This document shows positions 1-64,000 of a stretch of 64,000 nucleotides of DNA, piece by piece. How positions within the stretch are numbered: the stretch's first letter is position 1; each line of letters starts with the position of its first letter. The position numbers and the translations under genes were made by a program. The stretch spans positions 496,001 through 560,000 of the forward strand of contig JANHCV010000001.1 of NCBI GenBank assembly GCA_025594325.1, read 5' to 3'. The stretch comes from Blastocladiella emersonii ATCC 22665. Its lineage: Eukaryota; Fungi; Blastocladiomycota. The notes under the pieces are model-generated. The model was not told the DNA's origin, made no database searches, and was given only the letters and a program-made list of their open reading frames with translations.

Positions 1-308
1 TGGCGCAACGCGTCTCCCACGGGCCGGCCCGACCGCCGGGACCCGATGAGTCCACCACGTGACGCAAGCCGGATTGTCTCCCCCGGGTCCGCGGCCGATT
101 CCGAGGTGTTGCACCCGCGAGTCCCGGCTCCGCTCTCCCTCCCACCCTGCGGCGCCGCTCACGGCCCTCCCATGCAGCCTGCTACTTAAGCGACCGCGCG
201 CCACGAAGCCCCAGCGCCGCTGATCCACCGCGGACGCTACGACGGTCTCCTGTAACCCATCACAACGACGAGTGCTCGTGCTCCGACACGACCAACGACA
301 CGATCACC

Positions 309-2101
309 ATGACGCGCACGTCCAACGAGTACTCGATGGCCAAGCAGGGCCCCGAGACCGACGAGTCCATCGTCAAGGCCATCCCCGACGAGGAGGAGGT
401 CAAGCTCAACCCGAGCAGCGACGAGGAGGGTTCGTAATCCCGTTTACCGACCTCTCCGCCGTGATCGCACCACTGATGACGTGTGCGATGACGTGTAGCG
501 CCCGCCAAGACGCAGGCGCAGATCCTCGAGGACGCGCCCGACGGCGGCCTGAGAGCGTGGCTCGTCGTGCTGTCGTCGTTCCTGGTCCACGTCGTGACCT
601 TTGGTACGGCCCTTCGTCGCCTCGATCGACCTCACGTTCCATAGCAGCATCGGCGGAACGTCACGCCGCCTCGCATCGCTGCCGATGGCCACGCGGGCCG
701 ATCAGCGTCCCTGCGTCTTAGCTCCAAACTCAATCGGGCGACGGATCACTGACCGGCCCTGCCTTTGCCGCACCGCCGCCCTGCCCAACCGTAGGCATCC
801 AGTACTCGTTTGGCGTGTACCAGTCGTACTATGTCAACAACACGTTCAAGGGCCGCGCAACACCGGCCGAGATTGCCCTGATCGGCACGGTACGCACGCG
901 AGTCTCCGCCTCGGTTCCCCGCCGCCCCGCGCTCACTCGTCACCGCCCGCCCCGTCTAGGTCGGCTTCGCGGCCATCTTCTGCATCGGCATCTTCAGCGG
1001 CAAGATCGCCGAGGCGTACGGGTACCGCCAGACGGTGCTGGTTGGGTCCGTGACCATGGTGGTCGGCCTGGTCCTCGCCGCCTTCAGCACCGAGCTGTGG
1101 CAGCTGCTGCTGACGCAGGGCCTGATCGTCGGTCTCGGCAGCAGTCTGGTGTACTACCCGGCGGTCTCGATCCCGTCGCAGTGGTGGCGGAAACGGCGGT
1201 CGCTCGCCACGGGGATCGCGGTCGCCGGGTCGGGGCTCGGCGCGCTGGGGATTGTGCCCGCGAGCGACGCGATGCTGATCCACCTCGGGCTCAAGTGGAC
1301 GCTGCTCGCGACGGCGGCCTTCTCGTTCGTGTTCCTCGCGATTGCCGTCGCGCTCCTCGAGACGCGCGTCCCGCACCGCCGCCGCCAGCTGTCCGAGGTG
1401 ATGCGCACGCTCGTCGACTTCTCGCAGTTCAAGAACCCGCAGTTCGTCCCGCTGCTCGTCGGCGTGTTCCTCAACCCGTTCGCGTACCTCCTGCCGTTCT
1501 ACTTTGTGCCATGTACGGCTTCCGCGACGCGTCAATGCGAACTCGGGCGCTAACCCCTCGCGCTCACCGTGTAGCGTACGTCCAGTACCTCGGCCTCGAG
1601 CGGTCATGGGGCCCGCTGCTCCTGAACATAATCAACGCCATGTCGATTGTGGGCCGGATCGCGGTGGGTGCCGTGGCCGATCGCATTGGCAACGTGAACG
1701 CGCTGTTCCTCGCATGCATCGGCGAAGCCGTTTCCTGCATCGGGATCTGGATGTGGTCCGCGACCCCGGGGATGCTCATCTTCTTCGCCATCTTCTTCGG
1801 GCTCGCGGGCGGCGGGTTCGTGAGCCTGATGCCGAGCGTGTCGGCGCAGGTGTGCGGCGTGCAGAACCTCGCCGCGACCATCGGCCTCGTGTACACGGCG
1901 CTGTCGGTCGGGCACCTCGCGGGCCCGCCGCTGGCCGCGCTGCTCGTCGACAACTCGGTCGACCCGGCGACCGCCGTGGTGCCCGCGGGCGGGTACGCCG
2001 GGCTCATCATCTACGGCGCCGTCACCGCGTTCCTCGGGTCGCTGGCTATCCTGTACCTGCGCGTCGTGGTCATCGGTGGAAGTTGGCGCGCCGCGCGGTG
2101 A
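309..2101 (+). CDS. MFS monocarboxylate-type (MCT/Mch-like) transporter, 5 exons (introns 430-498, 604-794, 890-959, 1513-1574)
   Basis: Splicing at GT..AG sites gives one frame containing the MCT N-terminal motif PDGG-x-x-AWLVVLSSF, GIQYSFGVY, GKIAEAYGYR, GRIAVGAVADRIG and about 12 hydrophobic helices. Confidence 0.9.
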
Positions 2102-2357
2102 GCGTGTGGGCCTTAGGGCCAGAGTTGTTCACATTGTATCCGTTTTCATCACTTGGCGGGGAAGTTCATTAACGCAGAAGCCGCAGCAAAGCCACACAGC
2201 GGCCGACGCTCGTTCGGGGCGTCGGCGCCGGGGCCTCGGGAGTGCTGCTTTTAGCACGGCTGCGGTTCGAGCCGCCACCGTAAACCGTAAAAGCGTCCGC
2301 CCCCGCCCTTTCTCTCGCTTGAGCATCGCCGAGCTACACTTCACGACGACGACGACC

Positions 2358-3756
2358 ATGACCTCGCAGCGCCCACGTTCCCGCTCACGCCGCGCGGCAG
2401 CCGCCGTCCCCGTCGTGACCCTGGCGGCCATGGCCACCGCCCTCCTCCTCACCCTGACCGCCACGGCCGTTGACGCGCGGTTCCCGCCAAAATCCGAGTG
2501 GTGCATCAAGGCGTTCTGCGCGGATCCGCCAGCGGACCTGCTCAAGGCGTGGACCGAGCAGGAGCACAAGGTGCTCGGGACTGCGAAAGTGTGCGGTGAC
2601 GGCGTGTGCAACGTGGCCGAGGGCGAGTCGTGCGCCAACTGCCCCGCGGACTGCGGCGGCCGGTGCACGATGCCCACGCCCATCAACAAGTGTGTCAAGG
2701 AGGGCATGGTCGCGCTCACGTTTGATGACGGGGTTTCGCAGGTACGCCGAGGCGCGAGGTGGGGGTTGATGGAGCGTGATCCCGGCGACTGACACGCGGG
2801 CGGGCGATGTATTTAGTACACGGAGGAGCTCGTCAAGACGCTCAACGGGCTCGGGATCAAGGCCACCTTCTTCATGCTCGGCACCGTCGTCATGGCCAAC
2901 CCGAAGCTGCACCCGGCCATGAAGCTGGTGATTGAGTGTACGCTTCCCTGCCCTCGCCACCGCATCGATGGACATCGCTAACCCGTCAACTATAGCCGGC
3001 CACGAGATTGGCCTGCACAGCTTCAACCACCGCAGCTACGGCCCTGGCGGCCGCGTGGACCCGCCGACGGACAAGGCCAAGACCATGGACCCGATCATGG
3101 TGCGCACCGAGACCGTGTTCAACGACCTGGCCATCCAGTCGGTGATCGGCCGCCGGCCCACCTTCCTGCGCCTCCCGTACCTCGAGTGGACGCCCGACTC
3201 GCTGGCGATGCTCGAGACCATGGGGTACACGGCGGCGGGGATCAACGTCGACAGCGACGACTGGCGGACGCAGGCCGAGGGGAACGTCGACAAGCTGGTC
3301 GCCTCGTTCACGGCGGCCTTCCACGCGGCGCGCGCCAAGGACAGCAGCTTTATCAGCCTCCAGCACGACACGCTGCAGTTCTCGACGAAAGCCGTCCCCG
3401 CGATCGCAGCCTTCCTCAAGCAGCAGAACCTCAAGGCTGTCACCATGTCCGAGTGCCTCGGGATGCCGGCCTACCGCGCCGATGGCGACTCCCCGTTCCT
3501 GAACCGCAGGCTCGGCAAGGGTGGGCCGCTGGCTGGGAACAGCACGGCCGCGGAGCCTGGACGCGCGCAGGCGAACTCGACGGCGGCGGAGACCGCGGGA
3601 CCTGCTGGGACTGGCGTGAGTAATGCGGCGGCCGCGACGCCGACGCTCGCGCCGGGAAACGCGGCGTCGCAGATGAGCGACGCGCCCATGGCCAAGTCGA
3701 CGACGACCGCCGTGTCTTTGCTGGCGCTGGCGCTGGCCGTAGCTGCTCTGCTCTAG
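2358..3756 (+). CDS. Secreted, probably GPI-anchored CE4 polysaccharide (chitin) deacetylase, introns 2742-2816 and 2938-2995
   Basis: All five CE4 motifs are present after splicing: TFDDG, HSFNH, RLPY, DSDDW, LQHD. N-terminal hydrophobic signal; C-terminal Ser/Ala linker and hydrophobic tail. Confidence 0.9.
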
Positions 3757-3835
3757 ACTACTGATCGTTATTTTTTTGTAATCATTGCAAACCTAGCTCG
3801 TATATGTATATCACCCACTCTCTAGCCCCTCCTAT

Positions 3836-5478
3836 CTACTCCTTGCACACGCGCACGACTGCGACGAGCGACGGGTTGAGGCACTTGTCAGGATGCACGC
3901 CGTACACCTTGACGTCGCCCACATGCCCGGCCTTGATACTCTGCGGCCGGACCGTGAGCGTGACGGGCGCCGCCGTCTTGCCCGCCTTGGCCGCGTCCGC
4001 GACCGCGGGCGCGACGAGGGTGCGCAGGTCGGCCGAGTTCCACACCTCGTGGCGCTCGGCGTCGCCCGAGAACTGCCACGCGACCGCGGTTTTCACGGAA
4101 TCGGCCGACACCGAGAGCGTCACGGCGTCGGGGTCCGCGACCGTCGCGGCGCCGTACATTTGCAGGAACGCGTGGTCGACGACGACCTTGCTTCCCTCGG
4201 GCACGGCGGGGACAGGGAGCGCGAACGCGAGCGTCGTCGGCACGTCGGCGCGCTTGAGGTCCACGAGCCCCGACACGCCGTCCTGCGTCAGCGGGACGTT
4301 GACGGCGGCGGCCTCGACGTGGTGCGCGGTACACTTTTTGGGGTCGCGCTTGACGAGCAGGTCGCGCGCGGGCGTCGCGTCGAGCGTCATGGCGAACTGG
4401 TCGAGGATCGTGCCCTTGGTCGTCTTGAAGTAGCACCGGGCGCGGTTCGGCGCGGTGCCGCTCTCGTTGAACTTGCAGAACAGCGCGCCGAACCCGCCGC
4501 TCGACCCGTCGTCGGCCGTGTACTTGGTCGCCCACCACTCGGCGCTCGCGTAGGGGCCGTCGCCGTACAGGAACCGGCCGCCGGTGCCCGTCACGGCGAC
4601 GAGCGAGCGGCCCGGGCGGATCGTGAGGTCCGAGGAAGACTTGGACACGATGGTCTGCGACTCGAACGACGACAGAAGGTGCGTGCGCGAGTACCCGTGG
4701 TTGTGCGCGTTGAAGACCAGCGCGCCGTGCTTCAGGCACGTCTCGTACGCGGCCCAGCCGACTAGGAAGGGTGAAACGGGACGCGTCCGAGGTCAGATCA
4801 TGATCGCGATCAGGTCACGCTCCGATCAAAAGGCGTACCCTCGTCGTTCTTGTCGCCGACATTCAGCTTCTCCTGGTTCTTGTGCCAACCGACGAGCTTC
4901 CACGCGTCGGCGGGCGCGGCCGCGAGGGCCTGGTCGAGGAACGTCTCGTGGCCGGCGCCGCGCGTGCCGACCCCACTCGTCACAATCGTAACCCCGCCAA
5001 ACGAGCACGTCGACTTGACACCGACCTCGCCCGTGCAGTACTTGTCCATGCCGAGCCGCTTGTACCGCTTGGCGATCACGTCGGCGTAGCCCGCCCACTT
5101 GCGCAGGTCGTGGTTGCCGACCGAGATGAAGACTGGCGTTTGGGGGAGCACGCCGTCGAGCTGCGAGATGAACCGCGCCGGATCGTCCTTGTAGTCGAGG
5201 TCGCCATTGATCACCACGGCCGACGCGCCCTCGGCCTTGATCAGCTTGTACACGTCCAGCGTGTCCTTGCCCAGGATTGTGTCGCCCGTGATGGCGATCG
5301 TCAGGCCGCGGTCGACGGCCGTCTTGGTGGCCTTGGCGGCGGCAGAGCGAGCGCGCAAGAGGTGCGGCTGGTGCGGGAGCACGCCGTGCGCCGAGTTGTC
5401 GCACGCGACGCCGAACGCCGCGGCAGGCGACGCGGTGATGGTCGCGAGGAGGGCCAGGAGGACGAGCAAGTTGGCCAT
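3836..5478 (-). CDS. Secreted calcineurin-like metallophosphoesterase with C-terminal beta-sandwich domain, intron 4762-4838
   Basis: Signal peptide; motifs ITGD, INGDLDY, VGNHD, GWHKN and NAHNHGYSRT. The intron joins GDKNDE to VGWAAYE in frame. Confidence 0.85.
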
Positions 5479-5920
5479 GGTCTCTAAAAATCTAGCGAGG
5501 GTGTGGATCGACAGCTGAGGGGGCGCGCGTGAGCTTTATACCCGCCGCCGCTGCCGATCCAAAGTGTGCGCAATGACGAACGTGGGCCTGCCGACCTAGC
5601 TGCGCACGCGCGAGCCCCGTCGAGCAAACCCTCGCCCTCCGAACCCGCGCACGCCAAAGCTCCCACCGTATTCCCACCGGCCACGAGCTCGCGTGCGCAC
5701 GTTTCGACCATCGACTTGCCGGCGGGGGAGAGCGCGGCGAGCAACGGCACGCTCGTCAACGAGCACCGAATCCGTCGACCCCTCGGACTCGCGTGCGTCT
5801 GACAGGGTCCGCGGGAGAAACGTGTTGTTGTTGCTCTTTGAACCGCTGATTTTTTCATTACGGAGGGAAGGAAGATCACAGTGCATCACAACACCGCGTC
5901 GCGTCGAGCGTCGAGCGGGC

Positions 5921-6021
5921 TTAGTACGGCTTGGTGTACGGCGACCCGTAGTAGCTCGACTGCTGCTGGAGCGGCGCGTGCTGGCCACCCTGCTGGCCCT
6001 GCTGCTGACCGCCGGGCGCGC

Positions 6022-6064
<43 letters not shown>

Positions 6065-7561
6065 AAGCTGACCGTAGCTCGGGTACCCGGTCGACGGCGC
6101 CGGCGTGTACGGCGCGGGGGCACCCGCACTCCCACTAGCGCTGCCGTAGGTCGGCGGCGGGACCGTGGCGTAGCCCGGGTAGCTGCCCTGGTGCTGCGGG
6201 GCCTGCTGGGGCGCCTGGCCGCCGGCCTGTTGCGAGTACGGGCGCGGAACCGTGGCGTAGCCGCCGTACCCTGCGTACGGCGAGGGCGCGGCGGGTGCGC
6301 CGGTCGCCTGCGGCTGCTGGGGCGGGTAGGCGGGCGGGCCCGACGCGGGCGCGGTCGACGGCGACTGGGTGTAGCTGGACGCGGCGGCAGTGGGCGGCGG
6401 CGGGTACGCGGACTGCTGCTGCGGCTGCTGCGAGTAGGGCGACTGGGCCTGGGACTGCGACGCGGGCTGCTGCGAGTACTGGGCCGACGAGGCCGAGGTG
6501 GGCGGGAACGAGCTCGAGGCGGCGGCGTTGCCACTGGGCGGGGGCGGGTACGAGCCGCTCGACGCCGAGGGGGCGGGCGGGTAGCTGGACGAGGCCGGCG
6601 GCGACTGGTAGTACCCGCCGTTCGCGGGAGCCGAGGTCGCCGACGCCGCAGGCACGACAGCGGGGGAGAGCGGCGGGGCGGGTGCGGGCGACGCGATATT
6701 CGCGCGGGGCGGCTCCTGCGGCGCGGGCGCAGCCTTGCTCTTCGGGGTCGCGTGGGACGGGCTCGAGACGGCCGTGTGCTCGAGGAGCGACGCGATATCG
6801 TCGTGGTCGAGCGGGCGCACGTTCTTGTCCTTCTCACGCGCCGTCTGCAGCGCGGCGAGGACCGAGTCGACCTGGGTCTTGATGCCCGACAGCGCCGAGT
6901 GCAGGGCGACGACGTTGCGGCCGGCGAGGCTGAGGCCGCGCAGGTCCAGGCTGGCGTCGTCGGCGGGCAGCGGCAGCGTGTCGCGGTCGTTGACGAGCAG
7001 GCGCAGCGTGGGCGACTGGGTGAGGGCGTGGACCAGCTCGTCGTCGGACTCGAGCATCACGGGGTCACCGTCCTCGTCGAGGTAGCGCAGGACCAGGTTG
7101 GCGATGTTGGGCGACAGGCGCTTGGTCGACCGGAACAGGGCGTGGACCGTCGCGCACAGGTCGGCGTGCGTCGGCGACGGGTTGTGCAGGACCAGGCGCT
7201 TGATCGTGGACCCGAGCGTGGCTGGATGGGTTACCGGTGTCAGTGCAGGCAGGTTTGGACTAGTAAGAGACAAGGAGGTACCCTTGATGACGATGCGCGA
7301 CGACGCCGACGAGGCGCCCGGGTACGGCGACGACTTGGCGGCGGCCAGGTTGCCGAGGCTGGTCGCGCTCATGGCCGAGGCGTACATGCTGCTCGACGGC
7401 ATGGGCGGGGCGTTGGTGGCGGCCGAGGGCGGGGCAGGCGTGCTCGAGGCGCTGGGCACGGCCGACGGCGGGCCCTGCGGCATGGCCGGGGTGCCGGCCG
7501 ACGGCGGCGGCGGGTACGCCGAGTAGGCCATGTTCTCGTTGGATCCGCGCGCTGACTGCAT
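5921..7561 (-). CDS. TFG-like protein: PB1 domain + coiled coil + Pro/Gln/Tyr-rich tail; 60-nt in-frame intron 7222-7281
   Basis: PB1 with IVIKATLGSTIKR and the acidic OPCA motif YLDEDGD, followed by a short heptad segment and a PQSY-rich low-complexity C-terminus. Confidence 0.75.
6023..6064. repeat. (CTG)14 microsatellite = CAG polyglutamine tract in the TFG-like gene
   Basis: 14 uninterrupted CTG units read directly. Confidence 0.95.
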
Positions 7562-7854
7562 GGGTGAGGCCGGTTGGTGAGGGAGAGCGGGCGCCGAGAG
7601 GGGAGGGCGAAGAAGAAAGCGACGAAGGTGGCGCAAAACGCGATCGAAAAACTGGGGCCGCCCGCACGTGCGCCTGAACCGCGCAAGGATAGCGCGTGCG
7701 CCGCTCACGTGCCGCGCTCCCAGGCTGCCGCTGCTGCGAGCGCGTCCGTCGGCCTCGTTCTCCAGTCCTCCACGTCCCCGCTCCCGAGCGCCCACCACCG
7801 CGACTCGCTGCAACGCACTCTCCACGCATCGAGCCACCCGAACCCGCAGAGCAG

Positions 7855-9588
7855 ATGATGAGCGGCGCGGGACCTGACGCGCCCAAGCCGGGGGCGGCCG
7901 CCGGCGGCATCGCCGAGATCCAGATGCACATCCGCCGCAACGCCGAGGAGTACCGGTCCGCCGTCGACGAGCTGCTCGACTGGGAGAAGGACATCAAGGG
8001 GGGTGCCGCCAAGCCCGGCAAGGCGACTGCACCTGCCCCGCTCCCGCCCGTGCGCGGCGCGGCGGCGGGCACGACGACGCAGACCATTGGCGCGCCGTCG
8101 TCCTCGGGACCCAAGACGGTGGCGCCGCGCGACTACCGGTCGTGGGACAAGGTCGACGTCGACGCGCTGCTGCAGGAGATGGACAACGACGACAATGCCG
8201 CGTACCACGCCTCCCGCTCGGCTCCCGCACCCGCGCCCGAATCCCCCACATCCCCGCCTGCGCGCAACCCGGAGCTCGCGCAGGTCGAAAAGGAGATGGG
8301 CAACGTGTACTTCAAGAAGTCCAAGTACGCCAAGGCCGCCCAGCACTACTCGGCCGCGATTGACCTCGACCCGGACGGCGCCGTCTACTACCTGAACCGC
8401 GCCGCCGCCTACCTCAAGCTCGACAAGCACGTCGCCGCCGAGGCCGACTGCTCCGCCGCGATTGAGCGCGACCCAAAGTCCGTCAAGGCCTTCTACCGCC
8501 GCGCCGCCGCCCGCCGCGCAGCGGGGAACACGGCCGGCGCGATCGCCGACCTCCGCCACGTGCTCGTCCTCGAGCCCACCAACCCCGCCGCCAAGGACGA
8601 GCTCGCTGCCCTCGCCCCGCCCAAGCCCGCGCCGGCACCGGTCCCGCCACGGCGCCGCCGCCTCGTCGTCCGCGAGATCGACAGCAACCCGAACGGCACC
8701 AAGGAGCCCACGCCGGTGCCCGCCGCCAAGCCAGCGCCGCTCAGCGCCAAGGAGCTCGTCTCCGTCGTCCCCGCCTCGCCCACGACTACTGCGGCAGCGG
8801 ACTCGGCGGACGCGAGCGAGCCGCTGTTCCGCGAGGTGGCGACGACGCGCGTCAAGCCGACTCCGACCGCCGACGTGCCCGCTGCCTCCTCGCCCGCGGC
8901 CGCCAAGGCGCTCGAGTCGAGCGATGCCGGCGGTGTCTCGCCCCTGCTCGCGCCGCCGCCGTCGCTCCTTGCGCCCGAACCGCCGCTCGATCTCGGCGCG
9001 CCGGTTGTGCGGGAAGCTGAGCCTGTGGCCGCAGCACCAGTCGTCCCCGCGGCTCCCGCTACTGAGGCCCCCGCTGCCCCCGCACCCGCACCACGCTCCG
9101 CCTCCCCCGCTGTCCCCGCACCCGCTCCGACTGGCTCGCACCCCATCCCACCGCCGCCCTCGGCCGCGTACGAGTTCGACCAGGCCGTCAAAGTCATGTC
9201 GCGCCGCGGCGACCTGAGCGCTCCGGGCACCCTCCCCGTGCACGTCGGCGCGGTCGCGCAAGCGTACCTGCGCAGCATCGTCCCCTCGCGGCTCCCGTCG
9301 CTGTTCCGGTCCGGGCTCGACACGGAGCACCTGGTCGTGATCCTCGACATCCTCGACGCGATGCCGGCCACCGAGGACCCGCCGCGCCCGCTCGCCATCT
9401 TCCGGTACAACTCGATGCACTACCTGTCGCAGTGCCCGCGGTTCGCCGTCACCTGTCGCATGCTCGACGCGCGGAGTCGAGGTGTCGCGGTGCGCCTGCT
9501 CGATGGGCTCGCGGCGTTCTTTGCGGGGGATGCCGCGGCGGAGGCCAAGGTCGCCAAGGTGCGCGCCGCGTACGCTGCGTGTCTGTAG
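7855..9588 (+). CDS. RPAP3: RPAP3-like R2TP co-chaperone (N-terminal helix, one TPR cluster, RPAP3_C domain)
   Basis: IRRNAEEY...LLDWEKDIK and DYRSWDKVDVD match the RPAP3 N-terminus. TPR motifs EKEMGNVYFKKSKY, YYLNRAAAYLKL, KAFYRRAAAR. C-terminal YEF...LPSLFRSGLD...LSQCPRF. Confidence 0.85.
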   Translation: MMSGAGPDAPKPGAAAGGIAEIQMHIRRNAEEYRSAVDELLDWEKDIKGGAAKPGKATAPAPLPPVRGAAAGTTTQTIGAPSSSGPKTVAPRDYRSWDKVDVDALLQEMDNDDNAAYHASRSAPAPAPESPTSPPARNPELAQVEKEMGNVYFKKSKYAKAAQHYSAAIDLDPDGAVYYLNRAAAYLKLDKHVAAEADCSAAIERDPKSVKAFYRRAAARRAAGNTAGAIADLRHVLVLEPTNPAAKDELAALAPPKPAPAPVPPRRRRLVVREIDSNPNGTKEPTPVPAAKPAPLSAKELVSVVPASPTTTAAADSADASEPLFREVATTRVKPTPTADVPAASSPAAAKALESSDAGGVSPLLAPPPSLLAPEPPLDLGAPVVREAEPVAAAPVVPAAPATEAPAAPAPAPRSASPAVPAPAPTGSHPIPPPPSAAYEFDQAVKVMSRRGDLSAPGTLPVHVGAVAQAYLRSIVPSRLPSLFRSGLDTEHLVVILDILDAMPATEDPPRPLAIFRYNSMHYLSQCPRFAVTCRMLDARSRGVAVRLLDGLAAFFAGDAAAEAKVAKVRAAYAACL

Positions 9589-9788
9589 CGCAGGAGACGC
9601 ACACCCGATTGAGATGAAATATACATGAACTGGTTCGCGTTCGCGGCGACATGACGCGCGGCCTTCGTGGGAATCTCGTAACGCTTTGCGGTGAGGTGAG
9701 GTGGCGCAGTCGGCAGCGATCCGACCGCTCGAGTCGGCGCTCCCATCAACCCTCCCTCCCTCTCCCGCACCCACCACCCCTCATCGCA

Positions 9789-12245
9789 ATGATAAACCTA
9801 TACCTCGGGACCTTCGAGTTCACGCTGTGGGCGACGCTGACGCGCATGATCTCGGCGAGCGCGCTGGCGACCATCGTGTACCGCCTGTGCTTCGCCTCGC
9901 GCCCCGGTCTCGCCCTGCTCGCCAACCTGTCGATCCCGTCGGCCGTCCCCGTCGTCGTCGCACAGGTCCGCCGGTCGCTCGCCCGCCGCGCGTTCCTGCC
10001 GGCGCTCGCCGCCGTCGCCCTGTTCGTCCTGTCCCTGACCGCCGTGATCGCGGACCTCGCGCTGTCCACGCGGTTCGCGGTGCTCCGCAGCGACCGCGAG
10101 ACCCAGGTCGCGTGGCTCCGCGCGTCGGACCTCGCGGGCGCACGGAAACTGATCCCGACCAGCCAGATGGGCCGCGCGCTGCCCCGCGACCAGGTGCTCG
10201 GCGCGATGCAGGCGCTGGTGCAGGACGATTTGCGGGGGAACGGGAGCGACCCGACTCTGCCCCCGCCCAACGTGTGGCCGCGGACCAGCGGCACGCTCGA
10301 CGAGGCCGAGGTCATGGCGACGGTGCTGCGTCCCAGCCTGTGCTCTGCGGGCCCGGGCGCCGGCGCCGGCGCCGGCGAGGTCAAGCCGCTGACGCCGCTC
10401 GACCTGTCGTACATGCTGGGCCCGGGGTACACGATCCAGAGCAACTACGACGAGTACAGCGCGCGGCGCGCGGGGTCGTTCGGGTTCCAGCAGGCCGTGG
10501 TCGCGCTGCAGGTCGAGTCGAACAGCAGCGTGACGTCGTTCCGCGGGTTCCGCACCCCGCAGGTCGGGTTCCCCCTGCCGCTCACGTACGCGACGGATTC
10601 GCCGGGCCAGGCGCAGCGCGCCGCGTCGGCGGAACAGGCCGCCGCGAACCAGCGCAAGCCCGTGTTCGGCGCCATCGTCGTCGACAAGACGCTGAGCGTG
10701 TACAAGATGGAGTGCGGGCGGACCCCCGACGAGGTGGCCGCGTGGCTCGCGGCCAAGCTCGCGACGCCGCCCGCGCAGCAGCTGAGTTTCGAGGGCAACG
10801 CGCGGACGGGCGCGGCGCCGGACCACGGACCCGTCATGTACCGCGAGGCCGTCGAGTTCTCGAAGCTCCTCGGGCTCAGCTTGACGGGGACCTCGCGGTC
10901 CATGTTCATCCACTCGACGCCCGACCTGCTCAAGAAGGGCGCCTTCGACCTGCTCACGTTCGGGTCCGAGGTCAGCGGCGCGGCTGGGTTCAAGCGCACG
11001 TCGCTCGCCACCGCCATCGACTTCTTTGGGAACGGGACCGCGGGGCCCGGCAGCGGCAGCGAGGCGCTCGACTGGGCGACGGGGATTTCGGCGGTCTCGC
11101 AGACGTGCGCGCCCGTCGCCAAGTCGCCCGCCGTCTTCGTCAAGTCCAACACGACGGCCGCCGCGTCCGCGGCCACGCTCGCGCGGACCAACCCGTACGC
11201 GGCGCTCGTGGCGCTCTCGAGCGACAACCAGAAGCACCTGTCCCCGCAGCAGTGCACGCTGACGGCGCGCGGCCTGACTGCGCCGCCCGTCTCCCCGTCG
11301 GGCACGCGCCCGGGCACGCCGCGCGACTACCCGATCATGACGGACCTGAGCGGGGCGCAGGTGTGCAAGATGCGGGTGCAGACGTTCGAGCTGCGCGAGG
11401 ACGCGGCGGCGGCGGCGACGGCCGCCAACGACGATTTTGCGTTCATCCGGGACATGACGGCCGACATGGTCGGCGCGTTCCGCGTCGAGACCCAGGCCAC
11501 GCCGCTCCAGCTCAACTGCTTGCCGGGCGACGCGACGGCTGAAGCGCCGCCCGCGTATTTCGGCGCGCTCCTGTCCCGCGTGCGCCGCGCCGTCACCGAG
11601 TCGCTGGCTGGAGGGAACGTGGCACGGGGCGGGACGGCGCGCGTCACGGGCGACGGGTGGGCGATCGCGCCGCTGTCGTCGGCGAACACGGGCGGGTGGC
11701 TCGCGACGAGCGACCTCAGCGCGGCGGCGGTCGCGGATCCCGCGGGGCCCGCCATGTACTCGATCACGGCGGTCCGCGTCGAGCTGTGGGAGCTGCTCCT
11801 ATCCGTCGCCGCGGTGTTGGGGGTCGTCGCTCTCGCCGTCGTGCTTCGCTGGGACTCGATGCCGAGTATCGCGCTCGCCGCCGTCTACGAGTACGCGTAC
11901 TTCCAGCAGGCTCAGGGAGGGACTGAGGAGAAGCCCGGAGAGGCGCCGCCGGGCGCAGGCCGCGCCGCGGTCGCGCAAGGGATCCCGTCGATTGACGTGA
12001 TGCAGACCACGAAGCTCGCGCTCGTCGAGCTCCCAACGGCCCCCGAGCCGACGCTTGTTGTCCGGCTTGTCCCGACGGCCGAGGACGGGAACCCGTACCT
12101 CCCGCTCGACGAGGGAGGTGATGCAGCGCGGCGGGGGACGATTGTCGCGACCGGGTACCGGTTCTCGGACCTCGAGGCCGAGGCGCGGCGCCGCGACCCG
12201 GCGGGCGCGCGCGGGTTGTCGGCGGACGCGGTGGTGGCTGTGTAA
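9789..12245 (+). CDS. Orphan membrane protein, about 818 aa (N-terminal TM segments, large loop, one C-terminal TM)
   Basis: Long ORF with the coding-type codon bias and hydrophobic stretches; no family recognised. Confidence 0.65.
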   Translation: MINLYLGTFEFTLWATLTRMISASALATIVYRLCFASRPGLALLANLSIPSAVPVVVAQVRRSLARRAFLPALAAVALFVLSLTAVIADLALSTRFAVLRSDRETQVAWLRASDLAGARKLIPTSQMGRALPRDQVLGAMQALVQDDLRGNGSDPTLPPPNVWPRTSGTLDEAEVMATVLRPSLCSAGPGAGAGAGEVKPLTPLDLSYMLGPGYTIQSNYDEYSARRAGSFGFQQAVVALQVESNSSVTSFRGFRTPQVGFPLPLTYATDSPGQAQRAASAEQAAANQRKPVFGAIVVDKTLSVYKMECGRTPDEVAAWLAAKLATPPAQQLSFEGNARTGAAPDHGPVMYREAVEFSKLLGLSLTGTSRSMFIHSTPDLLKKGAFDLLTFGSEVSGAAGFKRTSLATAIDFFGNGTAGPGSGSEALDWATGISAVSQTCAPVAKSPAVFVKSNTTAAASAATLARTNPYAALVALSSDNQKHLSPQQCTLTARGLTAPPVSPSGTRPGTPRDYPIMTDLSGAQVCKMRVQTFELREDAAAAATAANDDFAFIRDMTADMVGAFRVETQATPLQLNCLPGDATAEAPPAYFGALLSRVRRAVTESLAGGNVARGGTARVTGDGWAIAPLSSANTGGWLATSDLSAAAVADPAGPAMYSITAVRVELWELLLSVAAVLGVVALAVVLRWDSMPSIALAAVYEYAYFQQAQGGTEEKPGEAPPGAGRAAVAQGIPSIDVMQTTKLALVELPTAPEPTLVVRLVPTAEDGNPYLPLDEGGDAARRGTIVATGYRFSDLEAEARRRDPAGARGLSADAVVAV

Positions 12246-12456
12246 AGGTGATGGGTATACACTAGATGGTTGCACAACACAGACGCGCTGCGCCACCGGG
12301 ATGCAGATGGCAGCGGGCTCAGATGATCGTCGCCGAGTCGCCGGAAAGTGCGCCACGTTCTGAGCTTCGGAAGTCAAAACCGCTCGCGCGAACGCGCACC
12401 AACGCTCTCTCTTCCCAGCAAGTATTTATTGCACTCAACTACTACGCATCAACAAC

Positions 12457-13377
12457 ATGGCCTCGTTCTCGGACGTCAAGATCGGCATCATCGGCGGCTC
12501 GGGCCTGTACTCGCTCGACAACCTCAAGGTGCTTGGCGAGGTGCGCCCCGAGACGCCGTGGGGCCTCCCCTCGGACACCATCACCATCTGCGAGACGGCG
12601 ACGGGGACCAAGGTCGCCTTCCTGCCGCGCCACGGCAAGGGCCACTTCCTGACCCCCTCGGAGGTGCCCGCGCGCGCCAACATCGCCGCGCTCAAGTCGC
12701 TCGGCGTCAAGGCGATCGTGGCCTTCTCGGCGGTCGGGTCGCTGCAGGAGGAGATTGTGCCCACGCACTTTGTGCTGCCGACGCAGATCATCGACCGCAC
12801 CAAGGGGATCCGGCCCAGCACCTTCTTCGAGGACGGGATCGTCGGGCACGTCGGGTTCGCCGACCCGTTCCACGCGCCGCTCGCGGACCTGATCGCGCGC
12901 CACGCGGGCGTGCTCGAGGGCGGGGCCACGGTCCACCGCAACGCCACGCTCGTGTGCATGGAGGGCCCGGCGTTCTCGACCCGCGCCGAGTCGCACATGT
13001 ACCGGTCGTTTGGCGCCGGCGTCATCAACATGTCGGTGCTCCCCGAGGCCAAGCTCGCCCGCGAGGCCGAGATCGCGTACCAGATGGTCTGCATGGCCAC
13101 CGACTACGACTGCTGGCGCCCGCACGAGGCCGCCGTCACTGTCGAGACCGTGGTCGCGACCATGACCGCTAACAAGGAGAACGCCAAGCGCCTGTGCGAG
13201 GCCATCCTCCCCGACCTCGAGGCCGCCGTCACTCTCGGCACCTTTGACGGCAAGGACTTCATGGGCGACGTCGCCGGCGCCGCCCGGTTCGCCGTCATGA
13301 CCGCCCCCGAGAAGGTCACGCCCGAGGCCGCCAAGCGGATCCAGTTCCTCCACCCGCAGTACCAGTACGGCATCTAA
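12457..13377 (+). CDS. MEU1: S-methyl-5'-thioadenosine phosphorylase (MTAP/Meu1)
   Basis: IGIIGGSGLY, TPWG.PS, FLPRHG, ANIAALK, EGPAFSTRAES, INMS..PEAKLAREAEI, MATDYDCW. Confidence 0.95.
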   Translation: MASFSDVKIGIIGGSGLYSLDNLKVLGEVRPETPWGLPSDTITICETATGTKVAFLPRHGKGHFLTPSEVPARANIAALKSLGVKAIVAFSAVGSLQEEIVPTHFVLPTQIIDRTKGIRPSTFFEDGIVGHVGFADPFHAPLADLIARHAGVLEGGATVHRNATLVCMEGPAFSTRAESHMYRSFGAGVINMSVLPEAKLAREAEIAYQMVCMATDYDCWRPHEAAVTVETVVATMTANKENAKRLCEAILPDLEAAVTLGTFDGKDFMGDVAGAARFAVMTAPEKVTPEAAKRIQFLHPQYQYGI

Positions 13378-13621
13378 TCGTGTCGTCTTGGACGGTTTGC
13401 ACATACATTCGCGCAGTTTTGACTCTTCTCTTCCACGGGCTCGTGAATCGTGCGGTTCGGTCCGGCTCGCATACGCGCCGCGGCGGGAGACACGATGGGA
13501 GACGCGTCGTGCTTCGTACCGGCTATCGCTCGGCCGCGGCCGTGCGCGCTATACCCAGCGCAAGCTCCGCGGCCCTCGATCGATCCGAGCGCGACCCCAT
13601 GCATCTCCACGAACGAAGCAA

Positions 13622-15863
13622 ATGCATCCGCTGCACCGCCGCGGGGCGTCGAAACACGGCGGCGACTTTGCCGCATCGGCCTTCATCCTGGTCCTCTTGA
13701 CCGTCGCATGGACGCTGCTATGGAACGGCCTCAAGATCGGCCAGCTGTTCTACCAGCTGCGCGGCGGTGCCGATCCGCTCGGCCACGCCAACGCGGGTCT
13801 GCGCGACCTGTTCAAGGCGCTCAACCTCGCGGCGCTCTGGGCCGTCGCCGCGACCATGACCCAGGAGACCCTGTACCTGACGTCGTTCCGCCACCCGGAC
13901 TCGCTCCACCAGCGGCACTCCGAGGAGCCGATCCACGCGTCGACGCACGAGCTGAACGCGCCGGGGACCCCGCGGCTCGCGACGGCGCGGGCGAGGAGGA
14001 AGCGGCGGACGTGTCGCGACGTCCTCTCGCGCCCGCTGCTGTTCATCTTCGGCCTGCTCGCGGTGCGGCTCGCGTCCGAGATCGCGGCCATCGTCGTGGC
14101 GAGCCGCGGGTTCACGGTCGCGACGCCCGCCGAGTACCGCGTCGCCAGCAGCGCACTGTGGCTCCCCGTCAACATGTCAAGAGGGTGGGAGATTTGCGTC
14201 TACGCGCTGGTGACGCTGGTCGGGCCGACCGCGTTCAAGCTGTGGGTCGCGCGGACCGACCCGCGGTCGAGCACGGCCACGATCCGCGGCCCGCTGTACC
14301 CGACGGTCGCGCTCGCGCTCGCGTTCTGGGTCGGCGCCCTGTGCGGGCTGACGTGGGCGTCGCTGCTCCTCGTCGTGCTGCTGTTTGTCAACATCCTCGT
14401 GTTCCTCGCCCTCGTCGTCCTCAACTACCGCCGCGGCACACTCGATGCGCTGCGCGGGCATTTTGACGCCGTGTATTTCTACTATGCCGGGTATTGGGTT
14501 TTTGGCGCGCTCGGCGGGTTGTTGGGGGATATCGGCGCTCTGTTCGTCGGCGGCCGCAACCAGGTCTCGCCCGTGTACCAGGTCCTGTCGACGTCCATCT
14601 CGCGCACCGTCATGGGGTTCATGGTCATGATCGTCGAGGTCTCGGTTGAGACCATTTTCGGGCGCAACGACCTCTGGATCTCGTTTGGTCACCGTGTGCG
14701 CTTCTCCCCTTCCCTCCTTTCCTCTCGCCACGACCACTGAACCCTCCCGCACCGCGTAGCTCCTAGAAGACATCCTCGTGACGTCGCTGACCCTCGAGAC
14801 CGTGTCGTCGCTCGACGCCGCGGCCATGTACTCGGTGACCAACCTCGTCATCGTCCTCATCCGCGACACGGGCTTCGTCGAGGACGCCCTGTTCAGCGCG
14901 TGGGCGCGGTTCAACGTGTTTGCCTGGTACTACCACGCCAACGCGCCGCCGATCGTCAAGCGCCACGTCGACGTGATCGTCCGGTTTGTCTCGGGGCAGC
15001 TGCCTGACCCCGCGGCTGCAGCGAGGTCGACGACCGCGCTCGCGGCGGCGGGCGGCAAGTCGGCGGCGACGCTCCCGCTACCGCCGGCGCAGGGCAAGGA
15101 GCTGGCGCCCAGTGGCGGTCCGCCAGTGTCGCCGACGATCCAGTCGACGGCCGTCATGGCCGAAGAATCCTCCCCTCCTCAGCCACCACCAATCACAACC
15201 CTCGCGCCCCCGCCCCACGCGCTGCCAGACCCCCTGCACGCGGCGTGGCGCGACCACCTGCGCGTGCAAGTCGAGCGCACGCAGCACACGCTGACGGCGC
15301 GGCTCGCGACGCTGGCGAGCGCGACGGCGACGATTGCGCTACACTCGCAGTTCCCGGACCTCGTGCTGTCGTCGTCCAACGGCGCGGCGCGCGTCACGGC
15401 GCTCGCGGGGCTCGTCATCAGCGCCGTCATCGGGCACTCGGTCGTCGTTTGGATCCTCGAGTGGAAGCTGCGGCATACGCGCGACGCGGTGAGGCTCGCG
15501 AGCATGCATCGGGTCGGCGGTGCCGGTGGTGGTGGGGGTGGGGGTGAAGCCTCGCTCCAGGTCCCTGCGCTACAACCGCACGAACCTGACCCAGCACCAC
15601 CACCCGCCCAGCCAAGCCGGCGCCGCGCGCGCGACGAGCGGCGGCGAAAGCGGCGGGCCGAGGTCAAGGACCGGCAGCGCGTTGACGACGAGGCGGCGGC
15701 GGGCGAGGTCCGCCTGTGGCGCGCCGACTTTCGCCGGTCCACGTCGCCGACGCTCACGCTCGCGCTCGTCGCGTTCGCCACGGGGATCCGGTTCCTCATG
15801 TTCTCCGGGACATCGACCTCGACGTCGACGTCGTTGGCGGGGTCGACGGGTGGGAGTGCTTGA
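13622..15863 (+). CDS. Orphan multi-pass membrane protein, intron 14696-14759
   Basis: Two ORFs joined in frame by a GTGCGC..TAG intron with a CTGAA branch-like site; many TM segments; no family recognised. Confidence 0.65.
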
Positions 15864-16339
15864 TACACGTTTGTACTTTTTGTGTGACATGGAGCCCCGA
15901 ATTCCTCGCGACTTTGGGATGACTAACGCGTGAGCGCCTGATCGCTGGTGTGATCCCCGCCACGTGAGCGGCTGAGACGTTCCTGAACTTGAAACTGGCG
16001 TCGGCCCGCCACTTGCGCCGCTTCCGCGCCCGCGGCTGAGCTCCGCGACGCCGATCCGACGTCTCGGGGGACGGAAAATACGCGCGTGAGAGCTCCGAGG
16101 CGCGAGCGTTGCGCGATCCGGTTGCCTGATTCGCGAGGGTACAAGACCCTGCCGGTCCCCCCTTCCCTCGGTGTTGACTGAGCCACAGCACTCTCGCTCT
16201 CTCGCCGCCGTCCTCGCCATCATCGACGACGACGAAGCGCTGGTCGCCCTGCAACTAGACCTACTTCTACACCTCGCCCTGCATGACCACGGCCATCGCG
16301 ATCGGCACCGCATCACTCTAGACCCTCTCCCCATCCACC

Positions 16340-19300
16340 ATGACCCGCACCTCGCGCCTCTTGCTCCTGGCGGCGCTCGTCGCGGTCCTGGCCTCGGCGG
16401 CTACCGCGGCCACGACCCCCGCAGCCCTTCCCGCGGCGAGGCTGCCCGAGAAGCCCATGATCGCGCCCGTCATCACGCCGCGCGACTCCAAGGCCGCCTA
16501 CGTCAACGTCATCCTGGCGCTCAAGGGCACCGCGTACGGGACCGACGCCGACGCCGTCAAGGCGCAGCAGGACTCGTTCCTCAACGGGCTCCGCGCCGCC
16601 AGCATCGGCTACGACCTCGCCAGCAAGCCGCTCACGGGCCTGCTCAACATCGTCCCGCTCAAACTGCACGACGCCGCCCAGGTCGCCCAGGTCCGCAAGA
16701 TGGCTAACGTTGCTAAGATCATTCCCGCGGTACGTCTGGCTTGTTTCGGTTCCGCTTCAACGAGAAACTGACCCGCCCTCGCGTCCACGTACAGGCCAAG
16801 GTCAAGCTCACGGACCCGACGAGCCGCAGCAGCAGCCCCGGCAACCCCGCGACGGCGCCCGAGCTGCACAAGCGCAACATCGACCCGAAAGCCTTCTCTT
16901 TGCTGCAGCCGCACGTGCAGACGGGCGTGTCGACGGCGCACGCGCGCGGCGTGACGGGCAAGGGCGTCCGCGTCGCGGTCATGGACACGGGCGTCGACGC
17001 GTCGCACCCGGCGCTCGGCGGCGGGTGCTTTGGCAAGCCCGGGTGCGTGATCGCCGGGTTCACGGACCTCGTCGACACGGACACCAAGGAGCCCAACGAC
17101 TGCGGGCTCGACGGCCACGGCACCCGCGTCGTCGGCGTCCTCGCCGGCCGCACGCCCGCCAAGTCGGCCGAGAAGTTTGTCGGCGTCGCGCCCGACGCGC
17201 AGGTGTTCGTGTACCGCGTCTACGACTGTAACGCGGTTGCCGTGTCGACGGCGTTCGCCGAGGCGCTCGAGCTCGCCATCACCCGCGACAAGGTCGATAT
17301 CATCAACATCTCGCTCGGCCAGGCCGACCCGTGGGCGCTCGGGTCCGTCGGTCTCGCGCTCGACGCCATCGCCGAGACGCACCCGCAGGTCTCGATCGTG
17401 AGCGTGGCCGGGAACGAGGGCCAGAAGCCCTTCAACGTCGCGGGGCCCGGCTCGCTGCACCCAATCCTGAGCGTCGGCTCGCTCGACAACCGGTTCGTCC
17501 TCGCGCGGACGATGGACGTCGGCAAGGTCGCCCTCGACTACCTGTACTCGGTGTCGAACCCGATCGCGCCGGCCGACGTGTCGCCCGCGCCCGTCACCGT
17601 GCTCTCGCCCTTCACGGCGACCAACGCCACGGCGTGCGACGACTCGAACCTGTACCCGCGCATCGCGCCGCCCGAGATGTACATGAACCGCACCGTCGTC
17701 GTGTTCCAGGGCACGTGCCCGCCGTCGTCGCTCGAGGTCATGGTGTCCGCGCTCGGCAGCCTCGGCGCGCGGTCCGTGATCCTCGCCCTCACCAGCAACG
17801 ACCTCAGCCTGCCCTCGTCGCGCCTCCAGGTCGCCGTCGACACCAAGTGGGCCAAGGTCCCCGCCAACGTCGCGGCGCGCGCATTCAGCCCCAAGGGCGC
17901 CGTCACCGCGGCCAACGTCAACATCACGCTCGGCATGGAGGACCGCGCGGTGCGCCACACCAACGCCGGGCAGCTTTCGGCGTTCACGTCGTTTGGTCCG
18001 ACGGCGACCTTCGATTTCAAGCCCGAAATCGTCGCCGTGGGCGGGAGCGCGATCGCGCCGCAGCCCATGGACAAGGGCGTGTGGGGGCTCAACGACGGCA
18101 CCTCGTTCTCGGCGCCGTACGTCGCGGGCTGCCTCGCGCTGCTGCGCCAGACCATGGGCCGCGCGCCGTCCGCGCAGGACCTCCGCCGCATCCTCATGAA
18201 TACCGCGGTGCCCGCGTTCGAGCGCGACGTCAAGATCCCCGGCATTCAGCCGCTCCCCGTCCAGGGCCAGGGCGCCGGCCTCGTGTCCATGTCGCGCGCG
18301 CTGTCGGGACTCGCCCAGGTCGGGCCCGACGCCGGCCTCGCGCTGCTCCCGCCCGGGTTCCTCGCCAACTCGCCCACGGATATCGCGTCGACCGATACCA
18401 TGGCGCTCGACGGCACCGGGTTCCCGACGTACGTGCGCCGCGTCGTCCTGCGCAACCCGACGCAGGTCCCGACCACGTATTTCGTCGAGCACAAGCCCGC
18501 GCTGTCGCTGTCGGGCGGCACCGACGCCATGGTGCTGGCGCCCTCGAAACTCGACGTGATCGTTAAGAAGCAGGCGACGCCCAAGTACCCCGTGCGCAAG
18601 CCGAGCTCGGCGTTCCTGGTCACGGTGGGCGCGCACGACACGGCCGAGTTCGAGGTGCGCATCACGCCGGACGCGGGCGCGACCAAGGACACGGGCGCGC
18701 TGTTCTCGGGGTACATCCAGATGACGCCCGGCCAGTCGCCCGAGTTTGCCCAGTTCCTCGTCCCCGCGCGCGCCGTGTACCTGCCGTACTCGGGGTACAA
18801 CGGCAACCTCGCCAAGGCGCCCGTGTTCCCCAACGAGATCGACAAGGCCCTCAAGTTCTCGTTCCGGTCCATGGACGTCGACTCGCCCATCATGTTCGCG
18901 CCCCAGGGCACCGTCGCCTCCGCCAAGGCCAACAACGTCGTCGTCCCGTTCAAGTACACGGACAACAACAACATGGTCTTTGTCCAGTACCAGACCTCGC
19001 GCCCCGCGCGCCAGCTCATGGTCATGGTCGTCGAGCGCCGACCCAAGAATGTCACGGTCCCCGCTCCGCCTGCGCCGCCCGCTGCCCCCGCGAACCCGCC
19101 GGCGGCCGCGCCCAAGCTCGTCAAGCGCCAGTACTACCGCCGCCGCTCGACGCCCGCTGTGTCCAAGTCGGTCACGTCATCAACGGCGTCGCTCACCACC
19201 GCCACGACCTCGCTCAACACCACCGCTACGGCGTCGCTCAACGCGACTGCGACGGCCAACAGCACTTCGACGACGGCGACCACCTCGCTCGCGTCGTCGG

Positions 19301-20178
19301 TCACCACCACGTCGCTCCCGATCACGGCCACGTCTACGACCTCGGGTAAGGCTGCCGCTACCAAGTCGGTCGCGCCCGCGTCAACGTCGTCGTCGTCGAC
19401 CAGTTCCGGCAAGACCGCGTCGGCGTCGTCTACCAGTGTTGGCAAGACCGCCTCGACCTCGTCCAGCAGCGCCGCCCAGTCCGCCTCGACTACGTCCTCG
19501 TCGACTTCCGCCACCACGCCCGTCGCCAAGGGCACGTCGTCGCCGGTTCCCTCGAACCTCGCGTCGTCGGCCACGAGCACCGGCACCACCACCACCTCGA
19601 CATCGAGCAGTTCCACCGCGGCCGCGCCGACCACGGCCAAGGGTACCTCGTCGACGAGTTCTACGGCGGCTCCCTCGAGCCTCAACTCGTCCGCCACCAC
19701 GGCCTCGACTTCGGCCAAGTCCACCGCGACGTCGAGCACCACGACGACCAGCAGCACTTCGGCCACCACTTCGACCGCCGCGACCTCGTCCGCGACGACG
19801 ACGACCAGCCCGGCGTCCACGACCTCGTCAGCCACCACCACCACCACGTCCGCAACAACGACGACCTCGTCCGTCCCGATCCCGACGCCTCCCGCTCCGC
19901 CCACGGTGCAGCCCGAGTTCGAGGAGGTGTACGTCGGGTACCTGTTCAAGACGGAGAACATTGGCGCCGCTCCCGGCGAGGTGTTCTGGCAGTCGGACGT
20001 GAGCCCCGTGATGGTGTACGACAAGGAGGCCGACTTTGACGTGCCCGCCAAGCTCAACACGGACGGCGGCGAGTACCGCATCAAGGTCGTCGTGTGGTGG
20101 GGCAAGGATACGATCGCGGACGCCGACATGCTCACGAAGGGTGTCGCGGCGGACGGGCCCATCTTCAAGCTCTCGTAA
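16340..20178 (+). CDS. Secreted S8 subtilisin-like protease (propeptide, catalytic domain with PA insert, fn3-like domain, Ser/Thr-rich region), intron 16730-16794
   Basis: Catalytic triad VMDTG (~16984), GHGTRV (~17116) and NDGTSFSAPYVAG (~18103); KPEIVAVG; QGAGLV; signal peptide. Confidence 0.92.
19141..19875 (+). repeat. Ser/Thr/Ala-rich mucin-like low-complexity coding tract
   Basis: About 245 codons dominated by S, T and A. Confidence 0.85.
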
Positions 20179-20407
20179 TGGCTTTGATTCATAGCTCCCT
20201 ACTTAGTGTACCTACCTAATTACATAGATGTTTCATTCATTCGTCTTTTTGCATGGCTGAACTGATGCAAGTCTGATCGACGCGTGACGCGTCGCACGTC
20301 AGCTGATGGCGGCGGCGCTCTTGTTCGCGGCGAGCGCCCATCCGATCCGATCCCCTCACTCGTGCAAGCTGCCTAGCGAATGTAACCTCCCCTCGACTCG
20401 CTGCAAC

Positions 20408-21306
20408 ATGGACCGCCTCGCGCCTCGCCTCGCCGCCGTGTCCGGGGCACTCGCCGCAGCGCGCGCGGCCTCCTCGTCGACCATCAAGTGGAAGTACCGG
20501 CAGGTCCCACCGCGCGAGGCCGCCGTGATGCTGCCGCTGTGCCGCGTGCACCACGACCCCGCCGACCCGCTGCACGTCCTGTTCACAGTGCGCAGCCCGA
20601 AGCTGCGCGCGCACCGCGGCGAGGTGTCGTTCCCCGGCGGCATGCGCGACGCGAGCGACGCGAGTCTCGCGGCCGCCGCCGCGCGCGAGGTGCACGAGGA
20701 GCTCGGGGTCGCGGTCCCGCATGAGGTGGAGTCGGAAGGCGACGCGCCCGGGCTGATCGGCACGCTGTCGGCGCTGCCCGACAAGTCGCTGACGATCGCC
20801 GTGCACCCCGTGGTCGGGTATTTGGGAGACGTCGACCTCGCGACGCTGCCGATCAACCCCGGCGAGGTCGGCGCCGTGTTCTCGCTGCCGCTCGCGTACC
20901 TCCTCGACCCGAGCAACATGCGCAAGTACGCGCCGCCACCCGCCGCGGGATCGGCGCCGGGCGGGCGGAAGCTGAGTCTCGGCCGCGCCGTGTACTGGCG
21001 CGTCCCCGACGACACTCCCGTGTACCTGCCGGGCGGCCGCGCGATCGGCAAGCACGAGTTTCTCAACTCCCTCCACGACAGCGACGAGGTGCTCGAGGCT
21101 GAGGATACCGACGGGCTCGACGTGTGGTACGGCGGGCTGCTGTGGGGGAGAGGGAGGAGGCGATGCGCGCGCGTGTGTGCTGACTGACGAGTCGTCGGTG
21201 TAGGGGACTGACGGCGTTTATTACCAAGGAGTTTGTCGAGCGCGTCAACAAGTACTCGCCCGCGGCCGCGGCCAACTCAGACGCCGACGCGTCGTCGGCG
21301 AGATAG
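20408..21306 (+). CDS. CoA pyrophosphatase-type Nudix hydrolase (PCD1/NUDT7/NUDT8 family), intron 21127-21203
   Basis: UPF0035 motif TVRSPKLRAHRGEVSFPGG, Nudix box AAAREVHEELG, and spliced C-terminal VW|GLTA motif. Confidence 0.9.
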
Positions 21307-22349
21307 CCTCGGCGCTCATCTCCGCCCGGCCGCAGCGGTTCATGTCTGCATCGATGATGATGAATAATGTCGCAATTTTTGACCCATGCTCTTGACCAAC
21401 CTCTCAGCGTCGAGCGAGCGCGACATTCACAGCGCGCGCCGTGGTCGCGTCGTTCACGACGTGGCTTAGCCCGCGACCAGTTCATGACCCCGCGACTCTG
21501 AACCGCGGCCGACCCCATGGCCAGCGGCTGAGCTGGCTTGCTGCCGTCAGGGACTGCCAGTGCCGCACTCCCGCGCGACGCCTGTACCCGGAGACCGCCG
21601 CCACCGCCGCGGCCGCCGTCGCGAGTCCCACGGCGCGCCACGGCTGAGCCCGCGACACCGACACCGCGTGAGACTGCGCGCCGTGCAACGGCGTGGGGCG
21701 GATCTGCTCTCAAGTAGCGCAGACGGGCCGGCTCCAAGCCCCCAAGGCAGCAACTTTCTTCCCGACGCACCGTGCCGTTCCTCCAGACCTCCCGAGTAGG
21801 TAGAGATCAGAGCGACCACGATCACATCACAGACGCCATCACACCGCTCACCGCTGTGACACGTCGTGTCAACTTTTCATCAACAACAACGACAACGACA
21901 AAGGCGCCAGGCGCGTCTCGTTTTACCCTTGTGTACGTTTGCCTACTGCACGTCCTCGCACGCATGCATGCGTCGCTTCCATCACAACGACGACGTCGTC
22001 TGCGACGAGTTCTCTGCCTGGATCCTCGCCGTAGCGAGCGTGGATTGCGGTCAGACCGAGTATTTTTGGCCCGTGGGTCCATGTCCATTGTTCGCGGCTG
22101 AGAGCCTAGTGGCTCGCCACTTCGCTCATCATCCTGCGCCCATGGTCGCTGCCTCCAAGGTCGGGGTCGCGCAGCTCAGCGCAGTGCTGTGGCGGTGGCC
22201 GTCGTTGCGGGACTCGGCGGTTAGCTCCGACCTGACACGGCCGTGTCGCAAATTTGGACCATCAGAGTCCCATCACTCCGCCGCTGACTCGGTCCCCTCT
22301 CCTCTCTCTCCCTACCCACGAAGATCACGCACGCTAACGCATCGACACC

Positions 22350-25223
22350 ATGCCAACCTCGGGCCGCCGCCTGTCCCTGTCGGCAGCCGTGAGCCGCGTG
22401 CTGAACCGGCGCAGCGCCGACTCGTCGTCGACCTCCACCACGCCACCGCCGACCCCGAGCATCCCGGCGCACTTCCTCGCCGACACCGAGCACCCGCTCC
22501 CCCGTCGATCCCTCGACATCCCCTCGAGCCGTCCCGGCTCCGTCCTCGTCGTCCCGCCCGTCCCGCCACCGAGCTGGACACTCGTCCCGATGCCCAAATT
22601 CCTCGCCCCGCGAACCGCACGGGCGCTGCTGGGCGGCGCCCTCGCCATCTCGCCCGAGGCCGTGCACGCGCTCAACGCGCTGCTGCGGTCGCTCGCGTCG
22701 ACGTGGGTCGCGCGCGCGTGCGCCGCGTCCGGGACGTGCCCCGGCCCGCCGCTCCTCCCGCCGCACCTCGAGCCCGCGATTATCCAGGTCCTCGGCGCGC
22801 AGGGGCTCGCGGGCGCGGTCGTGCGTGCGGCTCGAGCTGCAATTGCAGCGGCAGCGGCTGCCGCGGAGGACGATGGTGAAGAGGCGACACCCGTCCCCGC
22901 CATGATCCCGCTGCACGTCACGGCCGCCGTCATGGCCGAAGCGTGTCCGCCGGCGTTCGCGGGGGAATCCGCGCTCCCGGACGTGACCGTCACGTACGTC
23001 AACGGCGCGCTCGACGCCATGGCCGCCGCGCTGACCGAAGTGTTCGGGCGGGCGTGCCGCGCGCGCGGCGTGACGACGGCCACGATCGACGTCCTCGCGG
23101 ACGCGCTCGCGGGCGAGGTCGACGGGCTCGGGACCGCGGCCGCGATCCTCGACTGGTCCTCGCTCCTCGACGCGCTGGTCGCGCACCAGCAGCACCAGGC
23201 TGCCGCGGCGGTGCGGCACTCGCTCGATTTCGCGGGCGCGCCGCCGATGCCCCCACCGCCACCGGTCTCAAACTCGCGCGAGTCGTCGCTCTCACTCGAG
23301 CGGAAACGGTCGTGGCGCAAGCGCGCGCAGGGCGGGTCGCTCCCGCCGCCCGCGTCGCCGCGGCATGCGGCGGGACCGCCGACGCCGACGCCGCTCGACG
23401 ACTTTGACGAGCTGCTCAAGTCCAAGGAGACCAAGAAGCTCACGCTCACGCCCGACCGGATCCGCACCATGGAGTCAGGGCCCGGCGCCGACGCGCTGCA
23501 CTCGCCGGGCGCCGCGCTCATGTCCCCCGCCATCGCAGTGTCGCCGTACGCGCGGACGAGTTTCGCGTCGTCGACGATCGAGCGGCAGCAGTACCTCCAG
23601 CCGCCCGCGCCTACGGGTCCTACCGCGGCGTCGGATGTCAGCACCGTCGGCAGCGACGGCGGTGCAGCACCCGCGGCCGAGCCCGACGCCAACGACGCCG
23701 ACCCGGACCCGCCGACCTCGGCCCCCGCGAGCTACCCGGCGACGCCCTTCTCGATGACGACCGAGATCAGCGTGACGGCCGAGGAGGAAGCGCTCGGTCT
23801 TCGCCCCTCGAGCAAACCGCGCCGCACGCACACCAAGGAGCTCGCCGATTTCTTCTCCACAACCCCACCGCCGCCGCTCCCGACGCAGCTGCCGCCCGAC
23901 GACGAGGCCGCGGGGGACGGCGGTAAGAAGAAGAAGAAGGGCGGGATCTTCTCGGCGCTCCTGCGCGGGTCCAACGACAAGGACAAGGACAAGTCGGGCA
24001 AGAAGGTGGCCGAGGGTCGCCGCGCGAGCGGGCCGTCGGCGCTCACCACGACGCCCGCGGCGGCGGCGAGGGCCGAGAGTCCCGTCCAGACCGCGTTCGT
24101 GTTCCCGCCGCCGCTGAGCAGCGACCCGGCAGCGCCGCGCAAGTACGGCACGCTCCCGCTCAACCGCAGCGGGACCGCCGACAGCGACTCGTCGGCCGCG
24201 ACCGCGATGCTCCCCGGCCTGTTCCGCTCGCCGCTGTCGCCGACGGGGCCCGCCGACATGCTCCGCCGCCCCGGCACCGCGCCGCTCATGAACCTGCGCG
24301 CGCGCACCGATTCGGCGTCGTCGACGTCCTCGGTCGCGCGGCAGACGGGTGACGAGGGTCGCCGCGCGGCGCTACGTGCCGAGAGCGCGCCCGAACACCT
24401 CGGCGGGTCGCCGTCGCGGCTCATCGAGGCCATGTCCGCCACCTCGTCGTACCGGTTCCCGCCCATCTCGGCCGCGCCCGCCGCTGACCCGCCCGGCGGC
24501 GGCAGCAGCGCCGCCTCGCCCGTCGACGGCGAGCCCGACGAGTACATTGACAACGTCGACGTGGTCGCCATGTACGCCGCGGGCCACCACACGGCCGTGG
24601 TCCAGCAAAACCGCGCGTCAGTCGCGACGCCGCCGCCCGCCAAGCTCGTCGTCGCACAGCGGTCCGAGTCGATCCGCCGCCCCGCGCGCAAGACGAGCGC
24701 GACGGACCTTTCGGGCGCGGGCGCGGGCGTCCGTGGGCAGTCGCCGACGCGGCCCGTCCCGCTGCGCCGCAGCTCGGACCCGACGCACGCGGCCACGGCG
24801 CACCTGCGTGTCCCGCTGGCGGGCCGCGCGGCGGCTGAGCCGGAGCCTGCTGCTCCGTTGACACCCACGACGACGGAGCACGCCCCACCACAACCCGAAG
24901 GCTCAGCGATCCCGCCGCTCCCCGCAGACCTTGCGCGTCTCCCTCGCTCTGACCTAGTCACGCTCGTCCAGCAACTCCACGCGAGGGCAACCGCCGAATC
25001 CTCGCGCGCAGACCGCGCGGCGCGAGCGGCGGGCGAGACGCGCGGCAAGCTGGACTCGCTGGTGGCCAAGGCGTTTGTGCGGATCCGCGAGCTGCAGGAG
25101 CGGGTGGGCGAGCGCGACGCGGCCGTCGCGGCGGCCCGCGCAGAGTCGGACGCGCTGCGCGAGCGGCTCGCGCATGTTGGCGCAGTGCTCGGGCAGGTGA
25201 TGCCAGGGCTCAAGGGTGAATGA
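22350..25223 (+). CDS. Uncharacterised protein: helical N-terminus, long Pro/Ser-rich middle, C-terminal coiled coil
   Basis: 957-aa ORF with coding bias; start codon uncertain. Confidence 0.7.
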   Translation: MPTSGRRLSLSAAVSRVLNRRSADSSSTSTTPPPTPSIPAHFLADTEHPLPRRSLDIPSSRPGSVLVVPPVPPPSWTLVPMPKFLAPRTARALLGGALAISPEAVHALNALLRSLASTWVARACAASGTCPGPPLLPPHLEPAIIQVLGAQGLAGAVVRAARAAIAAAAAAAEDDGEEATPVPAMIPLHVTAAVMAEACPPAFAGESALPDVTVTYVNGALDAMAAALTEVFGRACRARGVTTATIDVLADALAGEVDGLGTAAAILDWSSLLDALVAHQQHQAAAAVRHSLDFAGAPPMPPPPPVSNSRESSLSLERKRSWRKRAQGGSLPPPASPRHAAGPPTPTPLDDFDELLKSKETKKLTLTPDRIRTMESGPGADALHSPGAALMSPAIAVSPYARTSFASSTIERQQYLQPPAPTGPTAASDVSTVGSDGGAAPAAEPDANDADPDPPTSAPASYPATPFSMTTEISVTAEEEALGLRPSSKPRRTHTKELADFFSTTPPPPLPTQLPPDDEAAGDGGKKKKKGGIFSALLRGSNDKDKDKSGKKVAEGRRASGPSALTTTPAAAARAESPVQTAFVFPPPLSSDPAAPRKYGTLPLNRSGTADSDSSAATAMLPGLFRSPLSPTGPADMLRRPGTAPLMNLRARTDSASSTSSVARQTGDEGRRAALRAESAPEHLGGSPSRLIEAMSATSSYRFPPISAAPAADPPGGGSSAASPVDGEPDEYIDNVDVVAMYAAGHHTAVVQQNRASVATPPPAKLVVAQRSESIRRPARKTSATDLSGAGAGVRGQSPTRPVPLRRSSDPTHAATAHLRVPLAGRAAAEPEPAAPLTPTTTEHAPPQPEGSAIPPLPADLARLPRSDLVTLVQQLHARATAESSRADRAARAAGETRGKLDSLVAKAFVRIRELQERVGERDAAVAAARAESDALRERLAHVGAVLGQVMPGLKGE

Positions 25224-25333
25224 ATATAACGTGTGTGTATGATGAAATCGGCAAAGTGGGATGAAAGGGCTATCAACATTGTACAAGAGAACTCTCACTC
25301 AGGATCTTCTTCCTCGTTTTCCTCGCGGCGGCT

Positions 25334-28204
25334 TCAGACGATGGTTGTCCGGTTCGACCGCACCGGCCGCGCGGGCCGCGCGCTCGAGCTCGCCACGGCG
25401 GACTCATCGTCCAGCTCGCCGTCCGAGACGGCCGCGGACGCGACACGGTCCTCGACGGCGACGGCCGCGACCTGGGCGCGCAGGAGCTCAGCGCGGTCGC
25501 GCACCTCGCCGAGGGCCTCGTTGACCTCCTCGAGCTGCGCGAGACGGGCCGTCAGCTCCTCGTGGCGCACCTTGACGCGCGCGAGCCCCGCGTCCATCTT
25601 CGCGCCCGCATCCGCGAGCGCGTGCGTCAGGGCGACGCGCGCCGTCGTGCGCAGGTGCGCGGCGACGGTCTCGGGGTACCGCGCCGCCGTGGCGCGGTCG
25701 ACGGCGGCGCGCGCGAGGGTCGCGGGGAGGTGCGACGGCAGCGTCGCCATGTAGTGGTAGCCCGCGGCGGACCCGACGACCGCCATGCCCGCGACGGCGG
25801 CGACGGCCATGCGGCGCAGGCCGACGCGCAGGCCGAGCGAGACCAGGTCCGACGACACGCTGCGGGTGGCGAGGACCGACGACGTGATGAACGAGCAGCC
25901 CGTAAGCGCGAGCGACGAGACCGCCGCGTGGCTGCCGACACGCTCCAGCATGGCCGCGGGCGCGAGGTCGGACCACGACCACGCCGTCGCGTGGCGCACG
26001 ACGACCGCCCACGCTTCGCCGGGCGACGCGAGCTGGTGCAGCCACGTGCGCGGCGACGTGAAGAAGGTCGCCAGCGACGACCGCGTGAGCCGCACCTCGG
26101 GCGCGTGCGGGAACAGGAGGTTCGCGGGCGTCAGCGCGGCGACGGACGTGACGGGGAGCTGGCGCGCGACGGACGCGGTCGGGATCGCGAGCCGCGCGAG
26201 CGGTGCCATGACCGCGGGGTCGTGGTGGTCCCCACCGCCGCGCGCGACGGCTTCCGCGACGGCGCCGAGCCACGCGGCGTGGCTGTCGTTCATGGCGGTC
26301 CACGCGCGGCGCATGGTGGCGTCGGCGGCGCGCTGGCACGCGTCCACGTCCTCGTCGAGGGCGCCGAGGATCGCCGCGTGCACGTCGCGGACGTACGCCA
26401 TGGCGTGGCGGATCCCGCGCCAGGGGACGGCGAGGGCGCGCTCGTACAGGCGGTCGCCGAGTTTCGCCGGTGAAAAAGTCGCGGCGACGAGCGCGTCGCA
26501 CGCGTCGGCGGCCTGGGCGACGGCGCGCTCCATGTCGCGGACCGCGACGGCGCGCTGGTCCTCGAGCGCGCGCTCGCGCGGACGCAGGTCGCTGAGCTCG
26601 CCGCGCAGGTCGTCCATCTGCTCGGCGACCTTGGCGCCGTTGTACTCGAGGAGCACCTCGACGTCGCCCAGCAGGTGGTCGAGGTACCGCTTCGCGGGCG
26701 ACAGCTTGGAGATGGACCGCTTCTCGAGCGTGAACTCGCGCAGGGCGCGCTCCACGTGCAGGAACTGCTCGACGTCGGCCGTCGGGTCGGCGTACCGGCC
26801 GGCGGCGGCCTCGCTGAGCATGGCCTCGGCCGAGACAAAGTGCACGAGCTTGTCGCGGTAGTGGAACGTGTGCGGCGACAACTGCTCGATCTGCTGCAGG
26901 ATGACCTTGGTGCACCGTGCCTTGTCCTTGATGGCGTCGAACTTGTTGACGACCACGAAAATGTACGCCTTCTCCTGGCCGGCCTTGGTCAGGAACTCGC
27001 GCGACGACAGCGTGAAGTGGTTCTCGGCCGACACCACGAACACGATCACGTCAATCTCCTCCTGCTGCGCAAACACGGCCATGGTCTGCCACACGTCGCG
27101 GTTGAGCCCCGGGCTGTCGATCAGCCGCACGTCCACCACGTCGTTGCCGACCAGCACCGACGGCGGCGTGTCGCTGCGCGCGTTACCCGTGGCGACGAGT
27201 ACGGCGCTGTCGGACGAGGACGAGGACTCGGGCGGGATCGCGCGGTCGTCCTCGTGGCAGTACACCTTGAGCACCTCGAACTCGCCGTCGGGCTCCTCGA
27301 CGAGGGCCTCGAGCGCGTCGAGCCCAAACGTCGCGTCGGGGGCGTCCCCCGCGACCGCGGCCGCCGCGTTGCGGAACGCGTGGACCTGCTCCACCCCAGG
27401 CGCGAGCCGGTTATGCTTGGCGTCGAGGACCTCGGTGAACACGTTGGTGAGTGGCTGCTGGTCGGCGGGGACCACGTCGCGGCGGAGCAGGGCGTTGACG
27501 AACGTCGACTTGCCCGCGTTGAGGTCGCCCGTCACGAGGATGCGGCACGTCGGGTCCTGCACGCGCGCCTCGAGCGTCTGCAGGTGGCCGCGGACCTCGG
27601 TCAGCTTGGCCCGCAGCAGCGCGCCCAGCGCGTCGCTTGGCAGCAGCACGCGGCCCGTGCGCGACGTCGGCACGTCGAGGTCCAGCACCTTGAACAGGCG
27701 CGCGGTCGCGGCCGAGTGGCGCCCGCCCGCGACCGACGAGGCCCCCGAGGGGGAACGGCGGTGGTGGCTCTGGTGCCGGTGCAGAAGCCGGCTCGGGCGC
27801 GTCGCCGCGGTCCCGAGCTCCGACTGCGCTGCTACGTCCCAGCCACCGGTCGTACTCGTGGCGCTCGGGCCGTTGAGACCCGACACGGCGTCATCTTCGG
27901 CGGCACCCAGCACGGCGTGCGACGTGGGCGGCGACAGATTGCCCGTGGCGGCGGCGGCGGCAGCGGACAGATCCATGGGGTACTGCAGGCGGTGCGGGCC
28001 GGCGGGGGCGAGGGCGAGGCGCTCGACGGCACCCAGAAGGTTGCGCGACTGGTGGATGAAGCCGACGAGCCGCTGCTGGTTCTCCGTGTACTGCTGGTGC
28101 GCGGCCGCCGCGGTGCCCGGCGCCGCCGTCGTCGACGTCGAGAAGTGCGGCGTCTCGCTTCCGCCGCTGCTGGGTGCGGAGGCGGAGAGGGCGGCGGACG
28201 TCAT
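25334..28204 (-). CDS. FZO1: Mitofusin Fzo1 (dynamin-like GTPase for mitochondrial outer-membrane fusion)
   Basis: G1 VTGDLNAGKSTFVNALLRR, G3 LIDSPGLN, EEIDVIVFVVSAENHFTLS, G4 VVNKFD, VHFVSA; C-terminal TM and heptad region. Confidence 0.93.
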   Translation of the reverse strand: MTSAALSASAPSSGGSETPHFSTSTTAAPGTAAAAHQQYTENQQRLVGFIHQSRNLLGAVERLALAPAGPHRLQYPMDLSAAAAAATGNLSPPTSHAVLGAAEDDAVSGLNGPSATSTTGGWDVAAQSELGTAATRPSRLLHRHQSHHRRSPSGASSVAGGRHSAATARLFKVLDLDVPTSRTGRVLLPSDALGALLRAKLTEVRGHLQTLEARVQDPTCRILVTGDLNAGKSTFVNALLRRDVVPADQQPLTNVFTEVLDAKHNRLAPGVEQVHAFRNAAAAVAGDAPDATFGLDALEALVEEPDGEFEVLKVYCHEDDRAIPPESSSSSDSAVLVATGNARSDTPPSVLVGNDVVDVRLIDSPGLNRDVWQTMAVFAQQEEIDVIVFVVSAENHFTLSSREFLTKAGQEKAYIFVVVNKFDAIKDKARCTKVILQQIEQLSPHTFHYRDKLVHFVSAEAMLSEAAAGRYADPTADVEQFLHVERALREFTLEKRSISKLSPAKRYLDHLLGDVEVLLEYNGAKVAEQMDDLRGELSDLRPRERALEDQRAVAVRDMERAVAQAADACDALVAATFSPAKLGDRLYERALAVPWRGIRHAMAYVRDVHAAILGALDEDVDACQRAADATMRRAWTAMNDSHAAWLGAVAEAVARGGGDHHDPAVMAPLARLAIPTASVARQLPVTSVAALTPANLLFPHAPEVRLTRSSLATFFTSPRTWLHQLASPGEAWAVVVRHATAWSWSDLAPAAMLERVGSHAAVSSLALTGCSFITSSVLATRSVSSDLVSLGLRVGLRRMAVAAVAGMAVVGSAAGYHYMATLPSHLPATLARAAVDRATAARYPETVAAHLRTTARVALTHALADAGAKMDAGLARVKVRHEELTARLAQLEEVNEALGEVRDRAELLRAQVAAVAVEDRVASAAVSDGELDDESAVASSSARPARPVRSNRTTIV

Positions 28205-28640
28205 GGTGGTGATGGATGGTGGCTAGACATGTCGGCGGTCAGCGCGACTGTTTGGGACGAGAGTGATCGGCATGCACGCACTCGACTCGAGCGATGGGAC
28301 GAGCTGCAATGGCGGTGCGATGGGCGGCGCTCGCTCGGCTCGATGCGTGAGGTTCCGTTGCAGCGAGTGGGGAGGGCGCGCCGAGTGCCGCGGCGTTAGT
28401 GTCGTCGTCGTCAACGCAGCGTCAGCGATGCCGCGGCGGCGCTGAACGTTGAGGCGAGGGCGGCCGATGGTGGGGTTCCTCGCCTCCGCCTCTTCCGCCC
28501 TGAAAATGCCTGCCCCGACCGACCCGAAAGAAACCAAACGCTATGTCAGAGTCAGAGGGGACCGAATAAATACGTCATATTGCGCGCGTGCGTCGCATCG
28601 AGGAGGAAGGAAAGAATCAATAAACGAAAGAGTGAGCTGC

Positions 28641-30401
28641 TTACTCGGCCTTGTCGCCCTTGCTGGCCTTGTTCTTCTTCTGCTTCTTGGCCGGGGCCTC
28701 GGCCGGCGCCGCCGCGGGGGCGCCCGTCACGACCACCGTGTGCGGCGCGGGCGCAGCCGGCGCAGCGGCCGCCGAGGACGAGGACGACGACGAGGAAGCC
28801 GACGACGGCTTGGAGCCGAGGAGCGCGGCCTTGAGGTCGGCGACGGACGGTGCGGCGTCGGCGGCCGCCATCAGCGCCTTGGTCTTCTGCGCGTACTCGG
28901 CCTGCGACTTGGCCATGTCGTCGACGATCTTGGTCTGCTCGGCATACAGGTCGCGCAGGTGGCGCAGCTCCTCGACGTTTTTCTGCATCTCGACACGCTG
29001 GACACGCAGGGCCTCGAAGCTCACCGGGTCGACGTCCATGGGCGCGGGGGCAGCGGCAGCGGGGGCCGCGGCGGCGGGGGCAGCGGGGGCAGCTGCGGGC
29101 GTGGCAGCACGCGCGGGAGCGGGCGCGGGAACAACGACGGAGGCCGTCTGCTTCCTCTTACCGGCAGCGGGCGCCTTGGTCGGCGCAACCACGGGCGACG
29201 ACGTGCCCGACGGCGGCGCGAGCTCGTCCACGTCCATGGCCGCCGACGACTTCGACGCGGCCGAGGCGGGCTTGGGCGTCGGCGCGGCGGCGGCGGCGGC
29301 CGTCGAGCCCGACGACTTGCGCGAGCGCTTGGCGCGCGGAGCCTCCGACGCAGCGGCAGCGGCGGCCGCGGGCTCGGTCTCGGTGGCCTTGCGCTTCTTG
29401 GCGGCCGGCGACGACGACGCGGCAGCGGCGGCAGCCTCAGCGGGGGCCGACGACTTGGCAGCAGCGGGCGACGCGACCACGTCGACGGGCTTGGCCTTGG
29501 CCGGGCGGCCGACCTTCTTGGGCGCCGGCGCCGCGGGGGTCTCGGGGGCAGCGGCGGCCGACGACGCCGACGCGCCAGCGGCAGCGGCAGCGGCCTCGGC
29601 GGCGAGGCGGGCGGCGCGCTCGGCGTTGGTCGGGCGGCCGCGCTTCTTCTTGGGCGGCTCCTCGGTGGCGGCCTCGGCCTCGGCAGCGGCGGCGGCGGCG
29701 GGGGTCTCGACCGGGGCGGGCGCAGCGGTAGCCGACTTCTTGGTCTTCTTGACGGGCTTCTCGGCAGCGGCCTTGGCGGTCGACTTAGCCGCCTCGGCCT
29801 GCTCGGCAGCCTCCTCGTGCTGCTCGTCCTCCTCGGCGTCGGCGCCGTCGTCGCTGGCCTTGCGACCGCGGCCGCGGAAGCTGACGCCCTTGACGAGGAA
29901 CTTGTCCATGTCGGCGCCCTCGCGGAACACCTCGGGGATGTCCTTCTTGGCCCACTTGCAGACGGTGCTGAGGAAGTCGCCGAACTCGGCGGTCGTGACC
30001 ATGGTCGCGAGATGCTTGCCGCCGATCTCGACCACCTTGCCGGCGAACCCGTCCTCGGTCATGAGCTTGCGGGCAAACTTCTTGTACCGCTTGATGTCGT
30101 CGCCCGAGAACACCTCGTGGTTCGGGTACAGCTTGAGCTTCTTGCCCTGCGACACGGTCAGCGACGAGCCGCCCGCCGCGGCGGTCGCGGTCCCGTTGGC
30201 CTTGACGGCGTCCGCCACGGGCGTCTTGGCCTTGAGCGCCTCGAGCGTGTGGTACACGGCCTCGGCCGGGACCAGGTACGCGCCGTCCTCGCCCGACGCC
30301 GCCGCGCGCGTCAGCGCGTACACGCCCGGCTGGATCTCCAGCGCGTAGAAGGTCAGGTGCAGCGAGTCCTTGTCCTTGGCGGGGGTGGTGGTGCCGGTCA
30401 T
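28641..30401 (-). CDS. Putative chromatin protein: globular N-terminus + Ala/Lys/Pro-rich region with AT-hook-like motifs + coiled coil
   Basis: KKKRGRP and KKVGRP motifs within a histone-H1-like AKP-rich tract. Confidence 0.7.
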   Translation of the reverse strand: MTGTTTPAKDKDSLHLTFYALEIQPGVYALTRAAASGEDGAYLVPAEAVYHTLEALKAKTPVADAVKANGTATAAAGGSSLTVSQGKKLKLYPNHEVFSGDDIKRYKKFARKLMTEDGFAGKVVEIGGKHLATMVTTAEFGDFLSTVCKWAKKDIPEVFREGADMDKFLVKGVSFRGRGRKASDDGADAEEDEQHEEAAEQAEAAKSTAKAAAEKPVKKTKKSATAAPAPVETPAAAAAAEAEAATEEPPKKKRGRPTNAERAARLAAEAAAAAAGASASSAAAAPETPAAPAPKKVGRPAKAKPVDVVASPAAAKSSAPAEAAAAAASSSPAAKKRKATETEPAAAAAAASEAPRAKRSRKSSGSTAAAAAAPTPKPASAASKSSAAMDVDELAPPSGTSSPVVAPTKAPAAGKRKQTASVVVPAPAPARAATPAAAPAAPAAAAPAAAAPAPMDVDPVSFEALRVQRVEMQKNVEELRHLRDLYAEQTKIVDDMAKSQAEYAQKTKALMAAADAAPSVADLKAALLGSKPSSASSSSSSSSAAAAPAAPAPHTVVVTGAPAAAPAEAPAKKQKKNKASKGDKAE

Positions 30402-31759
30402 GGTCGGTCGGTGGCTACGAAGCGGGCGGGAGGGTGGGTGGGCGTGAGATTTAGTGTGCTAAGTCGCGCGGGTCGCGAGTCGCCAGTCGGGCAGCCGCAG
30501 TCGGTGACTCAACACCGCTGCTCGGCAAGGAAATCGATTCATGGCATGGCGACTTACATGTGATGAGGTTCAGAGTCGAGCTCGAGGAGCGAATAAATAA
30601 GGGAGAGTTCTCCTTGCTTGAGATGATACAGAGAGTTTCCCGTTGGGAGAGCGTGAACCTTACACGGCCGGCGGGCGGGGTCAAAAAAAAAGTGGGTGGT
30701 CGCTTGACCCCGAAAAAAAAGGCTTTCTCAGTTCTCTGCTCCAAGGGCTTGCGCGGCGTCCTCGCTTGCTCGCTTAAATATCGCAATAGTGCGCGAAGAA
30801 TTACGTGATAGTCGCGATAGAAGTCCCAGCGTCCCCCAGCACCCGCTTCCTCGTCTCGCACCCGCTCTCTCCCCGCTCGCCCGATTTTTTTACGCCATGG
30901 AAACGATATATGACCGATTCTAACGCCTAACTCGCTGCAACGGAGGGAGAGACGCAGCGAAGCCGCGCTCGGCCAAGGGCCAAAGACACTTTTTCGAGTG
31001 ACATCACGGCGACCGCGCGGCCGGTGGGGCTGAGCGAGCGAGAGCGAGGCGAGAGCGCGCCCGCACGCTGCTCGGCAACGTCGGAAGCGAGACTGGGTCC
31101 ACCGTCGCTCATGGCTGCTTCGGCTCGTTCTCCTCCGTGCGATGCGCTGGAACCGTGGCACCGCCACCGACTGTCGGCCCCTTGAAGCACTCGGCGCAGA
31201 ACGCTGTGGCCACCGACCCGAAACCGAGCGCGTCCGTCCGTCCATCGCGCGAGAGTGACTCGCTCCCAGGGTATGAATCTCGGCGGCAGGCGGCGTGGGC
31301 CAGCAACCCTGAGCGCTTGGCCATCGTGACCGCGCTCATGGCTTCGCCCTATCGGCGCGGCTCGGGGCGCGGCTCGCCGTTCCCATCCATGGCCCTCGCA
31401 TCCGGCGACGCTGACGAACCCCGTCGCTCTCCTCGTTCAGGGCCCCCGCTCCCGTCCATTGCTGCGACTCGCTCGACCTCGCCCGCACGCATCGTCGCGA
31501 ACGCTGGCGACCACGGTGATCGCTGCTGCCGGTCCCTTGCATCACCGAGCGACCGCGCGTCGCTGTGGCGCTTGCCGACTTTTTTCACCACGCCGACCGA
31601 CCAACCTCAAGCTTTCGCTGCCGTCGCTCGTCGTCGTCCCTTGCTGCTCCTCCGCACCCATCACCCTCCTGGACGACCAACCCACCGCGCCGCTCCCCGC
31701 AACCCGCCCGATCCTCGCGCAAGCGCCGGCGCCCCCGCCCCACCCGCCCCCGCCCTCCC

Positions 31760-34621
31760 ATGTCGCGGGGCCCCGCCAGCGCGCTGTGGGACCTGGTCGC
31801 CGGGTCCTTGACGTCGATCGCGTCGACGGCCTCGCCCAGCGCCTTCTTCCTCGACCGCCCGCCGTCCCCGCCGTCGCCGCGCCGCCACTCGACCATCTCG
31901 TCCGTCGTCCACGTCGCCGCCGCCTCGGTCGCCGCGCGGTTGCCTGTCCGGCTCGCGTTTCCTGCTTCCGCGGAAGAGGAGGCGAGCGACGTGGACGACC
32001 CGCCACCACTACCACCGCCATGGCCGAATACCGACGGCGACCAGGGCCAGCGGTTGACGACGACGGCGCCACCCGTTCCAGTCGCTGTGGCGCAGCCCGC
32101 GCCTGTCGCCGCGCCTGTCGCCGCGCCGCGGGTACGGCCGTCGGTCCTGCCCGCTGCTTCCCCACGCGTCGCGCCCGCGTCGTCAAGCTCGTCGACGACG
32201 ACCATGCTCGCGACCGCGCTCCTCGCCGCCATCGCCGCGCGCACCGCCACCTCGCCCGCGACCGCCGCCGCCGTCGCAAGGCTCAAGCGCCGGTACTGGC
32301 TCCTCGCCCTCGCTATGGCCGCGGCCGCGCTTCCGCTCATGGGTACGTGCGTTACCCGATCTCTGATCCGGATCCGTATCGTGCTGACGTGGGCCCGACG
32401 TGTAGGCGTCATCTCGTACCTCGTCTCGCTGCACGTCCAGTCGCTCTACGACCGGCACATCCGCGACGACTGGCACCGCCTCGTCGACGCCATTGCTACG
32501 GTCCCGTCCGACTCGGAGTCCGAGCACCATCATCACCATCATCATCACGCGCACCGCGCCGCGCCTGATCGCGAAGCGTCGTCGCGGCGCCGCCGGAGGC
32601 GAACGCGTCACGCTGCACCGTCGCCGCCAAGGAGGTCGTACCGGCGGAGGCGGCGGCGGAGCGACTCGTTCAGCAGCAGCGAGTACAACTCGAGCAACGA
32701 GGACGACGAGTCGAGCGACGATACGCGGTCTGTATCGTCTACCTCGTCGGGCCGGTCGCGGACCCGCAGAAGGCGCGCCCGCGGACACCGCGCTCCTCGC
32801 CTGGAGCACCACCGGTACCGCGCCGCGTCCGCCTCGTCATCATCGCGCGCCCGCGCGGCGCTGGTCGCTGCTGCGCGTGACGGGTACTCGTCGTCAACTT
32901 CGTCGTCCGCGTCGTCGTCGTCCGAGTACGAGGTCCGCAGAAGGAGGAGGAGGCGGGTCGGTCGGCGGCATCGTCACCACGGGCATCGTCACGCGTCGCG
33001 CCGCCGTCGCCACGCGTCCCGCCGTTCCGAGGAGGAGGACGAGCTGAGTGACGGGATCGAGTACTTCCCCGAGTCGCGGCTGCGCGAGTCGCGCCGCGAG
33101 CGGTACCGCCGCGCCGCCCCCGCGGCCGCCGCTGCCGCCGAGTACGACGCCGACGCGTACTCGGACCCTGACGCCGAGGAGGAAGCCGACGAGGAGACCG
33201 GCCGCTACGCGTTCTCGTCGTGGTCGGACCTGACCCCGTCCTCGTCCGCGTTGCAGGTCGGTGCGACTGCCGCCGCCGCGCGGCCCTCTGCCGCCCGCCG
33301 ACTCCGTCACCCCACCACCGCCGCCGCCGCGCCACCGCCTGCCGCGCCCGGCGTGAGCGCAGCCGACCTCGAGTTCCTCGTCCTGGAACTCGACACGCTG
33401 CGCACGCTGCTGTCGCGCGAGGCGGCGCAGGAGCAGGCGCTGCGCGGCGAGATCGCGACGATGCGCGAGACCCTGCACGGCGTGCTCGCCCAGATGCGCG
33501 GGCTGCAGGCGGTCCAGGGCCACTTTGCTGCGACTGTCGACGCGGCCCCGCAGCGGTCGCTGCAGCACCACCACCATCACCATCGCGCGCTGTCAACTGC
33601 CTCATCCTCGTCTTCCTCCTCGTCGTCCTCCTCCTCAACGTCGTCGGAACCCATCATCATCCGGTCCCCGCTCGACCCGGACCCGCTCGGCCCGCCGCCG
33701 CGCGACCGCGCGCCCGGCGACGTGCCCGCGCCGCTCAACGCGCCCATCACGTTCCAGCAGCTCGCCGAGCTGCCGCTCGTGTTCCCCGAGACTCCCGGGA
33801 TCGTCGTCCAGCGCCAGATGCGCGCCAACAGCGCGAGCCGGTCTCCGTCGCCCGCCGCGGCGGCGGTTATTGAAGAAGCTGACGCCGCACAGCGCGCCGC
33901 CGTGATGCGGTCCGGCTTCGGCGACGGCGAGGATGAGGTCGCCGTTTACCTCCGCGCCGCGGCGAGCGCTGCGGAACCCGACGCGGTGTCACCCGCCACG
34001 ACGCGCGACCTCCTCGCGAACCTGCACGCGCGCGTCGTCGCGGCGACATCCCCGAGCTCTCCCCCGCCGCACTCCGCTGCCGCGGCGGCCGACGACGACC
34101 CGCTCGAAGCCCTCGATACCCTCCCGCCGCTCCCGCCGTCGCGCGCCGCGTCCGACGTGTCGACGTCGTCCATGTCGGCGGTCGGCGCGGGCGTGCGGCG
34201 GTGCTCGGTCTCGGCGCCCACGTCGCCGACCGCCGCCGTGCACTTCAGCGGCAGCGGGAAGGGCAAGGCGAGCGTCGCGCCGCCACCACCCGCCGTGGCG
34301 ACGCGGCGCGCGGTCTCAGTCGCGCCTGCGCCAGTGGGGCCGGCGAAGCGGCGACCCGTGTCGCTGTCGAGCGCAGCGGCGGCGGTGGGTCTGCGTAAGA
34401 CGCCCGCGGTTGTCGTCAGCAAACCGCCCGGGGCACCAGCGACCAAGCGCGTGTCGGCGGCACCAACCGTCTCGGCCCCGACCGCGGCGAGCGAGCGGCG
34501 GCGGCGGCCCGCCTCGTGGACGGCGGGGACTCCAGTTCCACCAGCGTCCACGACGACGGCGGCAGCTGCGAAGCGGAGCAGCGGCGAGCCGTCGGCGGCT
34601 GCGTCGGTGCCGTTTCGGTGA
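31760..34621 (+). CDS. Orphan low-complexity protein with TM segment, Arg/Ser/His-rich tract and coiled coil; probable 63-nt in-frame intron 32343-32405
   Basis: Long ORF with a GTACGT..GCTGAC..TAG intron embedded in frame. Confidence 0.6.
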   Translation: MSRGPASALWDLVAGSLTSIASTASPSAFFLDRPPSPPSPRRHSTISSVVHVAAASVAARLPVRLAFPASAEEEASDVDDPPPLPPPWPNTDGDQGQRLTTTAPPVPVAVAQPAPVAAPVAAPRVRPSVLPAASPRVAPASSSSSTTTMLATALLAAIAARTATSPATAAAVARLKRRYWLLALAMAAAALPLMGTCVTRSLIRIRIVLTWARRVGVISYLVSLHVQSLYDRHIRDDWHRLVDAIATVPSDSESEHHHHHHHHAHRAAPDREASSRRRRRRTRHAAPSPPRRSYRRRRRRSDSFSSSEYNSSNEDDESSDDTRSVSSTSSGRSRTRRRRARGHRAPRLEHHRYRAASASSSSRARAALVAAARDGYSSSTSSSASSSSEYEVRRRRRRRVGRRHRHHGHRHASRRRRHASRRSEEEDELSDGIEYFPESRLRESRRERYRRAAPAAAAAAEYDADAYSDPDAEEEADEETGRYAFSSWSDLTPSSSALQVGATAAAARPSAARRLRHPTTAAAAPPPAAPGVSAADLEFLVLELDTLRTLLSREAAQEQALRGEIATMRETLHGVLAQMRGLQAVQGHFAATVDAAPQRSLQHHHHHHRALSTASSSSSSSSSSSSTSSEPIIIRSPLDPDPLGPPPRDRAPGDVPAPLNAPITFQQLAELPLVFPETPGIVVQRQMRANSASRSPSPAAAAVIEEADAAQRAAVMRSGFGDGEDEVAVYLRAAASAAEPDAVSPATTRDLLANLHARVVAATSPSSPPPHSAAAAADDDPLEALDTLPPLPPSRAASDVSTSSMSAVGAGVRRCSVSAPTSPTAAVHFSGSGKGKASVAPPPPAVATRRAVSVAPAPVGPAKRRPVSLSSAAAAVGLRKTPAVVVSKPPGAPATKRVSAAPTVSAPTAASERRRRPASWTAGTPVPPASTTTAAAAKRSSGEPSAAASVPFR

Positions 34622-34715
34622 GCGAAAAGAGAGAATAGAAGTGGAAACGTCGTGAATGAAACTCGCGTGTGGATTAGGTTGATTGTATTTTCAGCAAGGC
34701 AGCAACAAGAGAGGT

Positions 34716-35375
34716 TTAGGCGAAGAGGCCGACGGCGGCCATGAGCCCGGCGCTGCCGGCGGCGAGGGACGCGGACCACGACGAAGTCGTCGCAGCCGAT
34801 GGCGTGGTCGAGCCGCCGGACCCGGCGGCGCCCTGCTTGCCGAGCCCCGCGACCGTGAGCGGCTTCATGATCTGCCACTTGATCCGGGCGGGCCCAACAC
34901 CCGCGGCGCGGACCGTGACGGGCGCAGCGGCGTCGGCGGGCACCGTGAGGACGAACCCCTCGGGGTTAGTCGCGTCGCCGGCCTTGAACGACTTGGCGGC
35001 GGCCGAGGTGTGCGACACGGCGCCGCCGTTGCACTCCTTGACGAGCGCGAACCCCTGGCTGCCGTCGCGCAGCTTCCAGGTGCCGACGCGCTTGCCGTTG
35101 GCGTCGGTCGCCCACAGCAGCAGGCCCTTGAGCGTCTGCGACGTCGGGTCCGCCGCGAGCACCTTGACCGTGGTCGACGTCCCGCCCGACGTCGCGTCGC
35201 CCGCCTGCAGCTTGAAGCCAAGGTCCGACTGCTGCCCGCCCATGCCCCGCGACATGTCGGCCTCGGTCACCTCGCAGATGGACAGCGTGTTCGAGTACGC
35301 GGCGGCGGGGGACGCGGCCAGCGCGAGCAGCGCCACGAGGGCGGCGACGAAGAGGGCGGAGGCGCGCGAGTGCAT
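34716..35375 (-). CDS. Small secreted, probably GPI-anchored Reeler-domain-like protein
   Basis: Signal peptide; LKGLLLWA...VGTW...C..GAVSHTS..K pattern typical of Reeler domains; hydrophobic C-terminal tail. Confidence 0.7.
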   Translation of the reverse strand: MHSRASALFVAALVALLALAASPAAAYSNTLSICEVTEADMSRGMGGQQSDLGFKLQAGDATSGGTSTTVKVLAADPTSQTLKGLLLWATDANGKRVGTWKLRDGSQGFALVKECNGGAVSHTSAAAKSFKAGDATNPEGFVLTVPADAAAPVTVRAAGVGPARIKWQIMKPLTVAGLGKQGAAGSGGSTTPSAATTSSWSASLAAGSAGLMAAVGLFA

Positions 35376-35866
35376 TTTAGAATACATGGAGGAGGAATGG
35401 GCCAACGTGGTCGTGGAGAGCGAGAGAGCGTGGCGCAGGGACGAACAGAGGAGATGTGATGGCCATCACGATCGCGCCGCGTGCGCCACCCAGCAGCCCG
35501 CAGCCGCGCACGTGAGCTCGGAAGCGATGAAACGCGCACGTGCTTTAGCCGCCGTTGGATCCGGGCGTGTTTCAGAATCAATGTGGCTCATCCGGCCCGG
35601 CGCCGCGGAGCGCCACAGCGTTACAGCACAACATCATGTCGCCCACGCGGGCCCGGTTCGCTCCGATCGATTCTGGTGGTTCAGCAGCAACGACGACGCC
35701 CGCGGACGGACGCTCGCCCACAAGCTTCGAGCACTATAAAGCGCTCGCATCCCCGCTCCCTGCCCGCGCTCCAGTGGACCCGCGCGCTTGCTTGCACCAA
35801 CCCTACCCGACTTTCTCTTAGACGGGGCTGCTGCAGCAACACATCTCCCACCTCATAGACTACTAG

Positions 35867-38053
35867 ATGAAGACCAGCATCCTCGCCCTGCTCGCCCTCG
35901 TGGCCGCCACCGCCTCGGCCGCGCCCGCGCCCGTCGGCTACGGCAAGCGCAAGTGCCACCCGCACCACGCCAAGGACGCCGCCGCCGTCGTCGTCCCCGC
36001 GACCGGCTCGCCCGTTGCTGGCGCCGACCACCCCGCCTACGGCTACAACCCCGAGTACAAGCCGAACCGCCCGTCGTACCCCTGGTGCGTTTCGTCTCGC
36101 TGTCGCGACTCGGTGAGGCGGCGCCCGCCATCGCCGATGTGATCACCCGTCACTAACCCTCTCGCCGCGACGACGTCTCCAGGGAGGACAAGGACAAGCC
36201 GTACATCCAGCCCGGCCACACCCCGACCACGCCCGCGATCCCGGCGCCCGTCTACGGCAAGAAGCCCGTCACCGGCGGCCCCTACGCGCCCGGCGCGCCC
36301 TACACGGGCAAGCCCAACGAGCCGTACTGCCCCGGCAAGGGCGGTAACAGCGGCAAGAACGGCACCGACCCCGTCATGCCGCCCAAGCCGACGCCGCTGC
36401 CCAACGACAACAAGGCGTGGAACATGACCCTGATCCACACCAACGACATCCACGCGCACCTCGACCAGTTCAACTCGCGCGGCGTCGACTGCACCGAGAA
36501 GGATATCGCCGACCACAAGTGCTTCGGCGGCGCCGCCCGCATCCGCACCCTCGTCGACCAGATCCGCAACTCCAAGAACAACACGTACCTCGTCGACGCC
36601 GGTGACCAGTTCCAGGGCACGCTGTTCTACAACTACTACAAGGGCAACGTCTCGGCCGACTTTATGAACTCGTACGTTGTCTTCTCTGATCGGATGGGAT
36701 CGCTCGACCGGGCGAGCACGGCCACTGACACGCTTCTGATCCCACTTCTCCAGGCTCGGCTACGACGCCTTCGCCATCGGCAACCACGAGTTCGACGACG
36801 GACCCGAGCACCTCGGCAAGTTCATCCGCAAGCTCAAGTTCCCCGCGCTCTCGTCCAACATGGACGTGTCGGCCGAGCCCGCGCTCCGCGACGTCGTCGC
36901 CCCCTACACGGTCCTGACCAAGTACGGCGCGCGCCTCGGTGTCGTCGGCTTCATCACCTCGACCCTGCCCGATATTTCCAACACGGGAAAGAACGTCAAG
37001 GTCGTCGACCCGGCCATCGCCGTGCAGAAGGCCATTGACGAGCTGCACAAGCTGGGCGTGCAGAAGGTGGTCGGAATTTCCCACAACGGGTACGAGGACG
37101 ACATGCGCGTCGCCTCGCTCACGTCGGGCCTCTCGCTCATCGCCGGCGGCCACAGCCACACCTTGCTTCACAAGAACCTCACGCTGTCGGGCGCCAAGGG
37201 CCCGTACCCGACCGCCGTCAAGAACAAGGACGGCAAGCCGACGTACATTGTCCAGGCCAAGGCGTGGGGCGAGTGGGTCGGCGTCATCGACCTCGCGTGG
37301 AGCGCCGAGTCCGAGCTCGTCGCCGTCAACGGCGACCCGATCCAGCTCACCGACGCGATCCCGCAGCACAAGGCGACCCAGGACCTCGTCCAGCAGTGGC
37401 GCGTCCCCTTCGACGCCCTCTCCAAGACCGTCATCGGGTCCAACCCCGAGGCCATGGAGCGCGGCTCGTGCTCGTCCGGCTCGTGCCCGCTCGGTAACTT
37501 TGTCACCGACGCCCTGCGCGAGGCCTACTCGGGTCTCCTCGGCAACGACCGCCCGGTTATCGCCATGGTCAACACCGGTGGTCTCCGCGCTGGCCTCAAC
37601 GGCGGCGACATCACCATCGGCGGCGTGCTCTCGGTCCTGCCCTTCACCAACTACCAGGTCGAGCTCGAGGTCGACGGCCAGTTCATCAAGGACACGCTCG
37701 AGAACATTGCCAACGACGTCAACCTGCAGAACGGCAAGAAGGTCACCTCGTTCGCCCAGTTCTCGGGTGTCCGCGCTACCCTCGACATGAACCAGGCTGC
37801 CGGTTCCCGTGCCGTCAACATCGAGATCCTCGGCAAGGACGGCCAGTACGCTCCCATCAACCTCAAGGGCCAGTACATCTTCGAAACGCTCGACTTCCTC
37901 AGCAGTGGGGGTGATAGTATTGTGCCCAAGACGTTCCCCGCGGCGAAGCCCCGCCTCAACCTCTCGGACCTCGTCATGGAGTACATCAAGAAGGTCAAGA
38001 CCCTCGGCACCTACAAGGACCGCCGCATCACGGTCATCCCCAAGAAGGCCTAA
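35867..38053 (+). CDS. Secreted 5'-nucleotidase/apyrase family (UshA/CD73-like), introns 36085-36182 and 36672-36753
   Basis: HTNDIH, DAGDQFQG, GNHEFD, SHNG, GGHSH; C-terminal domain with GNFVTDA, NTGGLRA, VLPFTN. Confidence 0.93.
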
Positions 38054-38692
38054 TCGGCTCGTTTGTGTGTGGCGTGATTGTATCTGTCGAATGGAGCACT
38101 TTCTTGCGCACGGTACTTGTGCGCGTTTTCGTGCAAATCGGTGTAGTGGCGCAGCGCGAGCGGGGTGAGTCAGGTGGTGTGGCGCAACGCGACTTTCTCT
38201 TCGCTTGCACCTGGTTCAGTTGATCCAACTTGCGATGCCTTGAAAATGTTTGTGTAAGCGTAATCCCGATGGACACGGACAAGTTTATGAGATCCTAAGC
38301 GGAATCGGTGAGCAGTGCGGCTGAGCGGAAGTTTCCTCATAGGTCGTGCGTGAAGGTCGCTGAACATGTATGAGATTTCGATCGCATCGAGCTCGACGTT
38401 GAACATGTCTTGCTCCTTCGCACGGTACCGCATGGTCGGAGCGGTACCGGACTCCACCGCGCCTCTCGCTCTCACCGCCGGTCGATGTGCGTCCCGAATC
38501 CAGCAACACGGCCGCAGCCGCCGCCAGCGACGGACTGCACGGGGTCGAGGCCAGCCATGTCCCGGCGGTCGCCGACGCGTCTTCCGGCGCCGGCACGAAC
38601 CCTGTTTCTTCGGCCTCCCCGATGCAGAGCTCGCTGCCGCCCAACTTCGAGTAAAAGAAAACGTGGGAGTTTGAAAAGGTCAAAGTGTCGGG

Positions 38693-39069
38693 AGTTGAAG
38701 CGTACTCGACTGGGAGGAAGCTTGGCACGATGGACGTGCGATCCTGGCGGAGATGAAGATCGAGGCGATGAAGAGGTTCACAAGAGGGGACGATGAAGAG
38801 GTTCACAAAAGGAGACGGTGAGGAGGTTCACAAGAGGACAACAGGCTGTATGTGGTGGCTAATACTAGCAACTGGTCAAAGGAACAAGAGAGAGAGGGGA
38901 TGCGGAGGCGCGTCGTCCGATGTGAGCGGGCCGACGCGTCGCTCGGTGAGGTGAGGCGGTCCGCGGCGATGACAAAGGAGATCGGCGCGGTGCGCGTGAC
39001 GCGCGTGACGCGGGCGGGGTCGCACGCGTCCGGTGACTGTGGCGCAACGCGGTCACGTGTACTTGAACT
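38693..39069 (-). mobile_element. Solo LTR of the copia family at 54.6-60.3 kb, flanked by the 5-bp duplication TCGGG
   Basis: 38835-39069 reads identical to 54781-55015, and 38693-38834 is a diverged match to 54616-54780. TCGGG is present at 38688-38692 and 39070-39074. Confidence 0.88.
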
Positions 39070-39499
39070 TCGGGCTCACAAGCCGGCTCACCGACGCTGT
39101 CGCGCCGCCCTTGTTTCGATTCAACGCGGCCTTTTGCAGACCCTCCCCGTTATGGCCGCCGCATTCTTGTCGTCATGATAAAGTTTTTCTCCCGACCCCT
39201 CACATCATTCAGCAGACACTGGGTCACACGAAAATTAATCAAGCGATCGCGACCAGATAGGTTCTCCGTCCTGCTCCAGGGTAGCAGATCTCAGTCGAGA
39301 CGGACGCGCGCCACGGCAGAGCCCACACAAAGCAATCAGTGACAAGACACACCGCGCGGCCGACGACGTGCCCGCGGCCGTCTCAAGCTCGGGCGCAAGC
39401 GTGACGGCGGCCGACGAGTCCGAGGCCGCGACGGCCTTCTTCTTGGCCGGCCTGCGGCGAAGGCGGTTCCGACCCGTCGGCGGCGTGCCGACCATGGAT

Positions 39500-40100
39500 T
39501 CGGGCGCGTCGTAGCCCGATTAAAGAGCGTCTTGACCCTGAGCTCGCCCGCGGGCGGCGGCGACGCGATGCCCTCGCGCAGCGCCTCGAGCACGCGATCC
39601 ATGCACGGCGCGAGGCGCTCCTCGACAGCGACGAGCTTGCTGGCCGTCGCGCGCAAACGCCGGCTTATGGATGAGACCCTTGGCGTCGTAGAAGGCGTCC
39701 GAGTTGACGCGCACGACCGTCAGCGGCTTGCACTTGAGCGCCTTGTGGATCGCCTCGAGGCGTTCGTCCTCGCCCGTGTACGCGCAGTGTGCGTTCTCGT
39801 CGATCTCGAGGATGACGCAGAACGCGGCGAAGATGAAGAGCAGGTCGGGGCGGAACCGGCAGTCGGAGCCCATGATCGACTCGTCCTTGGTCACCATGGC
39901 CGACGCGATCAGGTCGGCGAGCGCGGCGACGACGTGCTCCACGATCGTCGTCTCCTTGACCTTGCGGCGGAACGTGATGGGGTCGTTCGGATGCTCGGCG
40001 ATCCAGCACGCGACGCAATGGGCCTTGTGCAGGTACGACTCGGCGGCGATCCCGCACGATGAGCACAGCGGGATGTGGAACTGCTGGGCGCCTCCAAAAG
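39500..40100 (-). pseudogene. PD-(D/E)xK (Vsr/DUF559-like) endonuclease of the type common in giant DNA viruses, with one frameshift near 39665
   Basis: CSSC...HCVACW..HP.DP...KVKE, RPDLL, ILEIDENAH, EDERL, VVRVNSDAF; the shifted frame continues EERL...LRVKTLF. Confidence 0.7.
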
Positions 40101-40189
40101 CTGTTCTGCACACGAATCACACGCACACAAAATTCATGTTTGCAAATGACCAGTGTATTTCGCTCTCCTTGCGTCCCCGCGACTCTTCC

Positions 40190-41074
40190 TCAGCCTCGCC
40201 ACCCAGGGCGCATCCGCACATCGTTTCGCATCGGCCCGTTAAGGTGGTAGAGGGACGGGATGAACTTCTTCACGTAAGTGTTCCCCGGGCAATGGGTCTT
40301 GAGCAGCGAGACGACGGCGGATCCCTGGGTGTAGAGCACGTCGATGGCCATGGCCATGAGAGCATCGTCGCGAGCATCGTCGCGAGCATCGTCGCGAGCA
40401 TCGTCGCGAGCATCCTCGCCAAGCGCGAGGTCCAGCGCGCTGTCGGCGAGGCGGCGATCCGAAAGCCCGAGGCCAGACGCGCCGCAAGCCGCGTTGGCCT
40501 TGGTCTTACGGTCGAGCAGGGCCGTCAGGCTGGTACTCTTCTTCATGTCGGACAGAAACGTGGCGAGCAGTTGTTGAGCGCGCGGCGTCATGTCCATGAG
40601 GCACTCCGGGAACTCGTTGACCAGGACCTCAAAAGCGCGGGCCCACGCCGGGCCTGGGCACCCGCGCGAGCTGCGGGCGGTGGTGGTGTCGAGCAGCGCG
40701 ATGATCATGCCGCCGATGAGCAGGGGGCCAGACCCGACGTTACTCTTGACCATTTGGAGGGGCTTCTTGAAGTTGTCGTGGCCGAACAGGGCCTCGGTGG
40801 CCCACGCAAACGCGAGCCCGCCGAGGATCATCTGGGCGTTGTACTTGTGCTTCTCGACGGAGAACTTTTTCAGAAGAGTGGCGAGCTCTACGATCGGCTT
40901 GGTCCGCGGGCCGGGCGTGGGCGCGGACAGGAAGCTGCGAGGCGCTTTGGGCGACGGCGGGGAGGGCGACGACGCGGTGGGCGACGGCGTGCGGGACGGG
41001 GCGGCGTGCGGGGCGGCTGCGGCAGCGACCGACGCAGTGTGCACATCATTCGGCTTCTGCATGTTGCGTTGCAT
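40190..41074 (-). CDS. Orphan ORF with DDAR tandem repeat
   Basis: 294-aa ORF with ATG start; no family recognised. Confidence 0.5.
   Translation of the reverse strand: MQRNMQKPNDVHTASVAAAAAPHAAPSRTPSPTASSPSPPSPKAPRSFLSAPTPGPRTKPIVELATLLKKFSVEKHKYNAQMILGGLAFAWATEALFGHDNFKKPLQMVKSNVGSGPLLIGGMIIALLDTTTARSSRGCPGPAWARAFEVLVNEFPECLMDMTPRAQQLLATFLSDMKKSTSLTALLDRKTKANAACGASGLGLSDRRLADSALDLALGEDARDDARDDARDDARDDALMAMAIDVLYTQGSAVVSLLKTHCPGNTYVKKFIPSLYHLNGPMRNDVRMRPGWRG
40361..40420. repeat. 12-bp tandem repeat AGCATCGTCGCG x4 plus one degenerate unit
   Basis: Read directly; encodes DDAR on the minus strand. Confidence 0.95.
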
Positions 41075-41500
41075 AGAGTGGTCAGCGCTTGGCTGTGGGT
41101 TTCAAGTGTGCGGAGAGGTCAGTAAAGCGGTGCGCGAGAACGCGCTCGGTGGCGCCACACCGCGGACCCTGCATGGACAGCTTGACCGATGGATGACGAC
41201 GCGACACTCTTGCCTTCGCCCTTCGCCCCGTCCGCGCTAGTGCCGACATTTTTGCTCGTTCGGAATGCTTGATGAACTCCTTATCAATTTATGTTTTATT
41301 ACGTATTTTGTTCTGCGTTCGGTCTACGGTGCAGCAATGGTGCCGGATCGCCTCGCGAGACGCGATGGTCAAGCGCACGTGGTGCGCCACTCTGTCGACG
41401 ACCAAGTACAACCGCTGCACAACCTCCCCGTCCCGTTACGAGAGCCCTAATCGCGAAAAACAGTTGTATTCAAGTCTCAAGCGCAACGCACGAATCCAAA

Positions 41501-43362
41501 TCACTCCCACAGCATCCGCAGAAACGCGAGGATGAACGCAAGTTCGTCAGCCCACTGCGTGGCCAGCACCAAGCAGCCGCCGGCGTTCTTGTGCTCGTTC
41601 TTGATCGTCGGGACGTTTTGGAGCCCCTTGACGAGCGACTTGGTCACGACGAGGGTCAGGAGCGCGGTCTCGCTCGCGACACACTCTGCCACCGCAATCT
41701 CGACGGATTCCGTCGCCTGCTTGTCGCCGAGGCCCAGAACGCCGTAACTCGGCTGATCCGCCGCGGGTACCTGCTTGCAGACCTTTGCCGCGGTCAGCTT
41801 GTGGTCCAGGTCGGCGTAATCGGCCGAGAGGATGCGCGCGTAGGTGTCGCGGATCGCGAGGTACGCGTCGAGGCGCGGCTTGACAACGTGGTAGCTGACC
41901 ACATCGGCGGGAGGAGCGGGCAGACCAAGAAGCTCGGCGACGGATATCGTCAACTCTTCCGCAGCGTCGGCCGAGATCTGGTCCGGTGCGTAAATGCGCA
42001 CCGCGTACCGCCACCGCTTGCTGGATGCCCGCGCGGCGAGAACGATGCGCACAACACTATCGCACCACGCGGAGGACAGGACGTAGACGGCGACCCTCGC
42101 AGGGGTGGAAGTGGAGGTCGCGGGCAGGTCGTGCGGCAGCAAGCGGAGGATGTCGTACGAGTCCTTGCTGAATGGCAGGGCCGCCGTTGATACCGCGGAC
42201 TTGCACATGGCCTCCATGAGAGGAGTCGGGTCGCGGCCAGAAAGCGACCTACACACGCGGAAAGGGTCAGCATGGTGCTCCAGCGGCAGCGAAGTCCAAT
42301 CCGACGCGTACACGTCGTTGAAGAAAGCCCGAGAGAGCGCGTCCATGGGGCTCGCTGGTTGCCGAACCGGGGCACCGCGCGGGCCCGACCTGCGAGGAGT
42401 GATCCACCGAACGCTTTGCGCCATTTGGCTCCGTGTGACACAGTCCAAGTCAGGCAGGCAATCATTTTGCTGGTTGGAAGCAGGACCACGCGGCACGAGT
42501 TTCACGGTCGTGTTCACCTGGCTGAGAGCCCGAGCGCGGCGCAACAAAGGCTTTTGATGTGGCGGAGCGGCGGGGAGTTGGTGAGAGTTCACGCCCGCGG
42601 CGGCTTGAGCTGCATCGGCCGGGTCTGCAGGCAGGGCAAGGGCAGGGCCTGGGCCCACGCCGCCACCCGCGGACGCGGCGGAAGGGCCTGGGCCCGGGTC
42701 TGGCCCACGTTGGCGCCTGCGAACTCGGACACGGGGGCACCTGCTGCGGCCCGCGTCGCGCCCGGCGAACCGGTGGCTTTCGCCTCGTGCGGGGCAGCCG
42801 ATGGGGCGGGTCCGGTGCCGATCTGCGGACCGGGCGGCGCCTTACCCTTGCGCCGAGCGCGGCGCCTGAACTTGGGATTGGCCTTACCCGGCGGGCCCGC
42901 GTCCTGGAACTCGGGCGCCGCGGAGTGTGGCGCAGGCGCCGCCACAGCTTGGCCGGGGTCTTGACGACCAGCCGGGACCCCGCCGGCCACTTTTGCGCGC
43001 TTTTGCGGACGCCCGCCGTCACCTGGAGTAGATGAGGGAGCGGAACCCGCAGCAGACGAGGGAGCGGAACCCGCAGCAGACGAGGGAGCGGCCGGCGGGT
43101 CGAACGCGGCCGTGCGGTCGCGCTTGGCCCGGCCCGGTTCGCGCGAGCCGCCGCGCGAGAACGAGGCTGCGCGCGCGGAACTGGGTCGTCCGGGCACGGT
43201 TGAAGGCGGCGCCGTCTTTCCATTGGCGACGGCGGCGCGGGCCGCAGCCGCGGCCGGGTCGGCCGGGTCGGCGCGCGAGGCACTCGGATTCCGCGACCCG
43301 CCCTTGGGCTTTGGCGTCTTGGACGCGGGCGTCGCGTCGTCGCGCGGCACTGGCGGCTCCAT
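41501..43362 (-). CDS. Orphan gene in two overlapping frames (42589-43362 low complexity; 41501-42658 globular); junction unresolved (frameshift or intron)
   Basis: Two consecutive same-strand ORFs; ATG at 43362. Confidence 0.45.
43030..43091. repeat. 24-bp tandem repeat AGAYGAGGGAGCGGAACCCGCAGC x2.6
   Basis: Read directly; encodes APSSAAGS-type repeats on the minus strand. Confidence 0.9.
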
Positions 43363-44189
43363 TGCAGCAATCTAAGATGGGGATCGGCTCAGCGTCGCCG
43401 CGCCCTTGTCGCGCTCGCTCGTCCGACGCGCGGGCGTGTGGTGCTGCTTGCTCGCTGTAACGTGACGTGCGATCCCACCCACCTTGCTCGCATCCAGCCC
43501 GCTACGTCGCAATCGACTCCATCGAGCTTGGTCGACCTAGTCTACGCTCTCCTTGCAACTGTCTGAACTGCATCCGCTTGTGCGGCAGCAGTCGCGGCCT
43601 GCAACCAACACTCTCTCGCTTGCTGCGCAAGGGCCGTGGGTTGCGCGCAGATCCGCCTCTCGAGCGGCGGCAAGCGCAATGGCGATGCTAGGTGCCAACT
43701 GCTTCCATGCCGCGCAAGGTGAGGCAGGCGACCGAGCAGGGACCGGTGATGCACGCGGGTCGAGACGCGAGGTGCGCGATGAGGCGCGAGTGCACCCAAA
43801 TCGGTCGCTCTCGAAGTGACTTGCTTGCCCGCGCCACCGCGCTCCCAGTGTGATCGGGAGCCGCCGCTGCTTGCTCCATCAGTATCGCCGTCACACCCTG
43901 GCGCTACTCTCACTCGGCAACCATAAGATTGAGTGAAAATCTCATGTACGGGCGCTGAAGCACGCGGGTCGGCGACGTGGTCCCTGCCGGCGAGGTTGCG
44001 TCGCGCGGCGATCGTCCATCAGTGGTCATGAATGTTCGCTGGACGCGTTTAAGTCATGGACATTGTATAATGCTGGATCTCGTGCTGCAAGCGAAGCTTG
44101 TTCGCTCTCGCCTGAGTGCGGGAGCGACGTCAAGGGCCTGTCCCGATTGGCCACCAAGGTCGCAGGCTTGCACGCGATCCGAGCGACCA

Positions 44190-47100
44190 CCTCCATGTGA
44201 GCGAATCCTGCACAAGTTCGTCGCGGCGCGCGCGGCGTGCGACATGGACGCGGCCCGCCGCCGCCTCTAGGAGCGCATTGACGCGCGCGACGACCAGTTT
44301 GAGCACAAGCTGCGCTGGTTCATCAACTCGGCGAAGCAGACCAAGCGCACGCAGGCGACCATCGACCACGTCCAGTGCCCCGCCTCGCCCGACGGCGACG
44401 ACGGCGCTGGGGACGGCCCGATCATCACGCGCGAGCCCGACGAGGTCGAGCGTGTCGTCGCCGAGCAGGTCCAGGGCTGGTTCAGCCGATACGAGGACGG
44501 CGACGGCGACCCTGACGCGCAGCTGCCCGGCCGGTGGCAGCACGCGTTTGCGCCGCTCCAGCACATCATCGACGACGTGTGGGACGGGCTCATGGCCGCG
44601 CCGACGCACAAGGAGCTCGCCGACGTGCTCGCCGCGTTGGGCAAGGACAAGGCGCCGGGCGACACCGGGCTCACGGTCCGGCTCCTCGAGCAGGCCGGCG
44701 AGAAGACGCACACGGTGCTTGCCCTGCTCGCGGCGTGCCTGCGCACGCGGTCCGCGCCCGCGTCGTGGAAGACGGGCCTCATCTACCTGAACCCCAGGAC
44801 GAGCGCCGGGTTCACGGGCAACGCGACCAACTCGCGCCCCATCACGCTGCTCGAGACCGCGTCCAAGATGCTCATGAAGATCCTGCTCGAGCGCAAGCAC
44901 CCGGTCCTGCGCGAGCACGACGTCCTGCAGGGCGCGCGGTACTTGGCGATCCCGGGCACCGACACGACGACGCCGATCGCGATCCTGCACGCCGCCGCGC
45001 TCAAGGCGCGCATCGAGGACGGTCCGCTCTGGGCCTACTTTGAGGACAAGTCCAAGGCGTTCGACTCGGTGCCGCACGCCCTGCTCAAGCGCGCCATGCG
45101 GCGCATCCGGCTGCCGCCCGAGTTCGTCGACTTCTACTTTGACGGCATGCTGCACGGGCGCACGGCGCGCGTGCTCACGGCGTACGGCCTGTCGGACGAG
45201 GTCCGCATCGAGCGCGGGTTCCCGCAGGGCGCCGTCGAGTCGCCGCTGCTGTGGAACCTCTTCTACGACGTGTGCCTGTGCGAGGTCAACCGGCTCACGG
45301 TCGAGACGGGCGACGCCGACCACGACGAGGACGCGCGCGGGTTCGGCATCACGCTCGAGGCCGGGTCGGGGCTGCGCCACGTCGGGCCCAACCGCGGGTT
45401 TGCGGCGCCGCCGTTCACGTTTCGCGCGTCGCACCGCCAGCTCGACACGCTCCGCGTCGCCGCCGTCGCCTACATGGACGACGCCGTCTTCTATGCATCC
45501 GACCGAGACCACCTGCAACGCATCGTAGAAATTGTGGACGACTTCAACCGGCTCACGCGCATCAACGCGAACCCGGCCAAGGGTGCGGTCCTCCGCATGC
45601 TCTCCAAGTGGGACGGCGGCGCGCTCACGGGCGGGCCCAACGACCCGCAGAACGCGCCCCTCGTCGTGCGCGGCGTCGCCGTCCCCTGGGTCGGCAAGTC
45701 GTTCCGCTACCTGGGCGTGTTCATTGACCACGCCATGCTCGGCCGCGAAGCAGCCAACACGTGCCTCGCCGAGGCGCGCAAGGGCCTCGCCCTGCTCAAG
45801 GACCGCCGCATCACGGGCAAGGCCGCCGTGTACCTGCTCAACGCCGTCTTCTTCCCCGCCGCGGCGTACCGCTCGCTGTTCCGCGTGCCGTCGCTCGCGC
45901 AGCTCGACCGCATCGACCAGTCGGCGCGCGCGCTCGTGCGCCGCAAGTACAAGCTGCCCAACACGTTCCCCACGGCCATGCTGCACGACCGCGACATCAT
46001 CGGCCTGCACTCGCTCGCCGACCTGATCACGCAGCAGCACGTCACCGACCTGTGCGTCATGCTCAACGACCCGCTCCCGCACGGCGTGCCCGCGCGCTAC
46101 GAGCTCGGCATCCTCCAGTTCCGGACGCAGTGCGCGTTCTCGCCGCTCGAGCGGCCCGACCTCGCGCTCGTGCCCATGTCCAACCAGCTGCCGTGCGTGT
46201 GGTTCGACAACCTGCTGCTGCTCATGCAGCGGCGCAAGATGTCGATCGTCGACCGCCGCCGCGACTACAACCTCATCGTCCCCGGCAACTGCACGCCCAC
46301 GGTCCTCGTCGTGCCTGACATGACGCTGCGCGGCAAGAAGAACCAGGACCGCGTCTGGACCAAGAACCTGATCCGGTGGCTGCCCCTGTACACGCTCGAG
46401 ACGCTGCTCGAGTACCCGCCCGACAACGACGACGGCCTCACCGGGCGCAACTACACGCTGCCGATGCTCCGCCGCATGGCGACCAAGAACGTGCAGCAGC
46501 TCGTCAAGGAGTTCCGCGTGCCGCTCACGGACAACGGCAACGCGCGCATGAACGCCGACGACCGCGACGTCGCCCGGATCCTGATCGACGTGGCGAACCG
46601 CAACCACGCCCGGATCACGGAAATCAGCCACGGCCAGGAAATGTACCCGCCCGCGCTGCCCATGGACGACGACCCGCCCGCGCCCGCCGGCGCGCCGCCG
46701 CTCGTCTTCCGCCACACCCGCCCCCGCCCCCGCCCCGCCGCCGCGCTCGCCGATCCTGTCCGCGCCGTCGGGTTCCAGATCATGCCCACCCCGAGCAACG
46801 TCGTCGTCGCGTACACGGACGGCTCGTACTACGCGGACCGCCCGGGACCTGAGGGCGTCGCGCGCGGGCTCCGCCGCCGCGTTCCCGCTACCCGACGGCT
46901 ACGACACGGCCACGCTTCGCCGCCGAGTGCCGCGCGGCCGCCAACTGCGTCACGGACGACGACATGGGCCACATCGCCGCCGCAAAGCTCCCGCCCGGCC
47001 CGTTCTCGTCGACGCGCGCCGAGATTCACGCGTTCGTCCTCGCCGTGTCGCAGGTCGCCGCCGGGACCGCGCTGCACATCTACTCGGACTCGCAGGCCGC

Positions 47101-47700
47101 CATCGAGGCCGCGCGCACACAGCTCTCGCCGATGGCGACGGTGCGCCAGCGCGTCCGGTGCGCGTCGAACGACCTGTCGTCCGCGCTCCGCCTCGCAATG
47201 CGCGACCGCAACGTCACGGTCACATTCTCGTGGGTCTGAGGCCACGCCGACGACCAGACCACGCCCAACAACGTCGCCGACCGCGCCGCCAAGACCGCGG
47301 CGAACCGGCCGCCCGCCACCGACGCGTATTTTTCGAAACACACGCTCACCGAGTCGGACCTCCACCACGTCCCCGCCTTTTTCGATTACGAGATTGGCGG
47401 CGACCCGCGCAAGTTCATGTGCGACCTCGCTCAGGCCGAGTGCCGCGACGCGGTGCTCGCCGATAACGTGGCGCACCTCAAGCTCGCGCAGCCGCCGCCG
47501 CCGCCGCCGCCCGAGCCCGCCGCTGCTGCAGCCGACGCCGTAGCAGCTGCGAATCCCACCGCCGCCCAGGCCGAGATGCTCGACTGGGAGGCGACCGCGC
47601 TCGCGCTCCACGGCGGGTCGCGCTCGCTCGTGCGCCGCTCCTCGTCCGACGAGATCAAGAAGACGTAGGTCCGCGTGCGCGCTCGCCAAGCGGCTGCCGC
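44190..47700 (+). mobile_element. Decayed non-LTR retrotransposon (LINE) fragment: RT + RNase H, 5'-truncated, with stops and frameshifts
   Basis: RT motifs APGDTG, RPITLLET..K, DKSKAFDSV, GFPQGAVESPLLW, AYMDD, FRYLGV. RNase H motifs YTDGS, RAEIHA, YSDSQAAI, V*GH..NNVADRAAK. Stops at 44268, 47237 and 47666; frameshifts near 46860-46920. Confidence 0.93.
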
Positions 47701-47802
47701 GCCGCCACTCGCTGCACTCGGCGGTCGGCGATCCCGAACCTCGATCGTCGCTTCCTCACGTTCCCGCAGAGCGACTTCAAGTCGTCGCGGCGCTCGTGCG
47801 AC

Positions 47803-48339
47803 GTGACCAACTCGCTCTTCCAGCGCAATCCCGTGCTCGAGGTGCGCAGGCCCCGATCCGCCGTATCACCGAAGCGTGGCTTACGCACCTCACGTCCGTC
47901 AGCACGAGAAACACATGCACTGGTCTTCGTCGCCCGCACGCCGACCGACGCGCTACTCGGGCTCGAGCTGGTGCACCTCGACACTACCACGCTTTCCGCC
48001 GACCACGACGCCGCGGTAACTGGCCGCATCGCAGTGTTCTCGACCACGGCCTGCGAGGCGAACGCTGCCGGGCTGCAGCGACTGTACGGGAACGATCTCC
48101 TGCAGTTCGCTGACGTCCTCACCCTCACGGCAGTCCGCGTGCCCGACTGCGCCATCTCTCGCGTCGCGTATGCAGCGCGACGCAAGTCCCTGAACGGCAT
48201 GACCGCTGCCGTCGACGCGTCCCTGACGGGAGATGACGAGCTGACGAGAATTAAGCATAATACACATGTTCGTAATGTTTGGTCGCCGCTTCCTTTATCA
48301 ACCAGCGGCGGGAGCTGCGCGTTGCTGCGCCACGGCTGA
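47803..48339 (+). CDS. Possible small orphan ORF or gene remnant
   Basis: 178-aa ORF with a GTG start and no recognised motif; overlaps the 3' end of the NYN gene. Confidence 0.2.
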   Translation: MTNSLFQRNPVLEVRRPRSAVSPKRGLRTSRPSARETHALVFVARTPTDALLGLELVHLDTTTLSADHDAAVTGRIAVFSTTACEANAAGLQRLYGNDLLQFADVLTLTAVRVPDCAISRVAYAARRKSLNGMTAAVDASLTGDDELTRIKHNTHVRNVWSPLPLSTSGGSCALLRHG

Positions 48340-50007
48340 GCCACCGCCGCAAGCTTCGCAGGTCGCTCGTTTCCGCGATCCCGAGTGAGCCTGATGCGTA
48401 TATCCAGAACCATCGTGTATAGCGGATTTTCTACTCACCGTCGGCCACCAGCCCGCCCATGCACATCTGAGCCCAAGCCCCGAAAACGACGGCCGCGTTC
48501 GCCGAGTGGACACAGAAGGCCCAGCAACCGCCGTGTTGCAGGACCATCGACTCCATGAGGCGGAAGGAGCCGTCGCCTGACACGAGGATCGCGGGCTGCT
48601 TCCGGAGCTTTTCGCGGCGGTCCACGAGCTCGAGGACGACCTTGTAGTCGGCGATTTCCTTCTGGTTCATGTAGCTCAGGTCGGGCTTGATATACTTGAG
48701 ACCCTTGAGCTTCTCGTGCGTCTACACAGCCGCGTGGGTTAATCTACTACTGACGGTGTGGAGGCGCACGCCCGTACCTTGGCGGCGACTGAGTACGCAA
48801 GAGCGTACAGTCGCGTCTCAAGCGGCTCCTTGTCGAAGGCGGCGAGCTGTGCCTTGTCGGCGGGAACAATGTTGTCGAGATCCCACGCAACGAAGATGCG
48901 CGGGCGCGGGCCGCCAGTGAGCGCACCAAGCGGCGTACAGCACTGGATCAGAAGGTCGACCATAGCACGTCGCGCGCGGCGGCCGATCATGTCGACACCC
49001 TTCTTGATCAGCGCGTGAGTCAAGGCCGTGGCATCGATATCGTGATCACTCAGCGCATCGCAGAGCAGCTGGGACTCGTCGGAGACCTTGCCCTTGCCCG
49101 GTCCAGAAGCAAGGCCGGCGGAAGCATCGGTACCAAGAACGTGTCGCTCCATAACGTCGTCGGACACCGAGATCATGTACAGCTGCACGAAAGAGAACTT
49201 GTTGGCAGAGATCTCGATGCCCGCCGCATGTAGAACGAGGTGAGCGCGCGCCAGTTCGATCAAGTAGATGATGAGAGCGGGCGACCGCATGCCGTACAGA
49301 TCGATGTGGTCGCTCTTGCGCTTGCGCTTCTGAGCTTTGGTAAGCGTTGCGGGCGTTGATTCGAGCAGCAGCTTGATCTGGGTAAGCAGGATCGGTACGT
49401 CGGAGCGCTTCCACTTGGGATTACCGGGCGCCGTCGTGAAGAGACGCCGCATGTGGCCGACGCAGACCTTCGAGTCAGACGACCGGTGTTCGAGGGTGCA
49501 CACGTCTATCTCGAACTTACCTGCGTACTCGATGTAGCAAGGAGAAGGATTCGCGGGACGAGGAGGAAGACCCGACTGTTGACGTTGCGCGGCATCCTTG
49601 TGGTCGTCGAAAACGCGAAGCACATTGAGCTGATGCTTGGCGGCGCCATGTGCAAGAAGCTGGCACGTGTGGATTTGCGCGTCCACGGGGGTCTGCGTGT
49701 CACCAAGCAGGGCGCTCGAAGTCGACTCGAGCACCTCGGGGAACTCGGGGTCCTGCGCGTCCACGGGCGCGAAAATGGGCCGCATCGCAGCCCGGTGAGC
49801 GGCCTGGGCGTAGTCAAGAGTAGGCGCGGCCAGCTCTGCGTAGTTCGCGCCGTACAGAAGGAGGGCGGCGGTGGCGATGGTGCTGCAGATCGAAGGCTTC
49901 GGGTAGAGGCCGGGCTTGAACTTGTTCTGCGCCTTCGGCAGGTGACCGGACGCAAGGCACCGATTGACAAGAGCGCGGCGCGCGGGACGGAGGTGGTCCG
50001 GGGCCAC
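48251..50007 (-). CDS. NYN/PIN-like (LabA/DUF88-type) ribonuclease domain fused to an unknown N-terminal region; introns 48722-48777 and probably 48391-48438; 5' end uncertain
   Basis: Acidic motifs in the correct order across the intron: IFVAWDLDNI, QKEIADYKV, ILVSGDGSF. Confidence 0.7.
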
Positions 50008-50784
50008 ATTGGTAATCTGGGATAGACGGGCGGCCGAGGTCAGAAGTCGCTCGTATCGCGGCGCAGCTATAGAGGAAAAGAGATACCTTGTTCATGGTCA
50101 TGGTCGCGACGAGTCAAAAGTAGAAGATGCCGGGTTGAAAGTCGATGGTCTAGCGGTGCAGCAAGGAGTTGCACCGAGTTCTTGAGCAATATGCAAGTCT
50201 ATTTCATCCGATTCATGTGCAAGGTGCAGGACAAGCAGATTGGCTCGACGCGTCGAACGAGACGCGCGTCGCGTCGCGTCGCGGTGGCCTTGCGCACGTG
50301 AGCAATAAATATCCGGCGGTCGGAGAAAATTGGGCTGGCCGCGGCTCGGCCCTCGCTTCGCTTCTCCTCTCCCTTCTCGCGCTCTCCTCAACCCGACGAA
50401 ACGCAACCCGTGCAAGCTGACCAAGGAACGCACGCGCGGCGTTGTTGAGGGTGATGAGGCCTTGCTGACAGAGGAGTGTAGGCCGTGCTCGGATCCGTGG
50501 TCCTGCTGTGGATCGCCAGCGTCATGTACCTCGTGCTCTCGTTTGCGCCCGCCGCTGCGCCGACGCCGCAGGCTGGTCCTGCTGCCGGCAGCGCGTGAGC
50601 GGTGGATTGCGCTACTTGAAGAATATAGACACCATAGAGACTTCATCGCGGACTGAGCGTTTCGCGAGGGGAGGGAGACGGACGGGCAGCGACGCGCTCG
50701 TGGCCGGCTGTCTCCGTGTGGCTCAGCCTCTCCGCTGCTTTCCACCTTGAACCTCAACCAGCGCTCGCCGCACAACGTAACTCG

Positions 50785-51804
50785 ATGCATCTTCCACCCT
50801 CGGCCACGCGCGCCGCTGCCGCCGCCGCAGCAACGACAACACGGTGGCGCCCGCGCGCGCTCGTGCAGACGGCCATCACGAGCCCGTCGAACCCGACCGT
50901 CAAGCACCTCGCGAGCCTCGTCTCGAGCAAGCCGTACCGCCTCGAGCACGAGCAGCTCGTCGTCTTCGGCCGTTCCGCCATCAGCGACCTCGCGCGGCAC
51001 GCCGGGATCATCGTCGTCGCGACGTTCGGGTCCGGCCCGACCGCGGGCATCTCGCTCCCGGCCTCGCGCCGGCTACACCCGCCGCACACGCAGATCTCAC
51101 GCGAGGTCGCGCGCAAGATCGCGGGCACGGCGAGCGCGACGGCCGAGACGCTCGCGCTCGTTGACTTCCCCGCGTGGGCGTCGTCACGCTCGGCTTCAAC
51201 GCCGGCGCACGAGTGGCTCGCGGCGCACCTCCCGCCAACCGCACCGCGCCTGCTCGTGCTCAACGGGCTGCAGGACCCGGGCAACGTCGGCACGCTGTTC
51301 CGCACCGCGTCGGCCTTCGGCTGGCACGCCGTCGCGCTGACGGGCGCCGCGGCCGTCGACCCGTGGAACGATAAGGTCATGCGCGCGGCCAAGGCGACCG
51401 CGCTCGTTGTCCCGTGGCGCCGGCTCGATGACGGAGGCGAGGGGAAGGGGTGGGACGGCGTCGCGGAATGGTGCCGCCGCCAGTCGCGCGCGCCGAGGGT
51501 GTGGATCGCGGACACGGTCGTGGACGCAGCAGCGGCAGAAGCACCAGTACCGTCCGAGGAAGCCCCGCCAACCGTCCTGATCCTCAGCGGCGAGGCGCAC
51601 GGCGTCATGGGGAACCCGATCCCCGTCAGCGCGCTGGTCAATGCGGGCGCCGAGGTGCGCCGCGTCGCGGTACCGATGCCCGGCGGTGTCGCCGACAGCC
51701 TCAACGTGGCCATGGCCGGCAGCGTGCTCATGTGGGAGCTCTCGGTCCGCGGTAACGGCGGGCTGCAGGTGTCCAAGGCGACGACGGTGCCATGTCCGCG
51801 CTGA
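50785..51804 (+). CDS. TrmH/SpoU-family 2'-O RNA methyltransferase (MRM3/RNMTL1-like, possibly mitochondrial)
   Basis: ITSPSNPTVK, LQDPGNVGTLFRTASAFG, DPWNDKVMRA, LILSGEAHGV, DSLNVAMAG (SPOUT motifs 1-3). Confidence 0.92.
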   Translation: MHLPPSATRAAAAAAATTTRWRPRALVQTAITSPSNPTVKHLASLVSSKPYRLEHEQLVVFGRSAISDLARHAGIIVVATFGSGPTAGISLPASRRLHPPHTQISREVARKIAGTASATAETLALVDFPAWASSRSASTPAHEWLAAHLPPTAPRLLVLNGLQDPGNVGTLFRTASAFGWHAVALTGAAAVDPWNDKVMRAAKATALVVPWRRLDDGGEGKGWDGVAEWCRRQSRAPRVWIADTVVDAAAAEAPVPSEEAPPTVLILSGEAHGVMGNPIPVSALVNAGAEVRRVAVPMPGGVADSLNVAMAGSVLMWELSVRGNGGLQVSKATTVPCPR

Positions 51805-52151
51805 TTGTCGCTCGCAGCTCGAATACACAGATTTCAGTAAAGGCATTATCGGTTCCGCGAGCGTGATGGGATGCTCTTGAGAGGGCAGCAAAGACCGAAT
51901 CCCTGGCAACGATGAGGGAGGGGATCAGCCAGCGCGAGCTGACGGCGCCGTTCGCGCGCCGCGGCACAGCGACACAAGTCGCGACGCGTCGAGTTCACAC
52001 GTATCGCTCCGCTCCTCCCCGCCCCACTCACAACATCTCGCTGCTCCGCTACGCAAAACTCATGTAACTTGGCGCAACGCCCCCGAATTCTCTTGCTCGC
52101 TATCGGACCGCCAAACCATCGCACTGCCCGCGCCCCAAGTTTGCTTCCGCC

Positions 52152-53297
52152 ATGTCCCTCTTCTACCGCAACGTGTCCCTCGAACTGTTGTCCGTGAGCC
52201 CTGACGACGCCGATCACGGGGCGGTTGCAAGCACCAAGCGTGACGTTGAACGACTGGACACAATGCTTGCGAACGCCTTCTATGTCGCGCATGCTATGCC
52301 TGGCCGGTCTGACCTTGACGACTACCCTGGGTGTGCCGTATGGGCGTGCATACCCGACATCGACACGACGACATATTTGCTCCTCAAAAACAATTCTGGC
52401 TCTGCGTACATCGTCCATCTCATCTCGTGCGCGAGCGGCAAGCTCTTGGCCGAGTTCACGCTCGCATCGGATTGCGAGCCGAGCTATGTCAATCTTGGCG
52501 AGCTTGCCCAGCCCAAGTTTCCGCTGCGCATCGACTGGTGCCTTGCCGAAACGGCCGACCACGACAACTTTCGCCCAATTAACGGCAAGCTACTCGGGTT
52601 CTACTGGATTGGATTGACCGACGAGGTGTGCCCTGTTCTTTGCAGCAGCGAGCGCGAGATGCTTGCACCCGTTGTCGAAGCGGCTATCGCAGGGCTCCCG
52701 CCCCCGCCGGTCACCTCGGACTGCGAGCCCAGTCCTCTCATGGCGCAGGAGACCACCAAGCGCACATCCGATTACTGCCGGCGTCGCGGTCAAGTTACGC
52801 CATCTCGCGCCAATCTCGTAGTCAAGAGCAACTTTGACCAACGGAAGCGCGAGATCTCTATCGCTGGTCACTCCAGTGAGTTCCGCAACTTTCCGCAGTA
52901 CTGCATTGCCGCTGCTGCATCCGAGTCCGTCGCGCTTCCCACGCTCACGCTCGCGCCTGCTTCTCCGTCCATTGCTGTGCCTTCCAAGCGCAAGCGCTCC
53001 TCACCTCAGCGTTCCAACACCGAGGTTCCTTTGTTGCGCGATACTCTCCATTCCGGCACTACCAACTCCAGCGATGCAGCCAATGAACCGCATGGGGTCA
53101 AGACCACCGACCCGCTCATTACTTTGTCGACTTCTGCCGCTGCCGCTGCCCCCGCCGCTGCTGGCGTGGCTTCCAGCGCCAGTGGCAGTGCCAGCACCGA
53201 GCGAACGGGGTCGATGTCAATGCAGAAGCGGCCCCGGCTGAACAATGAGCAGCAGCGGCCGAAGACGCATGGTGGGGGGAAGACGAAATCGAAGTGA
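52152..53297 (+). CDS. Orphan protein; N-terminal half weakly resembles a WH1/EVH1 PH-like fold; basic low-complexity tail
   Basis: 381-aa ATG-initiated ORF with lower GC than the core genes. Confidence 0.55.
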   Translation: MSLFYRNVSLELLSVSPDDADHGAVASTKRDVERLDTMLANAFYVAHAMPGRSDLDDYPGCAVWACIPDIDTTTYLLLKNNSGSAYIVHLISCASGKLLAEFTLASDCEPSYVNLGELAQPKFPLRIDWCLAETADHDNFRPINGKLLGFYWIGLTDEVCPVLCSSEREMLAPVVEAAIAGLPPPPVTSDCEPSPLMAQETTKRTSDYCRRRGQVTPSRANLVVKSNFDQRKREISIAGHSSEFRNFPQYCIAAAASESVALPTLTLAPASPSIAVPSKRKRSSPQRSNTEVPLLRDTLHSGTTNSSDAANEPHGVKTTDPLITLSTSAAAAAPAAAGVASSASGSASTERTGSMSMQKRPRLNNEQQRPKTHGGGKTKSK

Positions 53298-53498
53298 AAG
53301 AACATCAGACGGAGGAGCTTTGCATTGGTGCACCCTGATGGCGAGCTTTGATTATGGCGGCCAGCTTCCTCCCATCTGTTTGTTTTGAATATCAATGCAC
53401 ACACCTTGACTCGGAGAGTGAGCCTTGATCGCTCATGTCTCGGCAGTAGGCGGCTCTCAATGGATATTGAGACAGACCTCAATTTGAGGTTTCAACGA

Positions 53499-54476
53499 CT
53501 AGCGAAGAGCACCGCGGAGGGAAACACGACGCTGGTGATGTCGGACCCACTTGAATACTGAGAGGCCCCGGAATCGGGGATCAGCTTGCAGCTTGCCCGG
53601 CGACGTATTCACGTAGTCGTGGAGTTGTTGACTGCCCAGGTCTAGCGTGTTTTTGAAAAGATCGAGCGTCTGCGACCACGTCTCGTCGTGAATCGGAACC
53701 ACCTTGTAGATGATGCGGAACGGCTCAAACATGATCGTGTAGGTCATGACCCGTGATTCGTTGCTGAGGATATCGGAAGACTGGCTGCCCTGATTGTTGA
53801 ACAGTGGCACAGGAACAACCTTGATCGCGCGAACCGCAACGATGAGCTTGCCGACTGCTGGATGCGTGACGCGGAACTTGTACCAAGGTTGGCGTGGCGA
53901 CCGCGTTTGGCGCGCGTCGCGTTGCCGTCGTTAGCATCGTCTTTAGGCACGGACAGCTGGGAGCGGTTCGTCGCGGCCTTGATAGGCTCCACACGACAGC
54001 TCCGAACGAAGTCGTACAGCGAGAGTGACTCGAGCTCGCTGGGTCAGTACATGCAGTGGTCGCAGATCGTGACATTGTCGGTGATCGGGCGGTTGGAGAA
54101 CGTGATGCGCTCGTCGTCGTTCCCGTCGTCCTCCTGCTCCAGCTCGCGTTCATCGTTGACTGCCGCGGCGCCGTCCTTGCCAACGCACAGCGCGTTGGAC
54201 ATTCTTGGCGTGCTCGAGGAGGGCGTGCGTGTTGTACGAGAACGACGGCACCTTGACGACGTAGTTGGCGATGCAGTGGATGACGTTGGCGGGGTTGCCG
54301 GCCTTCATGACGAGGTTTTCGATGCCCATGTTCAAGGCCAGGAGCGCGACGATGGTCGGGATGTACGAGTCGATCGAGTGGTGCAGTCGCTGTTGGAATG
54401 CGACGGCCTTGGAGCTCGCCCGTTTTGGGATCTAACACGATCTCGATACACGCGACCACGTTGAGGAGTTTGGCGT
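53499..54476 (-). pseudogene. Helitron-like Rep/helicase remnant (segment between the Rep and Pif1 domains), frameshifted
   Basis: Fragments DPKTGE, RLHHSIDSYIPTIVALLALNMGI, CIANYVVK, MY*PSELESLSLYDFV, THP, IMFEPFR and ETWSQ match, in order, the fungal Helitron pattern TGEI..R.H...N.YNP...NMDI...Y.TK / Y.YRP.ELE..SLY.F / L.LFKPWR. Confidence 0.7.
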
Positions 54477-54615
54477 TGTTGAGGGCAGTGTCTCGATTAA
54501 AGCAATGAGGTTTGTATTGAGTTGAGCTGCTATTACGGTGAAGCTGAGAAGCGGAACATGAGATCTCACGATTCCCTCAGAACTCCATGAAAAGCGGAGA
54601 AAATGGACACGGAAA

Positions 54616-55015
54616 AGTTGAAGTGTACTCGACTGGGAGGACGCTCGGCCAGATAGACGTGCGATCTTGGCGGAGAAGAAGATCGAGGCGGTGAAGAGGT
54701 TCACAAGAGGGTCGGTGAAGAGGTTCACAAGAGGGTCGGTGAAGAGGTTCACGAGAGGAGACAGTGAGGGGGTTCACGAGAGGACAACAGGCTGTATGTG
54801 GTGGCTAATACTAGCAACTGGTCAAAGGAACAAGAGAGAGAGGGGATGCGGAGGCGCGTCGTCCGATGTGAGCGGGCCGACGCGTCGCTCGGTGAGGTGA
54901 GGCGGTCCGCGGCGATGACAAAGGAGATCGGCGCGGTGCGCGTGACGCGCGTGACGCGGGCGGGGTCGCACGCGTCCGGTGACTGTGGCGCAACGCGGTC
55001 ACGTGTACTTGAACT
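54616..55015 (-). repeat. 3' LTR of the copia element (may extend to a TGTT at 54477); contains four 24-25-bp GTGAAGAGGTTCAC-core repeats at 54691-54788
   Basis: Homologous to the solo LTR at 38693-39069; abuts the PPT. Confidence 0.85.
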
Positions 55016-55025
55016 CTCCCCCGAC
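55016..55025 (-). promoter_or_regulatory. Polypurine tract GTCGGGGGAG directly abutting the LTR start AGTTCAAG
   Basis: Located 17 nt after the RNase H stop codon; GGGGGAG is the typical copia PPT core. Confidence 0.85.
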
Positions 55026-55042
55026 CGCCGGGCGAGTCGAGC

Positions 55043-58000
55043 TTACGCGTCGGACTCGGCGTGCTCGTGGATGAGCGACCGCGGGACGAGGCCGAGACTG
55101 GACACGGCCCACTGGAACGCCTTGGCATCGACAATGGCCTTGGTGAAGAAGTCGGCGAGGTTGAGCGCCGACGCGACCTTCTGGAGCGAGATGATGCCGC
55201 GCTTGACCTTGTCGCGGAGGAACTCGATGGAGACCGAGATGTGCTTGACTGAGCGGCACACGGCATCGGTTCGAGTCACGGCGATCAGCGGCTCGTTGTC
55301 CTCGAGCAGCACGGGCGGGTTGATCTCGGAGTGCGTCATCTGCTTGAGCAGGTCGCGGATCCAGATGACCTCGTGCGTCGCCTCGGTGGCGGCGTTGAGC
55401 TCCGACTCGACCGTGGACAGCGCGACCCATGGCTGGCGCTTGGACATCCACGCGACGGCGGCGCCCGCAATCGAGATGACGACGCCCGTGGTCGAGCGGC
55501 ACGTCTCCTTGTCGCCCGCGTAGTCGGCGTCGGCGTAGCAGCGCCTCGACTCGTTGATGGGCGCCTTGCGGGCGAACTTGAGGCCGTGGTCGGTCGTGTT
55601 GGACACGTAGTGGCAGATCTGGTTGAGCACCTTGCGATCTGCGAAAGTCGGGCACGCCGCGCGGCGGGACGCGACGCCGACCGCGAACGAGTTGTCGGGG
55701 CGCGACACGGTGGCGAGGTGGAGCAGCGCGCCGAGAACCGACTGGTACGCGCGAGTGCGGTCCGCGTCGAGCGTGGTGGTCGAGTGCGTGGTGTCGACCT
55801 GCGACGCGTTGTACATGTCGTCGCCGGGGGTACCCGCGTCGAGCGTGGCACCCGCGGTCTTGGGCGACCTGAGCATCGTGTTGGTGATACCGGACTCGGG
55901 CAACCCATCTGCCCGATCCAGATGTAGTCCTCGTGCTGGACCACCTCCATGTTGAGGAACGAGTCAGCGAGACCGAGGTCCTTGATGTCGAAGACCTTGG
56001 CGAGGTCGGCCTTGACACCCTTGACCTGCTCCTCATCGTCGCCGCCGATCAGGAGGTCGTCGACGTAGCAGATGAGGTTGGTGACGCGGCCGTCGAGCAG
56101 GCGCGTGAACACGCACGGGTCGGCCGAGGTGTGCTTGAACCCGAGCTTCTTGACCTCGGACGAAAAGAGCAGGTACCAGTGACGGCCTGCGTCCTTGAGG
56201 CCGTACAGCGACTTGTTGAGCCGGTACACGTCGTCATCGGCGGCGCCGACACCGGGTGGCGGCCGCATGTACACGGGTTTCGGGAGCACAGCGTGGACGT
56301 ACGCGGACGACACATCCATGGAGTGAATGCGCCAATCGCGCGACGCGGCGACGGCGAAGAAGGCGCGGATCGACGCGTACGAGACCGTGGGCGAGTAACA
56401 GTTGTCGACGTCGATCCCGGCGCGCTGTTGATCTCCTCGGGCGACGAGGCGCGCCTTGAAGATGTCCTTGGCGGCCTTGTACGCGTAGACCCACTGCGAG
56501 CCGATGATGCGGGCGTCGGCGGGGACGTCGGCCTTCTTGATCACGGTCCAGGTACCGTTCTTGTACAGCGACGTGAGCTCCTTGATCTGGGCGCTGGCCC
56601 AGCGCTCGCGGTCGGTCGACCTGCACGCGTCGCGGAAGTTGCGCGGCACGTCGATCACGGTGAGGACCACCGACTGAGTCGGCTCACGAGCAAACTCCCA
56701 CGGCAGGTGGTGTGGTGGTGCTGTACTCGCGGCCGCGGTGATCTCGTCGCGCGGAGATGGCGTAGATGAGGTTGGAGCCGGGGACTCCTGCTGCTGCGCG
56801 GACATGGCGTGATGCCCGCTGTTCTTGCGCGTGTCGCGGTTGGCGATGGTCGAGTCGCGCGGCGTGCGGAACAGCGTCACGAGCGGGTAATTGTCGGGTA
56901 GCGGGTCCTCGTTGTCCTGGGACACTGCCACGTTGGCCTGCGCCCGCGCAGTCGTGCGACCGCCGCGCGTGGTGAGGGCCTTGCGTGGCAGCTCGTAGTT
57001 GCCCGTCTTGGGGTTGTAGACGAGACCGTCGAACTCGTCAGCGTTCTCCTCGTCGTCCTGGTCGACCGCCGGTGCTGGTGCGGGTACACGCGGTTCGGGA
57101 ACCGGTGGTGTCGCGGGACGCGGCGAGGTGGTCGAGGACGACGGGGTCGAGTTGTTGAGGGCAGGCGAATTGGTGCGCGACAAGGGATCCTCGTAGTGGG
57201 GATCGCGGGGATCGTAGCGCGCACCGTCGTCCGTGACGTGGTGCGTCTCGAGGTCCTTGAACATGCGGCGAAACGCCTCGACGCTCGACGTGGCGCGCTT
57301 GATGAGCGAGCGCTCGTCGAAGATGGCGATACGCACGCGCGCGATCTTGCGCGTGGACAGGTTGAGCAGGATCTATCTGCTTCTTGGCCTCGTCGTCACC
57401 GTGGCCGAGGAAACTGTACGGCTGAGCCGTTGGCTCGAGCTTGCCAATGTGCGAGCCGTGGATGACGGGCGCGTACGCGGTCACGCCCCACGCGCGGATG
57501 TTGGCGAGGTTCGGGACGCGGCCGTGCAGCATCTCAAACGGCGTCTTCCAGTCGAGGGCAAACCGCGGTGTTCGATTCCACACGAAGTTCGCGTGGTCAA
57601 TCGCGTACCACCACAGCGAGGTGGCGGCGGTGCTCCTCAACGAGCCTGTACCGCGGGTTGAACAGCTGGTGCAGCGCGTCGCGGCCTGCGTGGCCGAACC
57701 GCAGGTGCGTGATAATGGCCAAGATGATTGACTCGGCCTCGGATCTCGATGGCGAGGATCGAGGGCTGGCGGATGTTGAGGGCGAGGTCTCGGCGGCCGT
57801 GCCGGATGGTGGCGATGGTGGTGGTGCCGAAGAAGATGATGGCGCCAACAACGCGGCGGCAGCAGTGCCGGTCGCCGTGGCCGTGTCCGAGGTCGCTCCC
57901 CCCATCTTGGCCAGGTTTGCGAACGCGAGTAGTAGGCGATCGAGATAGTCGTGCTCGCGCGGGTCGGCTCCCCCGACGTCGGTGAGCGGCGGACCTGCTC

Positions 58001-58987
58001 CCCCGACGTCGGCAGGCGGGTCCTCGGGTAGAAGAGCGGCGTCGCCGAGCATGGAGTCGAGCACGGTGGCCGAGACGGGCTCGTTGGAGCCAAACGACTC
58101 GACGTCGCCGTCAAAGTGGTGGTCAGGCTCGTTGACGTGGCCGGCCAAGTACACGTTGTGCATGGCGTGGTTGAGCATGTCGAGGAAGTTCAGGCCGAGC
58201 GCGGGCGTCTCGGCGGCGGTGTTGTCCGACGACTGGAAGTCGAGGAACACGGACGGGTCCGTCATGGCAATGGCGGGGTGCGAGACCCGCTTGTCGGTGA
58301 TGATGGTCGTGTTGAGCAGCGGCACGTTGCCCAAGTTATCGAGCTTGATCTCGTGCGTGATGGCGCCGTCCCACAAGGTCGCGGCGGGGTCGCGGGCGCA
58401 GATACTCACGCCGCCGTCGAACATCTCGACCTTGTAGCCGCTGCCCTTGGCCGCGAGCACGTTGAACGACACGATCGGGACGATGAGCTTGGGCACGAAG
58501 AAGGTGTTGGCCATGAGGATCCAGACGGGCTTCTTCTCAGTGGTGGTGCACTCGCGAGGATGTGCTTGCCCGTGGCGGCCTGGATCTTGATGGGTCGGAG
58601 CAGCTTGCGCGCGTTGCGCAGGTGGCGGAACACGTTGGTCATGGTATTCGACGCGCCCGAGTCGCCAACGAAGGCGGTCTGCCAGCGGGCGATCTGCTTG
58701 GCGAGCTCCTTATTGAGGAACTGGGGCTTGATGTAGTGCTTCACCTTCTCGCGGCGCGAGGCGATGATGGTGAAGGCGACCGGCAGCGTGTTGGTGGGAC
58801 ACTTTCGTTGGTCGGAGTTGGTGGTGGGCTTGCCGTTGGGCGAGATGATGGGCGGCTCGTCAACGAGCATGGCGTTTTGGACGGGCGAGGATGGTGGCGA
58901 CGGGTGCCGAGGATCTGGAGCGGGCGGCGAAAGGGGAGCAGGGACGGGTCGGGGCGCGACGTCTACTGCTCCCCACGGCCGTTTCCC
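55043..58987 (-). pseudogene. copia pol, disrupted (frameshift/deletion near 58560, integrase core deleted near 57640, deletion near 55910)
   Basis: Domain fragments lie in different frames; no rve DDE core is found between HLRFGH and LWWYA. Confidence 0.88.
58933..58987 (-). promoter_or_regulatory. Putative -1 programmed ribosomal frameshift signal: G GGA AAC slippery site, 6-nt spacer, 9-bp GC-rich hairpin
   Basis: The heptamer is in correct register with the gag frame, and the -1 frame is the protease-containing ORF. Stem GGGGAGCAG/CTGCTCCCC. Confidence 0.75.
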
Positions 58988-60261
58988 GACGTTGTGCGGT
59001 TGGCGGGCGCGTACTTGTGCACGTGCCACTCGCCCTGGCGCTGGCTCGGCTCGAAGCCGCGCGGCGGCGGGCCCGACTCGTAGCCCTCGTAGCGCGGGTC
59101 GTGGTTTGGGCTGAACTCGCCCCACGGCCGGATCGGGCAGCGGATCTCGTTGTGGCCGGTGACCTTCTTCTTGTCCTTGTAGATGCACCACTTGCACTTG
59201 CGCAGGCGGTCGTCGCCGGTGCGCGGGCGTTTTGGGTTGCCGTGGACGTGGTCGTGGTGGTTGGAGCCGCGGTCGGTGCGGGAGGATGATGATGAAGAGG
59301 AAGAGGACGACGACGAGGATGCCGACGGCGTGTTGGACTCGTCGTGATGCTTGCGCTTACCGGCGCCCGACGAGGTGCGCGGGACCCACGAGTGGTCGCC
59401 AAACTCGTCCTGCAGCTTCTCGCACAGCGCCTCGATAGTGGGCGTCTTGCTGCAGGCGCGCGAGATGTGCGACGCGACCGCCTCGCTCTGGCCGTCGAAC
59501 TTGGCTCGGAACAGCGAGATGATCTCGTCAATGCGCAGGTGGGTGCCGGGAATGCACGCGTCGACGAGCGAGATCTCAGCGCGGAACGCGGAGGCGAACG
59601 TCTTGGCGGACGGGAAGGCGCCGGGGCGGAGGTCCTTGAGCTTCTTCATGGCGCGGTCGCGGCGCTCAACGAGTACGTCGAGGTTCTGGTACTGGTCCAT
59701 CATGTGCGCCCACACGTCGCACGCGTGGGGGAGGTGCGTGTAGGCGGCGCTCGACGAGTGGTGGCCCATGAGCAACAGCAGCTTGTCGCGGATCATGGTG
59801 TCGAGATTCGAGAAGTGGATGATACTGGCGTTGTTACCGGCGAACGTGACCGTGTTGAGCGTGGTCGGGTCTTTCTTGATGATGCAGAGTTGCTTTCTGC
59901 AGAGTAGACGGTGCTTGATCTCGTCGGCGGGGAAGTCGATCCAGCCGTCGGTCAGGCGCCACGTAATCGGGTCGAAGGCGTCCGATTGCTCGGTGGGCAG
60001 GGAGTAGCGCCAATCGATGCCGGTCGTGACGACGGGTGCCGGCGAGGTAGACAAGAAGGCGGCGGCCGCCGCGGCGGCGCGGGCGACCGTCGAGACGATG
60101 GTCTCCTCGAGGTGACCCACCTTGGACTTAGGGTTGGTGGTCTTGAGCTCAGCCGCCTTGAGCTTACCGTCGGCGACAGCGAGTGCGTCGGCCGAGGTCT
60201 GCGCGCGGTGGCGGGCAAGCGGTGCCCGTCCCCACGGGCTTTGTTCACGGGCCGCTGTCAC
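58963..60261 (-). CDS. copia gag (UBN2-like capsid region + CCHC knuckle); 5' end uncertain
   Basis: ACDVWAHMMDQY helix typical of copia gag; CKWC-x10-H-x4-C near the C-terminus. Confidence 0.8.
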   Translation of the reverse strand: MTAAREQSPWGRAPLARHRAQTSADALAVADGKLKAAELKTTNPKSKVGHLEETIVSTVARAAAAAAAFLSTSPAPVVTTGIDWRYSLPTEQSDAFDPITWRLTDGWIDFPADEIKHRLLCRKQLCIIKKDPTTLNTVTFAGNNASIIHFSNLDTMIRDKLLLLMGHHSSSAAYTHLPHACDVWAHMMDQYQNLDVLVERRDRAMKKLKDLRPGAFPSAKTFASAFRAEISLVDACIPGTHLRIDEIISLFRAKFDGQSEAVASHISRACSKTPTIEALCEKLQDEFGDHSWVPRTSSGAGKRKHHDESNTPSASSSSSSSSSSSSSRTDRGSNHHDHVHGNPKRPRTGDDRLRKCKWCIYKDKKKVTGHNEIRCPIRPWGEFSPNHDPRYEGYESGPPPRGFEPSQRQGEWHVHKYAPANRTTSGNGRGEQ

Positions 60262-60343
60262 AAGGCGCCTTGCTTGCGCTCCTTGGACCGCGTATTAACG
60301 TTCTGCGTGCCGTCAATTGTAGTCGTAATCGCTCAAGCATCTC

Positions 60344-63158
60344 CATCGGGAAATGGGGGGTCACCCCGCTGCGGTGAACTTCGAAGATCTTCTTAGATTA
60401 CTGTGATCTAGAGAGATCTTGGGTCTACAGAAATCTAAACTCACTTTTGCGGTTCGCGGCGAGACCAGTACAAAGATCTCGGGTGAGCATCATAGATCTC
60501 CAAGTGACTCTCGAGTGAGTGATCTACAACTCTTAAATGGGAATCTCGGGCTTACTGAGCAGCCACGGGAGAAATCGTGCGCAATGCGTTCATCGCTGTA
60601 TGATCACAGCTCTGATCGACACTGGCTTCCACGTGAGCGGCGCAAAATCTCAAAAAAAAAAAAAACCTGAGGCATTCCACATCTCTTGATGGATAAAGCC
60701 ACCTTCAACGAACCATTCACAGGCTAACTAGCACTAGCGACGCTAAGTAAATTGCTGCTCATCAACGAACTGAGTGCGTGAAACAGGGACAGTACTGCAT
60801 AGACGGGTGTGCCAAGGCTTGATTCTTGATTGCCGCTTCCGGCGAGTGAAATCACGGTAGCGCGGGCGAGGGAAGACAGGTGATGGCCCGCTTGCAGCCC
60901 CACGCTCAAGAAACAACGGTTTAACAGACACCTGTCTCGTGGAACCATCGTTCATCACGACAGCTCTTGCGCACATCAATCAATCGTCGAAATTGAACTG
61001 ATGGATTGTGGCTGTTGCGACGTGACACAGCCAGGGACGAGTGTTCCTCTGAAGCAAGCCCACGCCGTATGACCGCGTGGATGTGTTGAAGCTGGAACAA
61101 GTAGAGCGTGAATCACCTCAGACACCATTTCAGCATCGGTCGTTCGCACGTTGTTTTTGCGTGTTGGGACTTGCACGGCTCAATCAAGCGAACGAGGAGC
61201 ACTGGGAACGTGCTACTGAAGGGCAGGGAGGAAACGGCGAAGCGCGACGATACCATTAAGCTTTCGGTCGATAATGGACCTCTATGAGCATTATCTGCAG
61301 GATTCTAGTGTTCAGGGCCGCGCAGCAGGCCGGGCTGAGCAGAGTCGGCCGCGATCCGGGGCTGCTCTGGAGGCACTACGCCGCGGGCCTGTGCGGTCCA
61401 TGTGTCGGTGACTAGGGGAATACAGCGTTTCAGTGATGCGCTCATAAGGCGTGTGCTGTGGGTTTCCGGCGAGAGAGAAAGGGAGCGGATCCGGCGACGC
61501 GACGACGCGGTGCACGGGCAGAGTGCGACGTTCACGCGCACGTGCGGATCGGCGCCACACGCTAGCGCCCGTTTTCGGCGCCAAGTCCTCCGAACGCCAC
61601 CGCCCGCCTTCGCCGCCGCCGACTTCCTCTCTCTTGTCAACCGCTCGTCCTTGCGCTCAACTCCTCCACAAAGCATTCAACTCCATGCACTTGCTCCGAA
61701 ACTGCATCTTCTCCTCCGCTATGGGCCCCCATCGGGTATGCGCCGTACTGTCCTTGCGCCGTCGTGTGTGCGCCGCCTTGCCACCTTGCACGGCTGCCGC
61801 CGGCAGACTCAACCTCGCGCCGCTCGCCGCCGCACCGGTCCTCCCTTACAATACCGATGCTTCTCCTCACACCCTCGCTGACTAGGTCCCGCTGCGGCTG
61901 ATGCTGAGCGCTCGACCAGCCAACGCCACCCTTACTTCTCGCGGTCGCCCTGATCGCCCCTGACGTGGGCGACGTGGCTGCGTCCGTCAATCCAGTCACC
62001 CTGACCATCTCGAGCTCGTGACGACCCGCAGCCGCACGCTCATGGCTCCTCGTGTCGTCGCCGTCATCGCGATCCCGCATGACATGTGGCGCGTGTGGCA
62101 ACGGCGCCTGGCGACCGCAAGCACGCGGTTCTGCTTGAGGTCACGTTCGGCCTGACCCGCTGGGCAACGACGTACGTGTGCGGCCGTCCGATTCGGACTG
62201 TCACCTCGCCACGATCGGATTCTGACCGCCCCGCCTACAGAACCTACGCCTGGGACATCATCAAGCCTTTCTTGCCCACATCATCCTCTCGTGCAACCTC
62301 GGCGACCCCGTCCCGCTCCTCAACTCGTGCGTGTTTTCTTCGCGTATCTATTCGCGCTCACTAACGTCACCGCTTGTCAACGAAGCATATTCGCTTGGCC
62401 CGATACTATTCGCCGCCGTGGATCGACTCAGAACTGTTCACCCGCTCGCCAACACGGTCCCGCACTACGCGGCGCACTGGTACGCGCTGTGCGCAGCGTT
62501 GCGCTGGATTCGAGGTTCACGATCTCGTTACACCCGTGTAGTTTGATCCTGTGACTCACGCACACGTCGAGGACGCCAATTCGGGCACGATGGACCTCCA
62601 CCAGTTCCGCTGCACGCACCTCAACACTCAGCTCGCAAGCATCAAGTGTGGCGCGATTGTTCAACCACCTCCTCCGCGTGGCCGAGCGCGACTTTGGGCG
62701 TCGAGTGGCCGTCGTCGCTTAGACCTCTGCGGAGGGCTTCACAGCCCTCAAGGATGTGCCGACCAGCCGAGGCGCAAAACTGCGGGGTTCCTCCGTGAGC
62801 GACGACGATTTGTGGCGTGTGGATGACGCTCGGAATAGATCGTGGTTTTGCTCACTAGATATCCTGTTGCCTACTGAAATCCCTCGGAATTGGAAGAGAT
62901 CTCTTGAGGTGCGCGAGATCTGAGCAGGCGCAATGGATCTGCTGGCGCGAAAGGAGCTGAGCTGGGACCTACTGGAGGTATAGATCTGTGCGAGATCTAT
63001 GGTAGATCTATGAGAGATCTATATTCGACACGACAAGAGCAATATATTACTCGTGATCTAGTGGATTACTCGCCCAGCCATTTGGGCCACCTCCACCCTT
63101 AGATCTATGGGAGATCTAGGTAGATCACTGAGAGATCTTCGCCCCCAATTTCCCGATG
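60344..63158. mobile_element. Putative TIR DNA transposon (2.8 kb, probably non-autonomous or decayed) with CATCGGGAAAT termini, 2-bp flanking TC and AGATCT-rich subterminal arms
   Basis: CATCGGGAAATGGGGGG at 60344 and the reverse complement of CATCGGGAAATTGGGGG ending at 63158 (16/17 match); TC at 60342-43 and 63159-60. Confidence 0.75.
62086..62720 (+). pseudogene. Degenerate spliced gene inside the TIR element (introns 62172-62240, 62327-62385, 62480-62541)
   Basis: Canonical GTACGT/GTGCGT/GTACGC donors, CTGAC/CTAAC branch sites and YAG/AAG acceptors. The last exon is homologous to 63655-63936. Confidence 0.6.
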
Positions 63159-63328
63159 TCGATGTACGTGTTTTCTTCGTCACAACCCGGCGGTGATGCT
63201 GGGCGGACGCGACTGCCGCCACATCTATGGCCGCGGCTTGTCGCTGCTGCTCAAGCAGTGTATGGCCATCATCGCAAAGGTGGTTTGCACCAGCTTGACG
63301 CGGCGGTTGCGAGTCGCGGCCAGCGCGT

Positions 63329-64000
63329 CATCGGGAAATTGGGGGTCAAGATCTCAAAGAAATCTAGCTAGATCTCTCATAGATCTTAGGGTTTCGGGGG
63401 CCAAAATAGCTGGGGAAGATCTAGGTAGAAATCCACTGCAAACCTATGTTTTCTATAGATCTCACCATAGATCTATCCCTCCCGTCCAGCCGAGCTCGAC
63501 TCCGTCAGGGCCGATAGATCTTCGCAACGAACGTAGATTCCCCGCCGACGAGGAGATCTGTGAGGTTTTCAAGCGATCTTCGCCAAGCGATAGATCTCAG
63601 CACACAACGGGAGAGTTCGATGAGTTAGAAACAGATCTGTATTGTGCATCAAATCTACGCGTCGTCGTCGTCGTCGCTATCCAGCGCGACTCCGTACGGA
63701 CTCGCGCCTTGGGCACCCGCCGCCGAGGCTGCGGTTGCAGCGGCAGCGGCAGCGGCGGTGGACTTGGTGAACGACCGGCGCACGACCTCCTCCATGATCA
63801 TGCGGACAAACGGGTGAGCGGCCCGGCGACGCTCGATGCTCGCGACCAGCTAGTGGAAGTAGCTGCGGCGGAACATGTCGACATCCACGATGGGCGCCGC
63901 CGGCCCCTGCACGTACGACTGGACCACAGGAGCAAACTACACAGACACGTCGGGGCGTGAGCTACGAAGCGAGTCAGGATCGTGCGCGACGCGTACCAGC
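63329..64000 (-). mobile_element. Right end of a second, oppositely oriented member of the same TIR family, continuing beyond the window
   Basis: 63329-63392 matches the reverse complement of 63095-63158 at 55/64 nt; AGATCT arrays extend to ~63640; carries the homologous last exon 63655-63936 and intron 63937-63996. Confidence 0.75.

Follow-up and report, generated by a model that had tools for sequence, protein, structure and literature searches.

AG...CT long terminal repeats in a Ty1/copia lineage of Blastocladiella emersonii

Few features of retroviral and LTR-element integration are as conserved as the CA-3' end. Within a 64,000-nucleotide stretch of the Blastocladiella emersonii ATCC 22665 genome (contig JANHCV010000001.1, positions 496,001 to 560,000; hereafter the window), a solo long terminal repeat (LTR) reads AGTT...AACT in element orientation. 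We asked whether these are the true ends of a copia element, how such ends would be made and which integrase could join them to a target. The features of the window that bear on these questions, including a second copy of the same family (family A) and a deletion mapped against its sister family B, are as follows.

38688-38692, plus strand: first copy of the target-site duplication, tcggg (cccga in element orientation), identical to 39070-39074
38693-39069, minus strand: solo LTR of family A, 377 bp, AGTT...AACT in element orientation
38762-38838: 25-bp tandem repeat inside the solo LTR, 3.1 units
39070-39074, plus strand: second copy of the target-site duplication, tcggg
54616-55015, minus strand: 3' LTR of a 5'-truncated family A element (L026), 400 bp, AGTT...AACT
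55016-55022, minus strand: polypurine tract GGGGGAG, adjoining the first A of the LTR
55023-60216, minus strand: internal region of the truncated family A element, corresponding to positions 2183-7542 of a full copy
55909-56556: RVT_2 match in the truncated element, within the family A internal region
57602-57614, minus strand: integrase-core deletion junction, where the frame changes and family B pol residues 187-337 are absent

Copies and boundaries of family A

On the plus strand, 38688-39074 reads tcggg, then AGTTGAAGCG...CTTGAACT, then tcggg again. In element orientation, the LTR begins with AGTTCAAGTACAC, also read as AGTTCAAG, and ends with GTACGCTTCAACT, also read as CTTCAACT. The original prediction of a solo LTR with AGTT...AACT termini and a clean 5-bp target duplication was borne out at 377 bp with a perfect tcggg, and about 25 other genomic copies share the same boundaries at 96-98% identity. 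The second copy in the window, 54616-60216, matches positions 2183-7919 of a full family A copy at 96-98% (blastn) and stops at 60216 on its 5' side, lacking the 5' LTR, the primer site and ~1.8 kb of gag; the prediction had placed the boundaries of its LTR correctly, but the element that it took for an internal copy is 5'-truncated and has no 5' LTR. Its LTR is longer than the solo LTR (400 bp versus 377) because it carries one more tandem unit, with 3.9 units of 24 bp. Similarity between the two LTRs ends exactly at both boundaries, and GGGGGAG directly adjoins AGTTCAAG of the second LTR, as had been foreseen for a polypurine tract abutting the LTR and for identity that stops at the first A. 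Near the solo LTR, an open frame at 36860-38053 (plus strand) matches a 5'-nucleotidase C-terminal domain, and a separate open frame at 38410-38796 extends into the LTR, with a TAA ~35 bp before the LTR.

Family A is a real, recently mobile Ty1/copia repeat with AG...CT ends. Searching the assembly (32.65 Mb, 21 contigs) with the LTR gave 45 matches, ~30 of them full-length at 90-100% identity, and we read termini and flanks at 30 loci. The start was AGTT in 27 of the 30 loci and GGTT in one, with one duplicated pair damaged there, and the end was AACT in every copy with a readable 3' end. Perfect 5-bp duplications, all different, flank 16 of 17 independent solo LTRs, and the seventeenth has a single mismatch. 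Matching duplications (gtgga, tcggc and ctcat) also flank three of the four full-length elements (L031-L034; 7.7-8.4 kb). At this base composition a match at all five positions has a chance of ~0.0015, which excludes a chance origin of the duplications. LTR pairs of single elements are 98.9-100% identical, and activity is therefore recent.

Two other origins for these boundaries were weighed against insertion at AG...CT ends. One is that the LTR is mis-delimited and truly ends in a canonical CA, either as AGTT...AACA including 54477-54615 or at a TG/CA nearby. Its only support is that 54477-54615, beside the truncated copy, is non-coding and starts with TGTT on the plus strand, the point on which the original prediction had itself entered a caveat. 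That caveat is refuted by the other copies, in which AACT is followed by the target duplication or the primer site. Taking family A together with its sister families B and E, ~33 insertions have 5-bp duplications that adjoin precisely the AG and CT (or TA) ends, no two independent insertions have the same flanks, and primer site and polypurine tract adjoin the same bases, leaving a canonical CA end with practically no probability. The other origin, spread by segmental duplication or recombination in place of integrase-mediated insertion, is exceedingly improbable. A few copies were clearly duplicated together with their flanks: the solo LTRs of L022/L023 (C16), L016/L017 (C12) and L075/L076 (C19:1321560 and C15:1475986) have identical flanks and represent segmental duplications that include an LTR, inverted in two cases. 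Most copies, however, have unique flanks and perfect 5-bp duplications, a hallmark of staggered integrase cuts. Family A copies have no sequence in common beyond the LTR boundaries, two obvious segmental duplicates excepted; the genome-wide tabulation proposed with the original prediction thus favoured it on both counts, having found no common sequence past the boundaries and 5-bp duplications at AG and CT.

Two loci show individual peculiarities. The LTRs of the full-length element L032 (G000:C18:386913) differ exactly at the terminal base, with G as the first base of the 5' LTR and A in the 3' LTR, and are otherwise 100% identical. On C21, a locus resembling a family A element with an integrase (L035, G000:C21:204427-209859) proved to be a solo LTR of family A interrupted by a canonical TG...CA copia element nested within it.

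Coding content and the AG clade

The coding content places the element in Ty1/copia (Pseudoviridae), and the description of the repeat as a copia LTR held. In family A the Pfam domain order is SH3_retrovirus (integrase SH3-like) followed by RVT_2, and in family B it is rve, SH3 and RVT_2, which is the Ty1/copia order. Integrase thus lies upstream of an RVT_2-type reverse transcriptase, between direct LTRs flanked by 5-bp duplications, with a half-tRNAiMet primer site at the 5' LTR and a polypurine tract at the 3' LTR. The usual, non-obligatory TG...CA termini are replaced by AG...CT in families A and B and by AG...TA in family E. A coiled coil and a zinc knuckle mark the 757-aa gag-like frame of family A; a DSGAS protease motif comes after it, and a long 976-aa frame spans the C-terminal part of integrase, reverse transcriptase and RNase H.

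Family A lacks the integrase core. When compared with family B pol (tblastn), residues 145-186 and 338-1195 are present and residues 187-337 absent, a stretch that includes the rve core (215-316). At the junction, the integrase N-terminal H..H region is followed by 13 nt with a frame change and then by the post-core segment. All five internal copies examined (the four full-length elements and the window copy) have this deletion, no family A frame has a Pfam match to rve, and none of the genome's rve matches lies inside any family A element located. Because the core-less copies have different target duplications, the deleted form itself transposed, and family A is a non-autonomous derivative in that an essential pol domain is missing from transposed copies. 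Its long open frames, 757 aa for gag and 976 aa for the remaining pol part, could be taken to mean that it is autonomous and uses an integrase of its own; with ~150 residues including the core gone and the frame changed in every copy examined, we consider this highly improbable. The integrase must therefore be supplied by another element.

The genome was surveyed by scanning for the primer-site motif, by collecting copia loci with RVT_2 or rve matches and by searching with the sister LTRs. Family B has a 325-bp LTR, AGTTCAAGTACA...TACGCTTCAACT, again AG...CT, with perfect duplications at six independent solo LTRs and matching ones at five full elements, one of which has 100% identical LTRs. 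Its pol frames span 1041-1208 aa and in some copies retain HHCC and D, D, E. The family E LTR (323 bp) starts with AGTTCAAGT and ends with TTCTATA (AG...TA), and perfect duplications flank two solo LTRs and one full element. At a further locus, L064, the end ...CTTCAACT precedes the primer site. The same genome contains a canonical family, TGCTGTAG...AATAGCA (TG...CA), with the duplication gtatc and a single 1857-aa frame. Identity to family B in reverse transcriptase and RNase H is 66-68% for family A and 72-74% for family E, as against 36-38% for the canonical family; by this comparison A, B and E form one lineage, the AG clade, well apart from the TG...CA copia family of the genome. In the termini of this clade the canonical terminal A:T pair is kept with its orientation flipped, and every family A and family B copy retains the CT end.

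Some copies in this survey are defective or rearranged. The second catalytic D is changed to N in a family B element with 100% identical LTRs (L042, G000:C21:628560-635580), as is the first catalytic D in a copy of the canonical family (L037, G000:C8); defective copies have therefore transposed recently. Elsewhere, 5' and 3' LTRs of family B lie 25 kb apart (L079/L082, G000:C5:1030229 and 1054802) with the duplication ggctt in common and the same 15 nt of host flank on both outer sides, which suggests a tandem or circle-like rearrangement and not a simple insertion.

Replication signals and the joining of CT ends

The replication signals set both ends of the cDNA at the integrated termini, since the primer-site and polypurine junctions adjoin them. 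The primer site GGTTATGAGCCCTG follows directly after the last T of AACT in every 5' LTR, and is fully complementary to 14-15 nt of the anticodon stem-loop of a tRNAiMet whose genes are present in the genome. These genes are of initiator type (ARAGORN): A1 pairs with U72, the anticodon stem has three G:C pairs and the T-loop reads AUCGAAA. On the polypurine side, the junction GGGGGAG-A is the same in L006, L012, L020 and L021, and a GGGAG motif followed by the first LTR base occurs in families A, B and E and in the canonical TG...CA family. Half-tRNA priming, with an initiator tRNA-Met anticodon stem-loop primer site adjoining the LTR, is known from Drosophila copia and yeast Ty5, according to a passage in PMC5371799 citing Ke et al. 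1999.

Two observations were made alongside. Nine initiator tRNA-Met genes lie at G000:C1:4810-63780, outside the window (L071, L047), at a spacing of ~7,365-7,387 bp; given this regularity the gene is part of a ~7.4-kb tandem repeat, possibly the rDNA unit. In a further repeat (L053, L057, L058, L063 and L066, for example G000:C9:19409), ...CATCATAGCA forms the end ahead of this primer site, and no RVT_2 match lies near these loci.

From these junctions we propose the following course. Reverse transcription would be primed by the 5' part of initiator tRNA-Met, annealing directly after the last LTR base, and plus-strand synthesis would begin right after the GGGAG polypurine motif, so that the finished cDNA would be blunt, AGTT...AACT, and would need no 3' processing. 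A DDE integrase would then join the 3'-terminal T, at a CT-3' end on both sides, to a target cut with a 5-bp stagger, and core-less family A would be moved in trans by the integrase of its sister family B. Blunt cDNA that does not need 3' processing is known from Ty1 (PMC8487063). LTR-LTR junction fossils, defined as an AACT end within eight bases of an AGTT start, were absent from the genome. Taken as a whole, we hold with considerable confidence that the solo LTR in the window comes from a young Ty1/copia family, family A, whose cDNA, probably blunt and reading AGTT...AACT, would be joined through CT-3' ends with family B as a probable helper.

The helper role is likely, on circumstantial grounds. 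At each terminus the A and B LTRs agree in 13 of 13 bases, whereas their interiors are only 61% identical, a pattern that fits selection to keep both families recognisable to one shared integrase. Against a family B-type integrase as the mobiliser of family A stand the ~55% identity of the A and B pol proteins and the D-to-N change in one family B copy. The original prediction had envisaged a copia lineage integrating via CT-3' ends. An AG...CT lineage, comprising three families, does exist, but the family in the window is without the integrase core, and the CT-joining enzyme is therefore to be sought in family B. The prediction had proposed to recover and inspect an intact integrase; some family B copies keep HHCC and D, D, E, and no residue change that would explain the altered end was obvious when the AG clade and the TG...CA family were aligned near the catalytic E.

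In the case of Ty1, recombinant integrase requires CA when metal concentrations are physiological (PMC8487063), and CT use is therefore no safe assumption by analogy with that element; older work, as cited in a passage of the same paper, holds that specificity needs only an A:T pair at a blunt end, on either strand. The clade's integrase might have been re-specialised such that it needs the terminal T and rejects CA, having co-evolved with the LTR ends convergently with the errantiviruses of Drosophila. Consistent with this, the upstream (U3) end AGTTCAAGT is invariant across three families that are 26-34% apart in reverse transcriptase and RNase H, CT is never lost in copies of A or B, and a TG...CA copia family unrelated to them is present alongside without any mixing of end types. 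On the other side, family E, a member of the same clade, has TA at its downstream (U5) end and shows tolerance there, close integrase relatives among plant copia clades have mixed end types (PMC9804982), and the integrase alignment offers no diagnostic residue. We regard re-specialisation as a tentative possibility, somewhat doubtful on this evidence; the alternative is an integrase that merely tolerates either orientation of the terminal A:T pair. It seems rather unlikely that, convergently with errantiviruses, the end requirement of this integrase has moved from CA-3' to CT-3' on both sides of the element, making it a Ty1/copia specificity class of its own.

Relation to known systems and significance

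Exceptions to TG...CA are commoner than the original prediction held in calling them rare. LTR_retriever identified seven non-TGCA types in 50 plant genomes, 89% of them Copia, with only the first T invariable (10.1101/137141). Sacred lotus has eight types, among which TG...CT is the commonest non-canonical copia type (6203 copies), and all of these types start with T and finish with A or T (PMC9804982); TG...TT and AA...CA copia families occur in Rosaceae (PMC5659011). Like the AG clade, the plant non-TGCA Copia, which include Tos17 (TG...GA) and AtRE1 (TA...TA), are Ty1/copia elements with short LTRs (~250-380 bp), 5-bp duplications and a U5 end of CT-3' or TA-3', and close relatives among them may differ in their ends. 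Unlike the elements of the lotus and LTR_retriever surveys, whose first base is always T, the AG clade begins with A, and its termini stay an inverted repeat; of the rule of T, then a purine, then a final A or T, the second G and the last T or A fit and the first base does not.

Drosophila errantiviruses (gypsy, ZAM, Idefix, 17.6 and 297; Ty3/gypsy) have AGT...AnT ends as a group (PMC5408687). The resemblance lies in a terminal AGT...ACT, a short inverted repeat and a clade-wide trait, and families A and B (AGT...ACT) fit this form, whereas the ATA end of family E does not. Errantiviruses have the order reverse transcriptase, RNase H, integrase, the gypsy-type order with RVT_1, and often env; the AG clade has integrase before a reverse transcriptase of the RVT_2 type, a 5-bp duplication and half-tRNA priming. 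Since pol order and priming differ, the likeness in AGT...ACT would be convergent. A further comparison in sequence is with Ty5 and Drosophila copia, whose ends are TGTT...AACA: AGTT...AACT departs from these classic ends only by a flip of the outermost base pair. Deletion-derived non-autonomous LTR elements with an autonomous partner are known in the BARE-2/BARE-1 and Dasheng/RIRE2 type. Family A resembles these in having been amplified without an essential pol function and in sharing its terminal cis sequences with a coding sister, and differs in that it keeps most of its coding sequence, including a long reverse transcriptase frame, and in that its helper is inferred.

CT-3' at the U5 end in plant copia and AGT...ACT in gypsy-type elements are thus well precedented. 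The initial A that makes both 3' ends CT in a copia element had no counterpart in the plant-copia, errantivirus and Ty1 literature compared, a limited novelty, and none of the papers in the library searched links Blastocladiella with copia termini. A word-based protein search with family B pol returned only generic copia proteins at 27-34% identity, and a full HMMER search of 1.84 billion representatives gave best matches of 28-34% plus one 40% fragment (P0030); relatives beyond this genome did not come to light in these searches. A metagenome scan for AACT followed by the half-tRNA primer site yielded 20 contigs with about a dozen different elements. One copia-like family, from metagenome Ga0307515 (L098, L100, L108 and L112), has the LTR TGTTGG...TTCAACT, that is TG...CT, with a half-tRNAiMet site and the 5-bp duplication gtatc, and was found at four different insertion sites; environmental eukaryotes thus offer a further case of CT ends beside a half-tRNA primer site. 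This narrow scan, in which one family's structure was resolved, recovered no AG start.

With CT-3' ends already described from plant copia and AGT...ACT ends from errantiviruses, the biological surprise is moderate. A clade with CT-3' at both ends, one member of which has TA-3' at one end, indicates that a copia integrase can function without CA-3'. Three recently active families of this genome would probably be overlooked or wrongly delimited by LTR finders that need TG/CA, or that allow only the T-initial exceptions of plants. Comparison of family A with family B suggests that recognition likely rests on the terminal 13 bp. If the integrase of the clade has indeed changed its specificity, AG...CT elements beside TG...CA elements in one genome would provide a natural paired system for mapping how the terminal base is read.

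Follow-up and report, generated by a model that had tools for sequence, protein, structure and literature searches.

The window analysed here is a stretch of 64,000 nt (C1:496001-560000) from the Blastocladiella emersonii assembly, which comprises 32.65 Mb in 21 contigs; G+C content was 59-74% across the window. An earlier note, made from the letters alone, had proposed that the window contains a member of an unrecognised DNA-transposon family that has terminal inverted repeats (TIRs) along with a 2-bp flanking duplication. This raises the question of whether the segment is indeed a transposon, to which group it belongs, and which enzyme could move it. The segment (hereinafter referred to as element 1) was confirmed to be a real, well-bounded, non-coding cut-and-paste transposon. 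Exact matches to the 11-mer CATCGGGAAAT were found at 60344 (+), 63158 (-), and 63329 (+), the three places at which the terminus had been reported; this corresponds to three matches in the window against 0.42 expected, a number reached in 1 of 100 shuffles. The TC described on both flanks of 60344-63158 was read at 60342-60343 and 63159-63160. The features identified in this part of the window were as follows (window coordinates unless a contig is given).

60342-60343, unstranded: left TC copy of the target-site duplication (TSD) of element 1, read from the sequence; a single TC in 4/4 paralogous empty sites
60344-63158, plus strand: element 1 (C1:556344-559158), a non-autonomous TIR transposon of 2815 bp, identified by its TIRs, TSD, and empty sites
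60344-60360, plus strand: left 17-nt TIR CATCGGGAAATGGGGGG, forming an inverted-repeat pair with the right end
60361-60381, plus strand: 21-nt insert TCACCCCGCTGCGGTGAACTT specific to the left end, with a short TCACC/GGTGA palindrome; found in every left end of the family, that on C16 included
60385-60499, unstranded: AGATCT sites of the left subterminal region, with starts at 60385, 60414, 60474, and 60494
60652-60665, plus strand: A14 run, specific to the element 1 copy
61597-62458, plus strand: homologous internal stretch shared with the 2.48-kb family at ~72-74% identity; non-coding in the tests applied
62897-63138, unstranded: right subterminal array of nine AGATCT palindromes, several at 11-bp spacing, identified by repeat family and site count
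63142-63158, minus strand: right 17-nt TIR (CATCGGGAAATTGGGGG on the minus strand), identified by sequence match
63159-63160, unstranded: right TC copy of the TSD of element 1, identified from the sequence and the empty sites
63159-63328, unstranded: 170-bp piece of a host repeat between elements 1 and 2; paralogues on C20, C15, C4, and C5 run through both insertion points
63327-63328, unstranded: GT duplication (TSD) of element 2, the last 2 bp of the 170-bp spacer
63329-64000, minus strand: start of element 2 (2.48-kb family), right-type end first; continues to C1:561811, 1811 bp beyond the window, with GT on both sides

The two ends of element 1 were asymmetric, in agreement with the earlier description. 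The left end was composed of the 17-nt TIR, the 21-nt insert, and then CGAAGATCT, whereas the right TIR abutted CGAAGATCT directly, without the insert. The insert had also been described as containing a hairpin. The insert was conserved in every left end of the family, but the hairpin did not hold: the palindrome is only 5 bp long, and the fold calculated for the insert as single-stranded DNA (-4.4 kcal/mol, z -0.39) was no better than that of shuffled sequences, of which 61/200 were equally good. The A14 run was present where it had been noted. AGATCT sites were concentrated within the transposons; 23 of the 31 sites in the window were located in the two elements, compared with only 8 in the remaining 60.3 kb, and element 1 contained four in its left 160 bp and nine in its right 260 bp. 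Elements 1 and 2 face each other with their right-type ends.

A different multi-copy repeat was found to harbour both elements, at a distance of 170 bp from each other. In at least six paralogues of this host repeat, an overlap of exactly 2 bp was seen between the match to the left flank and the one to the 170-bp spacer. Four paralogues (on C20, C15, C4, and C5) were aligned to the window from which each element and one TSD copy had been removed, and all four were continuous through both insertion points. The single TC that had been predicted for empty sites of element 1 was seen in each of these fetched copies (4/4). At the second site, a single GT was present in 3/4, and the C5 copy had GC. 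From these exact empty sites, the element boundaries and the stagger of 2 bp are established without recourse to the ends. In addition, the GT predicted for the far end of the element starting at 63329 was present at C1:561811.

A genome search for the 17-nt terminus, allowing at most one mismatch, yielded 38 matches, compared with 0 for the reversed control. Genome-wide, the ends paired at distances of 2457-2486, 2815, 140, 138, and 33 bp. The family consisted of one 2.8-kb element present as a single copy, about ten independent copies of 2.48 kb, and derivatives shortened by deletion to 140, 138, and 33 bp. Besides element 1, the following copies were located.

C1:559329-561811, C3:134111, C3:453057, C4:854603, C4:891607: 2.48-kb family, 2457-2486 bp
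C5:1069092, C6:737633, C15:184179, C12:9961, C19:1590962: further copies of the 2.48-kb family
C19:1778927-1784050: old copy with a 2.6-kb insertion, ~5.1 kb
C3:450160: miniature, 140 bp
C6:843603: miniature, 138 bp
C1:606349: miniature, 33 bp
C3:516945, C3:522159, C6:918982, C12:46335: exact mirror duplicates including flanks (n = 4)

Mirror-duplicate pairs were counted once each, resulting in 15 independent insertions. Near-perfect inverted duplications are numerous in the assembly, and several family copies were duplicated inside those on C3, C6, C12, and C16. The termini read CATCGGG...CCCGATG in all copies, the fifth base being G, or T after a C-to-T change. Identity among the 2.48-kb copies was 95-98.6%, and two older copies reached 92% and 89%; element 2 shared 95-97% identity with the other main copies of this length and 92% and 89% with the two older ones. 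The derivatives of 33 to 140 bp retained the ends only, and the 33-bp copy amounted to approximately two fused ends. A solo left end at C4:172052 was rejected as an element; the genes that come after it belong to the host (a kinase, an LRR protein, and VID27), and it was therefore regarded as a truncated copy. A metagenome scan for the terminus gave single chance matches only, without AGATCT arrays.

As anticipated in the earlier note, the ends paired into elements with a consistent TSD. A perfect duplication of 2 bp was found in 14 of the 15 independent insertions (TC, GT, TG, AA, AA, AC, GT, AT, TC, AA, TC, GC, TG, and TG), and neither a 3-bp TSD nor TA was found in any of the 15. The duplicated dinucleotides thus varied, with no requirement for a particular target sequence. 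The exception was the oldest copy, located on C19, the terminus of which was itself mutated. Further, two copies on C4, which are in opposite orientation and ~100% identical, had mismatched flanks. When these flanks were swapped as an inversion would swap them, TC/TC and GC/GC were restored, which indicates that recombination between the two has inverted a segment of ~37 kb.

Genes that could account for transposition were missing in the family. No open reading frame (ORF) of more than 159 aa was found in element 1, and none of its ORFs had a Pfam match; likewise, the family elements contained no ORF of more than 225 aa and no Pfam match. The longest copy, in which the earlier note had suggested looking for the transposase, was the ~5.1-kb copy on C19. 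It was rejected as an autonomous element, since it is a 2.48-kb copy into which 2.6 kb without a Pfam match have been inserted. Element 1 was the sole genome copy of its variant, and its interior was single-copy in the genome, except for the stretch related to the 2.48-kb family and 432 bp in common with C4:172148-172572. With the 2.48-kb family it shared 94 bp of the left end, 86 bp of the right end, and ~860-960 bp of internal sequence at 72-74% identity. When the window element was compared with the 2.48-kb consensus by tblastx, scores were alike in the six frames, and the indels within the shared internal stretch were not multiples of three. The stretch was therefore interpreted as non-coding ancestry, not as a gene. 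Since no coding capacity was found, the elements must move in trans.

Lineages of the CMCT group (EnSpm/CACTA, Mirage, Chapaev, Transib, Plavaka, ESTA, as well as Lanisha) have 5'-CA..TG-3' termini and TSDs of 2-5 bp (PMC12730594), and both features were found in the present family. The TA duplication characteristic of Tc1/mariner, pogo, ESTA, and PHISTA was observed in 0/15 insertions. In fungal EnSpm elements, the ends are CAC..GTG and the TSD is 3 bp long (PMC12730594), and the strict EnSpm/CACTA pattern, i.e., CAC(TA)..(TA)GTG ends with a 3-bp TSD, was not seen in the family. For PlavakaB, CATCA..TGATG ends have been described together with TSDs of 2-3 bp (Kojima 2025, PMC12730594), a range that includes the 2-bp TSD of the family. 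The PlavakaB termini matched CATCG/CATTG in 4/5 bases when compared by eye. The PlavakaB ends shown in Figure S2 of that paper include CATCAGTAAATG and CATCAGAAATTTGG (PMC12730594), which in a by-eye comparison were close to the CATCGGGAAATG/T of the family. The two have in common the CATC start, the G.AAAT-like bases that come next, a short TSD, a fungal host, and CMCT features. They differ in the fifth base, which is A in PlavakaB and G, or T after a C-to-T change, in the family. PlavakaB elements are 6-9 kb long and autonomous, whereas the present family ranges from 33 bp to 2.8 kb, is non-coding, and resides in a blastoclad host. The transposase gene near a family end, described below, is of the Transposase_21 type, while Plavaka is a different Pfam family.

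This gene was found on C16, where an unpaired left end of the family is located at C16:196314. The C16 end had 118-148 bp in common with the family and was divergent thereafter; such a short shared stretch with non-autonomous copies is to be expected if the C16 end belongs to a master element. The candidate gene, and pairs of a second family of which a truncated copy occurs at this locus, were located as follows.

~C16:200592-204563, minus strand: candidate Transposase_21 (tnp2) gene, identified by a PF02992 match and motifs
C4:1290537-1294545, C6:822458-826467, C20:258411-262461: second CATCG family, 4.0-kb pairs

An open exon of 483 aa (L053:6084-7535, minus strand), 5.6 kb inside the C16 left end, matched PF02992 with 45.4 bits (cut-off 28.6), and no other PF02992 locus was found in the genome. 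PF02992 has been assigned to CMC (PMC5751038). An exhaustive protein search with the C16 exon gave 2724 representative relatives, with identities of 39-44% for the closest; named relatives of the C16 protein were from Blastocladiella britannica (the best; KAI9219666.1) and Rhizopus. In an alignment of the C16 query with 33 sampled relatives, Transposase_21 (PF02992) was matched by all 34 members and Plavaka by 2, weakly, and residues D271, D363, C382, and C385 were invariant. The next exon (L053:5557-5979) was colinear with one relative and carried NAHNATH (H(3)H) and YERFN. With the C16 exons searched singly, the motifs D, D, C(2)C, H(3)H, and E were intact exon by exon, and the C16 gene therefore has the CMC signature as given in PMC12730594. 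No Plavaka signal was detected in the C16 gene even at E = 10, and no pairwise similarity was found between the C16 enzyme and the Plavaka-type enzyme. Matches to DUF1258 were weak; the C16 protein scored 20.4 bits against a cut-off of 33.1, and matches were obtained for 20 of the 33 sampled relatives. DUF1258 is a Caenorhabditis family that we take to be Mirage-associated. Mirage, which was set beside the family by description only, resembles it in the 2-bp TSD and in CMC membership, but it is an animal lineage, and the DUF1258 match of the candidate transposase lies below the Pfam cut-off.

Between the C16 left end and the gene, a truncated copy of the second family (CATCGCCGAAACGGCTCC ends) and another multi-copy repeat were present, and a copia fragment was found on the far side of the gene. 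No right end was detected at C16 with up to 3 mismatches, and in the left end just three GATCT sites, all degenerate, were present. A mirror-image duplicate with 99.98% identity was found of the segment comprising the left end, 1411 bp of interior, and 8.8 kb of flanking sequence (a 10.2-kb inverted duplication). The 16-kb pair of C16 ends was consequently rejected as one long element: the identity extends 8.8 kb into the flanks, so the pair represents an inverted duplication. No intact autonomous family copy was found in the genome. Adjacency at C16 is by itself weak evidence, because transposons cluster in such nests. From the unpaired end and the gene beside it we infer, tentatively and at slightly less than even chances, that the C16 Transposase_21 gene is the driver of the family, for which it is the most likely source of transposase. 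Another candidate, a distant tnp2-like ORF on C5, was rejected, as it scored below the Pfam cut-off and was located beside a PIF1 helicase, away from family ends.

The candidate transposase resembles EnSpm/CACTA enzymes in being of the Transposase_21 (tnp2/TnpD) type with D, D, C(2)C, H(3)H, and E motifs. The family likewise resembles EnSpm/CACTA in having many subterminal repeats and in non-autonomous derivatives that would share only their ends with the master. In contrast to the CAC(TA)..GTG ends and 3-bp TSD of EnSpm/CACTA, it has CATCG ends and a 2-bp TSD. Judged from sequence, the ends and TSD look like those of PlavakaB and the neighbouring gene looks like that of EnSpm; either likeness would place the family in CMCT. 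The CMC-like reading of the earlier note was supported by the CA..TG termini, the 2-bp TSD, the subterminal arrays, and the CMC-type DDE gene near the unpaired family end, and the family very probably belongs to the CACTA/Mirage/Chapaev/Plavaka (CMC/CMCT) group. The family is new, but the kind of element is a known one, and "unrecognised" was too strong a word, as PlavakaB, with CATCA.. ends and 2-3 bp TSDs, was published in December 2025.

Three other explanations were considered. The family could be of the PlavakaB type and be moved by a Plavaka-type (PF18759) transposase instead of the C16 tnp2 enzyme, in which case it would still belong to CMCT. Among published elements, PlavakaB, with its CATCA..TGATG ends followed by G.AAAT-like bases and its TSDs of 2-3 bp, comes closest to CATCGGGAAAT with a 2-bp TSD, and PF18759 matches were detected at C17:1227021, C17:1490044, and C21:1152097, one of them (50 bits) within an uninterrupted 854-aa ORF on C17. 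Diverged Plavaka copies were also present on C16, C19, C20, C1, C2, and C7, and Plavaka fragments lay ~6 kb from the family copy C19:1590962. However, the 10-kb stretches around the three PF18759 loci contained neither a Plavaka-type transposase between such ends nor a family terminus, an AGATCT array, or a convincing TIR and TSD pair. The sole unpaired family end with a distinct interior adjoins the tnp2 gene, not a Plavaka gene, and PlavakaB has so far been described from Agaricomycotina only (PMC12730594). We regard a Plavaka-type driver as rather unlikely. More improbable still is an assignment to another or undescribed superfamily, with a transposase that is absent or unrecognised and with the proximity at C16 being a coincidence of clustering. 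An autonomous copy was not found, the link to C16 rests on one rearranged locus, and the second CATCG-ended family (CATCGCCGAAACGGCTCC, 4.0-kb pairs) also overlapped no PF02992 or PF18759 match, its interior giving no match in the part scanned for ORFs and Pfam. On the other hand, CA..TG ends, a 2-bp TSD, and subterminal repeats all fit CMCT; TA-duplicating superfamilies are excluded by TA in 0/15 TSDs, and superfamilies with 4-10 bp TSDs by the length of the duplication.

The remaining explanation, in which the copies would be no transposon at all but segmental duplications dispersed in the genome or artefacts of the assembly, has already been refuted and is assigned a negligible probability. 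It could draw on the many near-perfect inverted duplications, some of which contain family copies (C3, C6, C12, and C16). Once the duplicates are removed, however, there are still 15 insertions whose flanks are unrelated, and 14 of these show a perfect 2-bp TSD; moreover, the empty sites are exact, and the 33- to 140-bp derivatives keep the ends only.

For a family of the CMCT group as preferred here, a DDE transposase supplied in trans would bind to the ends and probably also to the AGATCT arrays, excise the element, and re-insert it at a 2-bp staggered cut, the repair of which would give rise to the 2-bp duplication.

In one genome of Blastocladiomycota, very few DNA (cut-and-paste) transposons, if any, have been reported (PMC5751038). 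The present elements add to this picture a precisely bounded cut-and-paste family, together with natural minimal substrates. If the C16 gene is the driver, EnSpm-type enzymes would be linked to PlavakaB-type ends. It is possible, though we consider it doubtful, that the family represents a lineage of CMCT elements in early-diverging fungi, with a Transposase_21 enzyme that acts on PlavakaB-like CATCG ends and produces a strict 2-bp TSD. If this were true, end sequence and TSD length would be independent of the protein split between EnSpm and Plavaka, and a compact, sequence-unbiased system with a 2-bp TSD and minimal substrates of 33 to 140 bp would be available in a model blastoclad. The family has evidently also reshaped the genome, as seen in the 37-kb inversion between two of its copies. 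Apart from these points, the results are ordinary repeat annotation. In addition, a strong bias to C-to-T changes in the TCG context was observed among the family copies.

A second family of TIR transposons, with ends CATCGCCGAAACGGCTCC that start with CATCG as in the first family, was identified in the assembly. A genome search for its terminus returned 28 matches at two mismatches or fewer, versus 2 for the control, and the ends paired at approximately 4.0 kb and 2.9 kb. The DNA between the paired ends contained no match to PF02992 or PF18759.

L053:1916-3120 (C16:197729 onward), second-family copy on contig C16
C4:1290537-1294545, paired ends
C6:822458-826467, paired ends
C20:258411-262461, paired ends
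C7:651205-654093, paired ends

On C16, second-family ends adjoined the inner edges of the arms of an inverted duplication. Large near-perfect inverted duplications, whether real or artefacts of assembly, were numerous in the assembly, with spacers that ranged between 13 kb and over 100 kb. As assembled, the 58,780-bp contig C12 seems to form one complete palindrome.

C16:187515-197724 with C16:211010-221219, arms of an inverted duplication
C3, mirror pair centred at about 486229
C6, mirror pair centred at about 829548
C15, mirror pair centred at about 1276631
C20, mirror pair centred at about 1266406
C12, mirror pair spanning the entire contig

Two copies of the 2.48-kb family were present on C4 in opposite orientation, being approximately 100% identical to each other, with their flanks exchanged.

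L036, C4:854603-857069
L037, C4:891607-894073

When an inversion between them is undone, perfect TC/TC and GC/GC duplications are regained, which, together with the swapped flanks, implies an inversion of about 37 kb through recombination between these two transposon copies.

Elements 1 and 2 were inserted 170 bp apart in one host repeat, with their right ends facing, and at least six paralogues of this repeat (80-84% identity) were found on C4, C5, C15 and C20. A different repeat lay upstream of it (window 59944-60216), with copies on C18, C9, C1 and C2 that were 94-97% identical.

Window 60211-60343 and 63159-63321, multi-copy host repeat around the insertions

In an alignment of eleven 2.48-kb copies, in which changes common to several copies were counted more than once, C-to-T and G-to-A changes made up 422 of the 827 differences from the consensus. 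TCG context accounted for 153 of these 422, yet the consensus held more GCG sites (188) than TCG sites (146). The CATCGGG terminus was frequently turned into CATTGGG. Judged from the aligned copies, this bias resembles what a RIP-like process, or deamination of cytosines in a specific context, would leave.

A 33-bp element (L049; C1:606349-606381), flanked by TG on either side, consisted of two fused ends, CATTGGGAAATGGGG CCC CCCAATTTCCCAATG; this extreme case of internal deletion shows how short the minimal ends are.

Other transposase-like genes were also detected. One Plavaka-type gene was an uninterrupted 854-aa ORF, and about a dozen diverged fragments occurred at other genome sites; a search for terminal repeats around the Plavaka-type genes recognised none.

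L065:4686-7250 (C17:1226685-1229246), Plavaka-type (PF18759) transposase gene
C17:1490044, C21:1152097 and C16:1909377, further Plavaka-type genes
L059:4421-8186 (C5:1168420-1172185), distant tnp2-like 615-aa ORF with a PIF1-like helicase ORF

An old 2.48-kb copy (C19:1778927-1784050) carried a 2.6-kb insert (L051:1895-4519), whose 315-aa low-complexity ORF matched no Pfam family. The tnp2-like ORF on C5 scored 17.5 bits against PF02992, under the cut-off, and was immediately preceded by the helicase ORF; this locus may represent either a Helitron or a remnant of a CMC element.
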